This document shows, piece by piece, positions 1-64,000 of a stretch of DNA of 64,000 bases; the stretch's first letter is position 1; each line of letters begins with the position of its first letter. The notes beneath the pieces are model-generated. The model saw nothing but the letters and a program-made list of their open reading frames with translations, searched no databases and was not told the origin of the DNA. The position numbers and the translations under genes were made by a program. Where the stretch lies: positions 22,332 through 86,331 of the forward strand of contig JBEKYY010000013.1 in NCBI GenBank assembly GCA_049510395.1, read 5' to 3'. The stretch is from Verrucomicrobiota bacterium (GTDB lineage Bacteria; Verrucomicrobiota; Verrucomicrobiia; Limisphaerales; UBA11358).

Positions 1-1
1 G

Positions 2-631
2 CCGCTGGTCTATACGCTCCTGGGTGATCCAGCCTCGTTCCTGCAAGCGCTGGGCCTGGGCGTGGAATGGTTGGAGGAAAAACGGGTCGATGCCTGCCTA
101 GTCATTGGAGCCGAGGAAACCAACTGGCTGCGGGCAGACGCGCTGTGGCACCTCGATCATCGGGCCATCATCAGCGGCGGAGCGGGAGCCGTGTGCCTGA
201 GCCTTGACCCTGCATGGTCGGCCGGCGTCGAATTGGAACGGATCACCGCCATCCACACTTACACCGCGATCCGGTCGCAGTCGCAGGCGGCGCTGGCCAT
301 GCGCGCGGAGCTGCCTGCCGGTTCGCCCGAACAACTTCTGTGCGACGGCATCGGCGACAGCCCGCGCACCGACGCCCCGGAAATTGCCGCGTGGCGCGAC
401 TGGTCCGGACCACGCCTCAGTCCGAAGCGGATTCTCGGCGAGGGCCTCATGGCTGCGGGCGCGTGGCAGTGCGTGGCGTCCTGCGACGCCGTGGCCGGTG
501 GCCGCTTTGCGGCAGCCATCGCCAGCCTCGTCGGCTGCAACCAGCACGCCATCGGCGCGCGGTTCGTGCGCGGCGCGCGGGGAATTTCGCATTTGCCCGC
601 TACTCCCCCAACGGGCAGCATCGCGCCATGA
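2..631 (+). CDS. Beta-ketoacyl synthase-like / chain-length-factor protein (5' truncated by window edge)
   Basis: Open frame from the left edge (PLVYTLLGDPASFLQAL...ACLVIGAEE...SGGAGA...PKRILGEG); KS-fold motifs without catalytic His; ATGA overlap with next gene. Confidence 0.7.
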   Translation, partial: PLVYTLLGDPASFLQALGLGVEWLEEKRVDACLVIGAEETNWLRADALWHLDHRAIISGGAGAVCLSLDPAWSAGVELERITAIHTYTAIRSQSQAALAMRAELPAGSPEQLLCDGIGDSPRTDAPEIAAWRDWSGPRLSPKRILGEGLMAAGAWQCVASCDAVAGGRFAAAIASLVGCNQHAIGARFVRGARGISHLPATPPTGSIAP

Positions 632-1359
632 GTTTGAGGGTTGTCTTTGTCACCGGGGCGAACGGCGGTCTGGGCCAGGCCATCGCGCAGGCTTTTCTCG
701 CGGAGTCGCCGGACAACTTCATCTGGCTGGCGGTCCATTCGCGCCGCGAACGCGCGGATGAGATGACGCGAAAGAACCCGGATCGTTGCCGCTGCGTGCC
801 GCTCGACGTGGTTTCCCGCGAATCCTGGCAAAAAGCCGTCGGGGAAATCCTGGGCGTTCACGCGCGGCTCGATGTGCTGGTGAACAACGCCGGCATCCAC
901 GAGGATGCGTTGCTCGGCACCATGCCGGTGGTCGCCTGGGATCGTGTGCTGGCAACGAACCTCGACAGTGTTTTTCACGGCTGCCAGGCCGTGCTCCCGG
1001 CGATGATCAGCCAGCACTCCGGCCGCATCGTGAACATCGCTTCCTTGAGCGCGCTGCTGGCGCCGGCGGGCCAGACCAACTATGCCGCCGCCAAGGCCGG
1101 CGTGCTCGCGTTCACGCAATCGCTCGCCAAGGAAGTGGCCCGCATTGGCATCACTGTGAATGCGGTCTGCCCCGGTTACATCGAGACGGAGGCATTGGCG
1201 CGGATGGACGAGAACGAACGCAAAACCATGCAGACTCGCGTGCCCATGCGCCGTCTGGGCCGGCCGGAGGAAGTCGCGGCGGCGGTGCGTTTTCTGGCTT
1301 GCTTGGAAGCCGGCTACATCACAGGCTCAATGCTGAAAGTGGACGGCGGAATTTTGTAA
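628..1359 (+). CDS. fabG: 3-oxoacyl-ACP reductase (SDR)
   Basis: TGANGGLG, NNAG, YAAAK, VCPGYIET motifs; ATG at 628. Confidence 0.9.
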   Translation: MSLRVVFVTGANGGLGQAIAQAFLAESPDNFIWLAVHSRRERADEMTRKNPDRCRCVPLDVVSRESWQKAVGEILGVHARLDVLVNNAGIHEDALLGTMPVVAWDRVLATNLDSVFHGCQAVLPAMISQHSGRIVNIASLSALLAPAGQTNYAAAKAGVLAFTQSLAKEVARIGITVNAVCPGYIETEALARMDENERKTMQTRVPMRRLGRPEEVAAAVRFLACLEAGYITGSMLKVDGGIL

Positions 1360-1649
1360 TGAACAGCACAGCAACGCTTGCACAGGACATCAAGCAGATG
1401 ATGGTCGAAAATCTCATGCTGCAAATCACCGCGGACGAAATCGGCGATGAACAGGCTTTGTTCGGCCCCGGCAGCCTCGGTTTGGACTCCGTGGATGCCC
1501 TCCAGTTGGTCGTGGCCCTGGACAAGAAATACGGGCTGAAGATTCCCGATCCCGACACCGCGCGCCAGGTGCTTCAAAGCGTGAAAACGATGACCGACTC
1601 CGTGGCCGCGCACCTTAACCCCTCGTTTTCGCAGCCAAACCACAACTGA
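1359..1649 (+). CDS. Acyl carrier protein
   Basis: LGLDSVDALQL phosphopantetheine motif; TAATG coupling to fabG. Confidence 0.92.
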   Translation: MNSTATLAQDIKQMMVENLMLQITADEIGDEQALFGPGSLGLDSVDALQLVVALDKKYGLKIPDPDTARQVLQSVKTMTDSVAAHLNPSFSQPNHN

Positions 1650-1650
1650 C
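1570..1650 (+). repeat. Direct repeat copy 1 (3' end of ACP gene), partner at 2414-2494
   Basis: 81 bp, 7 mismatches, 43-bp identical core tccgtggccgcgcaccttaacccctcgttttcgcagccaaacc. Confidence 0.95.
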
Positions 1651-1675
1651 AAACAATACAAACTCATAGGAACTC

Positions 1676-2332
1676 ATGAAAAAAATCAAGTTCCTCGAGA
1701 GAACATCGTTACTTGTCTCTGCATTTGTCGCTGGCGTACTTCTCACCGGATGCGCCACGAGCAAAACCGAGCAGACGGCGGTTGACGCGTCCGCCAATCA
1801 GATTCCCAATACGGATCACATCGTCCGACTCTCGAAGGATCAACGCATCACCCAACCGCTGCCGGACAAGGTGCTGGTAAATTTTCACCGCGTGTCGTGG
1901 TACAGCCCAACGCACCGGTATGCCATCTTCAATGGTGAAGGCCTGTTCATCTGCGACCTGCCCGCGAGTGCCGGCTTCCAATATGTGTGCGATCCCGGTC
2001 AGCAGGTTTTCATCGGTTGGGCCTTCGGCGTGTCCGTGGTTCAGGCCGATCTCGCACCCGGCAAGGTGTACGACATCATGGTGGATCCCGGTTGGGGTGG
2101 GATGATTGCCGGCGCACAAATCCGTCTCCATCCCCTGACTAGGAACGACAGACGCCGCGCCAACCTCGCAGAGTATGAGGAACGGGAAGACCTCGTTTCA
2201 CAAATCCGTACCCGCCATGTGGTTGACTTTGAGAACCGCGAACGGGCGCATGTAGAGGACATCAAGCGTGATTTCCTGGGCGGCAAGAAAACAAGACAGG
2301 TTCAGCACCTGGGGACGGAGGATTGCCGATAA
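1676..2332 (+). CDS. Lipoprotein, DUF2846-like
   Basis: Lipobox LLTGC; similar to 3275-3949 in core and C-terminus (QHLGTEDCR vs QHLASDDHR). Confidence 0.7.
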   Translation: MKKIKFLERTSLLVSAFVAGVLLTGCATSKTEQTAVDASANQIPNTDHIVRLSKDQRITQPLPDKVLVNFHRVSWYSPTHRYAIFNGEGLFICDLPASAGFQYVCDPGQQVFIGWAFGVSVVQADLAPGKVYDIMVDPGWGGMIAGAQIRLHPLTRNDRRRANLAEYEEREDLVSQIRTRHVVDFENRERAHVEDIKRDFLGGKKTRQVQHLGTEDCR

Positions 2333-2413
2333 GAGGATTTGCTCTGTTCGCGGACTGTGGCCCAAAACTCTTGCTCGAACCAGAGTCATATACTACAATG
2401 CTCTCATATTAGC

Positions 2414-2494
2414 TGCTTCAAAACGTGAAAACTATGACCGAATCCGTGGCCGCGCACCTTAACCCCTCGTTTTCGCAGCCAAACCGCAGTTAAC
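2414..2494 (+). repeat. Direct repeat copy 2: orphan duplicate of ACP 3' end
   Basis: Encodes LQNVKTMTESVAAHLNPSFSQPNRS* vs LQSVKTMTDSVAAHLNPSFSQPNHN*. Confidence 0.95.
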
Positions 2495-2521
2495 GAATCC
2501 AACAAACATTAAAAAAACATC

Positions 2522-3175
2522 ATGAAAACCATCCTCAAATCCATCGGGTTGATCGCCGTGCTCGTCACCGCCATCGCGCTCTTGGGCGGCACGGTTGCCC
2601 GGGGTCAGGACACGAACACCCTCACCAAGGCGGAAAAAAAGAAGGCCGCCAAGGAAGCCAAGCAGGCCGCCAAGGAAGCCAAGGCCGCCAAGGGTCGCAA
2701 CTATGCCGCCAATCCGACCAAGGTGAAATTTGGCGAATTCAAGGCCGTTGAAGTCAAAGCTACAGAAATCACAGAAAAACAATACCAAAAGCCGGGTAAC
2801 GAAAAATCCGCCGCAAAGATTGACGAGATGCTCCAGACGCAGTTGAAATATATTTTCCCCAACCTCAAGGTGATTCCGGCCGGCGGTGAATTTTCCAAGG
2901 GCAAGGAACGGACGCTGCAAATAACTCCGTCCATCACGCTGATTCGCATTGTTTCCACCGGTTCCCGCGTCTGGCTCGGCGCCATGGCGGGCGGCTCGGA
3001 TCTGGTCATGCACGTTGATTACCGGGACAGTTCGACCGGGGAAATCATCGCCAATCCGGACTTCTGGAAGGGCAACAACGCCTGGGCGGGTGGTTGGTCC
3101 GTGGGCGCCGCCGACAACCAGATTCGTGACGCGACCGTGTCACAGATCGTAGCCTACACGAGCGGCAACAAATAG
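2522..3175 (+). CDS. Secreted protein, DUF4410-like
   Basis: Signal peptide, Lys/Ala-rich linker, RVWLGAMAGGS...DSSTGEII pattern. Confidence 0.65.
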   Translation: MKTILKSIGLIAVLVTAIALLGGTVARGQDTNTLTKAEKKKAAKEAKQAAKEAKAAKGRNYAANPTKVKFGEFKAVEVKATEITEKQYQKPGNEKSAAKIDEMLQTQLKYIFPNLKVIPAGGEFSKGKERTLQITPSITLIRIVSTGSRVWLGAMAGGSDLVMHVDYRDSSTGEIIANPDFWKGNNAWAGGWSVGAADNQIRDATVSQIVAYTSGNK

Positions 3176-3274
3176 GAATTCCCTTCGAAGTTTGCCGACA
3201 GGAAATCGGGCCGGGCACCAAACAGAAAGGCGGTCCGTGGGTCGGACTGTAAATTCAAACGAAAGGTCATCACA

Positions 3275-3949
3275 ATGAAACATCAGAATAAAATAATTAG
3301 TTTACTGGGGTGTGGAGCATTGCTCCTGGCCGCCCTGTTTCTCAGCGGCTGTGCTTCTGCCACCCGTGTCAGCAAGTATAACACTGCCTCGTCAGGCCCC
3401 CCGTCATCACCACCAACTGGTAAGGCGCTGGTATGCATTCATCGTCCAAAAGGATTTGTTGGCGGCAAAATGTATGCACCGGTTTGGGTTGACACGCGGT
3501 TCATCGCCAGTCTTGGTAATGGCCATTCGGTTGCCTGTGTTTGCGAACCGGGCAAGCATTACTTCATGAGTTTCTCGGCTGAAATAACCGCGTGTATTGA
3601 AGCGGAATTACTCGCAGATCAAACCTATGACCTTTGGATCGATCGTTATATGGGAACGTTTGTCAATAGCTTCAAAATCAAGCCGCTTCATCAGGATGAC
3701 AAGACGCGGAAGCTGGTCGCAGAATGGACCAAGCAGAATCGTTGGATCGAGCCTGCTGCATCGGCGACGGATTATGAGCATGTTAAGCTGGAAAACATGG
3801 GCCAAAGCATATGGCAATCCGGGGGATTAGGCGCTGTGTACGCATCGCAGCCAGTCAGCCAGGAAAAAATCCTGCAATTGCATCAGGAATTCACCTCTGG
3901 AAAACGGCAGGACAAACTTCAGCACCTTGCTTCAGACGATCACCGCTGA
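3275..3949 (+). CDS. Lipoprotein, DUF2846-like
   Basis: Lipobox LSGC; KALVCIHRP...EPGKHYF...AELLADQTY; RBS-like GAAAGG upstream. Confidence 0.72.
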   Translation: MKHQNKIISLLGCGALLLAALFLSGCASATRVSKYNTASSGPPSSPPTGKALVCIHRPKGFVGGKMYAPVWVDTRFIASLGNGHSVACVCEPGKHYFMSFSAEITACIEAELLADQTYDLWIDRYMGTFVNSFKIKPLHQDDKTRKLVAEWTKQNRWIEPAASATDYEHVKLENMGQSIWQSGGLGAVYASQPVSQEKILQLHQEFTSGKRQDKLQHLASDDHR

Positions 3950-3963
3950 AATGACCATGCGGT

Positions 3964-6900
3964 TCAGCGGACCGGCCTGGTCGCGATCACGAGGGCGTTT
4001 GAACCCAGCCCCGCGTCCTTCCTGATTTCAATCTGCTCAAAACCCGCCTCGCGCAGCAACGCGAGATGGGTTTTCTCGTTTTCAAAATGCAGTCCGTGAC
4101 GGGTTTTGTTCTGGCCGAAACGCACCGCCCATTTCTCCGACCAGGCCACGCGGTTGTGCCGCGAAGTTTCTTCCGCGCAGGCGTCGCGCACGATGAGACA
4201 ACCGCCGGGGCGCAACGCCTGAAAGACCTTGCGCAGCACCTCCGCCTTCAACTCGCGCGGGAAGTAGTGCAGCACATCGCATAGCAGCACACAGTCGCAG
4301 GCGGGATATTCGGGCCATTCCAAAATATCGCGCTGCTCGAAGGCCACGCCCGGGTTGAAGCGGGCGGTCGCCTGTGCAACCCGGATTTTGTCCGCGTCAA
4401 AATCCACCCCCGACACGGTGCGTTCCGGCTCGAAGAGCGTGAGCCAGTGCGCCATGATGCCATAGCCGCAACCTAAATCGAGAATCCTCGCCTGTTGCGG
4501 CACCGCGTCCTCGACAGCTTTGAAGAGCGGATCGGTTTTCATTTTCCAAAAAACAAACTGCGTCACGTAGGGCCCTTGATAGCGATAAAGCCTGCTGACT
4601 TCGTTGCGTTTCGATGAAAGGCTGGGGATTCCTGGAGCAGCGGATGTGAGTCCGCTCATTTTCTCTTTCGAAGAAGTCAGAGCCGACTCGCGTCGGCTGT
4701 TACCACAAGAAGAACGCGTCCCTATCCAGCGCATGCACGGCGGCACAAGAAACAGTGTGGCCAGCAAACTGAAACTGATGCCCAGCAGTGCCGTCAGACC
4801 CACGGAGAAGAGCGCCGGATGCCGCGCCAGTACCAGCACGCCCACGCCGAACAGCGTGGTGAGCGCGCAAATGGTCACCGCGCCGCCGGTGGAGGCCGTC
4901 CGCTTCGTGTAACCGCGCAACGGTTCCAGTTCGGCCATGACCATGAACAGGCTGTAATCCCCCCCGACGCCAACGACAAAAATCACGAAGATGAAGTTGG
5001 ACATGTCAATGGGCAGGCCCAGAAGTCCGAGCGTGCCCAGCGCCCAGAACACGCCCGCCGCCATCGGCAGCAGCGTGATCAACACCAGTTCCAGCCGCCC
5101 CAGCAGCAGAAACAGCAGCAACGCGTTCAACACCGCCACCAGCACGCCAAAGACGGGCAGCGCGCTTTTTGCGATGCGGGCAATTTGATCCGTCAACGCC
5201 GCCTTGTTCAAGAGCAATGCCCCCGGCATTTCCTTCAGCACGGCCTCGCGCAACCGCAGGAAACTCTGACGATCGGACGCCTTGACGAGCGTGCAAATGG
5301 AAACGCTCCCATCCCGCTCACTCCAGTAATCACTCAGCAACCGGTCCAAAGACGAGGCGGCCCCGGCCAGCGAATCGGGCGGCGGGGCAGTGGCTGCCAG
5401 CCGTTCCAGAAACGGATTAAACGCGTTCGCACGAAAACCCAGGCTGCCCGCCACGCTCGCCAGCGAATGGTCCAGGTCACCGCGACGTTCCTCCGTCCAA
5501 AACGCCCGCCAGTCGCGGAAATTGCTCCGGCGCGTTTGTTCGGACGGAAACAGCGGCGCAATCGAGGAGAACGAATCAATGGCCCGCTGTTCCTGCAAGG
5601 TCCGCAGCACCGCGCAGACCTGTTCGTTCTTTTGCAACGCCTCTTCCCGGCTGGCGCCCGTCACCACCACCGTTGTCAGCGAAAGAGCTTTCCCCCAAAC
5701 CGCGCGCACCAGATCGTCGTCGCGTCGCGTCTCCGCGGTCACGCCGTTGAGCCGCGCGAGGTCGCCCTCGAACCGCAACCGCACCACGCCCGCCACGCAC
5801 AAGCCGGAAAACAGCAGCAGCAACGGCAACACCACCCGCGCGCGGTGATCGCGCCAGTCAAACAAACGCTGCATGACCGTCGTCAGCGGCAGCCTCCGGC
5901 CACCGCCCGCCGCGCCCACGGGAATGAACAGCGGCAACACCACCAGCGCAAACACCGCCGCCAGCCCCACCCCCACCGCGCCGAACAATCCCAGTTGCCG
6001 ATGCCCTGACACCGGCGAGAAGAACATGGCGAAAAAGGCGGCCATGGTCGTCAACGCGCCGAAAGTGAGCGTCGGCGCCAGTTGCGCCACGGCCTGCGCC
6101 AGTTGGAGCCGGGTGGCGGGCGGCGAATCGTCCATGTGATAGAGCACGTAGATGCCGTAATCCACCGTGACACCAATCAGGATGCTGCCACAGCCGATGG
6201 CGATGGCCGACACCACGTCACCGGTGAAATGAAATGCCAGCAACGCACCGAGCACCCCGAAGACCGTGGGTGCCAGCCCCAACAACGCCAGCCAGCGCCG
6301 GCGGTAAGCCGCGCACATCAACAACGCCACGGCAACGGTTGCAATGACACTCGTGCGCGTGGTGTCTTCGCGAATCATCGTCGCGTTATCCAGCGCCACG
6401 CGATGGGCGCCGGTGATGGCGATGCGCACCGAGCCGGCCGGAAACTGCGTTTCAACCCTCCGCGCTGCGCTCAGCACCGAGCTCATCAGCGACGCGCTTT
6501 GACGGAGTTCGGACGGGCGAAAACCCGGCACGGCGCTGATGAGAATATGGCGGCCGTCCGCGCTGGTGATGCGCCCGGCCACGATGTACGCGTCGCCGAT
6601 GCCCGCCTGCAACGCGCGCAAACGCAGCGACACCACATCGCCCAAACCCGCCGGATCGGTTTGCGCCACTTCCTTGAGCATCAGTCCTTGCGGCTGGCTC
6701 ATGGTTTTTTTCATCCAGGCCAGCCGTTGTTCCAGCGCGGGGGTTTGCAGGCGGCCTTCGAGTTCGTGCAGTTCATTCGAGTTGAGCAACACCGGAAGTT
6801 GCGCCTGCAGTTGCTCGAACATTTCCTGCATGTCCATCGCCTCGATGTTGTAGCGGAAGCCGCTTAGCTCCGGAATCTCCCGCAACGCGGCGTGCATCTG

Positions 6901-8406
6901 ATCGGCCGCCTGCGTCAGCCGCTCCGGCTCCAGGGCCGTCGTCTGGACATCCACGAAAAGCCGGTCGGCCTGGCGGACGTGCTTCAACGCTTCCACCTGT
7001 TCCGCGATGGCCGGAACGGACATCGGCAGCATGTCGGTGAAATCCTCGTTCAACTTCAAGCGTCGGCTCAACAACGCCGAGCTGGCGGCGAACAGCACCA
7101 TCAACAACAGCACGGCCACGCGGTGCCGCGCGAGAAACAGGTGCAGGCGAACGAGCGGGCCAGACATGGTTTGCATCCCCTGTCCCGCTGCCGACGATTC
7201 CTTCATTGCTGCCGGCTGGCCCCGCCAGATTCTGGCCACGAGATAAGCGGCCAGTGTTCCCAGCGCGCCCACCAGCACGGCGAGCACCACGCTGCCAACA
7301 AACCATTCGCCAATGTACACAGGGATTTGCCGGGCCGCGTCCTTCGGCGAAAGCTCGATGAGCAACCCCGTGTGCAAGTAGTGGCCGAGCACCAGCCCCG
7401 CCGCCAGGATGAAAGGCGCAGCCAGCGGAAAGGAAATGTTGCTGGCACTCAAGGCGATGGCTTTGTTGAGCCGAAGCCGGTGCGCCAGCAATGCCGCCAC
7501 GACCATCTGCCAGCCCCAGATTGGCGCAATGCCGCAAAACAAACCCAGCCCCACCGCCGCCGCCAGGCGGCCCGGCGTCTGCGTATGTTCCGAAAACAAG
7601 TGGTGCAGCACCGTGCGCACGCGCTGGCGTTTCGGCAGATCGCGCAGTTCGCCGCGGACCATCACCCGGCGCAACAACGCCGGCGTGCAGAAGGCCAGCA
7701 TCGCCAGCCGCGAGTGGGCGCGTGAAATCTGGACGGTGTCCCGCCACGGCTGAAAGTGCGACAACTTTGAAGTCGGGGCCCGGTAATCGCTCGTGACCGG
7801 CAGCGCCACCAGCGGCATGCCCGCCCACGCGGCCAGCACCATCACTTCCAGTTCGTAGGCGTAACGCTTCGCCTTCACGTGCAAACGCTCCAGCGCCTTG
7901 AGCGGATAACACCGGTAGCCACATTGCGTGTCGGCGAGCACCACGCCCGTTTCAAAACGAAACCAGAAAGTGGAGAACGCATTGGAAAGCCGGCGTTCGC
8001 GCGGCGCTCCTTCTTTCTTCAAATCGCGCACACCGATGATGAACGCCTCCGGTTCGCTCCGGCACGCCGCAGCGAACGCGTCCAGTTCCGCCGTCGAATG
8101 CTGGCCGTCGGCGTCAATCGTTATCGCATGGGTGAACCCCAGCTCCCGCGCCCGGTCGAAACCCGCGCACAGCGCCGCCGCCTTGCCCTGGTTGAACGGG
8201 AGCGTGATCACCGTGATGCCGGTTTCCGCCGCCAGGATGGTTGGCGTCTCATCCGTTGAACCGTCGTTCACCACGATGACGGGGAATCGGGATTTTGCCT
8301 CGCGCACGACCTGCTGAACGGTGTGGCTGTGATTGAAGACCGGAACCACAACGCAGAGGCGCGGGGCGGACGGCGATTGAATGTCGGTTGTCGCTTGCGG
8401 GGTCAA
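3964..8406 (-). CDS. Four-domain fusion: GT2 glycosyltransferase - DUF2062 - MMPL exporter - class I SAM methyltransferase
   Basis: VVPVFN/VNDGSTD/DADGQH/DTQCGYR (GT2); AAAVGLGLFCGIAP (DUF2062); GVTVDYGI and GVGGDYSLF (MMPL); LDLGCGYG (MTase). Confidence 0.85.
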   Translation of the reverse strand: MTPQATTDIQSPSAPRLCVVVPVFNHSHTVQQVVREAKSRFPVIVVNDGSTDETPTILAAETGITVITLPFNQGKAAALCAGFDRARELGFTHAITIDADGQHSTAELDAFAAACRSEPEAFIIGVRDLKKEGAPRERRLSNAFSTFWFRFETGVVLADTQCGYRCYPLKALERLHVKAKRYAYELEVMVLAAWAGMPLVALPVTSDYRAPTSKLSHFQPWRDTVQISRAHSRLAMLAFCTPALLRRVMVRGELRDLPKRQRVRTVLHHLFSEHTQTPGRLAAAVGLGLFCGIAPIWGWQMVVAALLAHRLRLNKAIALSASNISFPLAAPFILAAGLVLGHYLHTGLLIELSPKDAARQIPVYIGEWFVGSVVLAVLVGALGTLAAYLVARIWRGQPAAMKESSAAGQGMQTMSGPLVRLHLFLARHRVAVLLLMVLFAASSALLSRRLKLNEDFTDMLPMSVPAIAEQVEALKHVRQADRLFVDVQTTALEPERLTQAADQMHAALREIPELSGFRYNIEAMDMQEMFEQLQAQLPVLLNSNELHELEGRLQTPALEQRLAWMKKTMSQPQGLMLKEVAQTDPAGLGDVVSLRLRALQAGIGDAYIVAGRITSADGRHILISAVPGFRPSELRQSASLMSSVLSAARRVETQFPAGSVRIAITGAHRVALDNATMIREDTTRTSVIATVAVALLMCAAYRRRWLALLGLAPTVFGVLGALLAFHFTGDVVSAIAIGCGSILIGVTVDYGIYVLYHMDDSPPATRLQLAQAVAQLAPTLTFGALTTMAAFFAMFFSPVSGHRQLGLFGAVGVGLAAVFALVVLPLFIPVGAAGGGRRLPLTTVMQRLFDWRDHRARVVLPLLLLFSGLCVAGVVRLRFEGDLARLNGVTAETRRDDDLVRAVWGKALSLTTVVVTGASREEALQKNEQVCAVLRTLQEQRAIDSFSSIAPLFPSEQTRRSNFRDWRAFWTEERRGDLDHSLASVAGSLGFRANAFNPFLERLAATAPPPDSLAGAASSLDRLLSDYWSERDGSVSICTLVKASDRQSFLRLREAVLKEMPGALLLNKAALTDQIARIAKSALPVFGVLVAVLNALLLFLLLGRLELVLITLLPMAAGVFWALGTLGLLGLPIDMSNFIFVIFVVGVGGDYSLFMVMAELEPLRGYTKRTASTGGAVTICALTTLFGVGVLVLARHPALFSVGLTALLGISFSLLATLFLVPPCMRWIGTRSSCGNSRRESALTSSKEKMSGLTSAAPGIPSLSSKRNEVSRLYRYQGPYVTQFVFWKMKTDPLFKAVEDAVPQQARILDLGCGYGIMAHWLTLFEPERTVSGVDFDADKIRVAQATARFNPGVAFEQRDILEWPEYPACDCVLLCDVLHYFPRELKAEVLRKVFQALRPGGCLIVRDACAEETSRHNRVAWSEKWAVRFGQNKTRHGLHFENEKTHLALLREAGFEQIEIRKDAGLGSNALVIATRPVR
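4633..4706. repeat. Double-hairpin REP-like element inside the MMPL-MTase linker
   Basis: Hairpins agcggatgtgagtccgct and agccgactcgcgtcggct; read in frame as GNSRRESALTSSKEKMSGLTSAAP. Confidence 0.7.
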
Positions 8407-9719
8407 GCGCCGGCCTTCCCATTTTCGCGCAGGTCCACGAAGAAGCGCCGCTTCCGTGTGCCTTCGGGCATCTGGAGCGACTCAATCTCGGCTGGCGCCG
8501 CGAGCGTCAGTTCCGGCGCCACTTTCGCCGCTCCCTGGAATTGCTCCCGCAGCCTGCCCAGGGTCGTCTTCGCCGTCCCGGCGCAGGCGAGCCGCACTTC
8601 GACCAGGTCGGAGTTGTCTTCGCCGCGCCGCGCGATGATGACGTAAGACTGAACTTCCGGCGCGGCATCCAGCACGGCTTTCAGTGTCGAGGGAAAAATC
8701 GTCGTGCCCTTGAACTTCAGCTTCTGGCCCTTGCGGCCAACAATGGGGCCGATGCGCAACGTTCGGCGTCCGCAGCCGCACGGCTCGCGGAAAATTGCGG
8801 CGCAGTCGCCGGTGCGGTAACGAATCAGCGGCATGGCTTCGACGCCGAAGGTCGTGGCGGTGAGTTCGCCAACCTGTCCATCCGGCACCGGCTGGCCGGA
8901 ATCATCGAGCGCTTCCACGTGCAGCAATTCCGGGTGCAGATGTCCGCCGCGACCGGCTTCGCACTCGCAGAGTGACGCGGCCAGTTCCGTGTTGCCGTAG
9001 GTGGAGAACACGCGGGCGTTCCACCGGCGCTCGAGGAGTTCGCCGGCGCGATTGAGCGACCAGTCCGGCTGGCGAATCGGTTCGCCGATGCAGATGAGCT
9101 TGCGCACGCCAAAGCCGGCCAGGTTGAGTCCGGCTTCCGCCGCCTTGTCCGCCAGCAGGCCGAGGAACGACGGCACGCCCACGACGGCGGTCGCGCGGGT
9201 GCGTTGCAGCAGTTCCAGGTGCATCACCGGCGTCGCCGACCCCACGCGCACGATGGAGCAGCCCAGCATCCGCAGTCCCATAAAGTAAGCCATGCCGGCG
9301 ATGAAACAACGATCCAGCGTGACCGCCAGCACCACGGTGTCGGACGCGGTGAGGCCGGCGCAGCGGAACGAGTGATATTCGTTGAGCGCCAGCCGCTGCA
9401 TATCCGAATCGGTCAGCATATAAACCATCGGCTGGCCCATGGAACCGCTCGTGGTGACAATGTCCACCACCTGCTCCTGCGGCACGCAGAGGAACGCTTC
9501 GGTATTCCTGGACAACACCTCCTTGCCGATGGCGGGAATCTCACCAATCCGTTCAAACGGGACCGGTTTCTTTGGGGAGAGGCCGGCACGGCGGAAGTGT
9601 TCGCGGTAAAAGGGTGAGTGCGCGAAGGCATGACGGAAAGTCCGGCTCCATGCCTTTTGCTGGATGGCGGCAATTTGCTTGCTGGTGAGCAGGTCTTCGG
9701 GAAACGGCCTCATGCGCAT
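8403..9719 (-). CDS. Phenylacetate-CoA ligase family aryl-CoA/AMP ligase
   Basis: TTSGSMGQP, STYGNTE, MPLIRYRTGD, CGCGR, KFKGTTIFPS motifs. Confidence 0.88.
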   Translation of the reverse strand: MRMRPFPEDLLTSKQIAAIQQKAWSRTFRHAFAHSPFYREHFRRAGLSPKKPVPFERIGEIPAIGKEVLSRNTEAFLCVPQEQVVDIVTTSGSMGQPMVYMLTDSDMQRLALNEYHSFRCAGLTASDTVVLAVTLDRCFIAGMAYFMGLRMLGCSIVRVGSATPVMHLELLQRTRATAVVGVPSFLGLLADKAAEAGLNLAGFGVRKLICIGEPIRQPDWSLNRAGELLERRWNARVFSTYGNTELAASLCECEAGRGGHLHPELLHVEALDDSGQPVPDGQVGELTATTFGVEAMPLIRYRTGDCAAIFREPCGCGRRTLRIGPIVGRKGQKLKFKGTTIFPSTLKAVLDAAPEVQSYVIIARRGEDNSDLVEVRLACAGTAKTTLGRLREQFQGAAKVAPELTLAAPAEIESLQMPEGTRKRRFFVDLRENGKAGA

Positions 9720-10091
9720 CGCCTACAATGATTCAGGGCTGACGGGCTTCGAATCGGCACGGCCTTCGCCCGGCAGACAAGCCACCATCAGCCAGACCAG
9801 CGCCGCGGGAGTTATGAAAAGCTTCGAAAGTCTCACTGTTCCGGCTTTATAGCCCGCCGCACTTCAATTCGGCAAGCATCATTTGGCCCGAACTGGGTGC
9901 AAAGTAACACGGTATCTGGAGCGCGGCTTGTCCCAAGCCGCAGCACCGGCAAATGCCAGAGCCAGTTGGAAAGTTTTTATGAACCGGTTTCCGCAAATGG
10001 ACCTGCTGCGAGTTGGGACAACTCGCGCTCCGGTGGTCGTACAGATACAGTGTTGTTTTGCACCCACCCGAACTCCGAAATTGCCGGCGGC

Positions 10092-10661
10092 TCAGGATTT
10101 CGTTTGCAGGGCGTGGATGGCATCCTGCGCGTCTTTTTGAACCTTCGGGTTGGGATCCTTCAACAAGGGTTCGATGGAAGGAATCACATCCTTGTTTCCC
10201 AGAACGGCCAGGGTCCGGCAGGCATCGCGCATGACAAAAGGATCGGAATTTTTGAGGCATGGAATTATTTGCGGCACCGTCTGTGGCGCTTCGAGCCCGC
10301 GCAGTGCCTTCAAACCGTCCATTACCGTCTTCGGGTCGGATGACTTCAAAAACGCACAAATGCTGTCAATCTCGGCGCTGTCCAGCTTGGCATGAAGCGC
10401 ACCCAGGTAACGGGCGGCCTTCCTCTGCACCATGAGCCGTGAATCTGTCAGGAGTTTCTTCGCCGCTGGAAAAGATTTTGTGCTGGTGGGATATTGCTTC
10501 TCCAGTCTCAGCAGAGCCTTGGTGACGACTTGCTCATTCGGAGACGACAAATCTGTGATGAGTTTGTCTTCATCCAAGGGTCCCGCGAGCAACGGCGTTG
10601 AGGGGTTGAGGACCAGCGATATTAACGCTCCGGCAAGAATCCATCTGCAAAGGCTTTTCAT
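10092..10661 (-). CDS. Secreted HEAT-repeat protein
   Basis: Signal peptide; repeated LLxDxxxxVxxxAxxxL units. Confidence 0.75.
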   Translation of the reverse strand: MKSLCRWILAGALISLVLNPSTPLLAGPLDEDKLITDLSSPNEQVVTKALLRLEKQYPTSTKSFPAAKKLLTDSRLMVQRKAARYLGALHAKLDSAEIDSICAFLKSSDPKTVMDGLKALRGLEAPQTVPQIIPCLKNSDPFVMRDACRTLAVLGNKDVIPSIEPLLKDPNPKVQKDAQDAIHALQTKS

Positions 10662-10946
10662 GATTGTTTTGTGATTTTTTGGTTGTTGTTTCGCCTGCAA
10701 CGACTGTAGGGAAGACTAGCGAAGCTTCATTCACAATGTCAACCATGCCAACGAAACTACCTGCCAGGTTGGCACATTTAATCCACTGCCCATGATATGA
10801 TGTCGCCAAGGCAGCGATCCTGAAACTGAATCCGGCTTTCGCAATGTCTGGTTCCGCGGGATCGAAGACTCGGAGCGGAAATTCAGAAAGTGCCGCTGAA
10901 CCAGCCGGTTTTGGGGGTTACCAGACCGGCTGGCGCCGCTGATGTC

Positions 10947-11810
10947 TCACCAGTTTGTGCCGAGCCCGAGCCCGAAGTACTGCTCGGTCTCGTTGTAGAA
11001 CTGCCCCAGCATCACACGACCGCAGCGCAACTCGAAAAACAGTCGCGAGGCTTCCAGCGCCTTGCCTTTGCCCTTCGGCCCGATGAAGAAGCCGGCCTGA
11101 ATCGCCGCGTCCGGGTTCCAGGAGCGCCACTCCCACGCTTCCGCATCCAACGCCACATACCCGCGCTCCCAAGGTGGCAGTCGGGTGAGTTCCACCCCCG
11201 CGTGGAATCCGGCACTGCGCAGTTTTTCCGGCTTTGCCCAAGGCTGGCCGATGACGCCGCCATACAGACGCAGCCATTCTTCACCGGTCCACGAAGCGGT
11301 CAGGCGCACCCCGTTCACATTGTAATCAATCCGCTCGCGCTCGCCGCGGTCCAGCATCTCGTCCCCGAGATGCGAGCTTTCGTGATAGAAGAAAAACTCG
11401 TAGGCCGTGCGCTTGAACCGTATGCCATACACGCCGCCGCCGCGCACATCCGTCGCCCACATGTCGAACGACCCGGAGTTGAACTGGAACCGGGTGGCCA
11501 CGCCAAAACGCGGTCCCATGCTTTGAAACGACGACTCGTTGGTTCGCTGCCACACGGAGACATCGGTTCCCAGGTTGAAATCCCACACGTCCTGCCCGTG
11601 ATCGGTGAACGCCCACACCGAGCGCAACCCATCCTCCTTCGGGGCAGCCAGGCTCAGCGGCAACGCGCGCTGGGTGCCACCGAACCAGACCGTCTCGCCC
11701 GCGCGAAGCGCGCCTGGCAAAAGCAGGAGGAGGCACGTGAAAAACGTTGTAACGAGCATGCTCCGGCGAACAGGTTGGTTTTTCACAGTCAGTAATTTTG
11801 GATTCTTCAT
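10947..11810 (-). CDS. Outer-membrane protein, DUF1207-like
   Basis: Signal peptide; YHESSHLGDE motif; alternating beta-strand pattern with terminal aromatic residue; start uncertain. Confidence 0.6.
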   Translation of the reverse strand: MKNPKLLTVKNQPVRRSMLVTTFFTCLLLLLPGALRAGETVWFGGTQRALPLSLAAPKEDGLRSVWAFTDHGQDVWDFNLGTDVSVWQRTNESSFQSMGPRFGVATRFQFNSGSFDMWATDVRGGGVYGIRFKRTAYEFFFYHESSHLGDEMLDRGERERIDYNVNGVRLTASWTGEEWLRLYGGVIGQPWAKPEKLRSAGFHAGVELTRLPPWERGYVALDAEAWEWRSWNPDAAIQAGFFIGPKGKGKALEASRLFFELRCGRVMLGQFYNETEQYFGLGLGTNW

Positions 11811-11917
11811 GGCCTGTCGCATTTTGTTCACCTAATCGCCCGCGTCTTCCCTTTCCTTATGGGCCAACTAACAATCTATTGCAGTCCCGGCGTCAAGCCG
11901 AATATGCTTGGCCAATC

Positions 11918-13501
11918 ATGATTGGACTGAACGGACACGCGCTCACGATCCCCGGCCTGTGGCAGATTGCCCATCGGCAAACCGGATGCGGGCTGACCGA
12001 TCCGGCCCGCAAGCTTATGCGCCAGAGCCGGGCGCTCGTCGAGAAAGTGGCCGCCGAACCGCGTGCCGTTTATGGCATCAACACCGGCTTCGGCCCGCTC
12101 AGCGGCACGCGCGTCTCGCCGGAGGATTTGCAGCGGCACCAGCTCAACCTCCTGCACCATTTGTCCGTTGGACAGGGCGAACTCTTCTCCACCGAGGAAA
12201 CCCGCGCCATCATGGCGGCCCGGGCCAATGCCCTGGCGCGCGGGTTTTCCGGCATCCGCCCGGAAGTTGTCGAATTGCTCGTCGCCGCCCTCAATCGCGA
12301 CCTCCTTCCGGAAATTCCGTGTGAAGGTTCGGTCGGAGCCAGTGGCGACCTCGCGCCGCTGGCTCACATGGCTCGGCTCCTGGTCGGTTTGGGACACGTT
12401 CGCGCCGGCAAAAAACGGCTCCCGGCCACAAAGGCTTTGAAGCAACACGGCTTGAAGCCGGTCGTCCTGCAATGCAAGGAAGGGCTCGCGCTGGTCAACG
12501 GAACGTCCGTGATGGCCGCGCTGGCCGCGCTGGCCACACATGAAGCGGGTGTGCTGTTGAGTTGGGCGGAGTTGCTGACCGCGTGTTTGTTCCAGGTGCT
12601 CTGGGCGTCGCCGGAGGCTCTCTGCGAGCAGGTTCACAAGGCGCGCGGATTTCGCGGACAATCGGCAGTGGCCGACCGGATGGCCCGGCATCTGCGCACG
12701 CATCCCCGGTTCCGCCGCGAGATTGATGAGCACGCGTGGGGTTCCCACGCCAAGCCGGTGGAGCCGGGCGTGGAGATTCAAGACCCGTATTCCGTGCGTT
12801 GCGCACCGCAAATCCTCGGCGCGTTTCAGGAAGCGCTCTGGCACATTGAAAGTGTGGTCACCCGCGAACTCAACGCCTCGACGGACAACCCCCTCGTTTT
12901 CCCGCAAACCCAGTCCGTCATTCACTGCGGCAATTTCTACGGCCAGCAAATCTCGATGGTGTGTGATTACCTCCGCCTTTGCCTCGCGAAAACCGCGCTG
13001 CTGCTCGAACGCCAGCTCGAACGGCTCGTGAACTGGCGTTACAGCCAGGGTCTGCCGCCGCTGCTCTCGGGGGGCGACCCCGGATTGAACTCCGGTTTCA
13101 TGGGCGTCCAACTGCTGGCCACGTCGCTGGCCGCCGAATGCCGGATGCTCAGCGCCCCTGCCTCGGTGCAAACCATTCCGACCAACGCCAACAACCAGGA
13201 TGTGGTCAGCATGGGTTGCATCTCCGCCCGGCTCACCCGCCAGTTGACGGACAAGCTGTGGAAAATTCTCGCGGCTCAAAGTCTGGCCCTCGTTCAGGCG
13301 GCGGATTTGCGCGGGCGCAAGCAGAACGTCATGGGTGGCGATTATCGCAAACTCCACAAGCTGGTCCGGGGCGTCTCGTCGCAACTCACCGATGACCGGC
13401 CGCTGTTTGAGGACATCGCCCGAGTCCGCGATCTTCTGCAATCGTCCGCCGCACAGGACCATCTCCTTTCCGCAAGACCAACACCCCACAAGCTACCATG
13501 A
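11918..13501 (+). CDS. Aromatic amino acid ammonia-lyase (MIO), probably tyrosine ammonia-lyase
   Basis: VYGINTGFG, GSVGASGDL (MIO Ala-Ser-Gly), KEGLALVNGT, QDPYSVRC, NQDVVSMG; NLLHHL selectivity region. Confidence 0.9.
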   Translation: MIGLNGHALTIPGLWQIAHRQTGCGLTDPARKLMRQSRALVEKVAAEPRAVYGINTGFGPLSGTRVSPEDLQRHQLNLLHHLSVGQGELFSTEETRAIMAARANALARGFSGIRPEVVELLVAALNRDLLPEIPCEGSVGASGDLAPLAHMARLLVGLGHVRAGKKRLPATKALKQHGLKPVVLQCKEGLALVNGTSVMAALAALATHEAGVLLSWAELLTACLFQVLWASPEALCEQVHKARGFRGQSAVADRMARHLRTHPRFRREIDEHAWGSHAKPVEPGVEIQDPYSVRCAPQILGAFQEALWHIESVVTRELNASTDNPLVFPQTQSVIHCGNFYGQQISMVCDYLRLCLAKTALLLERQLERLVNWRYSQGLPPLLSGGDPGLNSGFMGVQLLATSLAAECRMLSAPASVQTIPTNANNQDVVSMGCISARLTRQLTDKLWKILAAQSLALVQAADLRGRKQNVMGGDYRKLHKLVRGVSSQLTDDRPLFEDIARVRDLLQSSAAQDHLLSARPTPHKLP

Positions 13502-13875
13502 AAAAAAACCTTCTATTCGCTGGTTTGTTGATGAGTCTATTGCTGTTGGTTGGCTGCCAAAGCGAAGCAGACAAGGAAGAACGAATGTTGCTCCGAAAAC
13601 AACATCGTTTCGAAGCAAAGGAACGCCAGGCTAGAGTGGATGAACGCCTTTCATCTCAAGCACAGCTCGCTGAACAGAACAGACTTCAACACAAATACCT
13701 CCGCTTTAGCACCGTCGAATTGAAAATGATGTATTCAAAGTACTCGGAAAAGTCCTCCAGTTCGGATCGAGTAGTGGAGATTGAACGAGAATTGCGCCGC
13801 CGCTGGAAAGCTGGTGACGCCGATGCGCAGCTGCCACAGTTTGAGGATAGTTCCGTGCCAGCAGCTTCCAAGTGA
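13498..13875 (+). CDS. Hypothetical lipoprotein (lower GC)
   Basis: Lipobox LVGC; charged helical body; overlaps both neighbours. Confidence 0.65.
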   Translation: MKKNLLFAGLLMSLLLLVGCQSEADKEERMLLRKQHRFEAKERQARVDERLSSQAQLAEQNRLQHKYLRFSTVELKMMYSKYSEKSSSSDRVVEIERELRRRWKAGDADAQLPQFEDSSVPAASK

Positions 13876-14816
13876 TGGACACCCGCACCTCCGATTCCGC
13901 GCGCTGGACCGGCCGCACGCGCGGCGGCTATTTCGGGAACTGGTTCTTCGTGCAGTTGATCCGTGTGCTGGGGCTGCGCGGCGCTTATGCGTGGCTGGTG
14001 TTTGTGGCCGCGTATTTCACCTTCGCCAGCCCGCGTTCCTACCGCGCTTCCGTGAATTACCTCCAGCGCGTGTTGGGGCCAAAGCCCTGGTGGCAGCGTC
14101 CGTTGCTCGTGTATCGCCACTTCTTTTCCTTCGGTGTCACGCTGCTGGACCGGCTGGCGGTCGTGATCGGCCGGCACCAGATGAGTTGCACCTTTGAAGG
14201 CGAGGAGCGTTTCCGGGAATTCCTCAACCAGGGCAAAGGCATCATCCTGCTCGGCGCGCACGTGGGCGGTTGGGAAATGGGCGGGCACCTGCTGGGCCGC
14301 TTTGGCATCCCGGTCAATCTCGTCGTGCTGGAAAAAGAGCAGGAGCACATCCGCCGCCTCTTCGACCGCGCCCTGGAGGGCAAACAATTCCGCATCCTGA
14401 CCGCCGACGAGAACCCGCTGCGCAGCGTGCCGATCATGGCGGCGTTGCGGCGCGGGGAAATGGTGGGCTTGCACGGCGACCGCGCGTTTGGCGGGGCGGA
14501 TTTGACAGTGTCGTTTCTCGGGGGCCAGGCGCGTTTTCCCATCGGCGCGTATCATCTGGCCGCCGTGACCGGCGCGCCCATCTTTCAGGTCTTCGCCGTC
14601 CGCGAACGCATTGGACAGTATCGTTTCTTCACGTTTCCACCGCAGTTTGTCGCCCGCGACGCCGTGCGACGGAATCCGGCGGCACTGCGCGAGTGCGTCG
14701 AGCATTATGCCGTGCGGTTGGAGTCCGTGCTCCGGCAGTATCCGTATCAATGGTATAACATCTACGACTTCTGGGAGGCGGATGCCTCCGGCGGAAGCGT
14801 GACACAAACACAATGA
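13875..14816 (+). CDS. LpxL/lipid A-type acyltransferase (APE/flexirubin type)
   Basis: W..RTRGG N-terminus, HVGGWE, GDR, YPYQWYNIYDFW. Confidence 0.88.
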   Translation: MDTRTSDSARWTGRTRGGYFGNWFFVQLIRVLGLRGAYAWLVFVAAYFTFASPRSYRASVNYLQRVLGPKPWWQRPLLVYRHFFSFGVTLLDRLAVVIGRHQMSCTFEGEERFREFLNQGKGIILLGAHVGGWEMGGHLLGRFGIPVNLVVLEKEQEHIRRLFDRALEGKQFRILTADENPLRSVPIMAALRRGEMVGLHGDRAFGGADLTVSFLGGQARFPIGAYHLAAVTGAPIFQVFAVRERIGQYRFFTFPPQFVARDAVRRNPAALRECVEHYAVRLESVLRQYPYQWYNIYDFWEADASGGSVTQTQ

Positions 14817-14881
14817 AAAATTTCAAAGTCAGGACGTTGGCGTTTCCATGGCAGTTCATATTGTCATTGGCACACGAAAGT

Positions 14882-15048
14882 TCATGCGAAAACTTCGCGG
14901 ACACTTTGTTTTCATGCAAAGCGCCAGAGGACTGGCGCACTCCAGGACGCTTCGCGGATTTCTGGGATCATCGTGTCGCGCACAGCGTCTTGGACTGCGG
15001 CGGCCCTCCGCCGCTTTTCCCAGAGGCATACCAAACTGTGCCCATGTT
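14882..15048. repeat. ~165-bp palindromic MITE/REP doublet, family A
   Basis: aaagcgccagaggactggcgcactcc ... ggactgcggcggccctccgccgcttt; highly similar copy at 23894-24060. Confidence 0.85.
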
Positions 15049-15097
15049 TACTTCTGTCCCTGGAGTCCACCGCCGTTCTCCCTAACCAATCAATCCC

Positions 15098-15580
15098 ATG
15101 CCTTCTCCAAACTCACGCATCACCCTGAACAACGCGCCATCAGTTCCCCGGCCATTCTTGGAGGAAAAAACGCTGATCCGCGTGCGCTTCAACGAAGTGG
15201 ACGCCATGCGGATCGTGTGGCACGGGCACTATGTCGGCTATTTCGAGGAGGCGCGGCGCGCGTTTGGCCGGCGCTACGGCGTGGACTACACGGTAATGTT
15301 CGAGCACAACACCCCGGCGCCGGTCGTTCAACTTCACGTGGACTACTATGCGCCAGCGCGCATGAGCGACGTGCTCGAAGTGACCGCCCGGCTGTTCAAA
15401 TCCGAGAGCGCTAAACTGGAATTTGAATATGAAATTTACCGGCAGGGCGACACCACGCTGCTGGCGACCGGCAGCAGTGTGCAGGTTTTCACCAACACCG
15501 CCGGCGAATTGCTGCTGACCTGGCCGCCGTACATGGTTGAACTGCTCAAAAAATGGGAGCCTCTCTGGAAACAACCCTGA
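15098..15580 (+). CDS. Acyl-CoA/ACP thioesterase (4HBT/YbgC family)
   Basis: VRFNEVDAMRIVWHGHYVGYFE hotdog motif. Confidence 0.88.
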   Translation: MPSPNSRITLNNAPSVPRPFLEEKTLIRVRFNEVDAMRIVWHGHYVGYFEEARRAFGRRYGVDYTVMFEHNTPAPVVQLHVDYYAPARMSDVLEVTARLFKSESAKLEFEYEIYRQGDTTLLATGSSVQVFTNTAGELLLTWPPYMVELLKKWEPLWKQP

Positions 15581-16752
15581 GCCAGCCCCGCGCAGCCGTG
15601 GCCGGGTGCGGCGCCATTTGCGCCACCGGAGCCGGCATTGGGACGCTCGCCGATGCGTTGCGCGACAACCGCAGCGCCCTGCGCGCGCGCGAGGCGTTTG
15701 CGGGCAAACGCTATCAAACCACCGTCGCAGGCTGGGTGCCGGAAGAAACCATCGCGCAACTCGCCACACACGACCCGGAGCATGCCGATGCGCACGCGTT
15801 CCTGATGGCCGATGCGGCCTTGCAGGAAGCGGGAAAGAATCTCCCGACCGCGGCCGCCGGACGTCGGGCGCTCGTGTTGTCCACGACCAAGGCCGACATT
15901 CTGGCGATGGAACGAGTGTTCCACCGGCAGCCCTGTTCCCGGACGGTCCACCGCCACATCCTGCCCCGGTTGCTTGCCGACGATCTGGCGGCGGCGCATC
16001 AGGTGCGCGGCCCGGTGCAATGCGTTTCCGCCGCGTGCATCTCCGGCCTGCTGGCGTTGCAGCAAGGCGCGTCGCTCATCGAGCGCGGCGCGGCGGATGT
16101 GGTGCTGGTCGCGGGCGTGGACCTCGTCTCGCACTTCGTGCTGGCTGGCTTCACGTCGTTGAAGTCCCTCGACGCCGAAGGTTGCCGCCCGTTTGACAGC
16201 CGGCGCACGGGATTGAGTCTGGGCGAAGGCGCGGGCGCGGTGGCGTTGGTGCGCCGCGACCTGCTGCCGTCGCCGGTCTGGACAATTGCGGGCTGGGGCA
16301 GCAGCAACGACGCGAACCATCTCACCGGCCCTTCGCGGGACGGTTCCGGCTTGGTACTGGCGATCAACCGCGCGCTCCAGCGGGCTGCCGTGGCGACCGG
16401 CGGTATTGATTACCTCCACGCTCACGGCACCGGCACGCTTTACAACGACAACATGGAATCGCTCGCCCTGCGCACTGTGTTTGGCAAGAATGTTCCGCCA
16501 TGCAGTTCGAGCAAAGGCATTTTTGGCCACACGTTGGGCGCGGCGGGTGTTCTCGAAACCATCCTGTGCCTGCTGGCAGCGCGTTCCAACACGCTGCCCG
16601 GCACACCGCGCCTGCTCGAACGCGATCCGGTTGCGCCTCAATCCATGCTCCTGCGGCCACAACCCGCCACCCGATTGCGCTGCATGCTAAAAATCAACTC
16701 CGGCTTCGGCGGTGCCAACGCCGCGCTGGTGCTGCGGAAAGACCCGGCATGA
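15553..16752 (+). CDS. Beta-ketoacyl-ACP synthase (active KS)
   Basis: SAACISG (Cys), HAHGTGT, GHTLGAAG, NSGFGG. Confidence 0.9.
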   Translation: MGASLETTLSQPRAAVAGCGAICATGAGIGTLADALRDNRSALRAREAFAGKRYQTTVAGWVPEETIAQLATHDPEHADAHAFLMADAALQEAGKNLPTAAAGRRALVLSTTKADILAMERVFHRQPCSRTVHRHILPRLLADDLAAAHQVRGPVQCVSAACISGLLALQQGASLIERGAADVVLVAGVDLVSHFVLAGFTSLKSLDAEGCRPFDSRRTGLSLGEGAGAVALVRRDLLPSPVWTIAGWGSSNDANHLTGPSRDGSGLVLAINRALQRAAVATGGIDYLHAHGTGTLYNDNMESLALRTVFGKNVPPCSSSKGIFGHTLGAAGVLETILCLLAARSNTLPGTPRLLERDPVAPQSMLLRPQPATRLRCMLKINSGFGGANAALVLRKDPA

Positions 16753-17438
16753 GCGACATCGTCATCAAAGCGGCGGGCTGGCTTGGCCCGGAGGGTTTCG
16801 GAAACGACCTCGCTGGCCTGGCAAACTGGCCCGCGCCGCTCGGCGAGGCGTTGCGTCGCGGCGAGTTGGAGGAACTCCGCTGGTCCGAGTTATTCGACTC
16901 GGAGGCAGAGCGGTTTGCGCGGATGGACTGGTTGAGCCGTCTCGGACTCATGGCGGTGGAGTTGCTCGACGCGCGTTTTGAAACATGGGACGCGCAAGAC
17001 CGGGAACAAACGGGCATCTGCGTGGAAACCGCCACCGGCTGCCTGACCAGCGACGCGGAATTCCTCCGGCTGCCCCGGCCCACCGTGTTCACCTACACAC
17101 TGCCCAGTACGGTCATCGGTGAAATCTGCATCCGCCATCGCTTCAAAGGCCCGATGCTGTGCCTCATGTCCTCCGGCAAATCCACACGCGCCACGATTGA
17201 TGAAGCAGCGGGCTGGCTGCGCGAAGGCTCGGCCAAGGCGTGCCTCTGCGTCAGTTGCGAAGCGGTGTCCCCGGACGTCGCCGCGCTGCTCCCGCCGGAC
17301 CTGGCGCTGGAAAACAAGTGGCAGGCGTGCGCCCTGTTGCTCGGCCGGAAATCGGGCGCCCCCCGCCAACATGCGCTCGGCAAGGGCACTTTGACTGAAA
17401 CCTGCCGTCATCTTTGCCGCGCCGCCAGACGCTGTTAA
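16749..17438 (+). CDS. Short KS-like / chain-length-factor partner
   Basis: RFARMDWLSRLG, PTVFTYTLPSTVIGEICIRH; no catalytic residues; ATGA coupling. Confidence 0.75.
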   Translation: MSDIVIKAAGWLGPEGFGNDLAGLANWPAPLGEALRRGELEELRWSELFDSEAERFARMDWLSRLGLMAVELLDARFETWDAQDREQTGICVETATGCLTSDAEFLRLPRPTVFTYTLPSTVIGEICIRHRFKGPMLCLMSSGKSTRATIDEAAGWLREGSAKACLCVSCEAVSPDVAALLPPDLALENKWQACALLLGRKSGAPRQHALGKGTLTETCRHLCRAARRC

Positions 17439-17449
17439 ACGAAACTTTT

Positions 17450-17707
17450 ATGGAAGCACTCGTTGAAGAACTGAAAAACAAAATCATCGCGGCGTTGAGC
17501 TTGGAGGACATCAAACCGGCGGACATCAAAGCCGACGAACCGATTTTCGGCACGGGTCTGGGGTTGGACTCGATTGACAGCCTCGAACTCGTGTCCATGC
17601 TGGAACGCGACTACGGCATCCTGATTGAGGAGATGAGCGTGGCGCAGAAGGCGTTTGCCTCCGTGCGAACTCTCGCTGAATTCGTCGCCAAAAACCGCAA
17701 GAACTGA
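17450..17707 (+). CDS. Acyl carrier protein
   Basis: GLGLDSIDSLEL motif. Confidence 0.92.
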   Translation: MEALVEELKNKIIAALSLEDIKPADIKADEPIFGTGLGLDSIDSLELVSMLERDYGILIEEMSVAQKAFASVRTLAEFVAKNRKN

Positions 17708-17729
17708 GCTGTATCCATGCAGAAGACTT

Positions 17730-17910
17730 TCAACGCCAAGACGCAAAGGAGCGAAGGCGCAAAGGTTTTGGACTGCGGTGGCAGCCTGCCAAGGCGAAGC
17801 GCAGCGAAGACTGGAGCGCAGCGGCGACACCGCTTTTCGACTGCGGACAGAGCTCCCAAAGCGGCGTGCCCCGAAAGCTTTCGGGGTTCCCGCCGCAGTC
17901 CCAAAAGATT
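17730..17910. repeat. Nested palindromic REP-like elements
   Basis: acgcaaag repeats, ttttggactgcgg...ccgcagtcccaaaa inverted arms, internal ccccgaaagctttcgggg palindrome. Confidence 0.7.
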
Positions 17911-18173
17911 TGGTTGTGGCTTGGCCTCTTTGCAGTTCTATGTCACAGGATCGCGCATTTCTGACAACAATTTTCTGCGTGGGGTATCGTACGTCCTTTT
18001 CACCAACGGATGAAAGGTTCCAACTGATGGAAAAAATATTCTGTCAAAAAATCCGTTGGTACTTTTCATCCGTTGGCAAGCATCGTTCTCCGCCCATGGG
18101 CTTTGGTTGCGGCTTGGCCGCGCTGCACCTTGGCGTTGAATTCCGGCTGAATAGTTACGGCTGAAAGCGCGTT

Positions 18174-20777
18174 ATGTCGTCACATCACCCAGTTGTCGTC
18201 ACCGGCCTCGGCGTCATCACCGCCGCGGGGTGCGGTGTGTCTGCAGTGTGGGACGCCCTGCGCGCGGGCCGCAGCGGTTTGGGGCCGCTGACGCTCTTCG
18301 CCTCCCCGCGTCATGGCCGGCATCTGGTCGGCCAGGTGTGCGTGGACGTGGACGCCCTAGCCGGCAACGTGCGCGGCTCGCGCTCGGACAAGCTCGCGTG
18401 GATTGCGACACAAGAAGCGGTGAAGCAGGCGGGACTGGAACCCGGTCTCCGCTCCTTGGCGTCCGAACGCGTCGGCGTGGCCTTCGGCTCCACCGTCGCG
18501 GGCATGTTGGGCACGGAGGAAGTCCTTCGCCGTTTGTTGCGTGAAGACCGGCAGCGCTTCGGCCCGTTCCGCTTTCACGAATGCGCGTCGGCCACCGAAT
18601 TGTGCGCGCGGCAGCTCGGCGTGCGCGGGCCGTGCCTCACTTTTTCCACGGCGTGTTCGGCGGGCGCGATGGCCATCGCGGCGGCGGCGGAAATGATTGA
18701 GAGCGGCGAGGCCGACGTAATGGTTGCGGGCGGCGCGGATTCGTTGTCGCGGCTGACGCTGAATGGTTTTGGCTCGCTGCTGTTGCTGGACCCCAACGGC
18801 TGCCGGCCTTTCGATGCCGCCCGCACCGGCATCAGTCTCGGTGAAGGCGCCGGGGTGCTCGTGCTGGAAGCGGAAGCCACGGCACGGGCGCGCGGCGCGA
18901 AAATTCTGGCCCGGCTGTCGGGCTGGGGCGCGAGTTGCGACGCCAGCCACACCACCGCGCCGCATCCCGAAGGCGATGGCGCGCTCGCGGCGATGCGTCT
19001 GGCGCTGGAACGAAGCGGCCTGCCGCCCGGCGGCATCAATTATGTGAGCGCGCACGGCACCGGCACGCCCGACAATGACGCGATGGAGGCAAAAGCGTTG
19101 CGCCGCTTGTTTGGCGAATCCGTGCCGCCGTTTTCGTCGGTGAAGCGGTTCTTCGGCCACACGCTGGCCGCGAGCGGCGCGATCAAGGCGGTGGTCTGCA
19201 TCCGGGCACTCCAGGAGCAGGCCGTTCCCGCCAGTCTCGGCTGCGACACAACCGACCCGAAGATCGGACTGGAACCGGTGCGCCAGTTTCGCGAACTGCC
19301 GCTCGAACACATCCTGAGCAATTCATTCGGCTTCGGCGGAAACAACGCGGCGCTCGTGTTTTCACGGGCGGAAAGGCTGAAAAGCGGGAATGGTGGAGTG
19401 CTGGAATATTGGAGCCAGGCCGATCCGCCACCTGTCCCATCACTCCATCACTCCATCACTCCATCGGATTCTCCCCTTCGCCTCGCCGTGGTGAGCACGG
19501 GCGTGGTGAGCGCCGCCGGCAATTCGCTGGAAGAAGTCGGGCGGACCTTCCGGGCTGGTGGCGCGGTGCCGGTCGTGACTGAGTTGCGTGCGCCGCTGCG
19601 GGGTGGCCTGGTTCCCGCGTATGCCTGTGGCGAGTTCGGCGCAACGGAGATGATTCTCCCGGCCCGGCGGCGGAAGCTGGGCCGGCTCCAGCAGATGGCG
19701 CTCGTGGCCGCGCGCCGCAGTCTGGCGGCAGGCGGGCTGTCCGCGTTGCCGCCGGAACGCACGTGCATCACGGTCGGCACCGGCCTGGGGTGTTTGAATG
19801 AGACGGCGCTGTTCGTGGAGAACATGCTGGTCAACGAGGAGCGCGCCCCGCTGCCGACGCGTTTCACCAATTCAGTTCACAACGCCTGCGCCTCGAATTT
19901 GGCCATCGAACTAGGATTGAAAGGGCTGAACTCCACGCCCACGCACCAGGAGATTTCGTTTGAAACGGCGTTGTGGCAGAGCGCGTGGGAAATCAGCCGT
20001 GGCCGCGCCGACTTCGCGCTCGCCGGTGGCGCGGATGAATTGAATTCGTATGTGCTCGCGGCCGGTGCGCGCTGGGGTTGGTGGGATGCCGCCACGCCTG
20101 CGTTGCGACCGTTTGCCGAAGGCTTGCACAAAAAACAACGGCCCTTGCCCGGTGAAGGCGCGGCGGTGTTTTTGCTGGCCGACGCGAATAAAGCGCCGAA
20201 CCCGCTGGCGCAAGTGGCGGCGATCCGGCTGGGGCGATTCGCGGGGTTGCCGGGCGGCGGCATTGATGCGAAGGCGGAAGCGGCGTGGATTTGCGAAACG
20301 CTGGAACGCAACGGGCTTTCGCTTGCGGAGATGGACGCGGTGTTATGCGGTGCGAACGGCTGGCAACCGCTGGACCAGATGTATCGCACAGTTGCGAACC
20401 GCCTCGCGCAACTGGCGGGCCGGACAATTCCGTGTGGCGCTTACAAACATTGCTGCGGCGAGTATTACAGCGCGTCGGCTTTTGGATTGTTGACGGCAGT
20501 CGGCATGGTGCGCGGGGAAATTTCATTTGCGCACTGCTATCCAACTGTATCGGACCCGCGCACTGCTCCTGTTTTTCTCCCTCTCCTCCCCAAAGGAGGA
20601 GAGGGCCGGGGTGAGGAGCCCGTTATTTCCCAGATCAAATCCCCTCTCCCCAGCCCTCTCCCCGCTCAGGCGGGGCGAGGGAGTCGGGATAGTGTCAAGA
20701 TGCGCTCGCCGCGCAATGTGTTGCTTTACACCCTCAGTCCCGGCGGTTGCCGGGCAATGTGCTGCGTATGCGCCTGA
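18174..20777 (+). CDS. Fused KS + KS-like (CLF) didomain protein
   Basis: Domain 1 STACSAG, AHGTGT, GHTLAASG, NSFGFGG; domain 2 PTRFTNSVHN, GEGAA without catalytic Cys. Confidence 0.85.
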   Translation: MSSHHPVVVTGLGVITAAGCGVSAVWDALRAGRSGLGPLTLFASPRHGRHLVGQVCVDVDALAGNVRGSRSDKLAWIATQEAVKQAGLEPGLRSLASERVGVAFGSTVAGMLGTEEVLRRLLREDRQRFGPFRFHECASATELCARQLGVRGPCLTFSTACSAGAMAIAAAAEMIESGEADVMVAGGADSLSRLTLNGFGSLLLLDPNGCRPFDAARTGISLGEGAGVLVLEAEATARARGAKILARLSGWGASCDASHTTAPHPEGDGALAAMRLALERSGLPPGGINYVSAHGTGTPDNDAMEAKALRRLFGESVPPFSSVKRFFGHTLAASGAIKAVVCIRALQEQAVPASLGCDTTDPKIGLEPVRQFRELPLEHILSNSFGFGGNNAALVFSRAERLKSGNGGVLEYWSQADPPPVPSLHHSITPSDSPLRLAVVSTGVVSAAGNSLEEVGRTFRAGGAVPVVTELRAPLRGGLVPAYACGEFGATEMILPARRRKLGRLQQMALVAARRSLAAGGLSALPPERTCITVGTGLGCLNETALFVENMLVNEERAPLPTRFTNSVHNACASNLAIELGLKGLNSTPTHQEISFETALWQSAWEISRGRADFALAGGADELNSYVLAAGARWGWWDAATPALRPFAEGLHKKQRPLPGEGAAVFLLADANKAPNPLAQVAAIRLGRFAGLPGGGIDAKAEAAWICETLERNGLSLAEMDAVLCGANGWQPLDQMYRTVANRLAQLAGRTIPCGAYKHCCGEYYSASAFGLLTAVGMVRGEISFAHCYPTVSDPRTAPVFLPLLPKGGEGRGEEPVISQIKSPLPSPLPAQAGRGSRDSVKMRSPRNVLLYTLSPGGCRAMCCVCA
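19390..19465. repeat. tggagt/actcca REP-like element forming the interdomain linker
   Basis: atggtggagtgctggaatattggag ... (ccatcact)x3; in frame. Confidence 0.7.
20577..20684. repeat. CCCTCTCC-family palindromic doublet, in frame in the KS-CLF C-terminus
   Basis: ccctctcctccccaaaggaggagaggg ... cccctctccccagccctctccccgctcaggcggggcgaggg. Confidence 0.85.
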
Positions 20778-21553
20778 CCCGGTTCCAGTGGATTATTGCA
20801 GCGACGCTGCTGGCGGCGGCGCTGATTGTCGTCACATGCTCCGGCGCATGGTGCCTCCTCTGGCTTTCCTTGTTGTTCAGCATTTCTGGAACATGCGTCG
20901 GTCTGGGAGTTTCGTTTCCGCAATGGCAGCTTTTTGGCAAATGCCTGTGCCGCGTTCAGACAAATCAGAAGCTCGTCGCGCTGACCTTCGACGACGGGCC
21001 TGATCCTGACAGCACGCCGGCGTTGCTCGACCTGCTGGCCCGGCGGAACATTCGCGCGACGTTCTTCTGCATCGGCGAACGGGTGGCCCGCCAGCCGGAG
21101 TTGGCGCGGCGCATCGCAGCCGAAGGGCATTCCATAGAAAACCATTCGCACCGCCACCAATTCTGGACGAATCTGCTGGCCGAAGAAAAACTCGAGGCCG
21201 ACCTCGCGCAAGCACAGGAGGAAATCCGCCGGGTTTCGGGGCGAACCCCGGCGTGGTTTCGACCGCCGATGGGGCTGACCAATCCGCGCGTGTTTCGCGT
21301 CACGCGCAAACTGGGTCTGCGGATGGCCGGCTACACGGCGCGCGGCCTGGATCTGCGGGCGGACGGGCCGGAACGGATTGTCGCGCGGCTGCGGCGCGGA
21401 TTGCGACCCGGCGCGATTCTGCTGTTGCACGACGGCGGCGTGCCGGCGGCGCGGTTGACGGCCACGGTGACGGCGCTCATGGACATGCTTCAGACCGAAG
21501 GCTACCATTGCGTCCGGCTCGATGAATTGGTTTCAAACGAGACAAAATCATGA
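20768..21553 (+). CDS. Polysaccharide deacetylase (CE4) with N-terminal TM helices
   Basis: TFDDGP, NHSHRH, FRPPMG, LLHDG. Confidence 0.9.
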   Translation: MRLTRFQWIIAATLLAAALIVVTCSGAWCLLWLSLLFSISGTCVGLGVSFPQWQLFGKCLCRVQTNQKLVALTFDDGPDPDSTPALLDLLARRNIRATFFCIGERVARQPELARRIAAEGHSIENHSHRHQFWTNLLAEEKLEADLAQAQEEIRRVSGRTPAWFRPPMGLTNPRVFRVTRKLGLRMAGYTARGLDLRADGPERIVARLRRGLRPGAILLLHDGGVPAARLTATVTALMDMLQTEGYHCVRLDELVSNETKS

Positions 21554-21653
21554 AACGGCGATTCAACAAAATTGTTCAAGTCCGGAAGAGCAACCTTGTT
21601 CGGTTTGAGCCATCGCCAAAAACAAGGACACCGAAGTCAACCATCGGCAAACC

Positions 21654-23099
21654 ATGAAAATCTATTTCCAGATCATTTTCATTTCCTTGCTCATCCTTCC
21701 ATCGGCGCAGTCCACCGAGCCAGTGTATGACGGCAAGGCGTTGAGCGAGTGGCTGCTGGCGTTGGACGCCAGCCTCTCGGATGAGGAACAGATCGCGGCC
21801 ACACAGCAAAACGTGGATCCAGCCAAATTGATTGAGCAAAAAAAAAGCCGTGCCCAAGAAGCCATCCGACAGATTGGGACCAACGGCCTGCCGACGTTGC
21901 TGGACATCATCAGTGTCGAGCAATGGGACCGAAAAAAGGTGCTGGGCAAGCTCAAGAGCAAGGATTTTCAGAAAGCTGCCGGGAACAAAGATATTCCGAC
22001 AGAAGTCTTCAGGAGTTTGGCCGTGGATGGGTTTGGGATTTTGGGAACCAACGCCGAGCCGGCGATTCCGCAACTGACCAAGTTGTTGTACGGAAGCCCC
22101 GAATGCCAGTCGGAAGTGGCTTGCGCCTTGGTGCATATCGGCCCCAAAGGTTTCGCTGTACTGACCAATGCCACGAACAACGACGACTTGGTGGGAGTTT
22201 TGGTTCAAACGATCGGTCAGAAGGGCGGAGGTGATGTTAAGACTGTTACCCGGATATTGATCAGCGCCCTCAAGGATTCGAGCGCGGCAGTTCGTGGCAA
22301 TGCGGCTTACTTTCTTTCCGGCAAGGATGCGACGTTGGCCGTGCCGGCTTTGATTCCGATGCTGGACGACAGTCAGGAATATCCGCGGCAACGTGCGGCT
22401 CTTGCGCTGGGCAGTTTTGGGCCGGCGGCGAAGAGTGCGGTTCCAAAACTGTGGTCGGTTTACACGAACAGCCCAGACGTTTTTGTCATGGGTGCGTTGA
22501 AGGCGATAGATAAGGAGGTGGCAAGACAGGCGGAGGAATTTCTAGTCAACAGCGGACCGTTGAATGACGCCCGCAAAGGCTATACGAGAACGAAGCTGAC
22601 AAATGGATTGGAACTGATCGTAGGAGGTTGGATTCACACTGAAATTCCCATTGTCACCAACCGCTATCTTTCCAGCGCGGAATTGCTTGATCCGGTAACG
22701 GGGAAGTGGATGAAAACCGGCGAGATGCACATCGCGCGCGTTGGTCATGCCGCTGTCTTATTGCGCGACGGCAGGGTGCTGGTAGCCGGTGGACGCGTTA
22801 AAGGGAACAACGCACTTTCAAGCGCAGAGCTGTATGATCCAACCACCGGAGTATGGAAGGAGACCAGTTCGATGAACGCCGCACACCGCACGGCTTGTGG
22901 AATTCTGCAATCCAATGGGAGGGTCCTGATTTTTTCTGGCCGCGGCAATCGTAACAGTCCGGCTACCGACAAGGAACTATACAATCCTGCTACGGAAACT
23001 TGGAAAACAATTCCAGAGGAACCGGCTTTTGACAAAGCTTTGTACAATGATTATACCGACACGTGGGCACTTCCGCCACGCCACAAAGATTATGAATGA
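21654..23099 (+). CDS. Secreted HEAT-repeat + Kelch-repeat protein (lower GC)
   Basis: Signal peptide; HEAT units; SAELYDPTTGVW, GRVLVAGG Kelch motifs. Confidence 0.75.
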   Translation: MKIYFQIIFISLLILPSAQSTEPVYDGKALSEWLLALDASLSDEEQIAATQQNVDPAKLIEQKKSRAQEAIRQIGTNGLPTLLDIISVEQWDRKKVLGKLKSKDFQKAAGNKDIPTEVFRSLAVDGFGILGTNAEPAIPQLTKLLYGSPECQSEVACALVHIGPKGFAVLTNATNNDDLVGVLVQTIGQKGGGDVKTVTRILISALKDSSAAVRGNAAYFLSGKDATLAVPALIPMLDDSQEYPRQRAALALGSFGPAAKSAVPKLWSVYTNSPDVFVMGALKAIDKEVARQAEEFLVNSGPLNDARKGYTRTKLTNGLELIVGGWIHTEIPIVTNRYLSSAELLDPVTGKWMKTGEMHIARVGHAAVLLRDGRVLVAGGRVKGNNALSSAELYDPTTGVWKETSSMNAAHRTACGILQSNGRVLIFSGRGNRNSPATDKELYNPATETWKTIPEEPAFDKALYNDYTDTWALPPRHKDYE

Positions 23100-23109
23100 A
23101 CGGGAAATT

Positions 23110-23862
23110 ATGAAATCCTGGAAAGCTAAAGTTCAGATTTTTTTGTGCGTGCTGATCGTGCAGATGGGTCTGTCCCTTTGTCTTGCCCACGATAACGTAA
23201 CGATGCATCCGCCAATTTCTGACAGCGTCACGCAAACGACAAATCCGCCGCCAGTTTCCCTGGAGGAAGTCAGCCGCGCGATGGCGAAGGCCAAGACGGT
23301 GTTCACCCGCTTTGTGCAGGAACGGCATCTGGCGCTCTTCAACGAGCCGCTGCGGTCCGAAGGTTGTCTTTGCTTCGAAAAGCCGGGGCGCGTCCGATGG
23401 GAAATCACCAGCCCATACCAGTCCATTTTGGTTTCAGACGGTTTGGGCGTGGCGCAGTTTGAGTGGCTGGATGAGAAGTGGAGGAAGCTCGACGCCGGAC
23501 TCGCGGGCGCGATGCAAAATGTGGTCGCCCAGATCGCCGCCGTGATGGAGGGCCGTTACGCGAGCGACAGCCGGGATTACACGGTAACACTGGCCGACAG
23601 CCCTGAAGGGCCCGTCATCACGCTCGTGCCACGCAACGAAACGATGCGAAAGATGATGCATGCCATCGAGGTTCATCTGGCGGCGGACCTGAAAGGCACG
23701 CGCCGGATTGTGCTGCGGGAAACCGGCGGGGATTTCACGGACATCCGCTTCAGCGAACAGGTCATCGGCCTCGAACTGCCGCCGCGGACGTTTGACCGGA
23801 ATGCGCCGCTGGACTTGGCGGACATCCTGCAAGCCGTAGCGAAAGCCAAAGCGCAGCCCTGA
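23110..23862 (+). CDS. LolA-like lipoprotein carrier
   Basis: FVQERHL...PLRSEG...KPGRVRWEITSPY. Confidence 0.8.
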   Translation: MKSWKAKVQIFLCVLIVQMGLSLCLAHDNVTMHPPISDSVTQTTNPPPVSLEEVSRAMAKAKTVFTRFVQERHLALFNEPLRSEGCLCFEKPGRVRWEITSPYQSILVSDGLGVAQFEWLDEKWRKLDAGLAGAMQNVVAQIAAVMEGRYASDSRDYTVTLADSPEGPVITLVPRNETMRKMMHAIEVHLAADLKGTRRIVLRETGGDFTDIRFSEQVIGLELPPRTFDRNAPLDLADILQAVAKAKAQP

Positions 23863-24867
23863 ATGTCGAACGTGATTTCCATGCTACTAGAGGTCATGCG
23901 GAAATCCTGCGGATGTTTTGTCTTCTTGCAAAGCGCCAGAGGACTGGCGCACTCCAAGACGCTTCGCGTATTTCAGGAATCATCATGCCGCGCGCAGCGT
24001 CTTGGAGTGCGGCGGCCCTCCGCCGCTTTTTCCAGCGGCATATTCAACGGCTCCGATGTTAATTGGAACTACAGCAGCTGGAAAAGAATATCGCGCCTCC
24101 TCTCCCCGGCCCTCTCCTCCTTTGGGGGAGGAGAGGGAGTTGGCCCGCTACAATCGTTGTTCAGTTGCATCCGGGCGAAAGCCGGTCTGCTCGCATTTGC
24201 CTGCCTGTTGTCGGGTTGCATTTCGCCGCGTCCTTATCCGGTGGCGCCACTGGCGGGAATACCGGCGCAGGAGGCTGAACGGATGGCGCGTCAAAACCTC
24301 GCCAGCCTGTTCCCGCTGCAATATCGCTCGGTGCAACGCGCCCTCATCACCGTGGCAGGCAAACAGTTCACCTGTGACGGCGTGCTCGAGGTGTCAACAA
24401 ACGATGGCTGGTACCTCGCCATCGTGAGTAATCTGGGGCTGGTGGCCGGGCTGCGCGTGAACCGGGACGGTTCGTGCGAGGTGCTCCAGGTGACGCCCTT
24501 GTTCCGCGAATTCTGGACCCGGCAATTCGTGGCGCGGGACGTGCGCCGGCTGTTCATTCCGCCACCAGAGTTCGTTTCCGCCGGGCGTTTGGCTGACGGA
24601 CGGCTGGCTTGCGAAACCGTGCCGGAATCCGACGGCGCGGTGGTGCGTTACGTCTTCAGCGCCGACGGCCAACAGTGGCAGGAACTGGAAGTTTCGCGCG
24701 GTGGCTGCCGGGAGTATCACGCCTTGCTGCGCGGTTATCGCGCCTTTGCCGGGCACGCGCGCGAAGTGCCTGCGGAAATTGAAGTGCACGCGGAGAGCTA
24801 CCAGCTTCACTTACGGCTGGTGGAACTTAACCTGAAGAATGAAATCGCACCGGAGGCCGCGCAATGA
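23863..24867 (+). CDS. Lipoprotein, DUF3261-like; true start probably downstream (near 24157)
   Basis: Lipobox LSGC near 24220; the upstream part of the ORF is made of two repeat elements. Confidence 0.55.
   Translation: MSNVISMLLEVMRKSCGCFVFLQSARGLAHSKTLRVFQESSCRAQRLGVRRPSAAFSSGIFNGSDVNWNYSSWKRISRLLSPALSSFGGGEGVGPLQSLFSCIRAKAGLLAFACLLSGCISPRPYPVAPLAGIPAQEAERMARQNLASLFPLQYRSVQRALITVAGKQFTCDGVLEVSTNDGWYLAIVSNLGLVAGLRVNRDGSCEVLQVTPLFREFWTRQFVARDVRRLFIPPPEFVSAGRLADGRLACETVPESDGAVVRYVFSADGQQWQELEVSRGGCREYHALLRGYRAFAGHAREVPAEIEVHAESYQLHLRLVELNLKNEIAPEAAQ
23894..24060. repeat. Palindromic MITE/REP doublet, family A
   Basis: Highly similar to 14882-15048. Confidence 0.85.
24096..24140. repeat. CCCTCTCC-family hairpin
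   Basis: ctcctctccccggccctctcctcctttgggggaggagagggag. Confidence 0.8.
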
Positions 24868-26552
24868 GTCGTGCCTTGAGCAAACCTCGCCGCTGGCTGC
24901 GCCGACTGTCGTGGGCTGCTGGAATTCTGGTTGCGCTGCTGTTGCTGGCGTCGCTGGTCATGCTGGGGTTGATGCACCGCTGGGTGGCGCGTCCCCCGCA
25001 ACTGGCCCGGGAACCTGCGATGCTTCATGAGTCCGTGAAGGTGCAGGGCGACCGGGTTTATCTGGGCCGCAACTGGTTTGAGCGCCGCGATGGATTGCCG
25101 GTGCTGTATCTGACCGGAACACCGTTTGAGATGGGTTATGCCAATGGCGTGCTGACGGAGAAATACATTCACCGGCAGGAAGACGCCGTCCTCGATTTGC
25201 TGCACCAGGTGGCGCCGTATCAATGGACGCAGTTCATGCTGAAGTTTTTGATCACTTACAAGAACCGTCACCTGTCCGACGCGATTCCGGAGGCTTACCG
25301 GATGGAAATCTTCGGCTTGAGCCGCGGCTGCCCGGATACGCATCCCCGCGTAGGCCCGTTCTACCATCGCATCCTGAACTACCACGCGGCCCAGGATATT
25401 TCCTACATGCTGATGAACAGCCCGCTGATTCGGGGCGGCTGCACGGCCTTTGGCGCATGGGCGCCGGTGACGCACGACGGGCATCTGCTGCTGGGACGCA
25501 ACTTTGACTGGGAGGCCGCGCCGGTGTTTGACGAGGACCGCATGGTCATCATTTGCGAACCCGACGAGGGCATCCCTTTCATCTCGCTGGCGTGGGCCGG
25601 CATGGCGGGCTGCGTCTCGGCGATGAACCGGGCCGGGCTGGCCGTTACGGTCAACGGCGCGCCGTCGCAATTGCCCGCCGACACCGGGGCGCCAACGAGC
25701 ATCGTCGCCCGTGACGTGGTGCAACACGCGTCGAACATCAAGGAGGCGGTTGAAATCATCCGGCGGTATCGGGTCTTTGTGTCGGCGCAATTTCTGGTCG
25801 GCAGCCGGCAGGACGGGCGCTTCGTGGTGGTGGAGAAGACGCCGGAGCAAACGGTCGTCCGCGAATCCTCCGACGCCGGATTCACGGTCTGCGCGAACCA
25901 TTACATGACAGCGGCGCTCACGAACGACCCGACCAACCTGAAATATTTGCAGGCCGACACTTCGTTGCCGCGCTACGCACGGATGGCCGGGTTGCTCCAG
26001 CGGAACACCGGCACGCTCGATGCCACGCGATCCGCCCTCATCCTGCGTGATCGGGAACTTCCCGGCGACCGTTTTGCCGGCAACGGCCATCGCAGTTCGC
26101 TCAATCCGCTCATCGCCACACACTCGGTCATCATGGATTTGACCGGCGGGATTTTTTGGTCCGCCACACCGCCGCACCAGTTGGGCCGGTTCATCGCCTT
26201 CGACGTCAACGACCCGGAAAAAGCGCTGCCGGAGCTGGCCGTGGCCGGGGACCCGATGCTGACCGATGGCGAATATGAAATCTATCTCGCCGCGAAGGCC
26301 GGTTTGAGCGACGGCTGGCTGGCGTTGAAGCAGGGCGACCTTGTCGCAGCCATCCATTGCGCGCAACTGGCGGAGAAAAACAATCCGGGCTTTTACCAGA
26401 ACTCCTGGCTGCTGGCCGAAGTGTTGTTCCGGCAGGGCAAATACCCGGAAGCAGCGGCGGCGTGCCGCAAAGCGCTGGAAGGCAAACCGGCCCTGGCCCG
26501 CGAACGGCGGCGGATCGAACAACTCCTCACCCAGGCGGAAACGCAAAAATGA
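24864..26552 (+). CDS. C45 family Ntn-hydrolase/acyltransferase with C-terminal TPR
   Basis: GTPFEMG, GG|CTAFG nucleophile, GRNFDW, VVVEKTP, CANHY. Confidence 0.85.
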   Translation: MSRALSKPRRWLRRLSWAAGILVALLLLASLVMLGLMHRWVARPPQLAREPAMLHESVKVQGDRVYLGRNWFERRDGLPVLYLTGTPFEMGYANGVLTEKYIHRQEDAVLDLLHQVAPYQWTQFMLKFLITYKNRHLSDAIPEAYRMEIFGLSRGCPDTHPRVGPFYHRILNYHAAQDISYMLMNSPLIRGGCTAFGAWAPVTHDGHLLLGRNFDWEAAPVFDEDRMVIICEPDEGIPFISLAWAGMAGCVSAMNRAGLAVTVNGAPSQLPADTGAPTSIVARDVVQHASNIKEAVEIIRRYRVFVSAQFLVGSRQDGRFVVVEKTPEQTVVRESSDAGFTVCANHYMTAALTNDPTNLKYLQADTSLPRYARMAGLLQRNTGTLDATRSALILRDRELPGDRFAGNGHRSSLNPLIATHSVIMDLTGGIFWSATPPHQLGRFIAFDVNDPEKALPELAVAGDPMLTDGEYEIYLAAKAGLSDGWLALKQGDLVAAIHCAQLAEKNNPGFYQNSWLLAEVLFRQGKYPEAAAACRKALEGKPALARERRRIEQLLTQAETQK

Positions 26553-27403
26553 AAACCGGCAACGAACGTTTCTTCCCGCTGACGGTGCTGCGGTTTTCCA
26601 TCGGCTACGGCAGTTATCTGGTTTCGAAAATCGTCTTTGTGCTGGCCGCCCTGCCGCTCGTCTTCGTCTTGTGGCCGTTTCCACGGGCCAAATACCGGTT
26701 GCTCCAGGCAGTGATACACCATTACCTGGCGTTTTTCAGCCGTACCTGGCTTCCGGCCATTGGCGTGTACCGGGTAGTCGAAATCGCGGGTCGGGAACGG
26801 GCGTTAACCGTCCGTCCGGCAGTTTGCGTGGCGAACCACCGCGGGTTCATGGATTCAATTTTATTGCTGGGACTGATGCCGCGCACAGGGGTGTTGATCA
26901 AATCCCGCGACACCCGGCAGCCGATGTACGGGCTGCTGGCACGGCACTTCGACCTGGTGAGCGTGGACCGTCATTCGCTGAACTCCGTATCCGCCTCGCT
27001 TGACCGGTGCCGCCGCGTGCTCGACGCCGGGAAAAATTTGTTGATCTTTCCGGAAGGGACACGCGCCCGCAGCGGACGTTTGCAGCATTTTAACCGCATC
27101 GCGTTTGATCTGGCGCTGGCTGCCGGCGTGCCCGTGGTGCCCGTGGTCATTCATTCCACCCAGCCGTTCATGGCAAAATTGCCGGGCAGCATCTTTCCCC
27201 GCCGCCAAAACGATTACCGCATTCGATTTCTTGACCCGGAGATTCCGCACCCCGATGATGACGCCGACGCGCTGTGCGACCGTGTCCATCGCCGCATGGC
27301 GCAAGAACTCAATACGCTGGACGCCGGCACGGTTTGGGAAACCAGGCGGGTCGCCGGCGACGACACTGCAATAAAAGAACCCTCAGCCACCAAAACCCCA
27401 TGA
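26549..27403 (+). CDS. Lysophospholipid acyltransferase (PlsC family)
   Basis: NHRGFMD (HX4D), FPEGTR. Confidence 0.88.
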   Translation: MKTGNERFFPLTVLRFSIGYGSYLVSKIVFVLAALPLVFVLWPFPRAKYRLLQAVIHHYLAFFSRTWLPAIGVYRVVEIAGRERALTVRPAVCVANHRGFMDSILLLGLMPRTGVLIKSRDTRQPMYGLLARHFDLVSVDRHSLNSVSASLDRCRRVLDAGKNLLIFPEGTRARSGRLQHFNRIAFDLALAAGVPVVPVVIHSTQPFMAKLPGSIFPRRQNDYRIRFLDPEIPHPDDDADALCDRVHRRMAQELNTLDAGTVWETRRVAGDDTAIKEPSATKTP

Positions 27404-27870
27404 CCGACCAACCGCTCTTCGAGTTGCCCGAACTCCTGTCCATCCTGCCACATCGCCCGCCGTTTCTGTTTGTGGACCGGGTGATGAAGCTGGAGCCGCA
27501 CAAACTCATCATTGCCGAGCGCACGCTGCGTCCGGACGAACCGCAGTTTGCCGGCCACTTCCCGGGCCGCGCCATCATGCCGGGCGTGCTGGTCACCGAG
27601 GCGCTGGCCCAAACCAGCGGACTGCTGCTGGGCTTGAGCGAGCGCGCCACCGGCGCCGCGCCTCCCGAACAACCCCAAATGTTTTTTCTCGCCGCCAACA
27701 CCATGAAATACAAGCATCCCGCCGCGCCCGGCGACGTGCTCGTGCTGCGGGCCGAGAGTGACAAAAACTTCGGTGCGCTTTTCCGTTTCAACGTCGAGGC
27801 GACAGCGGGACGAAACCTCGTGGCCTCCGGCTCGCTCACGCTCGCCTTGGTTTCGGGCAAACGACCGTAA
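27400..27870 (+). CDS. fabZ: 3-hydroxyacyl-ACP dehydratase
   Basis: LPHRPPFLFVD, GHFPGRAIMPGVLVTEALAQ. Confidence 0.9.
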   Translation: MTDQPLFELPELLSILPHRPPFLFVDRVMKLEPHKLIIAERTLRPDEPQFAGHFPGRAIMPGVLVTEALAQTSGLLLGLSERATGAAPPEQPQMFFLAANTMKYKHPAAPGDVLVLRAESDKNFGALFRFNVEATAGRNLVASGSLTLALVSGKRP

Positions 27871-27880
27871 ACATTACGCC

Positions 27881-28969
27881 ATGAAAGTTCTTCTCCTTCG
27901 CGGCAACCCCCGCCAGACCGGCTACACGCAGCGGCTCGCCGACCTCTTTCTTCGTGGCTTGCGCGAGGCCGGTGCCATGGTGACCGACGTGGATTTGACG
28001 GCGCAGAACATCCTGCCGTGCCTGGGCTGTTTTCATTGCTGGGTGGTCGCTCCCGGCCAGTGCGTTCATCCCGATGCGATGGACGGATTGCTGGAACAGG
28101 TGCTCGACGCGGACGTTCTGGTGTGTGCAACACCGATTTATTATTTTTCTATGAGTTCCAGCATGAAGCTGTTCTTCGAGCGCACGTTTCCGCTGGCCAA
28201 GCAAGGGCTGGTGCCGTCCAGCCGCGGACTGACGCGCAACAGCATTCGTTACCCGGAACGGTGGCAGGGCAAGAAAATCATCACACTTGTCACCGGCGCG
28301 TTGCGCGACTTGGAAGTTTACCGGCCAGCCAACGAAACCTTTCAACTCATCGCGGACAGCCTCGACTTGGAACTCGGCGGCCAATTGACCCGTCCTGAAG
28401 CTTACCTGCTGGATTACCCCCTCTCGAAACCCAAGACGCTGAAGCGCATTGAAGCGGCTTTCGTTCAGGCGGGCAAGGAGGCGGGCACGACGGGGCGGTT
28501 GTCCGCCAAAACGATGGAGGAGGCATCCCTCCCGCTTTCTCCCAGCGCGGACCACTTCCGCACTTATTCCAATGTATATTGGACGCAGGCGATGACGATG
28601 GGCACGGACGGCCAGGTGCCGGCGCTGGTGCAGGCCCGCGTGGGATCGGACGTGCGTATTCTGATGCGGGAGATGGCGCGCTATCTGAATCCGCGCGCCG
28701 CCGCCCGGTTGCGGGCCATCCTCCAATTTGATTTTCCCGATGAGAAACTCCACTTCCGGCTCACAATTGATCGCGGGAAATGCGCGCTGGAGGAAGCCCG
28801 CACTGAACGCCCCGATTTGCGAGTGAGTTGCCAGGCGGGTCTCTGGGCGCAGATTTTCATGCGGCAACTCGACGTGCGCGAGGCGCTGAAAGACCGCCGC
28901 CTCGTGTTGGAAGGAGACAAATCGCTCTTTACGCGGCTGGACCGGCTGTTTCCCCCACCTTCAGCCTGA
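27881..28969 (+). CDS. Iron-sulfur flavoprotein (flavodoxin-like) fused to SCP2 lipid-binding domain
   Basis: GNPRQTGYT, CLGCFHCW...C, ATPIY; C-terminal LQFDF...PDLRV...LVLEGD. Confidence 0.8.
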   Translation: MKVLLLRGNPRQTGYTQRLADLFLRGLREAGAMVTDVDLTAQNILPCLGCFHCWVVAPGQCVHPDAMDGLLEQVLDADVLVCATPIYYFSMSSSMKLFFERTFPLAKQGLVPSSRGLTRNSIRYPERWQGKKIITLVTGALRDLEVYRPANETFQLIADSLDLELGGQLTRPEAYLLDYPLSKPKTLKRIEAAFVQAGKEAGTTGRLSAKTMEEASLPLSPSADHFRTYSNVYWTQAMTMGTDGQVPALVQARVGSDVRILMREMARYLNPRAAARLRAILQFDFPDEKLHFRLTIDRGKCALEEARTERPDLRVSCQAGLWAQIFMRQLDVREALKDRRLVLEGDKSLFTRLDRLFPPPSA

Positions 28970-29029
28970 GGAGATGGAAGATTGTGCGGCACTGCTTTGC
29001 GGACCGGAATCGCCCCGGTTGACCTGATG

Positions 29030-29165
29030 CGCGCCAGCGTCTTGGAGTGCGCCAGCCCTCTGGCGCTTTTGTGGGTGGGTGAGGAAGCGGATATACTGTC
29101 GCCGCGTGCCAGGTTCAATTAAGCCTGCCGAAAGCGGTGGAGGGCCACCGCACTCCAAGACGCTG
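29030..29165. repeat. Family A palindromic repeat between convergent operons
   Basis: agcgtcttggagtgcgccagccctctggcgcttt ... aaagcggtggagggccaccgcactccaagacgct. Confidence 0.85.
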
Positions 29166-29241
29166 CGCGACTGCTGTAGCGCACGGAATGGTTCCAAGGG
29201 TGCCGGAAGCGATTTTTGCACGCTTGGAGTGGTGCAGCATT

Positions 29242-31068
29242 TCAACCCGCCAATTCCCGCAGTATCTCAATCATCCGCCGGTTGGTCGCAGGGTCCTTGA
29301 CCGCGATGCGCACGGCGCGGTCGCCGAGTTGAGAACCCATCGCCGACGCATCGCGCAGGAACAGCCCGCGTTCCCGGCAGCGGGCAATCACCGTGACGGC
29401 GTTCGGCCCGTTGTCCGGCAGATGGCAAAGGAGAAAGTTGGCCATGCCGGGAATCACAGTCCAATTCAACGCTCGCAACGCCCCGGCCAGCTCCGTCCGC
29501 AAGGCGTGAGTCTCGCGATAGCGCAGGGCGTAGTAATTCGCGTCTTTCAGCGCTTCCACGGCGGCAACTTGTCCCGGCAGGCTCACAGCCCACGGCGGAG
29601 TGAGCGGGCGCAGCGGTTCGAGTTGATGCGGCCCGGCGCAGAGATACGCCACACGCACGCCGCTCAACGCATAGACCTTGGACATGGATTTGCAGACGAT
29701 GACGTTCTCGGAACTCGCGGCGAATTGCTCCAGCGACTGGTCCGGGCCGGCGTATTCCACGTAGGTTTCGTCCACCCAAATCCGCGTGGCTGCCGGGGCG
29801 TAACGCAGGACGTGAATCAATTCCTCGCGGCCCACGTGCTGGCTGGTCGGGCTGTTGGGATTGACCAGCACGACCAGGTCGAAATTCTCCGCCAGTCGCG
29901 CCGCTAGGTGGACCGGGTCCAGCCGGTAATTCTCGTCGCGCTGAAGCGCCAGCCGTTCTGCGTGACAGCCGATGACGCCCTCCAGCACATGCGGATATTC
30001 TCCGTAAGTCGGATCGAGAATCAGCACTCGCGAGTCGGGCCGCAGCCATTGTCGCAATGCCCGGTAGATTAAATCCGAAGAACCAGCGCCGGGCAGAACG
30101 CACTCCGGCCGGACGCCTCGCGCTTGGGCAATGACGCGAACCAATCCCTCGCAACCGGTCGGCGGCGAGGTTTTCAGCAGCCACGGCAGGTGCTTCTGCA
30201 ATGCGGCGGTAATTCCCGGCGATGGCGGAAACCAGGCGTCCAGAACGTCGGCGTTGATGACAGATTCGGAGCGTTCGAGCGCATCGAATTCTTCTCCCAC
30301 AGCCGTAAAGAATTCGCCGCCATGAAAACAGCCCGCCGGCGTGCGGAACGGATAACTCAACTTCCAATCCAGCTCGGTTTCCACGCGCCGCAGCATGTCG
30401 CGTATGCCGTGGAGTGCCTCGTGGATGTCCGGCATCGTGGCCTGTAACAGGTGGTAAGTGACCGCTCCGGCCTGCAACGTGCGGCCGGCGTCCTTCAGCC
30501 CGACGCGCAGATACATGCTCAAGACTTCATGGCGTCCGATGGCCATGATGCGTGTTCCGCCGTGGGATTCCACCCAGCGAAACGCCGCATACATGAGCGT
30601 GAGAGCCAGCAATGTGCGGCGCGAGGATCGCGGGATGGTGAGGATGCGGACCTCGTAAAGCTTGTCATCAACCGCGAAGGGCAGTTCCTGCCGCTTCAAA
30701 TACTTGTCCACGGAATAAAGCCCGTGGCCCGGCGGTGTGATGGAGACGAAACCGTGAATATCTTTGCCGTCGGTGGCGACGAGATAGAGATTGAACGCAT
30801 CAAGCGCGTCCGTAAGGCGTCCGTCGGCCTGGAGCGCGTATTGGTCCAGCTCGCGCGCATAGACTTCGTGGCGCAGGCGGTAGATGGCTTCGCGTTCCTC
30901 ATCCGTGGCCACGCGCACGGTCAATTTGCGGCCACCGCGGGCAAGGCGGTCGGGTTTGGGCGCCTTGCCATCGGGCATCAAAGCAATCTGGCGCGTGCGA
31001 AACGCGCCCATGTCCACCTGATACCAGAACGGCTTGCGCGCGTCAGCGTTGATGCCCCGCGAATTCAT
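29242..31068 (-). CDS. GNAT/N-acyl amino acid synthase-like domain fused to class I/II PLP enzyme (CobD/HisC-like)
   Basis: IYRLRHEVYAREL (acyl-ACP GNAT); FHGG, NPNSPT, VDETY, SMSKVYALSGVRVAY (PLP Lys). Confidence 0.8.
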   Translation of the reverse strand: MNSRGINADARKPFWYQVDMGAFRTRQIALMPDGKAPKPDRLARGGRKLTVRVATDEEREAIYRLRHEVYARELDQYALQADGRLTDALDAFNLYLVATDGKDIHGFVSITPPGHGLYSVDKYLKRQELPFAVDDKLYEVRILTIPRSSRRTLLALTLMYAAFRWVESHGGTRIMAIGRHEVLSMYLRVGLKDAGRTLQAGAVTYHLLQATMPDIHEALHGIRDMLRRVETELDWKLSYPFRTPAGCFHGGEFFTAVGEEFDALERSESVINADVLDAWFPPSPGITAALQKHLPWLLKTSPPTGCEGLVRVIAQARGVRPECVLPGAGSSDLIYRALRQWLRPDSRVLILDPTYGEYPHVLEGVIGCHAERLALQRDENYRLDPVHLAARLAENFDLVVLVNPNSPTSQHVGREELIHVLRYAPAATRIWVDETYVEYAGPDQSLEQFAASSENVIVCKSMSKVYALSGVRVAYLCAGPHQLEPLRPLTPPWAVSLPGQVAAVEALKDANYYALRYRETHALRTELAGALRALNWTVIPGMANFLLCHLPDNGPNAVTVIARCRERGLFLRDASAMGSQLGDRAVRIAVKDPATNRRMIEILRELAG

Positions 31069-31123
31069 CGCCGGATTCTATGGAGTCCAAAGCCAAATCA
31101 CAATCCCATCATCCCGGTTTGAG

Positions 31124-32068
31124 TCACCGCGCTGCGCCTGTTCCAGCGGCCAACTCGACCCCGCGCAGATTGTTGATGTTGCAGACGCGGGTTTCGTTGC
31201 CGAAACCGTTTGCCCGCGCCAGGCCGGACAACACTCGTCCGGGACCGATCTCAAAAAGCGTGGTGACGCCGGCTTGCATTTCGTGAAGCCGGTCCATGCA
31301 GGAGCGCCAGAGCACCGGCCCCGCAATCAATTCGACGATGAGCGAGCGGATTCGCGCCGGGTCCGATTCGCGCGTGGCCGAAGCGTTCAGCAGCAGAACG
31401 GCGCGCGGTGGCCGGAACGAAAAGGGTTGCAGCGCCGATTCAAACTGCGCCCGCGCTTCTTTCATCATCGGACTATGCCAGGGCCCGGCGACCGTCAGCG
31501 AACGGCATCGGCCAAGTTGTTCGCGGGTGATAAAAGTTGCGCATCGCTCCAAGCCGGCGCGGTCGCCCGACAACACAATTTGGGTTGGGGCATTGTCGTT
31601 GGCGAGGACTGCGCCATGGTCGGGGACTGCCTTCGCGAGCCAATTGAGAATCCGTTCCCGATTCGAGGTGGTGACCGCCATCATGCCGCCTTGCACTTGA
31701 GCCGACGCTTGCTCCATTAAATCACCTCTTCTGGCCGCAATCTCGATGGCGTCTTCAAACGTCACGACGCCCGCAGCCGCAAGGGCGGTTATCTCGCCGA
31801 GGGAATGACCCAACACCACGTCCGGCTTGACGCCACGTTCGATGAGTCGCCGGCAGTAGCCCAGGGACACGGCGACCAGCAGCGGTTGGAGAAACTTTGT
31901 CCGCACGAGTGTTTTCTCAGGACCACGCAGACAGATGGGTTCGAGGTTTTCACCCACACACTGGCTCGCGTGCTCGACGAGCGCGCGAAACGCCGGGTCG
32001 GATTTGAACAAGTCCGCGCCCATGCCGACTTCCTGGGAGCCTTGGCCGGGAAACAGGAAGGTGTTCAT
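31124..32068 (-). CDS. fabD: Malonyl-CoA:ACP transacylase
   Basis: FPGQGSQ, GHSLG, AGPWHS, EIGPG. Confidence 0.9.
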   Translation of the reverse strand: MNTFLFPGQGSQEVGMGADLFKSDPAFRALVEHASQCVGENLEPICLRGPEKTLVRTKFLQPLLVAVSLGYCRRLIERGVKPDVVLGHSLGEITALAAAGVVTFEDAIEIAARRGDLMEQASAQVQGGMMAVTTSNRERILNWLAKAVPDHGAVLANDNAPTQIVLSGDRAGLERCATFITREQLGRCRSLTVAGPWHSPMMKEARAQFESALQPFSFRPPRAVLLLNASATRESDPARIRSLIVELIAGPVLWRSCMDRLHEMQAGVTTLFEIGPGRVLSGLARANGFGNETRVCNINNLRGVELAAGTGAAR

Positions 32069-32083
32069 CCGATCCGCGAATGG

Positions 32084-32827
32084 TTACGCAGCGGCGGCGG
32101 TCAGGCCGCCGTCCACGACGATGGTTTGTCCCGCGATGTAGGAGGCTTCATCCGAGGCCAGGAACGTCGCGACAGCGGCCACTTCCGAAGGTTTGCCGAA
32201 GCGATGGAGCACGATGCGTTCGAGGTTCCGCTCGCGAATGGCCCGCGGCACTTTGGCCGTCATGTCGGTTTCGATGAAGCCCGGCGCAACGGTGTTGACG
32301 CGGATGCCCTTGGCACCCAGTTCGGCGGCCAGCGCCCGCGCGAAGGCGAGCAAGGCGCCTTTGGCCGCGCAGTAATTGGTCTGGCCCGCCACGCCCACCA
32401 GGCCGGCGATGGACGCGATGTTGACGATGACGCCCTGCCGCGCGCCGAGCATGGGCCGGCTGACGGCCTTGCACCAGCGATAAACGCCGTTGAGGTTCGT
32501 ATCAATGACCTTGTTCCAATCGCTGGCGGGCATGAGCATCAGGAACTGGTCGCTCGTAATTCCGGCGTTGTTGACCAGCACGTCCAGCTTGCCGGCGGCG
32601 GCCACAATGTGTTCCACCGCCGCGGGAATGGCCGCATCGTCGGTCTGGGAACACTTGATTTTCTCCGCGCCGCAGGCGGCGGCGACTTCCTGCGCGAGAT
32701 CATCGCGCTGGTGATAGGTGAAAAAGACGCGCGCGCCCAGCGCCGCGAACCGTTCGACGATGGCGCGTCCAATCCCGCGCGAGCCCCCGGTGACCACGAC
32801 AACTTTATTTTCAAATGGAAGACTCAT
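32084..32827 (-). CDS. fabG: 3-oxoacyl-ACP reductase (second copy)
   Basis: TGGSRGIG, NNAG, YCAAK, APGFIETDMT. Confidence 0.9.
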   Translation of the reverse strand: MSLPFENKVVVVTGGSRGIGRAIVERFAALGARVFFTYHQRDDLAQEVAAACGAEKIKCSQTDDAAIPAAVEHIVAAAGKLDVLVNNAGITSDQFLMLMPASDWNKVIDTNLNGVYRWCKAVSRPMLGARQGVIVNIASIAGLVGVAGQTNYCAAKGALLAFARALAAELGAKGIRVNTVAPGFIETDMTAKVPRAIRERNLERIVLHRFGKPSEVAAVATFLASDEASYIAGQTIVVDGGLTAAAA

Positions 32828-32881
32828 AATCATTCTCCACGCGACGCCGGGTTTTCCCGGGGTTCCGGCCACGGAACGCCG

Positions 32882-33379
32882 TTACTTCAGCGCCTGATAC
32901 TTTTTCCACACCGACTCGGGCCATTCCTTCACCAATTGGTTGGTCCGCTGGTCCACCAGGGTGACGACCGTCTCGCCCCAGGCCATCTCCGTGCGCAACT
33001 TTTCGTGCAGCAGGTAATGTTTAAAGGTGAGCTTGCCCTCATACACGGGCTGGACGCGATGCGTGGTGTGGAGTTGCAGGGGCATCCCGAATCTTACCGG
33101 TTTGCGATAGTGACAGACGTTTTGCACGACCGGCAGGGCGACGCCGAGTTTGAACGCTTCGTCCAGCGGCAGGACTTCCAGGAGGATTTCCATGCGCCCG
33201 GCTTCGAACCAGAGGAAGTAAGCTGCGTTGTGCGCCACACCCATCATGTCAATTTGATGAAACGCGGGCGTGAGCGACAACTTGCGCTTGAGGAGTCGTG
33301 ATTGAGCCGGTGCGGCGGGTGTCAAAGCACGAATTGCCGGTGGCGCGTCAGCCAATCGCTTTTCAAGTTTGTTGTTCAC
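32882..33379 (-). CDS. Acyl-CoA/ACP thioesterase (hotdog fold)
   Basis: IDMMGVAHNAAYFLWFEAGR; GTGA coupling. Confidence 0.85.
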   Translation of the reverse strand: MNNKLEKRLADAPPAIRALTPAAPAQSRLLKRKLSLTPAFHQIDMMGVAHNAAYFLWFEAGRMEILLEVLPLDEAFKLGVALPVVQNVCHYRKPVRFGMPLQLHTTHRVQPVYEGKLTFKHYLLHEKLRTEMAWGETVVTLVDQRTNQLVKEWPESVWKKYQALK

Positions 33380-34485
33380 ATCTCATCCAACTTCACCATC
33401 AGGCTTTTGGGCATGATGGGCGGCATGGAAATCGTGCGCACGGACGGGCCATCGGCTGCCGCCAGACGAAACGACAGGCCGGAATAAGCCAGTTCCGCCG
33501 GAAACACGGCCAGCCCGAGCGGCTGCTCCAGGACGAACGAAAAAGCATCCGCCACCACCTCCGCCACGGCCCGGCCATCGTGGAAAATTTGCGCTCCGGT
33601 GACGAGCTGGTCGCACCCGCGTTCGGCGGCCACGCCGACAATCTTCTTCCGAATCCCCTGGGCACGGCGGCGCTTGATTGCTTCGCAGCCGCGGAAATTA
33701 TCCTTGTCGAAATCAATCATCCATTGCAGGCCCAGCACCAGCGGGTCGCGCACGCGCAATCCCTCGGCGTGAATATTGAAAAAGCGCCCTTCCAGCCGCA
33801 GGTCGTCGTGCGCGTCCACGCCGCACCGCCGGCCGCCGCATTTTTCCACGGCCGGCGCGAGCGTGTCGAACACGGCTGGCGCGACCGCCTGCGGCACGAG
33901 CAGCAGATAACCGAATTCGGAAGTCTTGCCTGCGCGAAAGAGGCGCACAGACTGGTTCTGAAACGGATACACTTCGATGGACAGATACGGCAGTCCGAGA
34001 ACATCCGCCCCGAAAATCTCTTTCGCGATTTCCCACGCTTTGAAACCGTCCAGGCTCAACAACCCGTGGCTGGTGGTGAGGTCTTCCATGCCGGCCGCCG
34101 CGGCGCCATGGGCTTGCATCACGCGGTCAATCTCCGCGTCCGGCACGATGCTTTCGCAAAGCAGAATGAATTCCTCGTCGTTGTTGGCCACGTAACAGTC
34201 ACCCACCAACAGGCCGTCGTCGTCGGCCAGAAACGTGTGCAGGACGCGGCCAAAGCGCACCTTGGGCACGTTTCCCGCCAGCAACCCGTCGAGAAAATCC
34301 AGCCCCTGTTCCGCGGGGATGCGGTATTTGCGGGTGAAGGAAAAATCAGTCAGCCCCACGGTATCGCGCACGGCACGGCATTCGGTCTGTTTGTCAGCCA
34401 CTCGCGCCACAACTTCCACGCCGTAACGTTCGCGTAAAACCGTGCCCTTGCCGGCGAACCGGTCTTTCAGCGGCGAAGTCCTCAC
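33376..34485 (-). CDS. GcvT-like folate-dependent aminomethyltransferase (CylF-like)
   Basis: RTSPL, ECRAVRDTVGLTD, RAGKTSEFGY, LRLEG. Confidence 0.82.
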   Translation of the reverse strand: MRTSPLKDRFAGKGTVLRERYGVEVVARVADKQTECRAVRDTVGLTDFSFTRKYRIPAEQGLDFLDGLLAGNVPKVRFGRVLHTFLADDDGLLVGDCYVANNDEEFILLCESIVPDAEIDRVMQAHGAAAAGMEDLTTSHGLLSLDGFKAWEIAKEIFGADVLGLPYLSIEVYPFQNQSVRLFRAGKTSEFGYLLLVPQAVAPAVFDTLAPAVEKCGGRRCGVDAHDDLRLEGRFFNIHAEGLRVRDPLVLGLQWMIDFDKDNFRGCEAIKRRRAQGIRKKIVGVAAERGCDQLVTGAQIFHDGRAVAEVVADAFSFVLEQPLGLAVFPAELAYSGLSFRLAAADGPSVRTISMPPIMPKSLMVKLDEM

Positions 34486-34802
34486 GCGGCCACCCCTTTC
34501 CGCTCCTGCTGCTCAATGACGAAGTCCACCACGGTGTTGATGGAGCGCAAGACGGCGATGTTCTCATCCGGGATCTTGATTTTGAAACAGCTTTCGATGC
34601 ACAGGATGATTTCGAGCGCATCAAGCGAGTCCAGCCCCAGCCCGGAGCCGAGCAGTGAAATGTCCTCGTGCAAATCCTCGGGTGTGAAAGGCAGGTTCAA
34701 CCTTCGGATCAACTCCTCCTTGAAGGTCGTGATTACCAGCGCCCGCCGCGCGATACTCTGACTTATCGGTTCCGGCGCCGTGACGCCATGCTTCAATAAC
34801 AT
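34482..34802 (-). CDS. Acyl carrier protein
   Basis: GLGLDSLDALEI motif. Confidence 0.9.
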   Translation of the reverse strand: MLLKHGVTAPEPISQSIARRALVITTFKEELIRRLNLPFTPEDLHEDISLLGSGLGLDSLDALEIILCIESCFKIKIPDENIAVLRSINTVVDFVIEQQERKGVAA

Positions 34803-34900
34803 AAAAAAGTAGAACGGTGCTCTGAATGCAAAGCGTGTGAATTATTGCCGGGTTCGCCCGGTGTGACAACAATTTTGAGGAAAACCCCGTGCCCGGCAAC

Positions 34901-34937
34901 AAAAACCCCCGCCGCGATGGAGGAATTCGCGGCGGGG
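34901..34937 (-). terminator. Rho-independent terminator
   Basis: ccccgccgcga/tcgcggcgggg stem followed by a T-run on the minus strand. Confidence 0.75.
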
Positions 34938-34973
34938 AATATGAACTGCATCGGCAAACAAAAACCGGCCGGA

Positions 34974-35630
34974 TCAGAAAACAACCGACAGTGCAACGGT
35001 GAAACCCGGGCAGGTCACTTTTTCTGAATGGGAGGCATAAGGCTTGGTGAGTTGATCGGTGTATTTGACTTTGATTTTAGACGTATCGTACCCCACCTCA
35101 AGGCTCATGCCCACCGCCTTGGTGCGCCAGAGTTCAAACCCCACGGCCCCGAAACCTCCGACTTGAGAAGATCCAAGATTGTCGCCACCGGCAAACGGAT
35201 ATTTGACTCCGGCACGCACATAAGGCGCAAATGTGGCCTTGGGCCAGGGGGTGTAACGGACAAAAGCACCCACCGGCACAACATAGGAAAATTTCACATT
35301 ATCAGAGGATTCTCCGTAACCGTAATACGTTTTTTCATCCACGATAACAAACATGGTGGGACCAACAGTCACACCCGCGCCGATGCCACCGATGGAAGTT
35401 TCCCACTCGTAATAGGGATTCAGGACCAGTCCCACCGGGATATCAATCTTGGTCACGTCAAAACCATCCTGCTTGTAGAAATCATACAGTTTATCCGTGG
35501 CATCGTGAATGCCGGAGGCATAGGAAATGCCCACCGGGAAATAAAACTTGCCTTCGGCACGGGCCGACGATGACAGGCCGATGCCTGCGATGACTGCAAT
35601 TGCACAAGATACGAGACGAATCGTTTTCAT
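34974..35630 (-). CDS. Outer-membrane beta-barrel protein
   Basis: Signal peptide, amphipathic strands, PYVRAG, C-terminal Phe. Confidence 0.75.
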   Translation of the reverse strand: MKTIRLVSCAIAVIAGIGLSSSARAEGKFYFPVGISYASGIHDATDKLYDFYKQDGFDVTKIDIPVGLVLNPYYEWETSIGGIGAGVTVGPTMFVIVDEKTYYGYGESSDNVKFSYVVPVGAFVRYTPWPKATFAPYVRAGVKYPFAGGDNLGSSQVGGFGAVGFELWRTKAVGMSLEVGYDTSKIKVKYTDQLTKPYASHSEKVTCPGFTVALSVVF

Positions 35631-35983
35631 TGTTTCCTTTCTATTCCGACGGTTTGCTTGGTTAAGGCGGTTTTGAACAGCTTATTCATACTTTTCTATT
35701 CGTTTGGTGCTTCTGAGTTTCCACAGCAATCTCACCAGGAGACTGCCATCGCAACCAATTTGAGCTTTTCTAATAGAACTGCCATCTCCGCGTCAATACA
35801 TTTTTAACACTAATGTGCAGTCGGTTCCATGCGGCGAGGAAACCACCGCAAGCACTGGCTTGTCACCCGAAGCAGTCGGCTGTGACCGCAACGCCACGGC
35901 CAGATTCAGTAAAGGTTGGGTTTGGTGTTCGTTGCCAGTCACCTGACTCGTGAACCATTATTGCTGCGCCTGCAGTTTGGAAG

Positions 35984-36058
35984 TGGAGCCAGCTGTCAGG
36001 ATTGAACTGACGACCCACGGTTTACAAAACCGTTGCTCTACCGCTGAGCTAAGCTGGC
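35984..36058 (-). tRNA. tRNA-Thr(UGU)
   Basis: GCCAGCTTAGCTCAGCGGTAGAGC-ACGGT TTTGTAA ACCGT-GTTCAATC...GCTGGCTCCA; cloverleaf with CCA. Confidence 0.96.
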
Positions 36059-36272
36059 GCCTCCACAGCCAACATCTTTTGCTTTGTCCGGTTTCCTGTC
36101 AAGCTCGCCGGAGCCAAGGTGATGTTGGTGTCTTAATTTGAATTTTACGTTGAAAGCCGGAGCGCGAGTTGTCCCAACTTGCAGCTTTTCCGACCTGTCC
36201 AGCCGCTGCGGATTGAGGACAATCCGCGCTCCTGGGAGCGGAGAACAGTGGTAGTGTTAAACTGCGCCTGCT

Positions 36273-37187
36273 TTACTCGTTGCCCCAGTATATTTTGACG
36301 TGAATGAAGCCGAGTTTGACCGCTTCAACGGGCAATGATGGATTGAGTTCCAGGACCTTGATGTGGCCCGGTTTCACAAATGGTTTGAGCGCGGCAAAGT
36401 TGACCGTGCCGGAGCCGGGCGTGGCATGGTCGTGCGCGGGAAACTGCACGTCATGAACGTGAAATCCGGCCAGGCGCGCGGTGAGCGATTCGAGATGCTG
36501 TGTGTGGTGAAGGAAGCCGAGGTTTTCCTTGATTTGCGCGTGGCCGACGTCGTGCCAGTAAACCACGTTCGGGCTGTCAAAGTCGCGGAAGAAATGCTCG
36601 AAGTCGCTTTCCAAGGGAATTTCCTCGAGCGCCTGCCGGTTTTCGATGCCGAGTTTGAGGCCGCATTTTTCGGCTTCGGGCAGAATTTTGCGCAACGTTT
36701 CGTAAGCGCGCTCGACGGCTTTTCCCTTGTTGGCTTCGCGTTTGGCGGCGGCTTCGGCGCGGAGCTTTTCGTATTTGGGCGATTTTTGCCCGTCGCGTTC
36801 GAGCATTCCGGTCAGTTTTTCGGTGTAATCCTTCAAGTTCATGCTGCCGAGGTGCAGCACGACAGCCGGCGCCTTGACGCGTTCGGCCAGTTCAAAGGTC
36901 TTGAGCGTGTACTTGATCGCCAGTTCGCGCTGGTGCGCCCGCTCGTCGGAAAATTCGTAGAGGTTCGGCGAGGCATGATTCACGCCCAGTGGCAGCGGAC
37001 AAAAATTATGGAGGCTGGAAATTTTAATCTCGCCCGCGTCCACGGCTTCCAGGATGCCGGGCAGGAGACCGAGCCGGATGCCGTGGCTGAGTTCGGCGTA
37101 TTCAAAGCCGAGGTCGCGGATTTCGCGCAGCATGGCGCGACCGTCCGTGTGGCGTTGGGAATTCCAGCAGGTGGAAAGTGAGTACAT
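36273..37187 (-). CDS. Sugar phosphate isomerase/epimerase (AP endonuclease 2 TIM barrel)
   Basis: SLHNFCP, VVLHLG, GIEN, HDVGH, HVHD, VLE. Confidence 0.85.
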   Translation of the reverse strand: MYSLSTCWNSQRHTDGRAMLREIRDLGFEYAELSHGIRLGLLPGILEAVDAGEIKISSLHNFCPLPLGVNHASPNLYEFSDERAHQRELAIKYTLKTFELAERVKAPAVVLHLGSMNLKDYTEKLTGMLERDGQKSPKYEKLRAEAAAKREANKGKAVERAYETLRKILPEAEKCGLKLGIENRQALEEIPLESDFEHFFRDFDSPNVVYWHDVGHAQIKENLGFLHHTQHLESLTARLAGFHVHDVQFPAHDHATPGSGTVNFAALKPFVKPGHIKVLELNPSLPVEAVKLGFIHVKIYWGNE

Positions 37188-37201
37188 ACACGCGGTTAAA
37201 A

Positions 37202-37240
37202 TAAAAGACCGGGCGGCATCGTAATCAGATGCGCCCGGTT
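37202..37240 (-). terminator. Putative terminator after rpsU
   Basis: accgggcgcatc...gatgccgcccggt stem plus T-rich tail on minus strand. Confidence 0.55.
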
Positions 37241-37255
37241 ATGGAAATTACAAAA

Positions 37256-37453
37256 TTACAGGTCGGCGTAGCGCGCGCTGAGCATCGCGGAAAAGCGCGC
37301 AGCTTTTTCCTTGCGACGCCGCTTTTCACTCGGCTTTTCAAAATGCCGGTGATTGCGCACGACCTTGAGGGTTCCTTCGCGGTCGACCTTTTTCTTCAGT
37401 CGCCGCAACGCACGTTCCACTGGTTCGCCTTTTTTTAATCTAATTTCGGTCAA
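37256..37453 (-). CDS. rpsU: 30S ribosomal protein S21
   Basis: GEPVERALRRLKK...HFEKPSEKRRRK. Confidence 0.95.
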   Translation of the reverse strand: MTEIRLKKGEPVERALRRLKKKVDREGTLKVVRNHRHFEKPSEKRRRKEKAARFSAMLSARYADL

Positions 37454-37599
37454 CGCAACTCACTTCCTTTCTGGGGGCGAGAAAATCCGCTCGCGGGCGG
37501 GGCTCGCAAATGGGCGCGTAGAATAGTTTTTCCGTCGCCGTTGTCAATGCGCAAAAGCAGACGCAAAAGCGGGTGCGCACCTTGACATGGCATCGGTTT

Positions 37600-37636
37600 T
37601 CTCCCTCTCCGCCAACGGAGTTGGGGGAGAGGGAGT
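37600..37636. repeat. CCCTCTCC-family hairpin
   Basis: ctccctctccgccaacggagttgggggagagggag; near-identical to 38795-38830. Confidence 0.8.
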
Positions 37637-37706
37637 TGGTGGCAGCATCACGATGCGTCCAAAAGCGGACGGTTGCTTTTACCCGCGGCAAAGTTATTCT
37701 GCCCCC

Positions 37707-38744
37707 ATGATTAAAGGAAAAAGGCCGGCCAAACCCGCCGATTTGGAGTTACAACGCCGCATCCAGGAACTCATCGCTTTCAAAGGCGGTGGCCACAATG
37801 AAAACGAAGTTGCCGACATCGTCGAAAACGCGCTCAAGCTGCTGGCTGACGTGAAGGAAACCGGCGACGTGCGGGTGATCCAGACCGCTCTGCGCGAATT
37901 GCGTTATGCCTTCCGCCTCTTCGCGCCGTATGCGCACGTTCGCAAGGTCACCATTTTCGGCTCGGCCCGGACGCAATCGGGCAAGGTGGAATATCAACAG
38001 GCCGTGGATTTCGGGCGCAAGATTGTGAAAGCCGGCTTCATGGTCATCACCGGCGCCGGACCGGGCATCATGCAGGCCGGGCACGAAGGCGCCGGGACCG
38101 CAAACAGTTTCGGGGTGAACATCCGTTTGCCGTGGGAACAAAGCGCGAATCCGGTCATTCGCGAGGACAAAAAACTGGTGACGTTCAAATACTTTTTCAC
38201 GCGCAAATTGATTTTCATCCGGCATTCGGACGCCATCGTGCTTTTCCCCGGCGGCTTCGGCACGCTCGACGAGGGATACGAGGCGCTCACGCTCATGCAA
38301 ACCGGCAAGAGCCAGCTCATGCCGCTTGTGCTCGTGGATTCCCCCGGCGGCACGTATTGGAAGACATGGGACAAAAACGTCCGCGAACACCTGCTCCGCA
38401 ACCAGTTGATTTCGCCCGACGATTTGAATCTTTACCGGATCACCGACGACACCAACGAAGCGGTGAAAATCATCACGCGCTTTTACCGGAATTTCCAATC
38501 CACCCGCTTCGTGAAGGATTTATTCATCATCCGGCTCAAAAACGCGCCGTCGGATTCCGCCCTGGCCGCGATGAACGAAGACTTCGCCGACATCATCAAT
38601 GGAGAGCCCATCAAATGCATCAAACCGACGCCGGAAGAAGTTGAAGGCCGGGACAGCCTGGACCTGGCGCGCATCGCGTTCGGCTTCAACCGCCGCGATT
38701 ACGGCCGCCTGCGGCAATTGATTGACGTGCTGAACGGGTTGTGA
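37707..38744 (+). CDS. LOG family nucleotide phosphoribohydrolase-like protein
   Basis: VTIFGSAR, TGAGPGIM, YFFTRK, PGGFGTLDE. Confidence 0.9.
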   Translation: MIKGKRPAKPADLELQRRIQELIAFKGGGHNENEVADIVENALKLLADVKETGDVRVIQTALRELRYAFRLFAPYAHVRKVTIFGSARTQSGKVEYQQAVDFGRKIVKAGFMVITGAGPGIMQAGHEGAGTANSFGVNIRLPWEQSANPVIREDKKLVTFKYFFTRKLIFIRHSDAIVLFPGGFGTLDEGYEALTLMQTGKSQLMPLVLVDSPGGTYWKTWDKNVREHLLRNQLISPDDLNLYRITDDTNEAVKIITRFYRNFQSTRFVKDLFIIRLKNAPSDSALAAMNEDFADIINGEPIKCIKPTPEEVEGRDSLDLARIAFGFNRRDYGRLRQLIDVLNGL

Positions 38745-38794
38745 GGGTAGGGACGCGCAGTCGACACTTTCCGCGCTTGACGGCCGCATTTCTT

Positions 38795-38830
38795 CCCCCT
38801 CTCCGCCAACGAAGTTGGGGGAGAGGTGGC
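38795..38830. repeat. CCCTCTCC-family left arm abutting the DUF559 stop codon
   Basis: ccccctctccgccaacgaagttgggggagaggtggc. Confidence 0.8.
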
Positions 38831-38835
38831 ATGTT

Positions 38836-39270
38836 TCAAAGCGGTGCTCGTGGAGGCTGAATCAATACATCAGCCTTCGGCGGAAGAAAGCGATGGTTTT
38901 GAACCTTCCGCACCACAGCCACACAACCCGTTCGCCGATGCAAAGCGTTCCAGATTTCCAACAGGATGCCTTCGCGGTTTTTTCGCCATTGATGATTCCA
39001 AAAGCGCAATTCTTCGATGCCCTCTGACGCCAGAAATTTATCACGTTCCTCGTCACGCTGGCGTTGCTCAGGCAGCCCATGCTGGAACCCGTCCAGCTCG
39101 ATGGATAACTTTGCGGTGGGACAATAAAAATCGAGAAAGTATTTCCCCAGCGGATGCTGGCGGCGAAATTTGAATCCCGCAAAACGCCCCGCTCGTAAAG
39201 CGCGCCACAAATCCTTTTCTTCGTCGGTTTGTTCACGACGGAGACGGCGGGCATTACCGATGGGATTCAT
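38836..39270 (-). CDS. DUF559 (Vsr-like) endonuclease domain protein
   Basis: ARRLRREQTDEE, KFRRQHPLGKYFLDFYC, IELDGFQH, RDEERD, LRFWN. Confidence 0.9.
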   Translation of the reverse strand: MNPIGNARRLRREQTDEEKDLWRALRAGRFAGFKFRRQHPLGKYFLDFYCPTAKLSIELDGFQHGLPEQRQRDEERDKFLASEGIEELRFWNHQWRKNREGILLEIWNALHRRTGCVAVVRKVQNHRFLPPKADVLIQPPRAPL

Positions 39271-39304
39271 GGACGCAGCGTAAATCATAATTTTTGAAAG
39301 ACAA

Positions 39305-39495
39305 CTCCTCTCCCTTGCCCTCTCCCCGCGCTGCGCGCGGAGAGAGGGAATGGAACCGGCTTCAACGGTTTGCACGTTGGCTAAAACTATTCTCCCTCTC
39401 CGCCGTCACCGACGGGGGAGAGGGACGGGGAGAGGTGGCGCTTTAGCTCAAATCCCCTCTCCCTGTCCCTCTCCCCGCTTTGCGGGGCGAGGGGA
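39305..39495. repeat. CCCTCTCC-family right arm plus one complete doublet
   Basis: Hairpins at 39305-39349, 39391-39438 and 39454-39495. Confidence 0.85.
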
Positions 39496-39584
39496 TAAGA
39501 ACGAGAAACGTTTGTTCCCTGGTTGCTTGATTGTTCATCCTCACCGCACTCGACAGTTTGCGTTCCGGTTGCTAGCGTTCGGCC

Positions 39585-40535
39585 ATGAATTTTCTGGTCA
39601 CCGGCGGGGCCGGCTTCATCGGTTCGCACGTTTGCGAACGTCTCCTGCACGACGGCCACGCAGTCTGGACGTTCGACGACCTCAATCCGTTTTACGACCC
39701 GCAACTCAAACGCCGGAACCTTCGCGACATCCAGTCACTCGCCAAACCATTTGAATTTGTCCACGGCGATCTGACCAACCGTGCCGCGCTCGACAATCTG
39801 TTTGACAGTGTGAAGTTCGACCAGGTCATCCACCTGGCCGCCCGCGCCGGTGTGCGGCCCAGCCTTGAAGAACCGGCGCTCTACCAGCGCGTTAACGTCG
39901 AAGGCACGGTCAATATTCTGGAAGCTGCGCGGAATCATCGCGTCAAAAAAGTCATCATCGCCTCGTCATCATCGGTCTATGGCGTGAACTCCAAGGTGCC
40001 GTTCAGTGAGAGCGACCCGATTTTTTCCGCCATTTCGCCTTACGCCGCCAGCAAGCTCGCCTGCGAAGCGCTCGGCCACGTTTATCATCACGTTTACGGC
40101 ATGGACGTGGCCGTGCTTCGCTTGTTCACGGTTTATGGTCCGCGCCAGCGGCCCGACCTGGCCATCCGCAAGTTTGCGACGCTCATTCACGCCGGCAAAC
40201 CGATTCCGGTCTTTGGCGATGGCAGCATGGCGCGCGATTACACCTACATCACCGATGCGCTCGACGGCATCATCGCCTGCACGCAAAAGGAATTCGGCTT
40301 TGAAATATTCAACCTCGGCGAGTCACAAACCGTGAAACTGAGCCGCGTCATCGAATTGCTCGAAGCCGCGCTCGGCAGGAAAACCGTCATTGACCGCCAG
40401 CCGCTGCAGCCCGGCGACGTGCCGGTCACGTTTGCCGACATTACGAAAGCGCGCGCCAGGCTGGGCTATAATCCGCAGGTCAGAATCGAGCCGGGCATCA
40501 AATTATTTATAGATTGGTTTCGGAAAACTGTTTAG
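39585..40535 (+). CDS. NAD-dependent nucleotide-sugar epimerase (UDP-glucuronate 4-epimerase-like)
   Basis: TGGAGFIG, HLAARAGVR, ASSSSVYG, YAASK, TVYGPRQRPDLA. Confidence 0.9.
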   Translation: MNFLVTGGAGFIGSHVCERLLHDGHAVWTFDDLNPFYDPQLKRRNLRDIQSLAKPFEFVHGDLTNRAALDNLFDSVKFDQVIHLAARAGVRPSLEEPALYQRVNVEGTVNILEAARNHRVKKVIIASSSSVYGVNSKVPFSESDPIFSAISPYAASKLACEALGHVYHHVYGMDVAVLRLFTVYGPRQRPDLAIRKFATLIHAGKPIPVFGDGSMARDYTYITDALDGIIACTQKEFGFEIFNLGESQTVKLSRVIELLEAALGRKTVIDRQPLQPGDVPVTFADITKARARLGYNPQVRIEPGIKLFIDWFRKTV

Positions 40536-40544
40536 AATTCCGGC

Positions 40545-41129
40545 ATGAAATCGGAAGCGCCGTTTACACGCCCCTCGTTGAAGGAAGCTCTCGACGCCTG
40601 GAAAAAAGTGCTCGCCGAACGCGGTTTCGCAACGGACATCATCTGGATTTTCGCGGAAAATCTTTGCGTTGAAAAATCGCGCGCCGAGCAGGGTGGCTTT
40701 CATTTTGGTTTTCAAACCCGGTTTACGCCGCCGCCCGAGGATGCGCTCGACACCGCGTTCGCCCATTTTTCCGAATCCAACAAACCGGTGGTTTTTTACC
40801 GGCTCGGCGAACGTCCGGGCAAGTCCGTCTGCGCTTTGCTGTGCGATTCGTGGTTTGAGCGCCGGAGAGATGCCGACGGGTTTTTGCGCCGCGACGACTG
40901 GCGGGTCTTGTTTTATCCCGGCCAGAAGGATGAAATCGAGGAAGTCACCGATCTGACCCGCTGGTTGCGGCGCGTCAAACGCGACCGTGCGTTTCATGAT
41001 CTGGATTTTTGCATGGCGCTGGAGGCGATTGACGAGATCAAAATTTACGGCCGTGTGCTCATGCCTTACGAACGCCTGGCCGAAGCCATGCTTGGCCGCC
41101 TCCGCCGGTTTTTGGGACAGCCCGCTTGA
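40545..41129 (+). CDS. Hypothetical protein
   Basis: Operonic spacing and normal codon pattern; no recognised motif. Confidence 0.7.
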   Translation: MKSEAPFTRPSLKEALDAWKKVLAERGFATDIIWIFAENLCVEKSRAEQGGFHFGFQTRFTPPPEDALDTAFAHFSESNKPVVFYRLGERPGKSVCALLCDSWFERRRDADGFLRRDDWRVLFYPGQKDEIEEVTDLTRWLRRVKRDRAFHDLDFCMALEAIDEIKIYGRVLMPYERLAEAMLGRLRRFLGQPA

Positions 41130-41262
41130 CACCGGGCGCCCCGGCGCGTTTTTTTGCTGTCAAATCCCAGGACAAATCCTGTCTTGCGTGCCTTTTTCGC
41201 GTCATCTTTTTGTTCATTCCCCGCCGGCATCCGGTGGCCCGGCCAATGCTCGACTGCATGGC

Positions 41263-41427
41263 ATGACTAAAATTGCTTACAACGTGAGCAGGAAGAGCCA
41301 TATTTTTAATACTGCGCTCGTCCCGGCCAACCACTCGGAAGAGGCCCGGTTTGGCGCGATTGATGGGGCAGTCATTATCTTCTTTCTCCTCTGCGTCGCG
41401 GGATTCATCTGTTTCCTCGTGGCCTAA
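41263..41427 (+). CDS. Possible small single-pass membrane protein
   Basis: C-terminal hydrophobic helix AVIIFFLLCVAGFICFLVA. Confidence 0.35.
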   Translation: MTKIAYNVSRKSHIFNTALVPANHSEEARFGAIDGAVIIFFLLCVAGFICFLVA

Positions 41428-41566
41428 AGGCTTCGGTTTAGGGTGAGATCGCGGAAGGTGCTTGCTTCGGCCTGAAAAATGGCCGCTGGCGGCCTCACAA
41501 AAAACCGTCCTTTCCTCCGCAGCGTCGCCACCCCATTTCGGGGTTGACTCTCCGCCCAGGCCGTTT

Positions 41567-42754
41567 TCACTTTGCTTTCGCCGGCGGCGCGTTGGTCTTG
41601 AACGCAGAGCGCAACAGCCAATGGTGTTTCAGTCCCTGAACAAAATCATCGGCATCAGTGACGGTTTTGGAAATCCCGCCCAGCATGTTCGTGTTCGCCT
41701 GGACCTGCGCGTTGAGATTGCTCGTGATGTCTGCGAGGTGCATGAGCAGCGTATCCACATTCGTTAAGCTGCACTGCAATTGGTCGTTACCATTCGTGCC
41801 CAGCGCCCAGACCCCAAGTCCGCCCGGCCCGCGCAATTGACCGCTGATCATCGCAAAATTCGTAATCATCGGCCGCGCTTCAACAATGGTCGTGTTGAGA
41901 TTCGACGTGGCGTCCGCCGCGTTGTCCAGCACGATGGCGATTTTGTTCGTCAGCTCAAGGATTCCCGGCAAGGCCGACTGCACCTGTGAGACCATCGCCT
42001 GCAACTGGTCGGAAACCGGCGGCGTTTCCACGGCGCGCAGCCAGGCGGTGTCGTCGCCGGGCTTGAAAATCTTGTAATGATGATAACGCCCGTCCCACGA
42101 CGCCACGATGCGCTTGCGATTCACGGTGTTGTTGTAGGCATAAATGGCATCCGGCTTCAACGCTGCGATGATCTGCAGATTCGACACGGTCAACGTGTCG
42201 TAAGCACGGAAAACGATGTTGGAATTGGCATCAAAGACATCTTGGGAAAGCTGCCACCGGCCGGGTTCGGCGGCGACGTCCCGCGCAAGTTCGTCAAGAT
42301 CGGTGAACATTGTCACCGGCTGTGTGACGCAGATGGCGTAGCCGTTCGTCGCGCGTGTGACTTCAAGCTGCCGCTGGTTTAGAAATCCGGCGGCGTTGAT
42401 TTTTGCATACGAGCCGCCGGTCCAGATGTAACGGAAGAACGGATCGAGAATTTCAAATTCAACGCGCACATTGTGCTGATCACCCGGCGGCATCGCGTGA
42501 ATCAGCGTAATCTGACCGACTGGAAAACCCATCATCACCACGGAGTCGCCCACGTTCAAACCGGCCGAACTTTGGACGTAGGTGTGAAACGGCGCCTTGA
42601 TGACGAACCAGCCCTTCCGCTCCGCCGTGTGGTAAATGTAATAGCCGAAGCCGAACACCAGCAGCACCGCCGCCAGAAACACAAACCAGCCCACGGCGCG
42701 TTCCATGCGGCTCAGGCGCGTTCGTAATTGCGGGGTCAAATCTTGTAGTGCCAT
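41567..42754 (-). CDS. MlaD/MCE family protein
   Basis: N-terminal TM helix, AGLNVGDSVVMMGFPVGQI, helical C-terminus. Confidence 0.85.
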   Translation of the reverse strand: MALQDLTPQLRTRLSRMERAVGWFVFLAAVLLVFGFGYYIYHTAERKGWFVIKAPFHTYVQSSAGLNVGDSVVMMGFPVGQITLIHAMPPGDQHNVRVEFEILDPFFRYIWTGGSYAKINAAGFLNQRQLEVTRATNGYAICVTQPVTMFTDLDELARDVAAEPGRWQLSQDVFDANSNIVFRAYDTLTVSNLQIIAALKPDAIYAYNNTVNRKRIVASWDGRYHHYKIFKPGDDTAWLRAVETPPVSDQLQAMVSQVQSALPGILELTNKIAIVLDNAADATSNLNTTIVEARPMITNFAMISGQLRGPGGLGVWALGTNGNDQLQCSLTNVDTLLMHLADITSNLNAQVQANTNMLGGISKTVTDADDFVQGLKHHWLLRSAFKTNAPPAKAK

Positions 42755-42761
42755 GTCTGCC

Positions 42762-43547
42762 TCACATTGTTTCCTCGACCGGGACGGCCTGCAATTCTTT
42801 TACGACCGGGTCCTTCGACGCTTCCACGTCGCTCCAGGAACCGAGCGGGGAAAATTTTTTGTCATGCAACAGCGCGAACTTCCGTTGTGCGTTCTGCCAC
42901 GGGCGCAAATCGTCCGTGGTTGCGGCCAGCGTCAACGGCCGGCCGCCGAGCCAGTTGTGTCCGCGCCCCAACTGGTCCAGAAAGCGCAGCCACCATTGCC
43001 GGTGCCGCGCATCCAGCCAGCTCAGCGGGTTGTCCAGCAGCAACAACTCCGGCTTGAGTGCCAGCGCCCGGGCCAGCGCCGCGCGTTGCAGCCAGTTGCC
43101 GCTGATGTTCGCCGGCGTGATGTCGGCCAGCGGCGTCAATTCCATCAATTTCAGCAGCGTCTGTACTTCCGACGCCGCCGCGCCGGCGGACAAATTCCGA
43201 TGATATTGCAAAGGCAACGCCACATTCTCGCGGATTGTCAAATGATTGAACAAATGCCCGCCTTCGAAGACAAATCCCACGCGCAGCCGCTCGGCCAGTT
43301 CCGCCTCGCCGAAGATCCGGGTGTCCCTCCCAAAAAGCCGGCAACTGCCCTTGACCGGCGACATCAACCCGGCGGTCAGCATCAGAAAATCGCTCTTGCC
43401 CGAATGTTGCTGCCCGGCGATGACCCAGAATTCACCGGGGGCCACCGTCCAGTTCGCGTCCTCAACCACGATAAAGCTGACGTCGCGCATGGTCCCAACG
43501 CTGACACCGCGCATCTCAATCGCCGCCTGGTTCTGGTTTTCGCTCAT
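42762..43547 (-). CDS. MlaF-like ABC ATP-binding protein with degenerate motifs
   Basis: GQQHSGKS, LTIRENVALPL, LARALALKPELLLLDNP. Confidence 0.8.
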   Translation of the reverse strand: MSENQNQAAIEMRGVSVGTMRDVSFIVVEDANWTVAPGEFWVIAGQQHSGKSDFLMLTAGLMSPVKGSCRLFGRDTRIFGEAELAERLRVGFVFEGGHLFNHLTIRENVALPLQYHRNLSAGAAASEVQTLLKLMELTPLADITPANISGNWLQRAALARALALKPELLLLDNPLSWLDARHRQWWLRFLDQLGRGHNWLGGRPLTLAATTDDLRPWQNAQRKFALLHDKKFSPLGSWSDVEASKDPVVKELQAVPVEETM

Positions 43548-44404
43548 GTGACGAGATAAAGCAGGATGAACAGCGCATCAATCAGGATGCACACGATGAC
43601 GCCCTGCGTTACCGCGCGCACCGCCACGCGCGAGACCTCTTCGAGCCGCAACGGCTGCGCCAGCCCGTAATAGCACGTCACAATGGCGATGAAAAACCCG
43701 AACCCGAGTGTTTTCAGCGCCAGCAGTGCAAAATCCAGCCAGTTCAACGCCTCGGCCAGTTGTTTGAAATACTCCCCCGGGGTCAGGGGCACGTCCTGCA
43801 AAAATGCCCACAAATAACCGCTCCCCAGCGCGCCGATGATCAAATAAACCGTCAGCGCAAAAGTCCCCGCCATCATCCCCCACACCCGCGGCACGATCAG
43901 GTAATGCACCGGGTCAATGCCCAATGCCTCCAGTGCTTCGACCTCGCCCATGGCGCGGGCCGTGCCGAGTTCAATCACGTGTGCCGTCCCCACCCGCGCC
44001 AGCACCAGCATCGCGGTCAGCAGCGGCCCCAGCTCGCGCACCACCACAATCACCATGGTCGAGCCGAGGTAACCCGTCGCGCCCACCCGTGCCAGAGCAG
44101 ACACCGTCTGCCCGATGACGAGAAATCCCAGGGCGGCGGCAATGAACAAAAACATCGGCAACAGCGCCACGCCGGCGCGGACGATTTCCTGCCGGATGCG
44201 CGGCCCCGTCACGTTTCGCGCCACGCCGGATTTTTTCAACATGACCCCCAGCGTGATCAAGGCAAATGCGCCCAGCCCCTGGATGGTGAGGAGCAACAGG
44301 AACAATTTCCGGCCCAGCAGGTCGGTGTAGGATTTTGACAGGGCGGCCCGGCGAAACACCTGCGTGTTCGTCAATTCAAAGGCCTTGGCCAGGTTCCCGC
44401 GCAT
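43544..44404 (-). CDS. MlaE family ABC permease
   Basis: VVRELGPLLTA, ELGTARAMGEVEAL...GIDPVHYLIVPR. Confidence 0.88.
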   Translation of the reverse strand: MRGNLAKAFELTNTQVFRRAALSKSYTDLLGRKLFLLLLTIQGLGAFALITLGVMLKKSGVARNVTGPRIRQEIVRAGVALLPMFLFIAAALGFLVIGQTVSALARVGATGYLGSTMVIVVVRELGPLLTAMLVLARVGTAHVIELGTARAMGEVEALEALGIDPVHYLIVPRVWGMMAGTFALTVYLIIGALGSGYLWAFLQDVPLTPGEYFKQLAEALNWLDFALLALKTLGFGFFIAIVTCYYGLAQPLRLEEVSRVAVRAVTQGVIVCILIDALFILLYLVT

Positions 44405-44449
44405 CCCGGCAGCGTAAAACTCCGCCGTCAGCCGGTCAAAAAGGTTTTT

Positions 44450-46588
<2,139 letters not shown>

Positions 46589-46590
46589 TT

Positions 46591-46651
46591 GGTAGGGCTG
46601 CGTTGCTCCGCAGCCCAAATATACGGGGCGGCGCGGCAGCGCCGCCCTACC
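46591..46651. repeat. GGTAGGG...CCCTACC REP-like element
   Basis: ggtagggctgcgttgctccgcagccc ... gggcggcgcggcagcgccgccctacc. Confidence 0.8.
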
Positions 46652-46684
46652 AGCTCAATACACGCGGACAAGCTGTCCGCGCTC

Positions 46685-47368
46685 CTATCCCAACCGATGT
46701 CTGAATTCCGCACAGGCCTTCATCACATCGTTTGCGTTCAAAATCGCCGACACTACACAAACGCGCTTTGCGCCGGCTGCCAACACGTCATCCAGCGTCC
46801 GCAAATTGATGCCGCCGATGGCAAACCACGGAATCTTCACGTTCTCCGCCGCCCAGCGGACGTATTCCAGCGTCACCGGTTTCGCCGTCGGTTTGGTGCC
46901 CGTCGCATAGACCGGCCCGATGGCGATGTAATCCGGTCCGGCGGCCAGCGCGCGTTCCGCCTGCTCGGGAGCGTGCGTCGAAAGACCGATCCGCACTTCG
47001 GGTAGGGTCGCACCGCCGGGGCGACCGGGCGGACGCCGCAGCGCGGCGTCCCTACCTTTGAGTTGAGAGACGTGCGTGTGCCCGGCGTCAAAAAAATCTT
47101 CCTGTCCTAGGTGGCAAAATTCCGCGCCGGTTTCGCGCGCGATGTCCAGATGGTCGTTGATGACCAACCCGACATTCGCGCGCCGCGTGACGGGCAGAAT
47201 CCTTTCGGCCATGCGGCGGATTTCATCCGGCGTGGATTTTTTGGCCCGGAGCTGGATCAAATCCGCGCCGCCGTCGCAGAGTTGTTGCGCAATGACTTCC
47301 GGCGCGCGGCCATGGAAGTAAGCCGTGTCCACGAACGCGTAAAGCCGGCAGTCCGCGAGCGGTTTCAT
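46685..47368 (-). CDS. thiE: Thiamine-phosphate synthase with in-frame palindromic insertion
   Basis: IQLRAK, INDH, HLGQED, IGLSTH, TGTKP, FAIGGI. Confidence 0.92.
   Translation of the reverse strand: MKPLADCRLYAFVDTAYFHGRAPEVIAQQLCDGGADLIQLRAKKSTPDEIRRMAERILPVTRRANVGLVINDHLDIARETGAEFCHLGQEDFFDAGHTHVSQLKGRDAALRRPPGRPGGATLPEVRIGLSTHAPEQAERALAAGPDYIAIGPVYATGTKPTAKPVTLEYVRWAAENVKIPWFAIGGINLRTLDDVLAAGAKRVCVVSAILNANDVMKACAEFRHRLG
47001..47056. repeat. GGTAGGG...CCCTACC element inside thiE
   Basis: 7-bp terminal inverted repeats with two internal hairpins; encodes GRDAALRRPPGRPGGATLP. Confidence 0.85.
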
Positions 47369-47564
47369 GGAGATAATTTAACCACGAAACACACGAAACA
47401 CACGAAAGAGTTCGGGGAATCCGGAAAGTCCAGATGCTTCGCGAATTTGGGGCGCAATCGTTTGTGAATGACGCCTCTGGTGAGGTGGGGCTCATGTTTG
47501 GAGTGCGGTGACATGTCACCGCTTTCCAAAGCGCCGACACGTCGGCGCAGTCCGAAACTAAAGC

Positions 47565-47597
47565 AAAAACGGCGGCGGGAAAATTTCCCCGCCGCCG
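47565..47597 (-). terminator. Rho-independent terminator after pfp
   Basis: cggcggcggg stem plus TTTT on minus strand. Confidence 0.7.
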
Positions 47598-47614
47598 GGA
47601 GCGTTGGTAAAACC

Positions 47615-48901
47615 TTACTTCACGCCGACGAGATAACCGAAGCGTTCGCGGAACTGATTGGGCGTCATGGAAACAACGGCGGCAAGCCGGGAGAGCTGGT
47701 TCGCGTCTTCGAAGTCTTCGCGTTCCAATCGGATCATGTAATGGCAGGCGCATTCGTAGGCTTCGCCGTCCACATTGACCGGGCGCGTTTGCATGCGGCC
47801 GGTCTTCGGATTGAGCATTTTGTCGAACGGCAGCGGAATCATTTTGCCATCCACGAAGCTGATGATGGCGCCGTATTTTTCGGCTTCGGGCGAAAGCAGA
47901 AATTTCACCGCGGCATAACCGAGGTCGCGCGTGTATTCGGCATCGAACGGAATCGGGTCGGCGCAGCGGAGTTCGTAACCGAGATCCTTGTCAATGAACG
48001 CCATTTTAATGCCGAGCTTTTCGAGACGCGCGGTCAGCAGCTCTTTCATCAGACGGCCAAATTCAATTTCACCGAGACGCAAATGGCCGTGCTCGTCGCG
48101 AGCGACTTTGCCGAAACGTTCCAAATGTCCGTCGGGTAGCGCCTTGACCAGGCCCTTTTCGCCCATCGCTTCGATAAGGCCTTCAGCGAGAATGACGATG
48201 CCGTATTGCGTACCATTGGCGCGGCGCTTGATGATGGAACCGATGATGATGTCGCAGACTTCATCAATCGTGACCTGCCGTCCGCGAAATTCCTCCGGAA
48301 TGATGGCAAGCGTGGCCGCAGCGGCCTTGGCGATGCCGAGCGCGAGATGTCCCGCCGCGCGTCCCATGCTGATGATGAGATACCAGCGCGAAGTGGTGCG
48401 CGCGTCCTCGGCGAGATTGCGGACGATTTGGACCCCGTAGTGCCGCGCGGTTTCAAATCCAAATGTCGGCGTCGAACCGGGCAGCGGCAGATCGTTGTCA
48501 ATCGTCTTGGGCACGTGCGCGACCTTGATGCGGCCTTTGCTTTGTTTGGCCACGACGCTGGCGGAAAACGCCGTGTCGTCGCCGCCGATGGTGACCAGCG
48601 CGGTGATGCCCAGCTTTTCAAAAACGCTGAAGACATTTTTCATCTGCGTTTCCGACTTCGTGGGATTCGTGCGGGCGGTTCCCAGGATGGAGCCGCCGCG
48701 CAGATGGATTTCCCTCACGTCAGGGATCGCCAGCGGCCGGCAATACTGCGCCTCGCCCTGCGCGAGCCACTTGAAGCCGTCCCGGAAGCCGATGACTTCG
48801 TAGCCCTGGTTGATGCCTTCGATGGTGGCCGCCGCGATGACGCCGTTGATGCCCGGCGCCGGGCCGCCACCGACCAAAACTCCCAATTTGCCTTCGCTCA
48901 T
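47615..48901 (-). CDS. pfp: Phosphofructokinase, probably PPi-dependent
   Basis: GGGPAPGIN, GGDD (PPi-type), PKTIDND, MGR, GYELR. Confidence 0.88.
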   Translation of the reverse strand: MSEGKLGVLVGGGPAPGINGVIAAATIEGINQGYEVIGFRDGFKWLAQGEAQYCRPLAIPDVREIHLRGGSILGTARTNPTKSETQMKNVFSVFEKLGITALVTIGGDDTAFSASVVAKQSKGRIKVAHVPKTIDNDLPLPGSTPTFGFETARHYGVQIVRNLAEDARTTSRWYLIISMGRAAGHLALGIAKAAAATLAIIPEEFRGRQVTIDEVCDIIIGSIIKRRANGTQYGIVILAEGLIEAMGEKGLVKALPDGHLERFGKVARDEHGHLRLGEIEFGRLMKELLTARLEKLGIKMAFIDKDLGYELRCADPIPFDAEYTRDLGYAAVKFLLSPEAEKYGAIISFVDGKMIPLPFDKMLNPKTGRMQTRPVNVDGEAYECACHYMIRLEREDFEDANQLSRLAAVVSMTPNQFRERFGYLVGVK

Positions 48902-49005
48902 TAAATTAGTTTGTTAGTTGTAAAAACCGAAACTGCCATAAAATGCGCAAGCACCGGAAAGAATTCAATTCCATTCTTGCCGTAATCAAACCACAATTTG
49001 CCGAA

Positions 49006-49554
49006 ATGAAACCAGCTGTTTTTCTCGACCGCGACGGGGTGTTGATTGAGGAAAGGAATTATCTGCACCGCGTCGAGGACGTGGCCTTCCTCCCCGGGGT
49101 GGTGGCGGCACTGAAGCGTCTCTCGGATGCCGGGTTCAAACTGTTCATCGTCTCCAACCAGTCCGGTGTCGGGCGCGGTTACTTCACGCTTGCCGACGTG
49201 GAGCGCGTCAACGAGCATTTGTGCCGGGAACTGGCGCGCGATGGCGTGCGCCCGGAGAAAATTTACATCGCGCCCGAGGCGCCCGACCAACCGAGCCGCG
49301 GACGCAAGCCGTCACCGCAGTTTTTGTTCGACGCGCGCGACGAGTTCGGCGTGGACCTGGCGCAGAGTTACATGATCGGCGACAAGCTGATTGATTTGGA
49401 ATGCGGCTGGAACGCCGGCGTCAAAAAAAGCATCCTGGTTCGCACCGGCTATGGCGCAAAACTTGAACGGAAATCGCTGGAACCACTCAAACTTGCGGTG
49501 ATTGTGGACGATTTGAACGGCGCAGCGGATTGGATTTTGAAACAAACCGGGTAG
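49006..49554 (+). CDS. gmhB: Heptose-1,7-bisphosphate phosphatase (HAD family)
   Basis: FLDRDGVL, SNQSG, RKP, MIGDK. Confidence 0.85.
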   Translation: MKPAVFLDRDGVLIEERNYLHRVEDVAFLPGVVAALKRLSDAGFKLFIVSNQSGVGRGYFTLADVERVNEHLCRELARDGVRPEKIYIAPEAPDQPSRGRKPSPQFLFDARDEFGVDLAQSYMIGDKLIDLECGWNAGVKKSILVRTGYGAKLERKSLEPLKLAVIVDDLNGAADWILKQTG

Positions 49555-49640
49555 GGCTGGCTCTTCCACCCTCCGCAGTACTGCTACGGAGGACAGGCCG
49601 AGTCGGCTGTTCGGCGCGCTGCGGAGAGCGCGCCCTACCA
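49550..49640. repeat. Composite GGTAGGG...CCCTACC element
   Basis: ggtagggc ... cctccgcagtactgctacggagg ... cggcgcgctgcggagagcgcgccctacc. Confidence 0.75.
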
Positions 49641-49651
49641 AAAAAGATTTT

Positions 49652-51541
49652 ATGTGCGGCATCATCGGATACGTCGGTAAAAAAGTGGTCTCGCCCATCC
49701 TGCTCGAAGGATTGCGGCGGCTGGAATATCGCGGCTACGACAGCGCGGGCGTGGCCGTGCTGGATGGCGACGAACTGCTCGTGCGCAAGAAAAAGGGCAA
49801 AATTAGCGAAGGTCTCGCCCACCTTCTGAAATCCCAACCGGTCGCGGGAAATCTCGGCATCGGCCACACCCGCTGGGCCACGCACGGCCCGCCGTCCGAT
49901 ATCAATTCCCATCCGCACCTCGACCAATCCGGCCGGATTGCTGTCGTCCATAACGGCGTCATCGAAAATTTCGATGTGCTCCGGCAAAAACTGCTCGCCA
50001 CCGGCCACAAATTCAAATCCGGCACCGACACCGAAGTGCTCGCACATCTCATTGGTGATTATTACCAGAAACGGCAAAAAGTAGCGCAGCCGTCCCGGCT
50101 GCACTTGAAAAAAGCAGGCGAGACGCCTGCGCTACTGACCCAAGCAGTCTGCGATGCGCTGCGCGAAGTCATCGGCACCTACGGCATTGCAGTGATTTGC
50201 GCCGACCAGCCCGACACCATCGTCGGCGCGCGGCGCGGTTCGCCGCTCATCATCGGAATCGGCACCGGTGAAAATTTTCTCGCCAGCGACGCCAACGCCA
50301 TCGTCGCCCACACCAAAAAGGTTGTTTATCTCAATGACTACGACGTGGCGACCGTGACGAGCGCGCGCTTCGACGTGTTGAACCTCGGCACCGACACCGC
50401 CAACGTCCAGGTGAGCAAGCTGGAGTTCAGCCAGGAGGACGCCGTGCGCGGGAAATACAAGCATTTCATGCTCAAGGAAATTTTCGAGCAACCGCGCACC
50501 GTGGAAAACGCCCTGCGCGGACGCGTGGACAAGGAAGGCGCGACTGCCAAGTTCGGCGGCCTGAATCTGACGTCCGCCGAGTTGCGCGCGATTGACCGCA
50601 TTGTCATCGCTGCCAGCGGCACGAGCTGGCACGCGGCGCTGGTGGGCGAATATTTGATTGAGGAACTCGCGCAAATTCCGGTCGAGGTCGAGTTCGCGCA
50701 CGAATTTTGTTACCGCAACGCGCCGCTCGAAAAAAACACCGTCCTGCTGGTCATCTCGCAGTCCGGCGAGACCGCGGACACGCTCGCCGCGTTGCGCGAA
50801 GCCAAACGCCGCGGCCATCGCGCGCTCGCCATCGTCAACGTCGTCGGCAGCACCGTCGCGCGCGAATCCGACGGCGGCATTTACATGCATGCCGGCCCGG
50901 AAATCGGCGTTGCCTCGACCAAGGCCTTTGTTTCCACGCTCGCAATTCTGGCGCTGCTGGCCGTGCATCTGGGCCGGATGCGAAATCTTTCCGCCCGGCG
51001 GGCGCTGGAGATTCTGCACGCGCTGGAGGCCGTGCCCAAACAGCTCGAAGCCATCCTCGCGCAAAACAACGCGTTCAAGAAACTAGCGAAGAAATATGCG
51101 AAGGCCGACGATTTCTTTTTCCTCAGTCGCGGCTACACATTCCCGATTGCACTGGAAGGCGCACTCAAGCTGAAGGAAATTTCCTACATTCACGCCGAGG
51201 GATATTCCGCGGCGGAAATGAAGCACGGCCCGATTGCGTTGATTGACCCGCAGACGCCGACGGTCTTTCTCGTGCCGCAGGATTCGATGTATGACAAGAC
51301 GATGGCGAACCTGGCGATGATTCGCGCGCGTAAAGGCCCCATCATCGCGCTGGCCACCGAAGGCGACAAACAAATCGGCAAGGTGGCCAACGACGTGATT
51401 TTCCTGCCCAAGACGCTGGAACCGATATATCCGATCCTGGCGAGCGTGCCACTGCAGTTGTTTGCGTATCACATCGCCGTCGTGCGCGGCTGCGACGTGG
51501 ACAAGCCGCGCAACCTGGCCAAGAGCGTGACGGTGGAGTGA
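49652..51541 (+). CDS. glmS: Glutamine--fructose-6-phosphate transaminase
   Basis: MCGIIG, LEYRGYDSAG, HTRWATHG, SQSGET, PRNLAKSVTVE. Confidence 0.98.
   Translation: MCGIIGYVGKKVVSPILLEGLRRLEYRGYDSAGVAVLDGDELLVRKKKGKISEGLAHLLKSQPVAGNLGIGHTRWATHGPPSDINSHPHLDQSGRIAVVHNGVIENFDVLRQKLLATGHKFKSGTDTEVLAHLIGDYYQKRQKVAQPSRLHLKKAGETPALLTQAVCDALREVIGTYGIAVICADQPDTIVGARRGSPLIIGIGTGENFLASDANAIVAHTKKVVYLNDYDVATVTSARFDVLNLGTDTANVQVSKLEFSQEDAVRGKYKHFMLKEIFEQPRTVENALRGRVDKEGATAKFGGLNLTSAELRAIDRIVIAASGTSWHAALVGEYLIEELAQIPVEVEFAHEFCYRNAPLEKNTVLLVISQSGETADTLAALREAKRRGHRALAIVNVVGSTVARESDGGIYMHAGPEIGVASTKAFVSTLAILALLAVHLGRMRNLSARRALEILHALEAVPKQLEAILAQNNAFKKLAKKYAKADDFFFLSRGYTFPIALEGALKLKEISYIHAEGYSAAEMKHGPIALIDPQTPTVFLVPQDSMYDKTMANLAMIRARKGPIIALATEGDKQIGKVANDVIFLPKTLEPIYPILASVPLQLFAYHIAVVRGCDVDKPRNLAKSVTVE
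50080..50136. repeat. 57-bp palindromic element in frame in glmS
   Basis: Perfect 10-bp TIR agtagcgcag/ctgcgctact; 57 bp keeps the frame. Confidence 0.85.
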
Positions 51542-51604
51542 TCGTATGAAAATTTGGGCGGTAGCTTTCAAGAAGCGTTAGCGGGTGAATTATCCCGCAA
51601 TTCT

Positions 51605-52252
51605 ATGCTGAAACTCATCGAAAAAATGGTGTTGGCGGGACCGAAAAGAAAATTTCGATTAAACATGGATAAAAAGGAGGAGGCTATACTAGGTGCACTC
51701 GAAAGTATTTCCTCCGTCCGCGAGAAAGCCGAAAAGCTGCAATTTACACACGTAGTTCAACTTTACAATGCAAGTCAGTATTGCCTGATTTGCGATCTCG
51801 ATCTATCCATCCTTATTTTCAATCTCACAATGGCTGACACACAATGGCGTAAAAAGCTTTACGCTCGTTTACTGGCGATGACGCTTGTTGAATCTGTCGA
51901 AGATATTGCACAACTACTTGGAAAACGATTTAGAGATAATTTGGACAAAGCCACGACAGGTGGCGACTACAAGCAAAAATTAAATCCAATTGTTAAGAAT
52001 CTAACTGAATTTAAAATAAAGCATGAACGCGCCCTTCGAGAAATCCGAAACATCGCTGCCGCTCACAGAGATCAAGACGCCAAACATCAATTGGCTACCA
52101 TCAACAAGGTTGATCCTAAAATTTTGACGAATCTGGCATTCGAATTCGTTGGTTTACTCTCACCTTTTACAAAATTGATGACAAACCTGATGAACGACAT
52201 GGGTAAACAATGGAAATTAGCTGCAAAAGTGATTGACACTGCATTTTCATGA
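51605..52252 (+). CDS. AT-rich hypothetical protein with HEPN-like RNxxxxH motif
   Basis: All-helical pattern, IRNIAAAHRD; AT-rich relative to flanks; start uncertain. Confidence 0.6.
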   Translation: MLKLIEKMVLAGPKRKFRLNMDKKEEAILGALESISSVREKAEKLQFTHVVQLYNASQYCLICDLDLSILIFNLTMADTQWRKKLYARLLAMTLVESVEDIAQLLGKRFRDNLDKATTGGDYKQKLNPIVKNLTEFKIKHERALREIRNIAAAHRDQDAKHQLATINKVDPKILTNLAFEFVGLLSPFTKLMTNLMNDMGKQWKLAAKVIDTAFS

Positions 52253-52776
52253 AAATGGCCGGCACCATTCCTACGCGTCTGCGCCGCAGGCAAGCCAAGA
52301 AATCTGATGAAGTGCATGCTAATGGAACGATCGTGCGCCCTTTTCGTGTCAAAGATTTCGATACGGTCATCGCCTTGTGGCGGTGCACCGAGGGCGTGGG
52401 GCTGAACGAGTCCGACACGCGCCGCGCCATCGCTGCGTTTCTGCGGCGCAACCCGAATCTCAGTTTCGTTGCGGAAAACGATGGGCGGATCATTGGTGCT
52501 GTACTGTGCGGTCACGATGGACGGCGCGGTTACCTGCATCATCTGGCGGTGGCAAAACGCCATCGGTGTCGCGGCATCGGCCGGCAACTCGTGAATGCCT
52601 GTCTGACGAAGCTTCGCAAGGCTGGCATCTCCAAATGCAATATTTTTATCTTCGCCAACAACGCTGCCGGGATGAAGTTCTGGGCGCACAACGGCTGGAA
52701 CTTGCGAACGGAATTGCGGTTGATGCAAATTCCTTTGGAAGATGGACGCAGTGCGGGCGGGGACTGCCCATGCTGA
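52249..52776 (+). CDS. GNAT acetyltransferase (YpeA-like)
   Basis: GHDGRRGYLHHLAV, RCRGIG, NAAGMKFW. Confidence 0.85.
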   Translation: MKMAGTIPTRLRRRQAKKSDEVHANGTIVRPFRVKDFDTVIALWRCTEGVGLNESDTRRAIAAFLRRNPNLSFVAENDGRIIGAVLCGHDGRRGYLHHLAVAKRHRCRGIGRQLVNACLTKLRKAGISKCNIFIFANNAAGMKFWAHNGWNLRTELRLMQIPLEDGRSAGGDCPC

Positions 52777-52789
52777 ACGGTTTTGCAAA

Positions 52790-52834
52790 GTGGACAAGCC
52801 CAGAAATCTGTCCAAGAGCGTGACGGTGGAGTGA
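52790..52834 (+). repeat. Duplicate of the glmS 3' end (partner 51497-51541)
   Basis: 40/45 bp identical, last 23 bp identical; encodes VDKPRNLSKSVTVE*. Confidence 0.93.
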
Positions 52835-52851
52835 GCTGGATGAAAGTCCGG

Positions 52852-52878
52852 TTGACAAATGTAATCTCCGCGGTTACT
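52852..52878 (+). promoter_or_regulatory. -35 TTGACA and candidate Rrf2 operator TGTAA-N9-TTACT
   Basis: ttgaca at 52852; tgtaatctccgcggttact at 52860-52878. Confidence 0.5.
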
Positions 52879-52893
52879 TATTAACCATCGATT

Positions 52894-53340
52894 ATGCGAA
52901 CGAGTTGTCGCTTTGCCATGGCCGTGCACGTGCTGGCCGTCCTCGCTTACAAGGAGGGCGACCGGGTCACGTCGTCCATGCTGGCCGCCAGCGTCAACAC
53001 CAATCCCGTTATCATCCGGCGGCTCCTCCTGTCGTTGCAGCGGGCCCGGCTGGTGGAGACCCGCAAGGGGGCCGGGTCCGGCTCCCGTTTAAGCCGTTCC
53101 CCGGGCCGCATCAATCTGGCTGAAGTCTATCGGGCCGTGGAAGACGTTGAGCCTTTTGCCAGTCCCGCCCGAAAAGCCAACACGGCCTGCCCGGTGGGCC
53201 ATTGCATCCGGGAAACGTTGAACCGGGTCTTTGCGTCGGCGGAGAATGCCATGGAACGGGACCTGGAGAAAACCACGCTGGCCGGGGTGATTGGCATGAT
53301 CAAGGCCGCGTGTCCGTGTGCCGCAAAAAAAACCGTTTGA
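52894..53340 (+). CDS. Rrf2 family transcriptional regulator
   Basis: RFAMAVHVL, SVNTNPVIIRR, NTACPVG. Confidence 0.92.
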   Translation: MRTSCRFAMAVHVLAVLAYKEGDRVTSSMLAASVNTNPVIIRRLLLSLQRARLVETRKGAGSGSRLSRSPGRINLAEVYRAVEDVEPFASPARKANTACPVGHCIRETLNRVFASAENAMERDLEKTTLAGVIGMIKAACPCAAKKTV

Positions 53341-53363
53341 CAGTCTCTTTTTTTGTGAGAATA

Positions 53364-53382
53364 TGTAACTGTTGTTATTACA
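53364..53382. promoter_or_regulatory. Candidate Rrf2 operator TGTAA-N9-TTACA
   Basis: tgtaactgttgttattaca, same spacing as the 52860 site; ttgaca at 53337. Confidence 0.55.
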
Positions 53383-53403
53383 TTAAATAGGAAAGGAGAA
53401 AAG

Positions 53404-53724
53404 ATGAGACCAACAAGCACAAACAGAAATCGAGGAAGCGGTGGATTGCTCCGGAAAGCCTGCGGGGCGTCCTGCCGGAAGATCCGGGCGCAGATTGCCG
53501 GGGTCAAAGAGGCGATCTTTGCGGAATACAGCCGCGTGTTTTCGGCGCCGGAACAGCTGGTCCGGCTGGCCCTGAATGAAGCCGAGGCGGCAGCCTGGCA
53601 AACAAAGTATCCGCACCTGTTTTTCCCCACCCTCGCGGCGGAGAAAGTCCGGGCGGTGGCCGCGTGGAATGCCCGTCAGCAATCCGTGCGGGAGAACAGC
53701 CCGGTCATCGTCCTGGCGGCGTAA
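53404..53724 (+). CDS. Hypothetical protein
   Basis: Strong RBS (aaaggag); helical LALNEAEAAAWQTKYPHL segment. Confidence 0.75.
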   Translation: MRPTSTNRNRGSGGLLRKACGASCRKIRAQIAGVKEAIFAEYSRVFSAPEQLVRLALNEAEAAAWQTKYPHLFFPTLAAEKVRAVAAWNARQQSVRENSPVIVLAA

Positions 53725-53760
53725 CCGGTTACTAAGCTTTCCGAACAACGAAACAATTGT

Positions 53761-54783
53761 ATGAGAACCGCATTGAAAACAAACCGATTTGCGCGAGGCT
53801 CAACGGTCAAATCCGTTCGCATTCCCTTGAACGGGGTGCGTTCGCCACGGCGATTACGATTACCAGCGCCTGAAACCACAGTTGCCCGCACGCCGGCGGC
53901 CCCGAACGGCGCGCCAGCGGAACCCGTGGCATCGGAATCAATCAGTGGCGACACGTTGCAATTGTATCTGCGCGAAATCGGGCAGGTGAAATTGATCACG
54001 CCGCAGGAGGAAATCGCCCTCGCGAAGCGGATTAAAAAAGGCGACCGGAAGGCGCGAGAGAAGATGATCACGGCCAATCTGCGGCTGGTGGTGAAGATCG
54101 CCCGCGATTACGAAGGCCTGGGGCTTCCGCTGCTCGACCTGATCAATGAGGGCAACATCGGCCTGATGAAGGGCGTCGCGCGGTTCAATCCCCGCAAAGG
54201 CGCGAAGCTTTCCACCTACGCCTCGTGGTGGATCAAGCAATGCATCATGCGGGCGCTGGCCAACCAATCCAAAACCATCCGGTTGCCCGTGCATGTGGTG
54301 AACAAGGTGGCGCACATCCGGAAGGCGGAGGTGAAGCTGCGGGAGGCGTTCGACCGGGACCCGACGGACCGGGAGGTGGCGGACCATCTGGGACTCAATC
54401 CGCGCCGCATCCAGGAGTATCGCGACGCGTCCAAGGCGCCCATTTCACTCGACGCCCCGGTTGGGGCCGACGAGCCAAAACAGATTTCCGAAGTTGTGGC
54501 CGACGCGAACGCCGCGGCGCCGTTCGACCGGCTCATCCGGGAAAACGACTCGGAGCTGGTCCGGGAAGTTCTGGCCACGCTCACGTCCCGGGAAAACAAG
54601 ATTCTGGCCATGCGGTTCGGTCTAGATGATGGCCGGCCCAAGACGTTGGAAGAAATCGGCGACCGGCTGGGGGTCACGCGTGAACGCATCCGGCAGATCC
54701 AAGAGGAAGCGTTGAAAAAAATGCGCGTAAAAATCACCGAACACGAGACACCCGCCGTCGAAATCGAGGTCATGGCGGTATGA
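53761..54783 (+). CDS. Sigma-70 family factor (RpoD/RpoS-like, no region 1.1)
   Basis: LQLYLREIG, ANLRLVVKIA, DLINEGNIGL, STYASWWI, TRERIRQI. Confidence 0.95.
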   Translation: MRTALKTNRFARGSTVKSVRIPLNGVRSPRRLRLPAPETTVARTPAAPNGAPAEPVASESISGDTLQLYLREIGQVKLITPQEEIALAKRIKKGDRKAREKMITANLRLVVKIARDYEGLGLPLLDLINEGNIGLMKGVARFNPRKGAKLSTYASWWIKQCIMRALANQSKTIRLPVHVVNKVAHIRKAEVKLREAFDRDPTDREVADHLGLNPRRIQEYRDASKAPISLDAPVGADEPKQISEVVADANAAAPFDRLIRENDSELVREVLATLTSRENKILAMRFGLDDGRPKTLEEIGDRLGVTRERIRQIQEEALKKMRVKITEHETPAVEIEVMAV

Positions 54784-54809
54784 ACGGCGAATGAAATTTA
54801 TGGTATTCA

Positions 54810-55478
54810 TTAATTCGGCTTGTCGCGCTCATCTAGCTTCTGAACGAGTTTTTTGGCTCGATCTGACAAGAGAAGCTTTGCCTCGAAACGCTTGAGAAAC
54901 TTTACTGTTTGCTCTGCACGATTGAGGTCCGCAAGAAATTGTGCTTCGTCTTCTTTCCATTTGTCGATATCGGACAAAATGAATTTGTAGTGGATAAAAG
55001 CGTTCCGACGCTCGGAGATTCGGACGATTGTGTTCAAGTGACGAGAAGGAATCTCTACCTTGTGGATGAGAGAGAGAAGCCAGCTAAATTTGCCTTTTAG
55101 AGATGTCTCCCGCAGCATTTGCCGCCTTCCGTTTTCATCGAGAGGGCGCAGTCTTCTGGTGAGGGTTCCGTTAATCCAATGTTCGAACCAAGTGGCGTAA
55201 AATAAAAATGCTTCCTCAAAAGCTTTTTGCTTTGTGAATATTCGAGCCTGTTTAAGCAAACCTACTTTGTGGTCAATCGACATCATCATCGGGTGCTGTT
55301 TAGACCACTTTAGTGCGTGGTCAAACAGCTCCTTGAGGACTTGTTCGTCCGTTTTGCCATTCGGATCGACGATGCCTTCTTCCAGAAATTGCCTGCAAAG
55401 GCTATTCACAAGGTCGCGGCCAAACGCTTGATCACGTTTGGTTAGTTTCAACTCCTTTGACTGAAGTTTTGCTTTCAC
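54810..55478 (-). CDS. AT-rich hypothetical protein with HEPN-like RNxxxH motif
   Basis: AFLFYATWFEHWIN ... SERRNAFIHY; AT-rich. Confidence 0.6.
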   Translation of the reverse strand: MKAKLQSKELKLTKRDQAFGRDLVNSLCRQFLEEGIVDPNGKTDEQVLKELFDHALKWSKQHPMMMSIDHKVGLLKQARIFTKQKAFEEAFLFYATWFEHWINGTLTRRLRPLDENGRRQMLRETSLKGKFSWLLSLIHKVEIPSRHLNTIVRISERRNAFIHYKFILSDIDKWKEDEAQFLADLNRAEQTVKFLKRFEAKLLLSDRAKKLVQKLDERDKPN

Positions 55479-55764
55479 TTTTTGAACTCCTTTTGGCTTG
55501 GTGTTTTCTCAGTGATCATTGATTTCTAGACACAAAGAGTGTGCGGATTCAAAAATAACTACAAGGTTTTGAAATTGGATTCAAAAGAGGGGCGAGCTTT
55601 GACGCCCTCCCGCCCGTTGTTTCATTCATTCAGGAACAGATTCCATTCCGCGACGCCGTGGGCGTTGCGGATGAGCGCCGATACTGGCGCGTCAAAGCAA
55701 AGCGACGCGGCTCGCGGGTACGCTCGCCCCACCGAAAACTACAATTGTACCATGACCCCGGGCG

Positions 55765-55938
55765 TTAACTGATGGCGCTGCGGAGGACGTCGAACATTTT
55801 TTTGCCGGCGTCTGGATTTACCGGCTGTTTGTCTTTGGCGTCGGCGTCTTCCACCAGTTCGGGCGGCAGTTCCTTGAGAAACCGCGACGGATGGCACGGC
55901 ATCAACTGGCCGTAGCGCATCCGGCCCGCGCAATGGCC
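55765..55938 (-). pseudogene. Orphan 3' fragment of a Rep/UvrD helicase gene
   Basis: HCAGRMRYGQLMPCHPSRFLKELP resembles the helicase C-terminal PSRFLxELP motif; no upstream helicase body. Confidence 0.65.
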
Positions 55939-56140
55939 GACCCGCCATCCGAATTGTGAATAACTTGTGCTGGCATTTTGAGCGCGGTATGTCATGAGTT
56001 GGATTGCGCGACGAAAGAGTCTCGCTCCAAGTACCGGTTTGAGATCCTTGTGCCGGGGCGTCAGGATTTGCTCTACGGAGCAGTCAATCCCGCTTGCGGG
56101 AGCGCCGATCTCCTTAGACCTTTCGCCGCGCATCTCTCTT

Positions 56141-56488
56141 TCACCCGAACGTGTTGCCGTTCCAGCCCCAGTTGCCGCCGGGGACGTCGGTGAAGTTCAG
56201 GTAAATGTGGTCCGGCGGCACGCCGAGGGATTCTTTCAACAAACTGCCAATCTTCTGCGCGAGTTGTTGATTCACGTTGCCACCCAGGCCGCCAATGCTG
56301 CGGATGTCCACAAACGCGGCGTCACCCGGTTTGCCGGACATGAGGATGGCGGCGGGGCTGACGACGACCATGACGTATTGTTCCGGTTTGCCAATCGTCC
56401 CGGCCACGATTTTGGAGAGGGACGCGAGCAGCGATTTCTTTTTGTCGTCGGCAAGCGCGACGGTGGTTTCGAGTTTCAGCAATGGCAT
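56141..56488 (-). CDS. MIF-like phenylpyruvate tautomerase
   Basis: N-terminal catalytic Pro (MPLL), GKPEQYVMV, SIG, WGWNGNTF. Confidence 0.92.
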   Translation of the reverse strand: MPLLKLETTVALADDKKKSLLASLSKIVAGTIGKPEQYVMVVVSPAAILMSGKPGDAAFVDIRSIGGLGGNVNQQLAQKIGSLLKESLGVPPDHIYLNFTDVPGGNWGWNGNTFG

Positions 56489-56604
56489 AAAGTTACCTTT
56501 GGTTCAATGTTATGGAGGAAGATTAAGATTAAAACACCACCCGATTCCAGTTTTACAGAGAAGATTTTTTTGGCAAATGGGCGGAAACAGGTTAAGCAAG
56601 CAGG

Positions 56605-57675
56605 ATGATACGGCAAAGGTTGTGCTGGTTGCTCCTGCCCGTGCTGCTGGTTTTGAGCACGGCGGGCTGCGGCTCGTTCATGGCCCACCGGATGACGCAG
56701 GCGCCGAACACGTATCCCAAGTGGTTCGCGCCCAAAGCGCCCGTGGCGGTGGCATTCAGTCCGAAATTTCTCACGAACTTTCCGAAACGATTCGTGGACG
56801 TTGGCCTGCCACCGGCGCGGCTGTGTTATCGCATCGTCGAGCCGGCGGATTATCACCTGGAAATTTCCTCGACCAACTGGCTGGAGCACGGCCGGAAACA
56901 GTTCGAGTTCACCTTCCATGCCGACCTGCCCGGCGGATCGAACGTCTGGACTTCGGCGCCGCGCGGCACGGTGGTGTTGCTGCATGGTTACGGGCTGGCC
57001 CAGTTTTCGATGGCGCCCTGGGCATTGCGGCTGGCGCAGGAGGGCTGGCGGTGTGTGCTGGTGGACCTGCGCGGACATGGCAAATCCACCGGCAAACGGA
57101 TTTATTTCGGCGTGCAGGAGGCGCACGATCTGAACCAGCTCCTCGACGAACTGGCGCGCGACGGCCGGTTGAAAGAACCGGTGGCGGCGTTCGGCGAGTC
57201 TTACGGCGCGGCGCTGGCGTTGCGCTGGAAGACAGTCGAGCCGCGCGTCCACACGGTGGTGGCCATTGCGCCCTACGCCGGATTGTCCAATGCCGTCCTG
57301 AACCTCTGCCACGAATACGCCGGCTGGATGCCGGAAGCGTTTATCAAGGCCGGGTTAAAAAAACTGCCTTCCGTTTTGAACGTCCCCGCCGATGAACTCA
57401 ACACCACCACCGAACTGATCCGGCACCCGGTCACGGCGCTTTTTGTGGCCGGGGTGGAGGATGAGATTACGCCGGTGGCTGACGTGGAACAATTGCGCGC
57501 GTTGGCAGCGCCCGGCAGCGAGTTGATTGTGGTGCCCGAGGCCACGCACGAGGCGGCGACGTATTTTTTTGCCGACCTGGTCCCGCCGGTGTTGACTTGG
57601 CTGTCGGGAACGAGCGGGCCGGGTAAATCCATTGATTCACCTGCCAGCGCCAATGCTCCAATCTCCTCCCCGTGA
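56605..57675 (+). CDS. Alpha/beta hydrolase lipoprotein
   Basis: Lipobox TAGC, LLHGYG, DLRGHG, GESYG, ATH. Confidence 0.85.
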   Translation: MIRQRLCWLLLPVLLVLSTAGCGSFMAHRMTQAPNTYPKWFAPKAPVAVAFSPKFLTNFPKRFVDVGLPPARLCYRIVEPADYHLEISSTNWLEHGRKQFEFTFHADLPGGSNVWTSAPRGTVVLLHGYGLAQFSMAPWALRLAQEGWRCVLVDLRGHGKSTGKRIYFGVQEAHDLNQLLDELARDGRLKEPVAAFGESYGAALALRWKTVEPRVHTVVAIAPYAGLSNAVLNLCHEYAGWMPEAFIKAGLKKLPSVLNVPADELNTTTELIRHPVTALFVAGVEDEITPVADVEQLRALAAPGSELIVVPEATHEAATYFFADLVPPVLTWLSGTSGPGKSIDSPASANAPISSP

Positions 57676-57875
57676 CAAATAATACAATGGGTAGGGCGGT
57701 GCTGCTCCGCCGCCGGGGATGATGGCCGAGGAGCACGGCCATTGCTGTTGGTGAGATTGAGGCAAACCGGCAGGTTTGCCCTACCGTCATTGGTGGATGT
57801 GTCGAGTTGCACTCATGGAGCCCCTACAAGTTGAAGGTTGATTGCCGGTTTGAATCTGGGAAATTACGGGGAATC

Positions 57876-59018
57876 ATGGCTGCTCCAATATCCTTTCCCT
57901 GGCAATGGCTCTGCGCGGGGCAGGAAATTTTTCCGGCCATGCTGGAGGCCATGGCGGCGGCGCAGAAATCCATCCGGCTGGAAATTTATATTTATTCCGA
58001 CGGAAAGCTGGGACGGCAATTTTTGGGAGCGTTGCTGGCGGCGGCGCAGCGCGGCGTGCGCGTCCAAATCCTGGTGGATGCGCTCGGTTCGTGGCTGTTG
58101 CCGGATGATTTTTTTGAGCCGCTCGTTGCCGCCGGTGCGGAAGTGCGCCGCTTCAATCATCTCCATCTCTGGCGGTTCGGGGTGCGCAATCATCGCAAGC
58201 TGCTGGTTTGCGATGACGCCACGATGGTCATTGGCGGATTCAATGTGGCCGATGAATACGATGGCGACGGCGTGACGCGCGGCTGGTGCGACGTGGGCGT
58301 CCGGATTGAAAATCCCGCCCTGGCCGGGGAGCTGGTGGCATCGTTCGATGAATTGTTCGCGCTGTCGGATTTTCGCCGCAACCCGCTGATGCGATTGCGC
58401 GCATTCAAACGCAAACGCAAACCGCCCCAAATACCGGCCGGGGAATTATTGCTGAGTCATCCCGGTCGCGGGGCCAGCCCTTTTCAAACCGCGTTGTATC
58501 AGGATCTGGCCGTGGCCCGCGAGGTGCGGATCGTGAGCGCGTATTTTCTGCCGACCCGGCGGCTGCGACGGGATTTGATGCGCGTGGCGCGGCGCGGCGG
58601 ACGCGTGCAACTGATTCTGCCCGGCCAATCCGACGTCCTGGTTTCGCAACTGGCGGGCCGGAGTTTGTATCGCCGCCTGATGAAAGCCGGCGTGGAGATT
58701 TACGAGTATCAACCACAGATTCTGCATGCCAAGCTGGTTCTCAGCGACGGGGCAGTTTACATCGGCTCCTCCAATCTCGACATTCGCAGCCTCAATCTGA
58801 ACTACGAACTGATGCTGCGTCTCGAAGACGAGCCGGTTACCGTTGCAGCGCGGGAAATTTTTGAGCGCCTGCTAAAACACTCTCGACGAATCGAGCTTCA
58901 CCAATGGCGGAAGTCACAGACCTTCTGGCAGCGTTGGCAAAATCACTGGGCGCATTTTTTACTGACCCGAATCGATCCCTTGGTCGCCTTGCGCCAGTTT
59001 CGCACGATGAAAGGATGA
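57876..59018 (+). CDS. Cardiolipin synthase B-like phospholipase D
   Basis: Two HKD motifs NHRKLLVCD and LHAKLVLSD; GSSNLD. Confidence 0.88.
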   Translation: MAAPISFPWQWLCAGQEIFPAMLEAMAAAQKSIRLEIYIYSDGKLGRQFLGALLAAAQRGVRVQILVDALGSWLLPDDFFEPLVAAGAEVRRFNHLHLWRFGVRNHRKLLVCDDATMVIGGFNVADEYDGDGVTRGWCDVGVRIENPALAGELVASFDELFALSDFRRNPLMRLRAFKRKRKPPQIPAGELLLSHPGRGASPFQTALYQDLAVAREVRIVSAYFLPTRRLRRDLMRVARRGGRVQLILPGQSDVLVSQLAGRSLYRRLMKAGVEIYEYQPQILHAKLVLSDGAVYIGSSNLDIRSLNLNYELMLRLEDEPVTVAAREIFERLLKHSRRIELHQWRKSQTFWQRWQNHWAHFLLTRIDPLVALRQFRTMKG

Positions 59019-59093
59019 ATCGCTTTCAATGGCGGCAGCGGCAAAAGGATTTGGCTTGCAGGTCTTGATGGCCAAAGCGTAAGTTTCAACTCA

Positions 59094-59780
59094 ATGAGAA
59101 GCTTTCTAAGCGCCGTCTTCAATTACATTACTGGCCTGCGTTCGACCCGCACCGCCGCACCGAAAGGCGGCGCAATTCCTGGCAGATTTCTAGAATATAA
59201 AGCCAAAGCCGAGCAGGGAGATGCTGAAGCTCAATTCGATCTGGGCTTCTGCTATGATGATGGCCGGGGCGTAGCGAAGGATTATGGTGAGGCGGTGAAG
59301 TGGTATCGCAAGGCCGCCGAGCAGAATTTCGCCCCGGCTCAATTCAATCTGGGCTACTGCTACGCCAATGGCCAGGGCGTGAGGAAGGATAAAGAGGAGG
59401 CGGTGAAGTGGTATCGCAAAGCCGCCGAACAGAATTACACCCCGGCTCAATCCAATCTGGGCTGCTGCTATGACAGTGGCCAGGGCGTGGCGACGGATTA
59501 TGTTGAGGCGGTGAAGTGGTATCGCAAGGCCGCCGAGCAGGGTCACATCGAGGCTCAATTCAATCTGGGCTACTGCTACACCAATGGCCAGGGCGTGGCG
59601 AAGAATAAAGTGGAGGCGTATGCGTGGTTTAGCATGGCTGCCAAGGCGGATTCAGATGCAGCAGAGAGCCGCGATCTTCTGAGAAAGGAGTTGACTCCTC
59701 AACAATTCACAGATGCTCAAAAGCGGATAAAAGAGTTGCGCTGGCAAATCTCGGCCAAGTCCAAACCTTCCAATCCATGA
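59094..59780 (+). CDS. Sel1-repeat protein
   Basis: 108-bp tandem units AQFNLGYCY..GQGV.KD..EAVKWYRKAAEQ. Confidence 0.92.
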   Translation: MRSFLSAVFNYITGLRSTRTAAPKGGAIPGRFLEYKAKAEQGDAEAQFDLGFCYDDGRGVAKDYGEAVKWYRKAAEQNFAPAQFNLGYCYANGQGVRKDKEEAVKWYRKAAEQNYTPAQSNLGCCYDSGQGVATDYVEAVKWYRKAAEQGHIEAQFNLGYCYTNGQGVAKNKVEAYAWFSMAAKADSDAAESRDLLRKELTPQQFTDAQKRIKELRWQISAKSKPSNP

Positions 59781-60198
59781 GTGCAGTGGTCGAGCCGTAA
59801 ATTTTGCGAAGCGGGCGGGCGATTTCAACGCCGCGAAACAAGGTATCCGGCTGGGGGGATACATCTGGAGCGGGCCGCTGGAGCGTGAGAGGATGACGCC
59901 TGAAACCAGACGTGCTCCGTCAGACGCATACGAAACTTTGCTGCCGGAATGGAGCGATAACCGGAGCGAGCGCAGGGGTGGCGGAGTTCGGTCGTGTCGG
60001 GAGAGGTCACGGATCTTCTTGAGTGGTTGAACGGTTTGCCGCGATTTGATAAAAGGGGGGCATGAGTGGGTTGGTGCTGGCGGGTTGGCGCGAGCTGGTC
60101 CGAAAGCCGGCTGGAAACCGGCGTTCCTACCGGCGGCGGCGGGTTGTTGTTGGCACAGAGGTTTCTGTTCCCGAAAATTTCCCGGGTCAAACCAAAGG

Positions 60199-61851
60199 AT
60201 GTTTATGAACTTCATGATAAACTTTTTTCTCATTGGTGCGGTGAGCGGTGAACCGATAGAACGCTTGTCCCGCGTCAAGCGGTCAAGATGGTTCATCCTG
60301 GCGGGCGCGATCACGGCGGCAGCGCTGATGGCAGTGCTGTTGGCGTCGGTGGAACGAAAAACGTCTCTTGGCGATGAACGCCAGGCGCAGGTCGAAACGC
60401 CCAAGGCCGTCACAAAACAACTGGTGCGGGAGCCGGCCGTGGCGGGGCTGTTTTATCCGAAAGACCCGGCCGAATTGTCACGCATGATTGACCGTCTGCT
60501 CGCCGCCGCACCCATCGTCCCGGTTGGAGACCTTAAAGCCATCGTTTGTCCCCATGCCGGCTACGAGTTTTCCGGCCCGACCGCGGCCTACGCCTACAAA
60601 AACCTGGTTGGACGCCGGTTCGACACGGTAATCATTCTGGCTCCGAGCCATTACGCGCTTTTTGACGGGGCGTCGGTACCGGCGGTGGATGCCTATCGCA
60701 CGCCGCTCGGGCTGGTGCCAATCTCTCCCAAAGCCCGGGCGCTGGCAAAAATCAGTCCCTGCCTCAGCGAGCCTTGTTGTCCGGTGCAACGTCCCGCCTG
60801 GTGGCCGCAGTCATCCAAGCCGGCGCCCGACCCGGGCAAGGACACGCCGGATACCTGGGAACATTCCGCCGAAGTCCAGGTCCCATTTTTGCAAAAGGTT
60901 TTGACAAATTTCGCCATTTTGCCGGTGGTGATCGGCAACGCGGATCCGGCGCAGGTGGCGCGGGCGGTGGCGACACAACTCGACGACAAAACCCTGCTCG
61001 TGGTGAGTTCGGATTTGAGCCATTACCATCCTTATGACGATGCCAAAGCGCTGGATGACCGTTGCGTCAAGGCAGTGTGCAGTCTGGACATCGGGGCCAT
61101 GGAAAACCAGGAGGCATGTGGCAAACTTCCCATTCTAGCGCTGCTGCACCTGGCACGCCAGAATGGATGGCAGGCGCGGTTGCTGGATTATCGCAACAGC
61201 GGCGACACCTCGGGCGACAAGAGCCACGGTGTTGTTGGTTACAGCGCCATCGCATTCTACGCGCCCGCACAGGAAAATTACGCGGCTCCGGAAAGAAAAT
61301 TACTGCTGGACCTGGCCCGCCGAACCCTGACCTGTGTGGTGACCAATCCGGACTTGTCAGGATTTGAGGCCAACGCCAGGAGCATGCCGCCCAAATTATC
61401 GGAAACCAGGGCCTGTTTCGTGACATTGACGGAAAATGGCGAGTTGCGGGGTTGCATCGGCCACATTTCGCCGCAGGAATCACTTTATCAGGCCGTGGTG
61501 GACAACGCGCGGAACGCGGCCATCCGCGACCCGCGCTTCCTGCCGGTGCAGCCCGGTGAAGCGGGCAAAATCAAAATCGAAATCAGCGTGTTGACCGAGC
61601 CGAAGCCGTTGCCGTTCACTTCACCGGAAGATTTGCTGGCGAAATTGCAGCCCGGCAAGGATGGCGTGGTGCTCAAGCTTGACGGCCGTGGCGCGACATT
61701 TCTGCCCCAGGTCTGGGAACAACTGCCGGACAAGGTCGAGTTCCTGAATCACCTTTCCGAAAAGGCGGGCTGCGCGCCCGGGGATTGGCGCAAACCCGGC
61801 ACCTCCGTCCTCATCTATCACGTCGAAGCATTCAAGGAATCGGAAAAGTAA
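60199..61851 (+). CDS. AmmeMemoRadiSam protein B (MEMO1) + protein A (AMMECR1) fusion with N-terminal TM helix
   Basis: REPAVAGLFYP, PHAGYEFSG, EHSAEVQ, SSDLSHY; CFVTL..GELRGCIG, DPRF, TFLPQVW; start uncertain. Confidence 0.88.
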   Translation: MFMNFMINFFLIGAVSGEPIERLSRVKRSRWFILAGAITAAALMAVLLASVERKTSLGDERQAQVETPKAVTKQLVREPAVAGLFYPKDPAELSRMIDRLLAAAPIVPVGDLKAIVCPHAGYEFSGPTAAYAYKNLVGRRFDTVIILAPSHYALFDGASVPAVDAYRTPLGLVPISPKARALAKISPCLSEPCCPVQRPAWWPQSSKPAPDPGKDTPDTWEHSAEVQVPFLQKVLTNFAILPVVIGNADPAQVARAVATQLDDKTLLVVSSDLSHYHPYDDAKALDDRCVKAVCSLDIGAMENQEACGKLPILALLHLARQNGWQARLLDYRNSGDTSGDKSHGVVGYSAIAFYAPAQENYAAPERKLLLDLARRTLTCVVTNPDLSGFEANARSMPPKLSETRACFVTLTENGELRGCIGHISPQESLYQAVVDNARNAAIRDPRFLPVQPGEAGKIKIEISVLTEPKPLPFTSPEDLLAKLQPGKDGVVLKLDGRGATFLPQVWEQLPDKVEFLNHLSEKAGCAPGDWRKPGTSVLIYHVEAFKESEK

Positions 61852-61863
61852 AAGGAATGTTTG

Positions 61864-64000
61864 ATGGCCGCTGACACCCCGAATCTCCCGCCTGCTGACC
61901 GTGGCCGGCTGCCGGTGCTTTGGGCGCTCGCCGGGTTGGGAATGGCCTCGGTGATGACGCAGTTGGCGCTGATGCGCGAGTTGCTCTGCGCCTTTGCGGG
62001 TAATGAAATGGTGCTGGGCATCGCGCTCGGCCTCTGGCTGCTGCTCACGGGCCTGGGAACTTCGCTGGGCCGGACGGCTGACAAACTCCGCAATCCCCTG
62101 GCCGTCCTGTTCACCGCGCAAATCTTCATCGCCGTAATTCCATTGGCGCAGGTGTTTGCCGTCCGTGCCCTGCGCAACGTGGTCTTTGTGCGGGGCGCGG
62201 AGGTGGGCGTGACGGGAACCGTCCTGAGCGCCGCGGTTTTGTTGCTGCCGTTTTGCATCGTCGCCGGGTACACCCTGACGCTGGCGTGCTCGATTCTCAA
62301 CCGGCGCGGCGACGCGTCGGGCGCGGGCCGCGTCTATGTCGCCGACAGCCTGGGCAGCGTGGTCGGCGGCGCGCTGTTCAGCTTCGTGTTGGTGCGGTTT
62401 CTCGACCACATCGCACTGCTCGCCGTGCCGGCCCTGTTGAACCTCACAGCCGCGGCATGGCTTGGTAAAGCAATATCGCACCCCCTCGCCCCGTCCCTCT
62501 CCCCCGCCGCCGGCGGGGGAGAGGGTGGTCCGCACGAAGCGGGACCGGGTGAGGGGGAACCTGGAAAAGCACCAGTGGTTCCACTTGCAAATCCGCTGCA
62601 CTGGGAGATTTTCATTTTGATACTGGCCGCGGGCATTGCCGCTTTCGTCTGGCTCGTCCACTCCGACGCGCTCTCGACCTCGCTCCAATTCCCCGGCCAG
62701 AACGTCTTGTTCCGCGCCAACTCGCCTTACGGCCGGCTGGTGGTCACGGAATCGGGGGGCGAGACCAATTTCATCGAGAACGGCATCGCTATTGTGTCCA
62801 CACCGAACGTCGAGCAGGTGGAGGAAGCCGCGCACTATGCCATGGCCCAGCGGCCCGATGCGCGGCGGGTGCTGCTGGTTTCAGGCGGCGTTGCCGGAGT
62901 GGCGAAGGAAATCCTCAAATACAACGTCGCCGGGGTGGACTGCGTGGAACTCGACCCGCTCGTCATCGAAACCGGCCGCCGCTTCCTGCCGGAGCACTTC
63001 GCCGATCCGCGCATCTGGGTGATTGCCACCGACGCGCGGCAATTCGTGCGGCAGACGACCAACCGCTACGACGTCGTCATCCTCGCGCTGCCCGACCCGT
63101 CCACGGCACAGCTCAACCGCTTCTTCACGGTCGAGTTTTTCAGCGGGGTCAAACGGGTGCTGGCCGATGGCGGCGTGCTCTCGTTCGCACTGGGCCGTTA
63201 CGAAAACTATGTAAGCCCAGAACTGGCGCAACTGCTGGCTTCGGCGCACTGGTCGTTGAAACAGTCGTTCGCCAACATTCTGGTGTTGCCCGGAGGCCGG
63301 GTTTTCTTCCTCGCGTCCGACGGCCCACTGCACGGCGACATCGCCGCACAAGTCGAAGTGCATGGCATTCTGACGAAGCTCGTGAACCGGCATTATCTCG
63401 ACGCCATGTTCACCGCCGACCGGATGGCAGACATCCAGCGTGCGGTGTCGCAACCCGCCGCGATGAACCGGGATTTCAGTCCGATGCTTTACTTTTACCA
63501 CCTGCGCCATTGGATGAGTCAGTTCACCTTGAGCTTCGGCGCGCTGCAAGCGGTGCTGTTGCTGTTGCTGCTCGTGTATCTCATTCGATTGCCTGTCCTC
63601 TCCATCCTCCGTAGCAGAGCTACTGCGGAGGACGGGCGTAGCACTGCGAAGGATGGACGCGGACCGGCGCTCGTGCTCTTTGCGTCGGGCTTCGCGGGGT
63701 CGGCGCTGGAGGTCGTGCTGCTGCTGGCCTTTCAGGTTTTGTGCGGCTCGGTCTATCATCAGGTTGGCGTGATCGTGACGGTTTTCATGGTTGGGCTGGC
63801 GGTTGGGGCGGCGTGGGCGAATCGAGCGCCTACAAACCTTGAAGAAGGTAGGGCGGGCTGTCCTCAGCACGCCGCTACGGCGCGCTCGGAGAGCGCGCCC
63901 TACCAAAGACAGGCAAGATGCCTGCGCTACCTTGCTTTTGCCATTGCCGCACTTGCGTTGCTGCTGCCGGCACTCCTGTTTTCACTCAATCGTCTGAGCA
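61864..64000 (+). CDS. Membrane-fused spermidine synthase-like protein (3' truncated)
   Basis: Frame open to the window end (not in the ORF track); QLALMRE..GNE TM region, VLLVSGG..VDCVELDP, DARQF, YDVVIL. Confidence 0.85.
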   Translation, partial: MAADTPNLPPADRGRLPVLWALAGLGMASVMTQLALMRELLCAFAGNEMVLGIALGLWLLLTGLGTSLGRTADKLRNPLAVLFTAQIFIAVIPLAQVFAVRALRNVVFVRGAEVGVTGTVLSAAVLLLPFCIVAGYTLTLACSILNRRGDASGAGRVYVADSLGSVVGGALFSFVLVRFLDHIALLAVPALLNLTAAAWLGKAISHPLAPSLSPAAGGGEGGPHEAGPGEGEPGKAPVVPLANPLHWEIFILILAAGIAAFVWLVHSDALSTSLQFPGQNVLFRANSPYGRLVVTESGGETNFIENGIAIVSTPNVEQVEEAAHYAMAQRPDARRVLLVSGGVAGVAKEILKYNVAGVDCVELDPLVIETGRRFLPEHFADPRIWVIATDARQFVRQTTNRYDVVILALPDPSTAQLNRFFTVEFFSGVKRVLADGGVLSFALGRYENYVSPELAQLLASAHWSLKQSFANILVLPGGRVFFLASDGPLHGDIAAQVEVHGILTKLVNRHYLDAMFTADRMADIQRAVSQPAAMNRDFSPMLYFYHLRHWMSQFTLSFGALQAVLLLLLLVYLIRLPVLSILRSRATAEDGRSTAKDGRGPALVLFASGFAGSALEVVLLLAFQVLCGSVYHQVGVIVTVFMVGLAVGAAWANRAPTNLEEGRAGCPQHAATARSESAPYQRQARCLRYLAFAIAALALLLPALLFSLNRLS
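62481..62557. repeat. CCCTCTCC-family element, in frame
   Basis: ccctctcccccgccgccggcgggggagaggg; encodes PLAPSLSPAAGGGEGGPHEAGPGEG. Confidence 0.85.
63592..63656. repeat. cctccgtagc...ctgcggagg element, in frame
   Basis: Nested hairpin; related core at 49570-49592. Confidence 0.75.
63847..63930. repeat. GGTAGGG...CCCTACC element plus caggcaagatgcctgcgctac half element, in frame
   Basis: Same ends as the 49550-49640 and 50080-50136 families. Confidence 0.8.

Follow-up and report, generated by a model that had tools for sequence, protein, structure and literature searches.

The window, a stretch of 64,000 nucleotides from a Verrucomicrobiota bacterium, contains at 38795-39349 an inverted pair of short palindromic arms enclosing a DUF559 gene (Table 1). 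Each arm is built of a CCCTCTCC/GGAGAGGG hairpin and a tail resembling GGTGAGGG. The left arm ends 5 nt short of the stop codon of the gene (38836-38838). Its likely start is at 39288, or at an alternative ATG at 39270; a GTG-extended frame reaching to 39375 is unlikely to be real, as it would run through the arm. The gene is adjoined neither by an invertase gene nor by a cognate cytosine methyltransferase, and no intron or intein surrounds it.

Table 1. Arms, doublets and the enclosed gene, with positions in the window.
Feature	Position	Strand	Description
Stop-codon-side arm of DUF559	38795..38830	+	CCCTCTCC...GGAGAGG hairpin, tail shortened
DUF559 nuclease gene (YcjD-family, Vsr-like PD-(D/E)XK, predicted)	38836..39288	-	single copy in genome
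Start-codon-side arm	39306..39349	+	anti-tail (CCTCTCCC), then CCCTCTCC...GGAGAGAGGG hairpin; inverted relative to left arm
Complete empty doublet	39391..39495	+	left hairpin and tail, spacer of ~14 nt ending CAAAT, anti-tail and right hairpin
Second empty doublet	20577..20684	+	same build, spacer ending CAAAT; fold z -3.7
Single arm, anti-tail and hairpin	24097..24141	+	approximate positions
Single hairpin, tailless	37600..37636	+	subtype as in the arm beside the DUF559 stop
Nested variant	62481..62560	+	tail/anti-tail outer stem around CCCTCTCC hairpin plus another, small hairpin; z -5.6

Folded as DNA, the stop-side arm reaches -13.7 kcal/mol (z -4.2), a value equalled by none of 200 shuffles; it matches the left arm of the neighbouring empty doublet directly at 76% and is about 12 nt shorter than the complete arms of orthologues. 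The start-side arm folds with z -4.3 and is 81% identical to the right arm of the same doublet. Read as a single strand, that doublet forms three stems, one tail pairing with the other (z -6.6; 95% complementary). Sequence and fold checks thus recover every element of the doublet and arm pattern where a preliminary description had placed it, the short distance between stop codon and left arm included. A scan of the element region gives no promoter-like sites and one terminator-like site (39567-39584), outside the element and no more than shuffles give. An Rfam scan returns only hairpin-like microRNA matches, far under gathering scores.

Of the 8-mer CCCTCTCC the window has 17 copies; shuffles contain 1.25 on average and six at most, and 0 of 100 reach 17. 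The genome as a whole holds about 95 arms, which fall into several hairpin subtypes, and 18 tight empty doublets, whose spacers measure 17-30 nt. Left and right hairpins of the doublets are of different subtypes, and those flanking DUF559 belong to a minor one. By eye, the doublet borders show neither a target-site duplication nor a conserved site of insertion, and comparing the filled site with empty ones reveals no target-site duplication either. Scanning the genome for wide arm pairs yields one further cargo besides DUF559. An IS481-like transposase sits in a doublet other than that of DUF559, so doublets take in unrelated mobile DNA too. The preliminary description had also spoken of hairpins landing inside genes. 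This holds outside the window, where clear in-frame arms are found; within it, the longest LOG-like open reading frame covers the hairpin at 37600 with its 5' extension, so that this hairpin may be upstream of the true start.

The repeat had been taken for a family of its own. Instead, the arms belong to the known BoxC family, alias PIT elements or TM/TMECO intrastrand-triplex motifs, described in E. coli since the 1990s and reported from more than 260 genomes (Holder et al. 2015, PMC4666352, which cites the earlier TM work of Hoyne and Maher 2000, 2002). In both, a pyrimidine stem and a purine stem enclose a loop, and a near-copy of the purine stem follows after a short linker; the conserved letters agree, and both are intergenic and form inverted pairs of two arm types. 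The arms described here differ from E. coli BoxC/TM in 11-15 extra nucleotides in stem and loop and in a linker of 5 rather than 3 nt. They also share their TTTTCTCCCTCTCC lead-in with the oligonucleotide of the HPG1/HPG2 'G-quadruplex-hairpin-duplex switch' (Kaplan et al. 2016, PMC5100583).

Genome-wide, the strict E. coli consensus, CCCTCNCCC N3-6 GGGNGAGGG N3 GGGNGAGGG, matches once, so that a relaxed pattern is needed: it matches 92 times, compared with 2 times when the genome is reversed, and 88 of the 92 have a linker of 5 nt. Counted with the arm pattern, the genome has 73 occurrences against 2 for the reversed pattern. At the free position of the tail the triplex rule (G*G:C, A*A:T or T*A:T triads, with the third block antiparallel to the purine stem) is kept in 52 of 92 matches and broken in 40 (39 C, 1 G), the other six of the seven positions being fixed by the pattern.

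According to PMC4666352, no promoter or terminator role was found for TM motifs and no function common to their flanking genes, and a mobility gene was 'never found'. The same source describes TM loci as rearrangement hot spots in E. coli, unstable and blocking polymerases in vitro, and reports that most of them keep their positions among 56 E. coli strains; it also counts 23 TM copies in E. coli K-12, a strain that has ycjD. Neither PMC4666352 nor PMC5100583 names a gene associated with the motif: the main text of the former contains 'endonuclease', 'nuclease' and 'ycjD' 0 times each, and that of the latter contains 'endonuclease' and 'ycjD' 0 times. Searching by title and the start of abstracts, we found no published link of DUF559 to BoxC/PIT/TM-type repeats.

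The enclosed protein matches Pfam PF04480 (DUF559) with E 2.5e-36 and 124.3 bits (cut-off 20.6), over profile positions 6-108 of 109. The solved family member 3HRL is matched both in sequence (E 1.1e-22) and in fold (TM 0.86, rmsd 2.2). In an alignment of 20 sequences all 23 invariant columns are kept, among them D53, E64 and D66, acidic residues of catalytic type, while at least 90% of the sequences have H70; the conserved acidic residues and H70 map to model strands 50-56 and 61-66. Among characterised proteins, the closest fold in Foldseek is the homing endonuclease I-Bth0305I (3R3P; E 1.1e-3, TM 0.76), and for E. coli Vsr 1VSR the values are E 0.13 and TM 0.39. DUF559-like proteins from apicomplexan mitoribosomes are among the fold neighbours as well. 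The DUF559/YcjD nucleases form an orphan family of very wide distribution, and 3HRL, the nearest solved relative, is a structure with no assigned function. No transposase family is detected in the arm-gene-arm unit, and nucleases with such a fold are not known to serve as transposases by themselves. As for published relatives, the Caulobacter DUF559 protein VsrA causes an SOS/DNA-damage response in vivo and is proposed to be a repair enzyme (PMC12907096), and a cyanobacterial DUF559 gene has been placed in the EDxHD family of I-Bth0305I (PMC9403480).

A RAYT was considered as the partner of the repeat and rejected. Seven PF01797 (Y1_Tnp) matches occur in the genome; around the four strong ones, no arm core motif is present up to 1.5 kb away, and a fifth gene has an unrelated 26-nt inverted repeat of its own. 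In related genomes PF01797 is present in 37 of 41, irrespective of the arm count. All this agrees with the initial proposal that the partner is not an HUH enzyme.

Flanking of DUF559 genes by arms is specific, oriented and found across phyla. At 29 homologue loci of relatives, a correctly oriented arm lies within 200 nt upstream in 20, downstream in 23 and on both sides in 17, and none of these loci has arms beyond 350 nt. We assembled a further set of 80 loci from named Verrucomicrobial MAGs, 71 of them with at least 300 nt on each side. Among these 71, 51 have an upstream arm, 52 a downstream arm, 40 both and 63 either; counting any arm within 300 nt, the figure is 66. Arm density is 3.70/kb near DUF559 (172 in 46.5 kb) against 0.075/kb more than 500 nt away (11 in 146.5 kb). 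Control epimerase loci of the same genus have an arm within 300 nt in 2 of 30 cases, both beside a DUF559 element. The expectation that DUF559 genes are flanked more often than other genes is thereby borne out. Polarity is equally marked in the Verrucomicrobial MAG loci: the nearest upstream arm is of the hairpin-then-tail type in 47 and of the opposite type in 11, and the nearest downstream arm is of the mirror type in 51 and opposite in 6.

In other phyla, at least one module accompanies DUF559 in 18 of the 19 loci checked, and 10 have modules on both sides; Sinorhizobium, Deinococcus, Neisseria, cyanobacteria, sphingomonads and E. coli ycjD are represented. The arm sequences beside the gene differ by DUF559 lineage and by host. 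Their tails face inward in the element described here and outward in Deinococcus and in insertions within hsdR and hsdM.

Arms and DUF559 are also linked phyletically, with exceptions. Of 16 other families of the order, six have at least 25 arms, all with a stand-alone DUF559; ten have at most 4 arms, and a stand-alone DUF559 was found in 0 of these 10. By our own arithmetic this gives a Fisher probability of 1/8008, for relatives that are not independent. Several genomes have many arms and no stand-alone DUF559 that we could find: G015 (49 arms), G154 (44), G178 (42), G012 and G019 (22 each) and G023 (17), with partial DUF559 domains inside long frames as the sole matches in G154 and G178. 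Absence is not established in these arm-rich exceptions, because the genomes are 92-97% complete and repeat-flanked genes often lie at contig ends. In the reverse direction, DUF559 genes occur in genomes with only 0-2 arms of the searched pattern.

The arm-gene-arm segment behaves as a discrete mobile unit. The spacer between the LOG-like and epimerase genes is readable in 13 loci: the unit is present in three, three are short and free of arms (48, 153 and 192 nt), and seven hold other inserts, small cassettes that have no flanking arms. A fourth filled site is found in G054. Filled and empty orthologous sites, whose comparison had been proposed at the outset, thus both exist. Two pairs of paralogues within single genomes are 79% identical across 500 nt in one case and 76% identical across 530 nt in the other, and their homology comprises the gene with its arms and ends there. 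Taking 10 within-genome pairs together, the whole unit is common to two, a part of it to one and the arms alone to three; four give no match.

In G082 and G199 the unit is inserted in frame within hsdR and hsdM, with arms at the junctions, and a cyanobacterial DUF559 copy adjoins or lies within a DUF1156 gene. The 5.3 Mb of G082 yielded a sole arm, which precedes DUF559 by 41 nt; G091 has two arms, and one of them precedes the gene by 38 nt. DUF559 was found in 11 of the 24 same-genus relatives searched, as a full-length gene in 9, and its copy number across genomes is one or low. Several genus members keep the unit at one site, and other genomes have it at different loci. We also looked for excision in contigs assembled from public reads, which break at arms: the single joint, which connects 38826 with 39445 through 32 foreign letters and has a side of 29 letters, represents a further copy of the doublet and no excision.

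Since the DUF559 gene sits between arms and this pairing recurs in distant bacteria, its product may be the long-missing partner protein of the repeats. Our preferred reading, to which we give a probability of about 45%, is that 38795-39349 is a filled copy of a BoxC/PIT/TM-type doublet, that the putative DUF559 nuclease acts on its arms, and that the gene-less copies are its relatives. The empty doublets of about 100 nt and the single arms would then stand beside a coding partner much as REPINs or MITEs do. We infer an active DUF559 protein that has the arms as substrate and whose action extends in trans to empty copies. It would recognise the arm and nick or cut it there, the recognised part being the conserved stem base and tail, probably in a folded or mismatched state (hairpin, cruciform, triplex or alternative pairing). 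Repair of the break through copying or recombination would move, copy or delete arms, which would account for the genome instability reported at TM motifs. In favour of this reading are the flanking of DUF559 genes with its polarity, the mobility of the unit, the phyletic link, the recurrence in other phyla, the conserved acidic residues and histidine, the I-Bth0305I-like fold and the SOS response caused by the Caulobacter protein (PMC12907096). A published hint of independent origin is the odds ratio of 14.3 for 'DUF559 domain-containing protein' among genes hit by inversion predictions based on inverted repeats (PMC9881135). Against it count the presence of one DUF559 copy beside about 95 arms, the minor subtype of the flanking arms, the arm-rich genomes in which no stand-alone DUF559 was found and the DUF559 genes of arm-poor ones. 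The missing target-site duplication, the IS481-like transposase in another doublet, the want of a known transposase with this fold alone and the largely constant positions of E. coli TM loci (PMC4666352) also speak against it.

A wider form of the same idea, which we hold tentatively, extends it to all bacteria. YcjD/DUF559 proteins would be the dedicated structure-recognising enzymes of BoxC/PIT/TM repeats and the PD-(D/E)XK counterpart of the HUH RAYTs; they would make, move and erase arms, ride between phyla with them and enter genes in frame.

A rather less probable rival, although compatible with many of these data, is that DUF559 is a selfish gene of the homing type, a free-standing nuclease that cuts empty doublets or other targets such as RM genes and is copied in by repair through arm homology, with the arms made and spread by something else. 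The resemblance to I-Bth0305I, the closest characterised fold, suggests such a gene, as does the EDxHD assignment of the cyanobacterial DUF559 (PMC9403480). The in-frame units in the conserved hsdR and hsdM and the cyanobacterial copy at a DUF1156 gene speak for it too; arms abound in genomes where a stand-alone DUF559 was not found, and the IS481-like mobile element likewise sits inside a doublet. However, with some 18 empty doublets on offer, one is filled in this genome. Moreover, DUF559 of G082 and G091 has arms despite there being almost no others to home into, the arm sequences beside the gene vary with DUF559 lineage and host, and an intron or intein is absent.

Alternatively, a domesticated nuclease could serve its host as caretaker or regulator: it would clear hairpins, cruciforms, triplexes or mismatches formed by arms, or bind or cut arm RNA, the nearby arms providing autoregulation and nothing being spread. 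We regard this as unlikely. A fixed housekeeping gene is poorly compatible with the differing loci, the diverged paralogues and the insertions in RM genes, and with the presence of DUF559 in fewer than half of the same-genus relatives searched. The low copy number and the vertical inheritance at one site in several genus members are nonetheless what a caretaker would display. The proposed repair role of Caulobacter VsrA (PMC12907096) and the reported instability and polymerase blocking of TM motifs (PMC4666352) point the same way, and the apicomplexan mitoribosome neighbours of the modelled fold hint at possible binding of structured RNA.

Passive trapping, in which arms are fragile or recombinogenic landing sites and DUF559 is just one of the frequent passengers, functionally unconnected with them, is improbable. 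TM loci are indeed described as rearrangement hot spots in E. coli (PMC4666352), a doublet has taken in an IS481-like element, and other small cassettes occupy 7 of the 13 readable LOG-like/epimerase spacers. Yet those cassettes have no flanking arms, and the scan for wide arm pairs found one other cargo only. DUF559, on the contrary, lies between arms with a fixed polarity (66 of 71 and 18 of 19 loci, across phyla) and bears them even in arm-poor genomes. A programmed switch, in which the inverted arms let DUF559 flip on and off, is hardly credible: 'DUF559 domain-containing protein' is reported with an odds ratio of 14.3 among genes in inverted-repeat-based inversion predictions (PMC9881135), but the two arms differ in subtype, the stop-side and start-side subtypes are constant in all orthologues examined, namely G000, G016, G047, L067, L069, L072 and L075, no invertase gene adjoins, and the inverted form is absent from the contigs of four runs.

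Linking BoxC/PIT/TM repeats with DUF559/YcjD gives each of them a testable partner. If the link is functional, it would add a second enzyme class to the biology of REP-type repeats, would explain why a non-coding motif of 40 nt is nearly identical from Enterobacteria to Verrucomicrobia, and would show how other proteins can acquire an inserted nuclease domain with flexible linkers. Should DUF559 proteins be the dedicated enzymes of these repeats, the conservation of the motif across phyla and the genome instability reported nearby would both be explained.

The protein described here has its fold class in common with I-Bth0305I (3R3P) and E. coli Vsr (1VSR/1CW0). It differs in lying outside an intron or intein and in having no adjoining cognate cytosine methyltransferase. 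Measured against homing genes in general, in-frame insertions in hsdR and hsdM and filled as well as empty intergenic sites are found, with no intron or intein. Caulobacter VsrA is of the same Pfam family and, as described in PMC12907096, is tied to the motif of a solitary methyltransferase, not to repeats. With a MITE and its autonomous partner the system shares terminal inverted arms on both gene-less and gene-bearing copies, and whole-unit paralogues. Unlike there, a known transposase and a target-site duplication are not seen, and the orientation of the arms to the gene varies by lineage. Compared with the REP/REPIN-RAYT systems (REPtrons), the protein is a PD-(D/E)XK Vsr-like nuclease and not an HUH Y1 enzyme, and the GTAG or CGTC tag is absent. 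The architecture is otherwise common to both: short palindromes, often in inverted doublets and in tens to hundreds of copies, together with a single- or low-copy protein gene flanked by inverted repeats, repeat and gene co-occurring across genomes.

The 843-nt spacer between the LOG-like and epimerase genes holds four features in order: a hairpin arm, the DUF559 ORF, an inverted arm and an empty doublet, i.e. two inverted arms without a gene. The preliminary description of arms, doublets and ORF, including the distance between stop codon and arm, proved right in every checkable particular, and all of these features were located in the window.

Features of the DUF559 locus and related arms (positions in the window)
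Feature	Position	Strand	Remark
Second empty doublet	20577-20684		
Single or nested arms	near 24097, 37600, 62481		
LOG/lysine-decarboxylase-like gene	37587-38744	+	
Hairpin arm	38795-38830		stop-codon side of the DUF559 ORF
DUF559 ORF		−	stop codon 5 nt from arm 38795-38830; Pfam DUF559, E 2.5e-36
Second arm, inverted	39306-39349		
Complete empty doublet	39391-39495		~40 nt beyond the second arm
NAD-dependent epimerase gene	39585-40535	+	

The window contains 17 copies of the motif CCCTCTCC, where 1.25 would be expected. Folded as single-stranded DNA, the arms reach z-scores of −4.2 to −6.6, and in each case 0 of 200 shuffles folds as well. The doublet forms three stems, with tail pairing with tail; in the filled copy (arm-gene-arm), the middle stem carries the gene in its loop. 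The public runs containing this stretch are peat and wetland metagenomes. In four peat runs, summed contig depth at 38756-38869 and 39383-39496 is several-fold above that of the flanking genes and contig ends fall at the arms, as expected for arms of very high abundance in the community.

As had been anticipated, DUF559 genes are flanked by arms above chance. Named MAG records contain 80 DUF559 loci, 71 of which extend 300 nt or more to both sides. An arm in any orientation lies within 300 nt in 66/71, compared with only 2/30 control epimerase loci of the same genus, both from genomes in which the epimerase adjoins the DUF559 unit. The upstream arm is present in 51/71 loci, the downstream arm in 52/71, both in 40/71 and either in 63/71; several missed loci have degenerate arms, outside the search pattern. 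Arm density is 3.70 per kb up to 300 nt from the gene and falls to 0.075 per kb past 500 nt. Likewise, among 29 DUF559 loci from relatives, the expected arm lies within 200 nt upstream in 20, downstream in 23 and on both sides in 17, with arms beyond 350 nt in none. In the Verrucomicrobial clade both arms turn their tail side towards the gene: in the MAG loci the nearest upstream arm has the expected type 47 times and the opposite type 11 times, and the nearest downstream arm 51 and 6 times, respectively. We regard the association of DUF559 with the arms as established.

Four lines of evidence lend good support to the view that arm-gene-arm comes and goes as a block, and is thus probably a mobile unit. 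Thirteen loci allowed the LOG-like/epimerase spacer to be delimited, and both filled and empty orthologous sites exist: the unit is present in G000 (the genome of the window) and in the related genomes G016 and G047, whereas the spacer is short and arm-free in G050, G001 and G046 (48, 153 and 192 nt, respectively). Unrelated small cassettes occupy it in seven loci, of which G013 keeps a lone arm-like remnant. In G054, too, a DUF559 gene lies on the upstream side of the epimerase; it is 89.7% identical over 126 residues, and its final 24 residues are in another frame. Of the within-genome paralogue pairs, one in G028 is 79% identical across 500 nt and one in G005 76% identical across 530 nt, and their homology comprises the gene and ~70-110 nt on each side, stopping at the arms; the remaining eight pairs compared are too diverged or match at the arms only. 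In two other Verrucomicrobial genomes, the unit lies in frame within restriction-modification genes. In G082 (locus L166, G082:C100) it splits the SWI2/SNF2 domain of a type I restriction R subunit, and in G199 (locus L167, G199:C167) it sits in an HsdM methylase, whose N6_Mtase match ends at profile position 236/311. The translated arms make Pro/Ser/Gly/Arg-rich linkers at both junctions, and the two DUF559 genes belong to a distinct clade, carrying its own arms. The sole arm found in the 5.3 Mb of G082 sits 41 nt upstream of DUF559, and one of the two found in G091 lies 38 nt upstream of its DUF559 gene; the gene therefore brings arms even without a resident repeat population.

The LOG-like/epimerase spacer is an insertion hot spot (loci L040, L045, L047 and L058, orthologues of window 38745-39584). 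Several genus members have there a two-gene cassette whose first product starts MPTIFEKDG, and in G013 and G002 it comes with a second copy of the promoter region and first codons of the epimerase; G011 (L038) has different small genes.

The genome of the window (3.46 Mb, 72 contigs, 56.8% G+C) contains 95 arms by the strict pattern, 50 hairpin-then-tail and 45 in mirror form, and 18 tight doublets whose spacers measure 17-30 nt; DUF559 occurs once. Its named relatives assign the organism to Verrucomicrobiota (Limisphaerales-type MAGs). Outside the window, a doublet spacer at G000:C1:30944-32377 (L155) holds 1356 nt instead of the usual ~25 nt, coding for an IS481/IS3-like transposase of 399 aa with rve, rve_3 and HTH domains, which suggests an insertion sequence having landed in the doublet. 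At G000:C7:23500-29000 (L156), arms lie in frame within an 898-aa HrpB-like helicase and a 369-aa TsaD-like protein, as Pro/Leu/Ser/Gly/Glu/Arg-rich inserts; arms are thus tolerated inside coding sequence, the frame being unbroken.

We also considered the HUH transposase family Y1_Tnp as partner of the arms and rejected it: it is found irrespective of arms in 37/41 genomes, including 8/10 arm-poor families, and never near an arm in G000, where its four strong genes have no arm core motif up to 1.5 kb away. One protein of 323 aa that matches Y1_Tnp weakly (E 5.5e-9; L005, G000:C7:61495-64824, ORF 1414-2385) is bracketed by a 26-nt inverted repeat, 96% complementary, with copies 1006 nt apart. 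This repeat has no relation to the CCCTCTCC arms and may represent a different repeat-transposase pair.

Across sister families, represented by one genome from each of 16 other families of the order, stand-alone DUF559 is present in 6/6 families with 25-165 arms and in 0/10 with 0-4 arms, a split of probability 1 in 8008 (calculated by hand, related genomes not being independent). The link is looser inside the genus: nine genomes with full-length DUF559 have 1-83 arms, the two single-arm ones having a variant arm missed by the pattern, and thirteen genomes without the gene have 0-49, including G015 (49), G012 and G019 (22 each). Among 150 genomes of the phylum at least 90% complete, three have at least 40 arms. 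Of these only G199 has a DUF559 gene, G154 and G178 having a partial domain within long frames. Such arm-rich genomes count against a strict dependence of arms on the gene; the apparent absences may reflect incomplete assembly at repeats.

The nearest solved structure to the DUF559 protein is 3HRL from Neisseria gonorrhoeae (E 1.1e-22 by sequence, TM 0.86 by fold). The predicted model has a mean pLDDT of 76.5; most of its core exceeds 88, and 28 residues at the C-terminus are disordered. D53, E64 and D66 are invariant and H70 nearly so, all on its central strands. In the fold search, 3HRL is followed by DUF559-like apicomplexan mitoribosome proteins; the homing endonuclease I-Bth0305I comes next with its catalytic domain (E 1.1e-3, TM 0.76), ahead of the more remote E. 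coli Vsr (E 0.13). Ranks 2-11 are mostly Toxoplasma and Tetrahymena mitochondrial ribosome proteins with a DUF559-like domain. A Caulobacter DUF559 protein is reported to trigger an SOS response when cognate methylation is missing (PMC12907096).

We favour, at a probability of roughly 45%, the reading that the DUF559 nuclease recognises the arms and so would create, move or erase them, gene-less doublets included. Of the RAYT-like system proposed in the preliminary description, the association of gene and arms stands; that the nuclease acts on the hairpins we infer. The main rival, a homing-type gene parasitising repeats made by something else, could account for the homing endonuclease as fold neighbour, the insertions within restriction-modification genes, the arm-rich genomes without DUF559 and the IS481-like element in another doublet. 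We consider it less likely: only one of ~19 doublets in G000 is filled, and the gene carries arms even in arm-poor genomes. A caretaker or RNA-level role is less probable still, even if the modelled fold hints that it can also hold structured RNA, and there is little to commend passive trapping of the gene at fragile sites. An inversion switch is very improbable, although an uncommented table in PMC9881135 gives 'DUF559 domain-containing protein' as 14-fold enriched among genes in inverted-repeat-based inversion predictions.

The finding is real and larger than first thought: DUF559/YcjD is a recurrent companion of BoxC/TM repeats across phyla. Our sample comprises E. coli K-12 ycjD and 18 tblastn matches in a plasmid collection, picked for taxonomic spread before flanks were inspected. 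A module was defined as a C-rich stem and its G-rich partner followed by a near-copy of that partner, within ~300 nt of the gene. Partly scored by eye and with no formal control, at least one module is present in 18/19 loci, and on both sides in 10/19 with an eleventh probable; the Thermoactinomyces plasmid locus has none within ~300 nt. The Sinorhizobium module has practically the same letters as the G000 arms, and lineage-specific variants occur in Deinococcus (four species), cyanobacteria, sphingomonads, Azospirillum, Neisseria, Photobacterium and Methylobacterium. Module orientation relative to the gene varies by lineage, the tail pointing outward in the Deinococcus loci as well as in the hsdR/hsdM insertions. 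In N. gonorrhoeae (L148), the 3HRL homologue lies between two ~60-nt repeats, direct and not inverted, that include a CTCTCTCCC hairpin and tail.

The companionship is directly testable in E. coli K-12 (L146, NC_000913.3:1348500-1352500). A degenerate arm-like hairpin overlaps the ycjD 3' end there and a full TM motif lies ~210 nt downstream, on the fabI side; the 67-nt spacer on the sapF side has no module. The sapF-fabI spacer of E. coli houses ycjD at precisely the place that the eef operon takes in other phylogroups (PMC12817139). We did not find a link between DUF559 and BoxC/TM repeats described in the literature searched: the words endonuclease and ycjD are absent from the main texts of PMC4666352 and PMC5100583, as is nuclease from the former. 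These papers report no transposase or integrase remnants and flanking genes without common function.

By comparison with the literature, the arm is the BoxC element of E. coli, the old BoxC/TM motif; the hairpin family is already known. This type of motif has also been described as a G-quadruplex-hairpin-duplex switch (PMC4666352, PMC5100583). A relaxed consensus finds 92 arms in the genome, against 2 in the reversed genome. The triplex rule at the free tail base is obeyed in 52/92, and in 12 arms the first block is perfectly paired to the tail and not to its stem partner, which points towards alternative pairings that have one central mismatch, not necessarily a triplex. Compared with E. coli BoxC, the G000 arms have a longer hairpin and a 5-nt linker, hence the single site matching the strict E. 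coli consensus; the oligonucleotide of PMC5100583 begins with the lead-in and stems of these arms.
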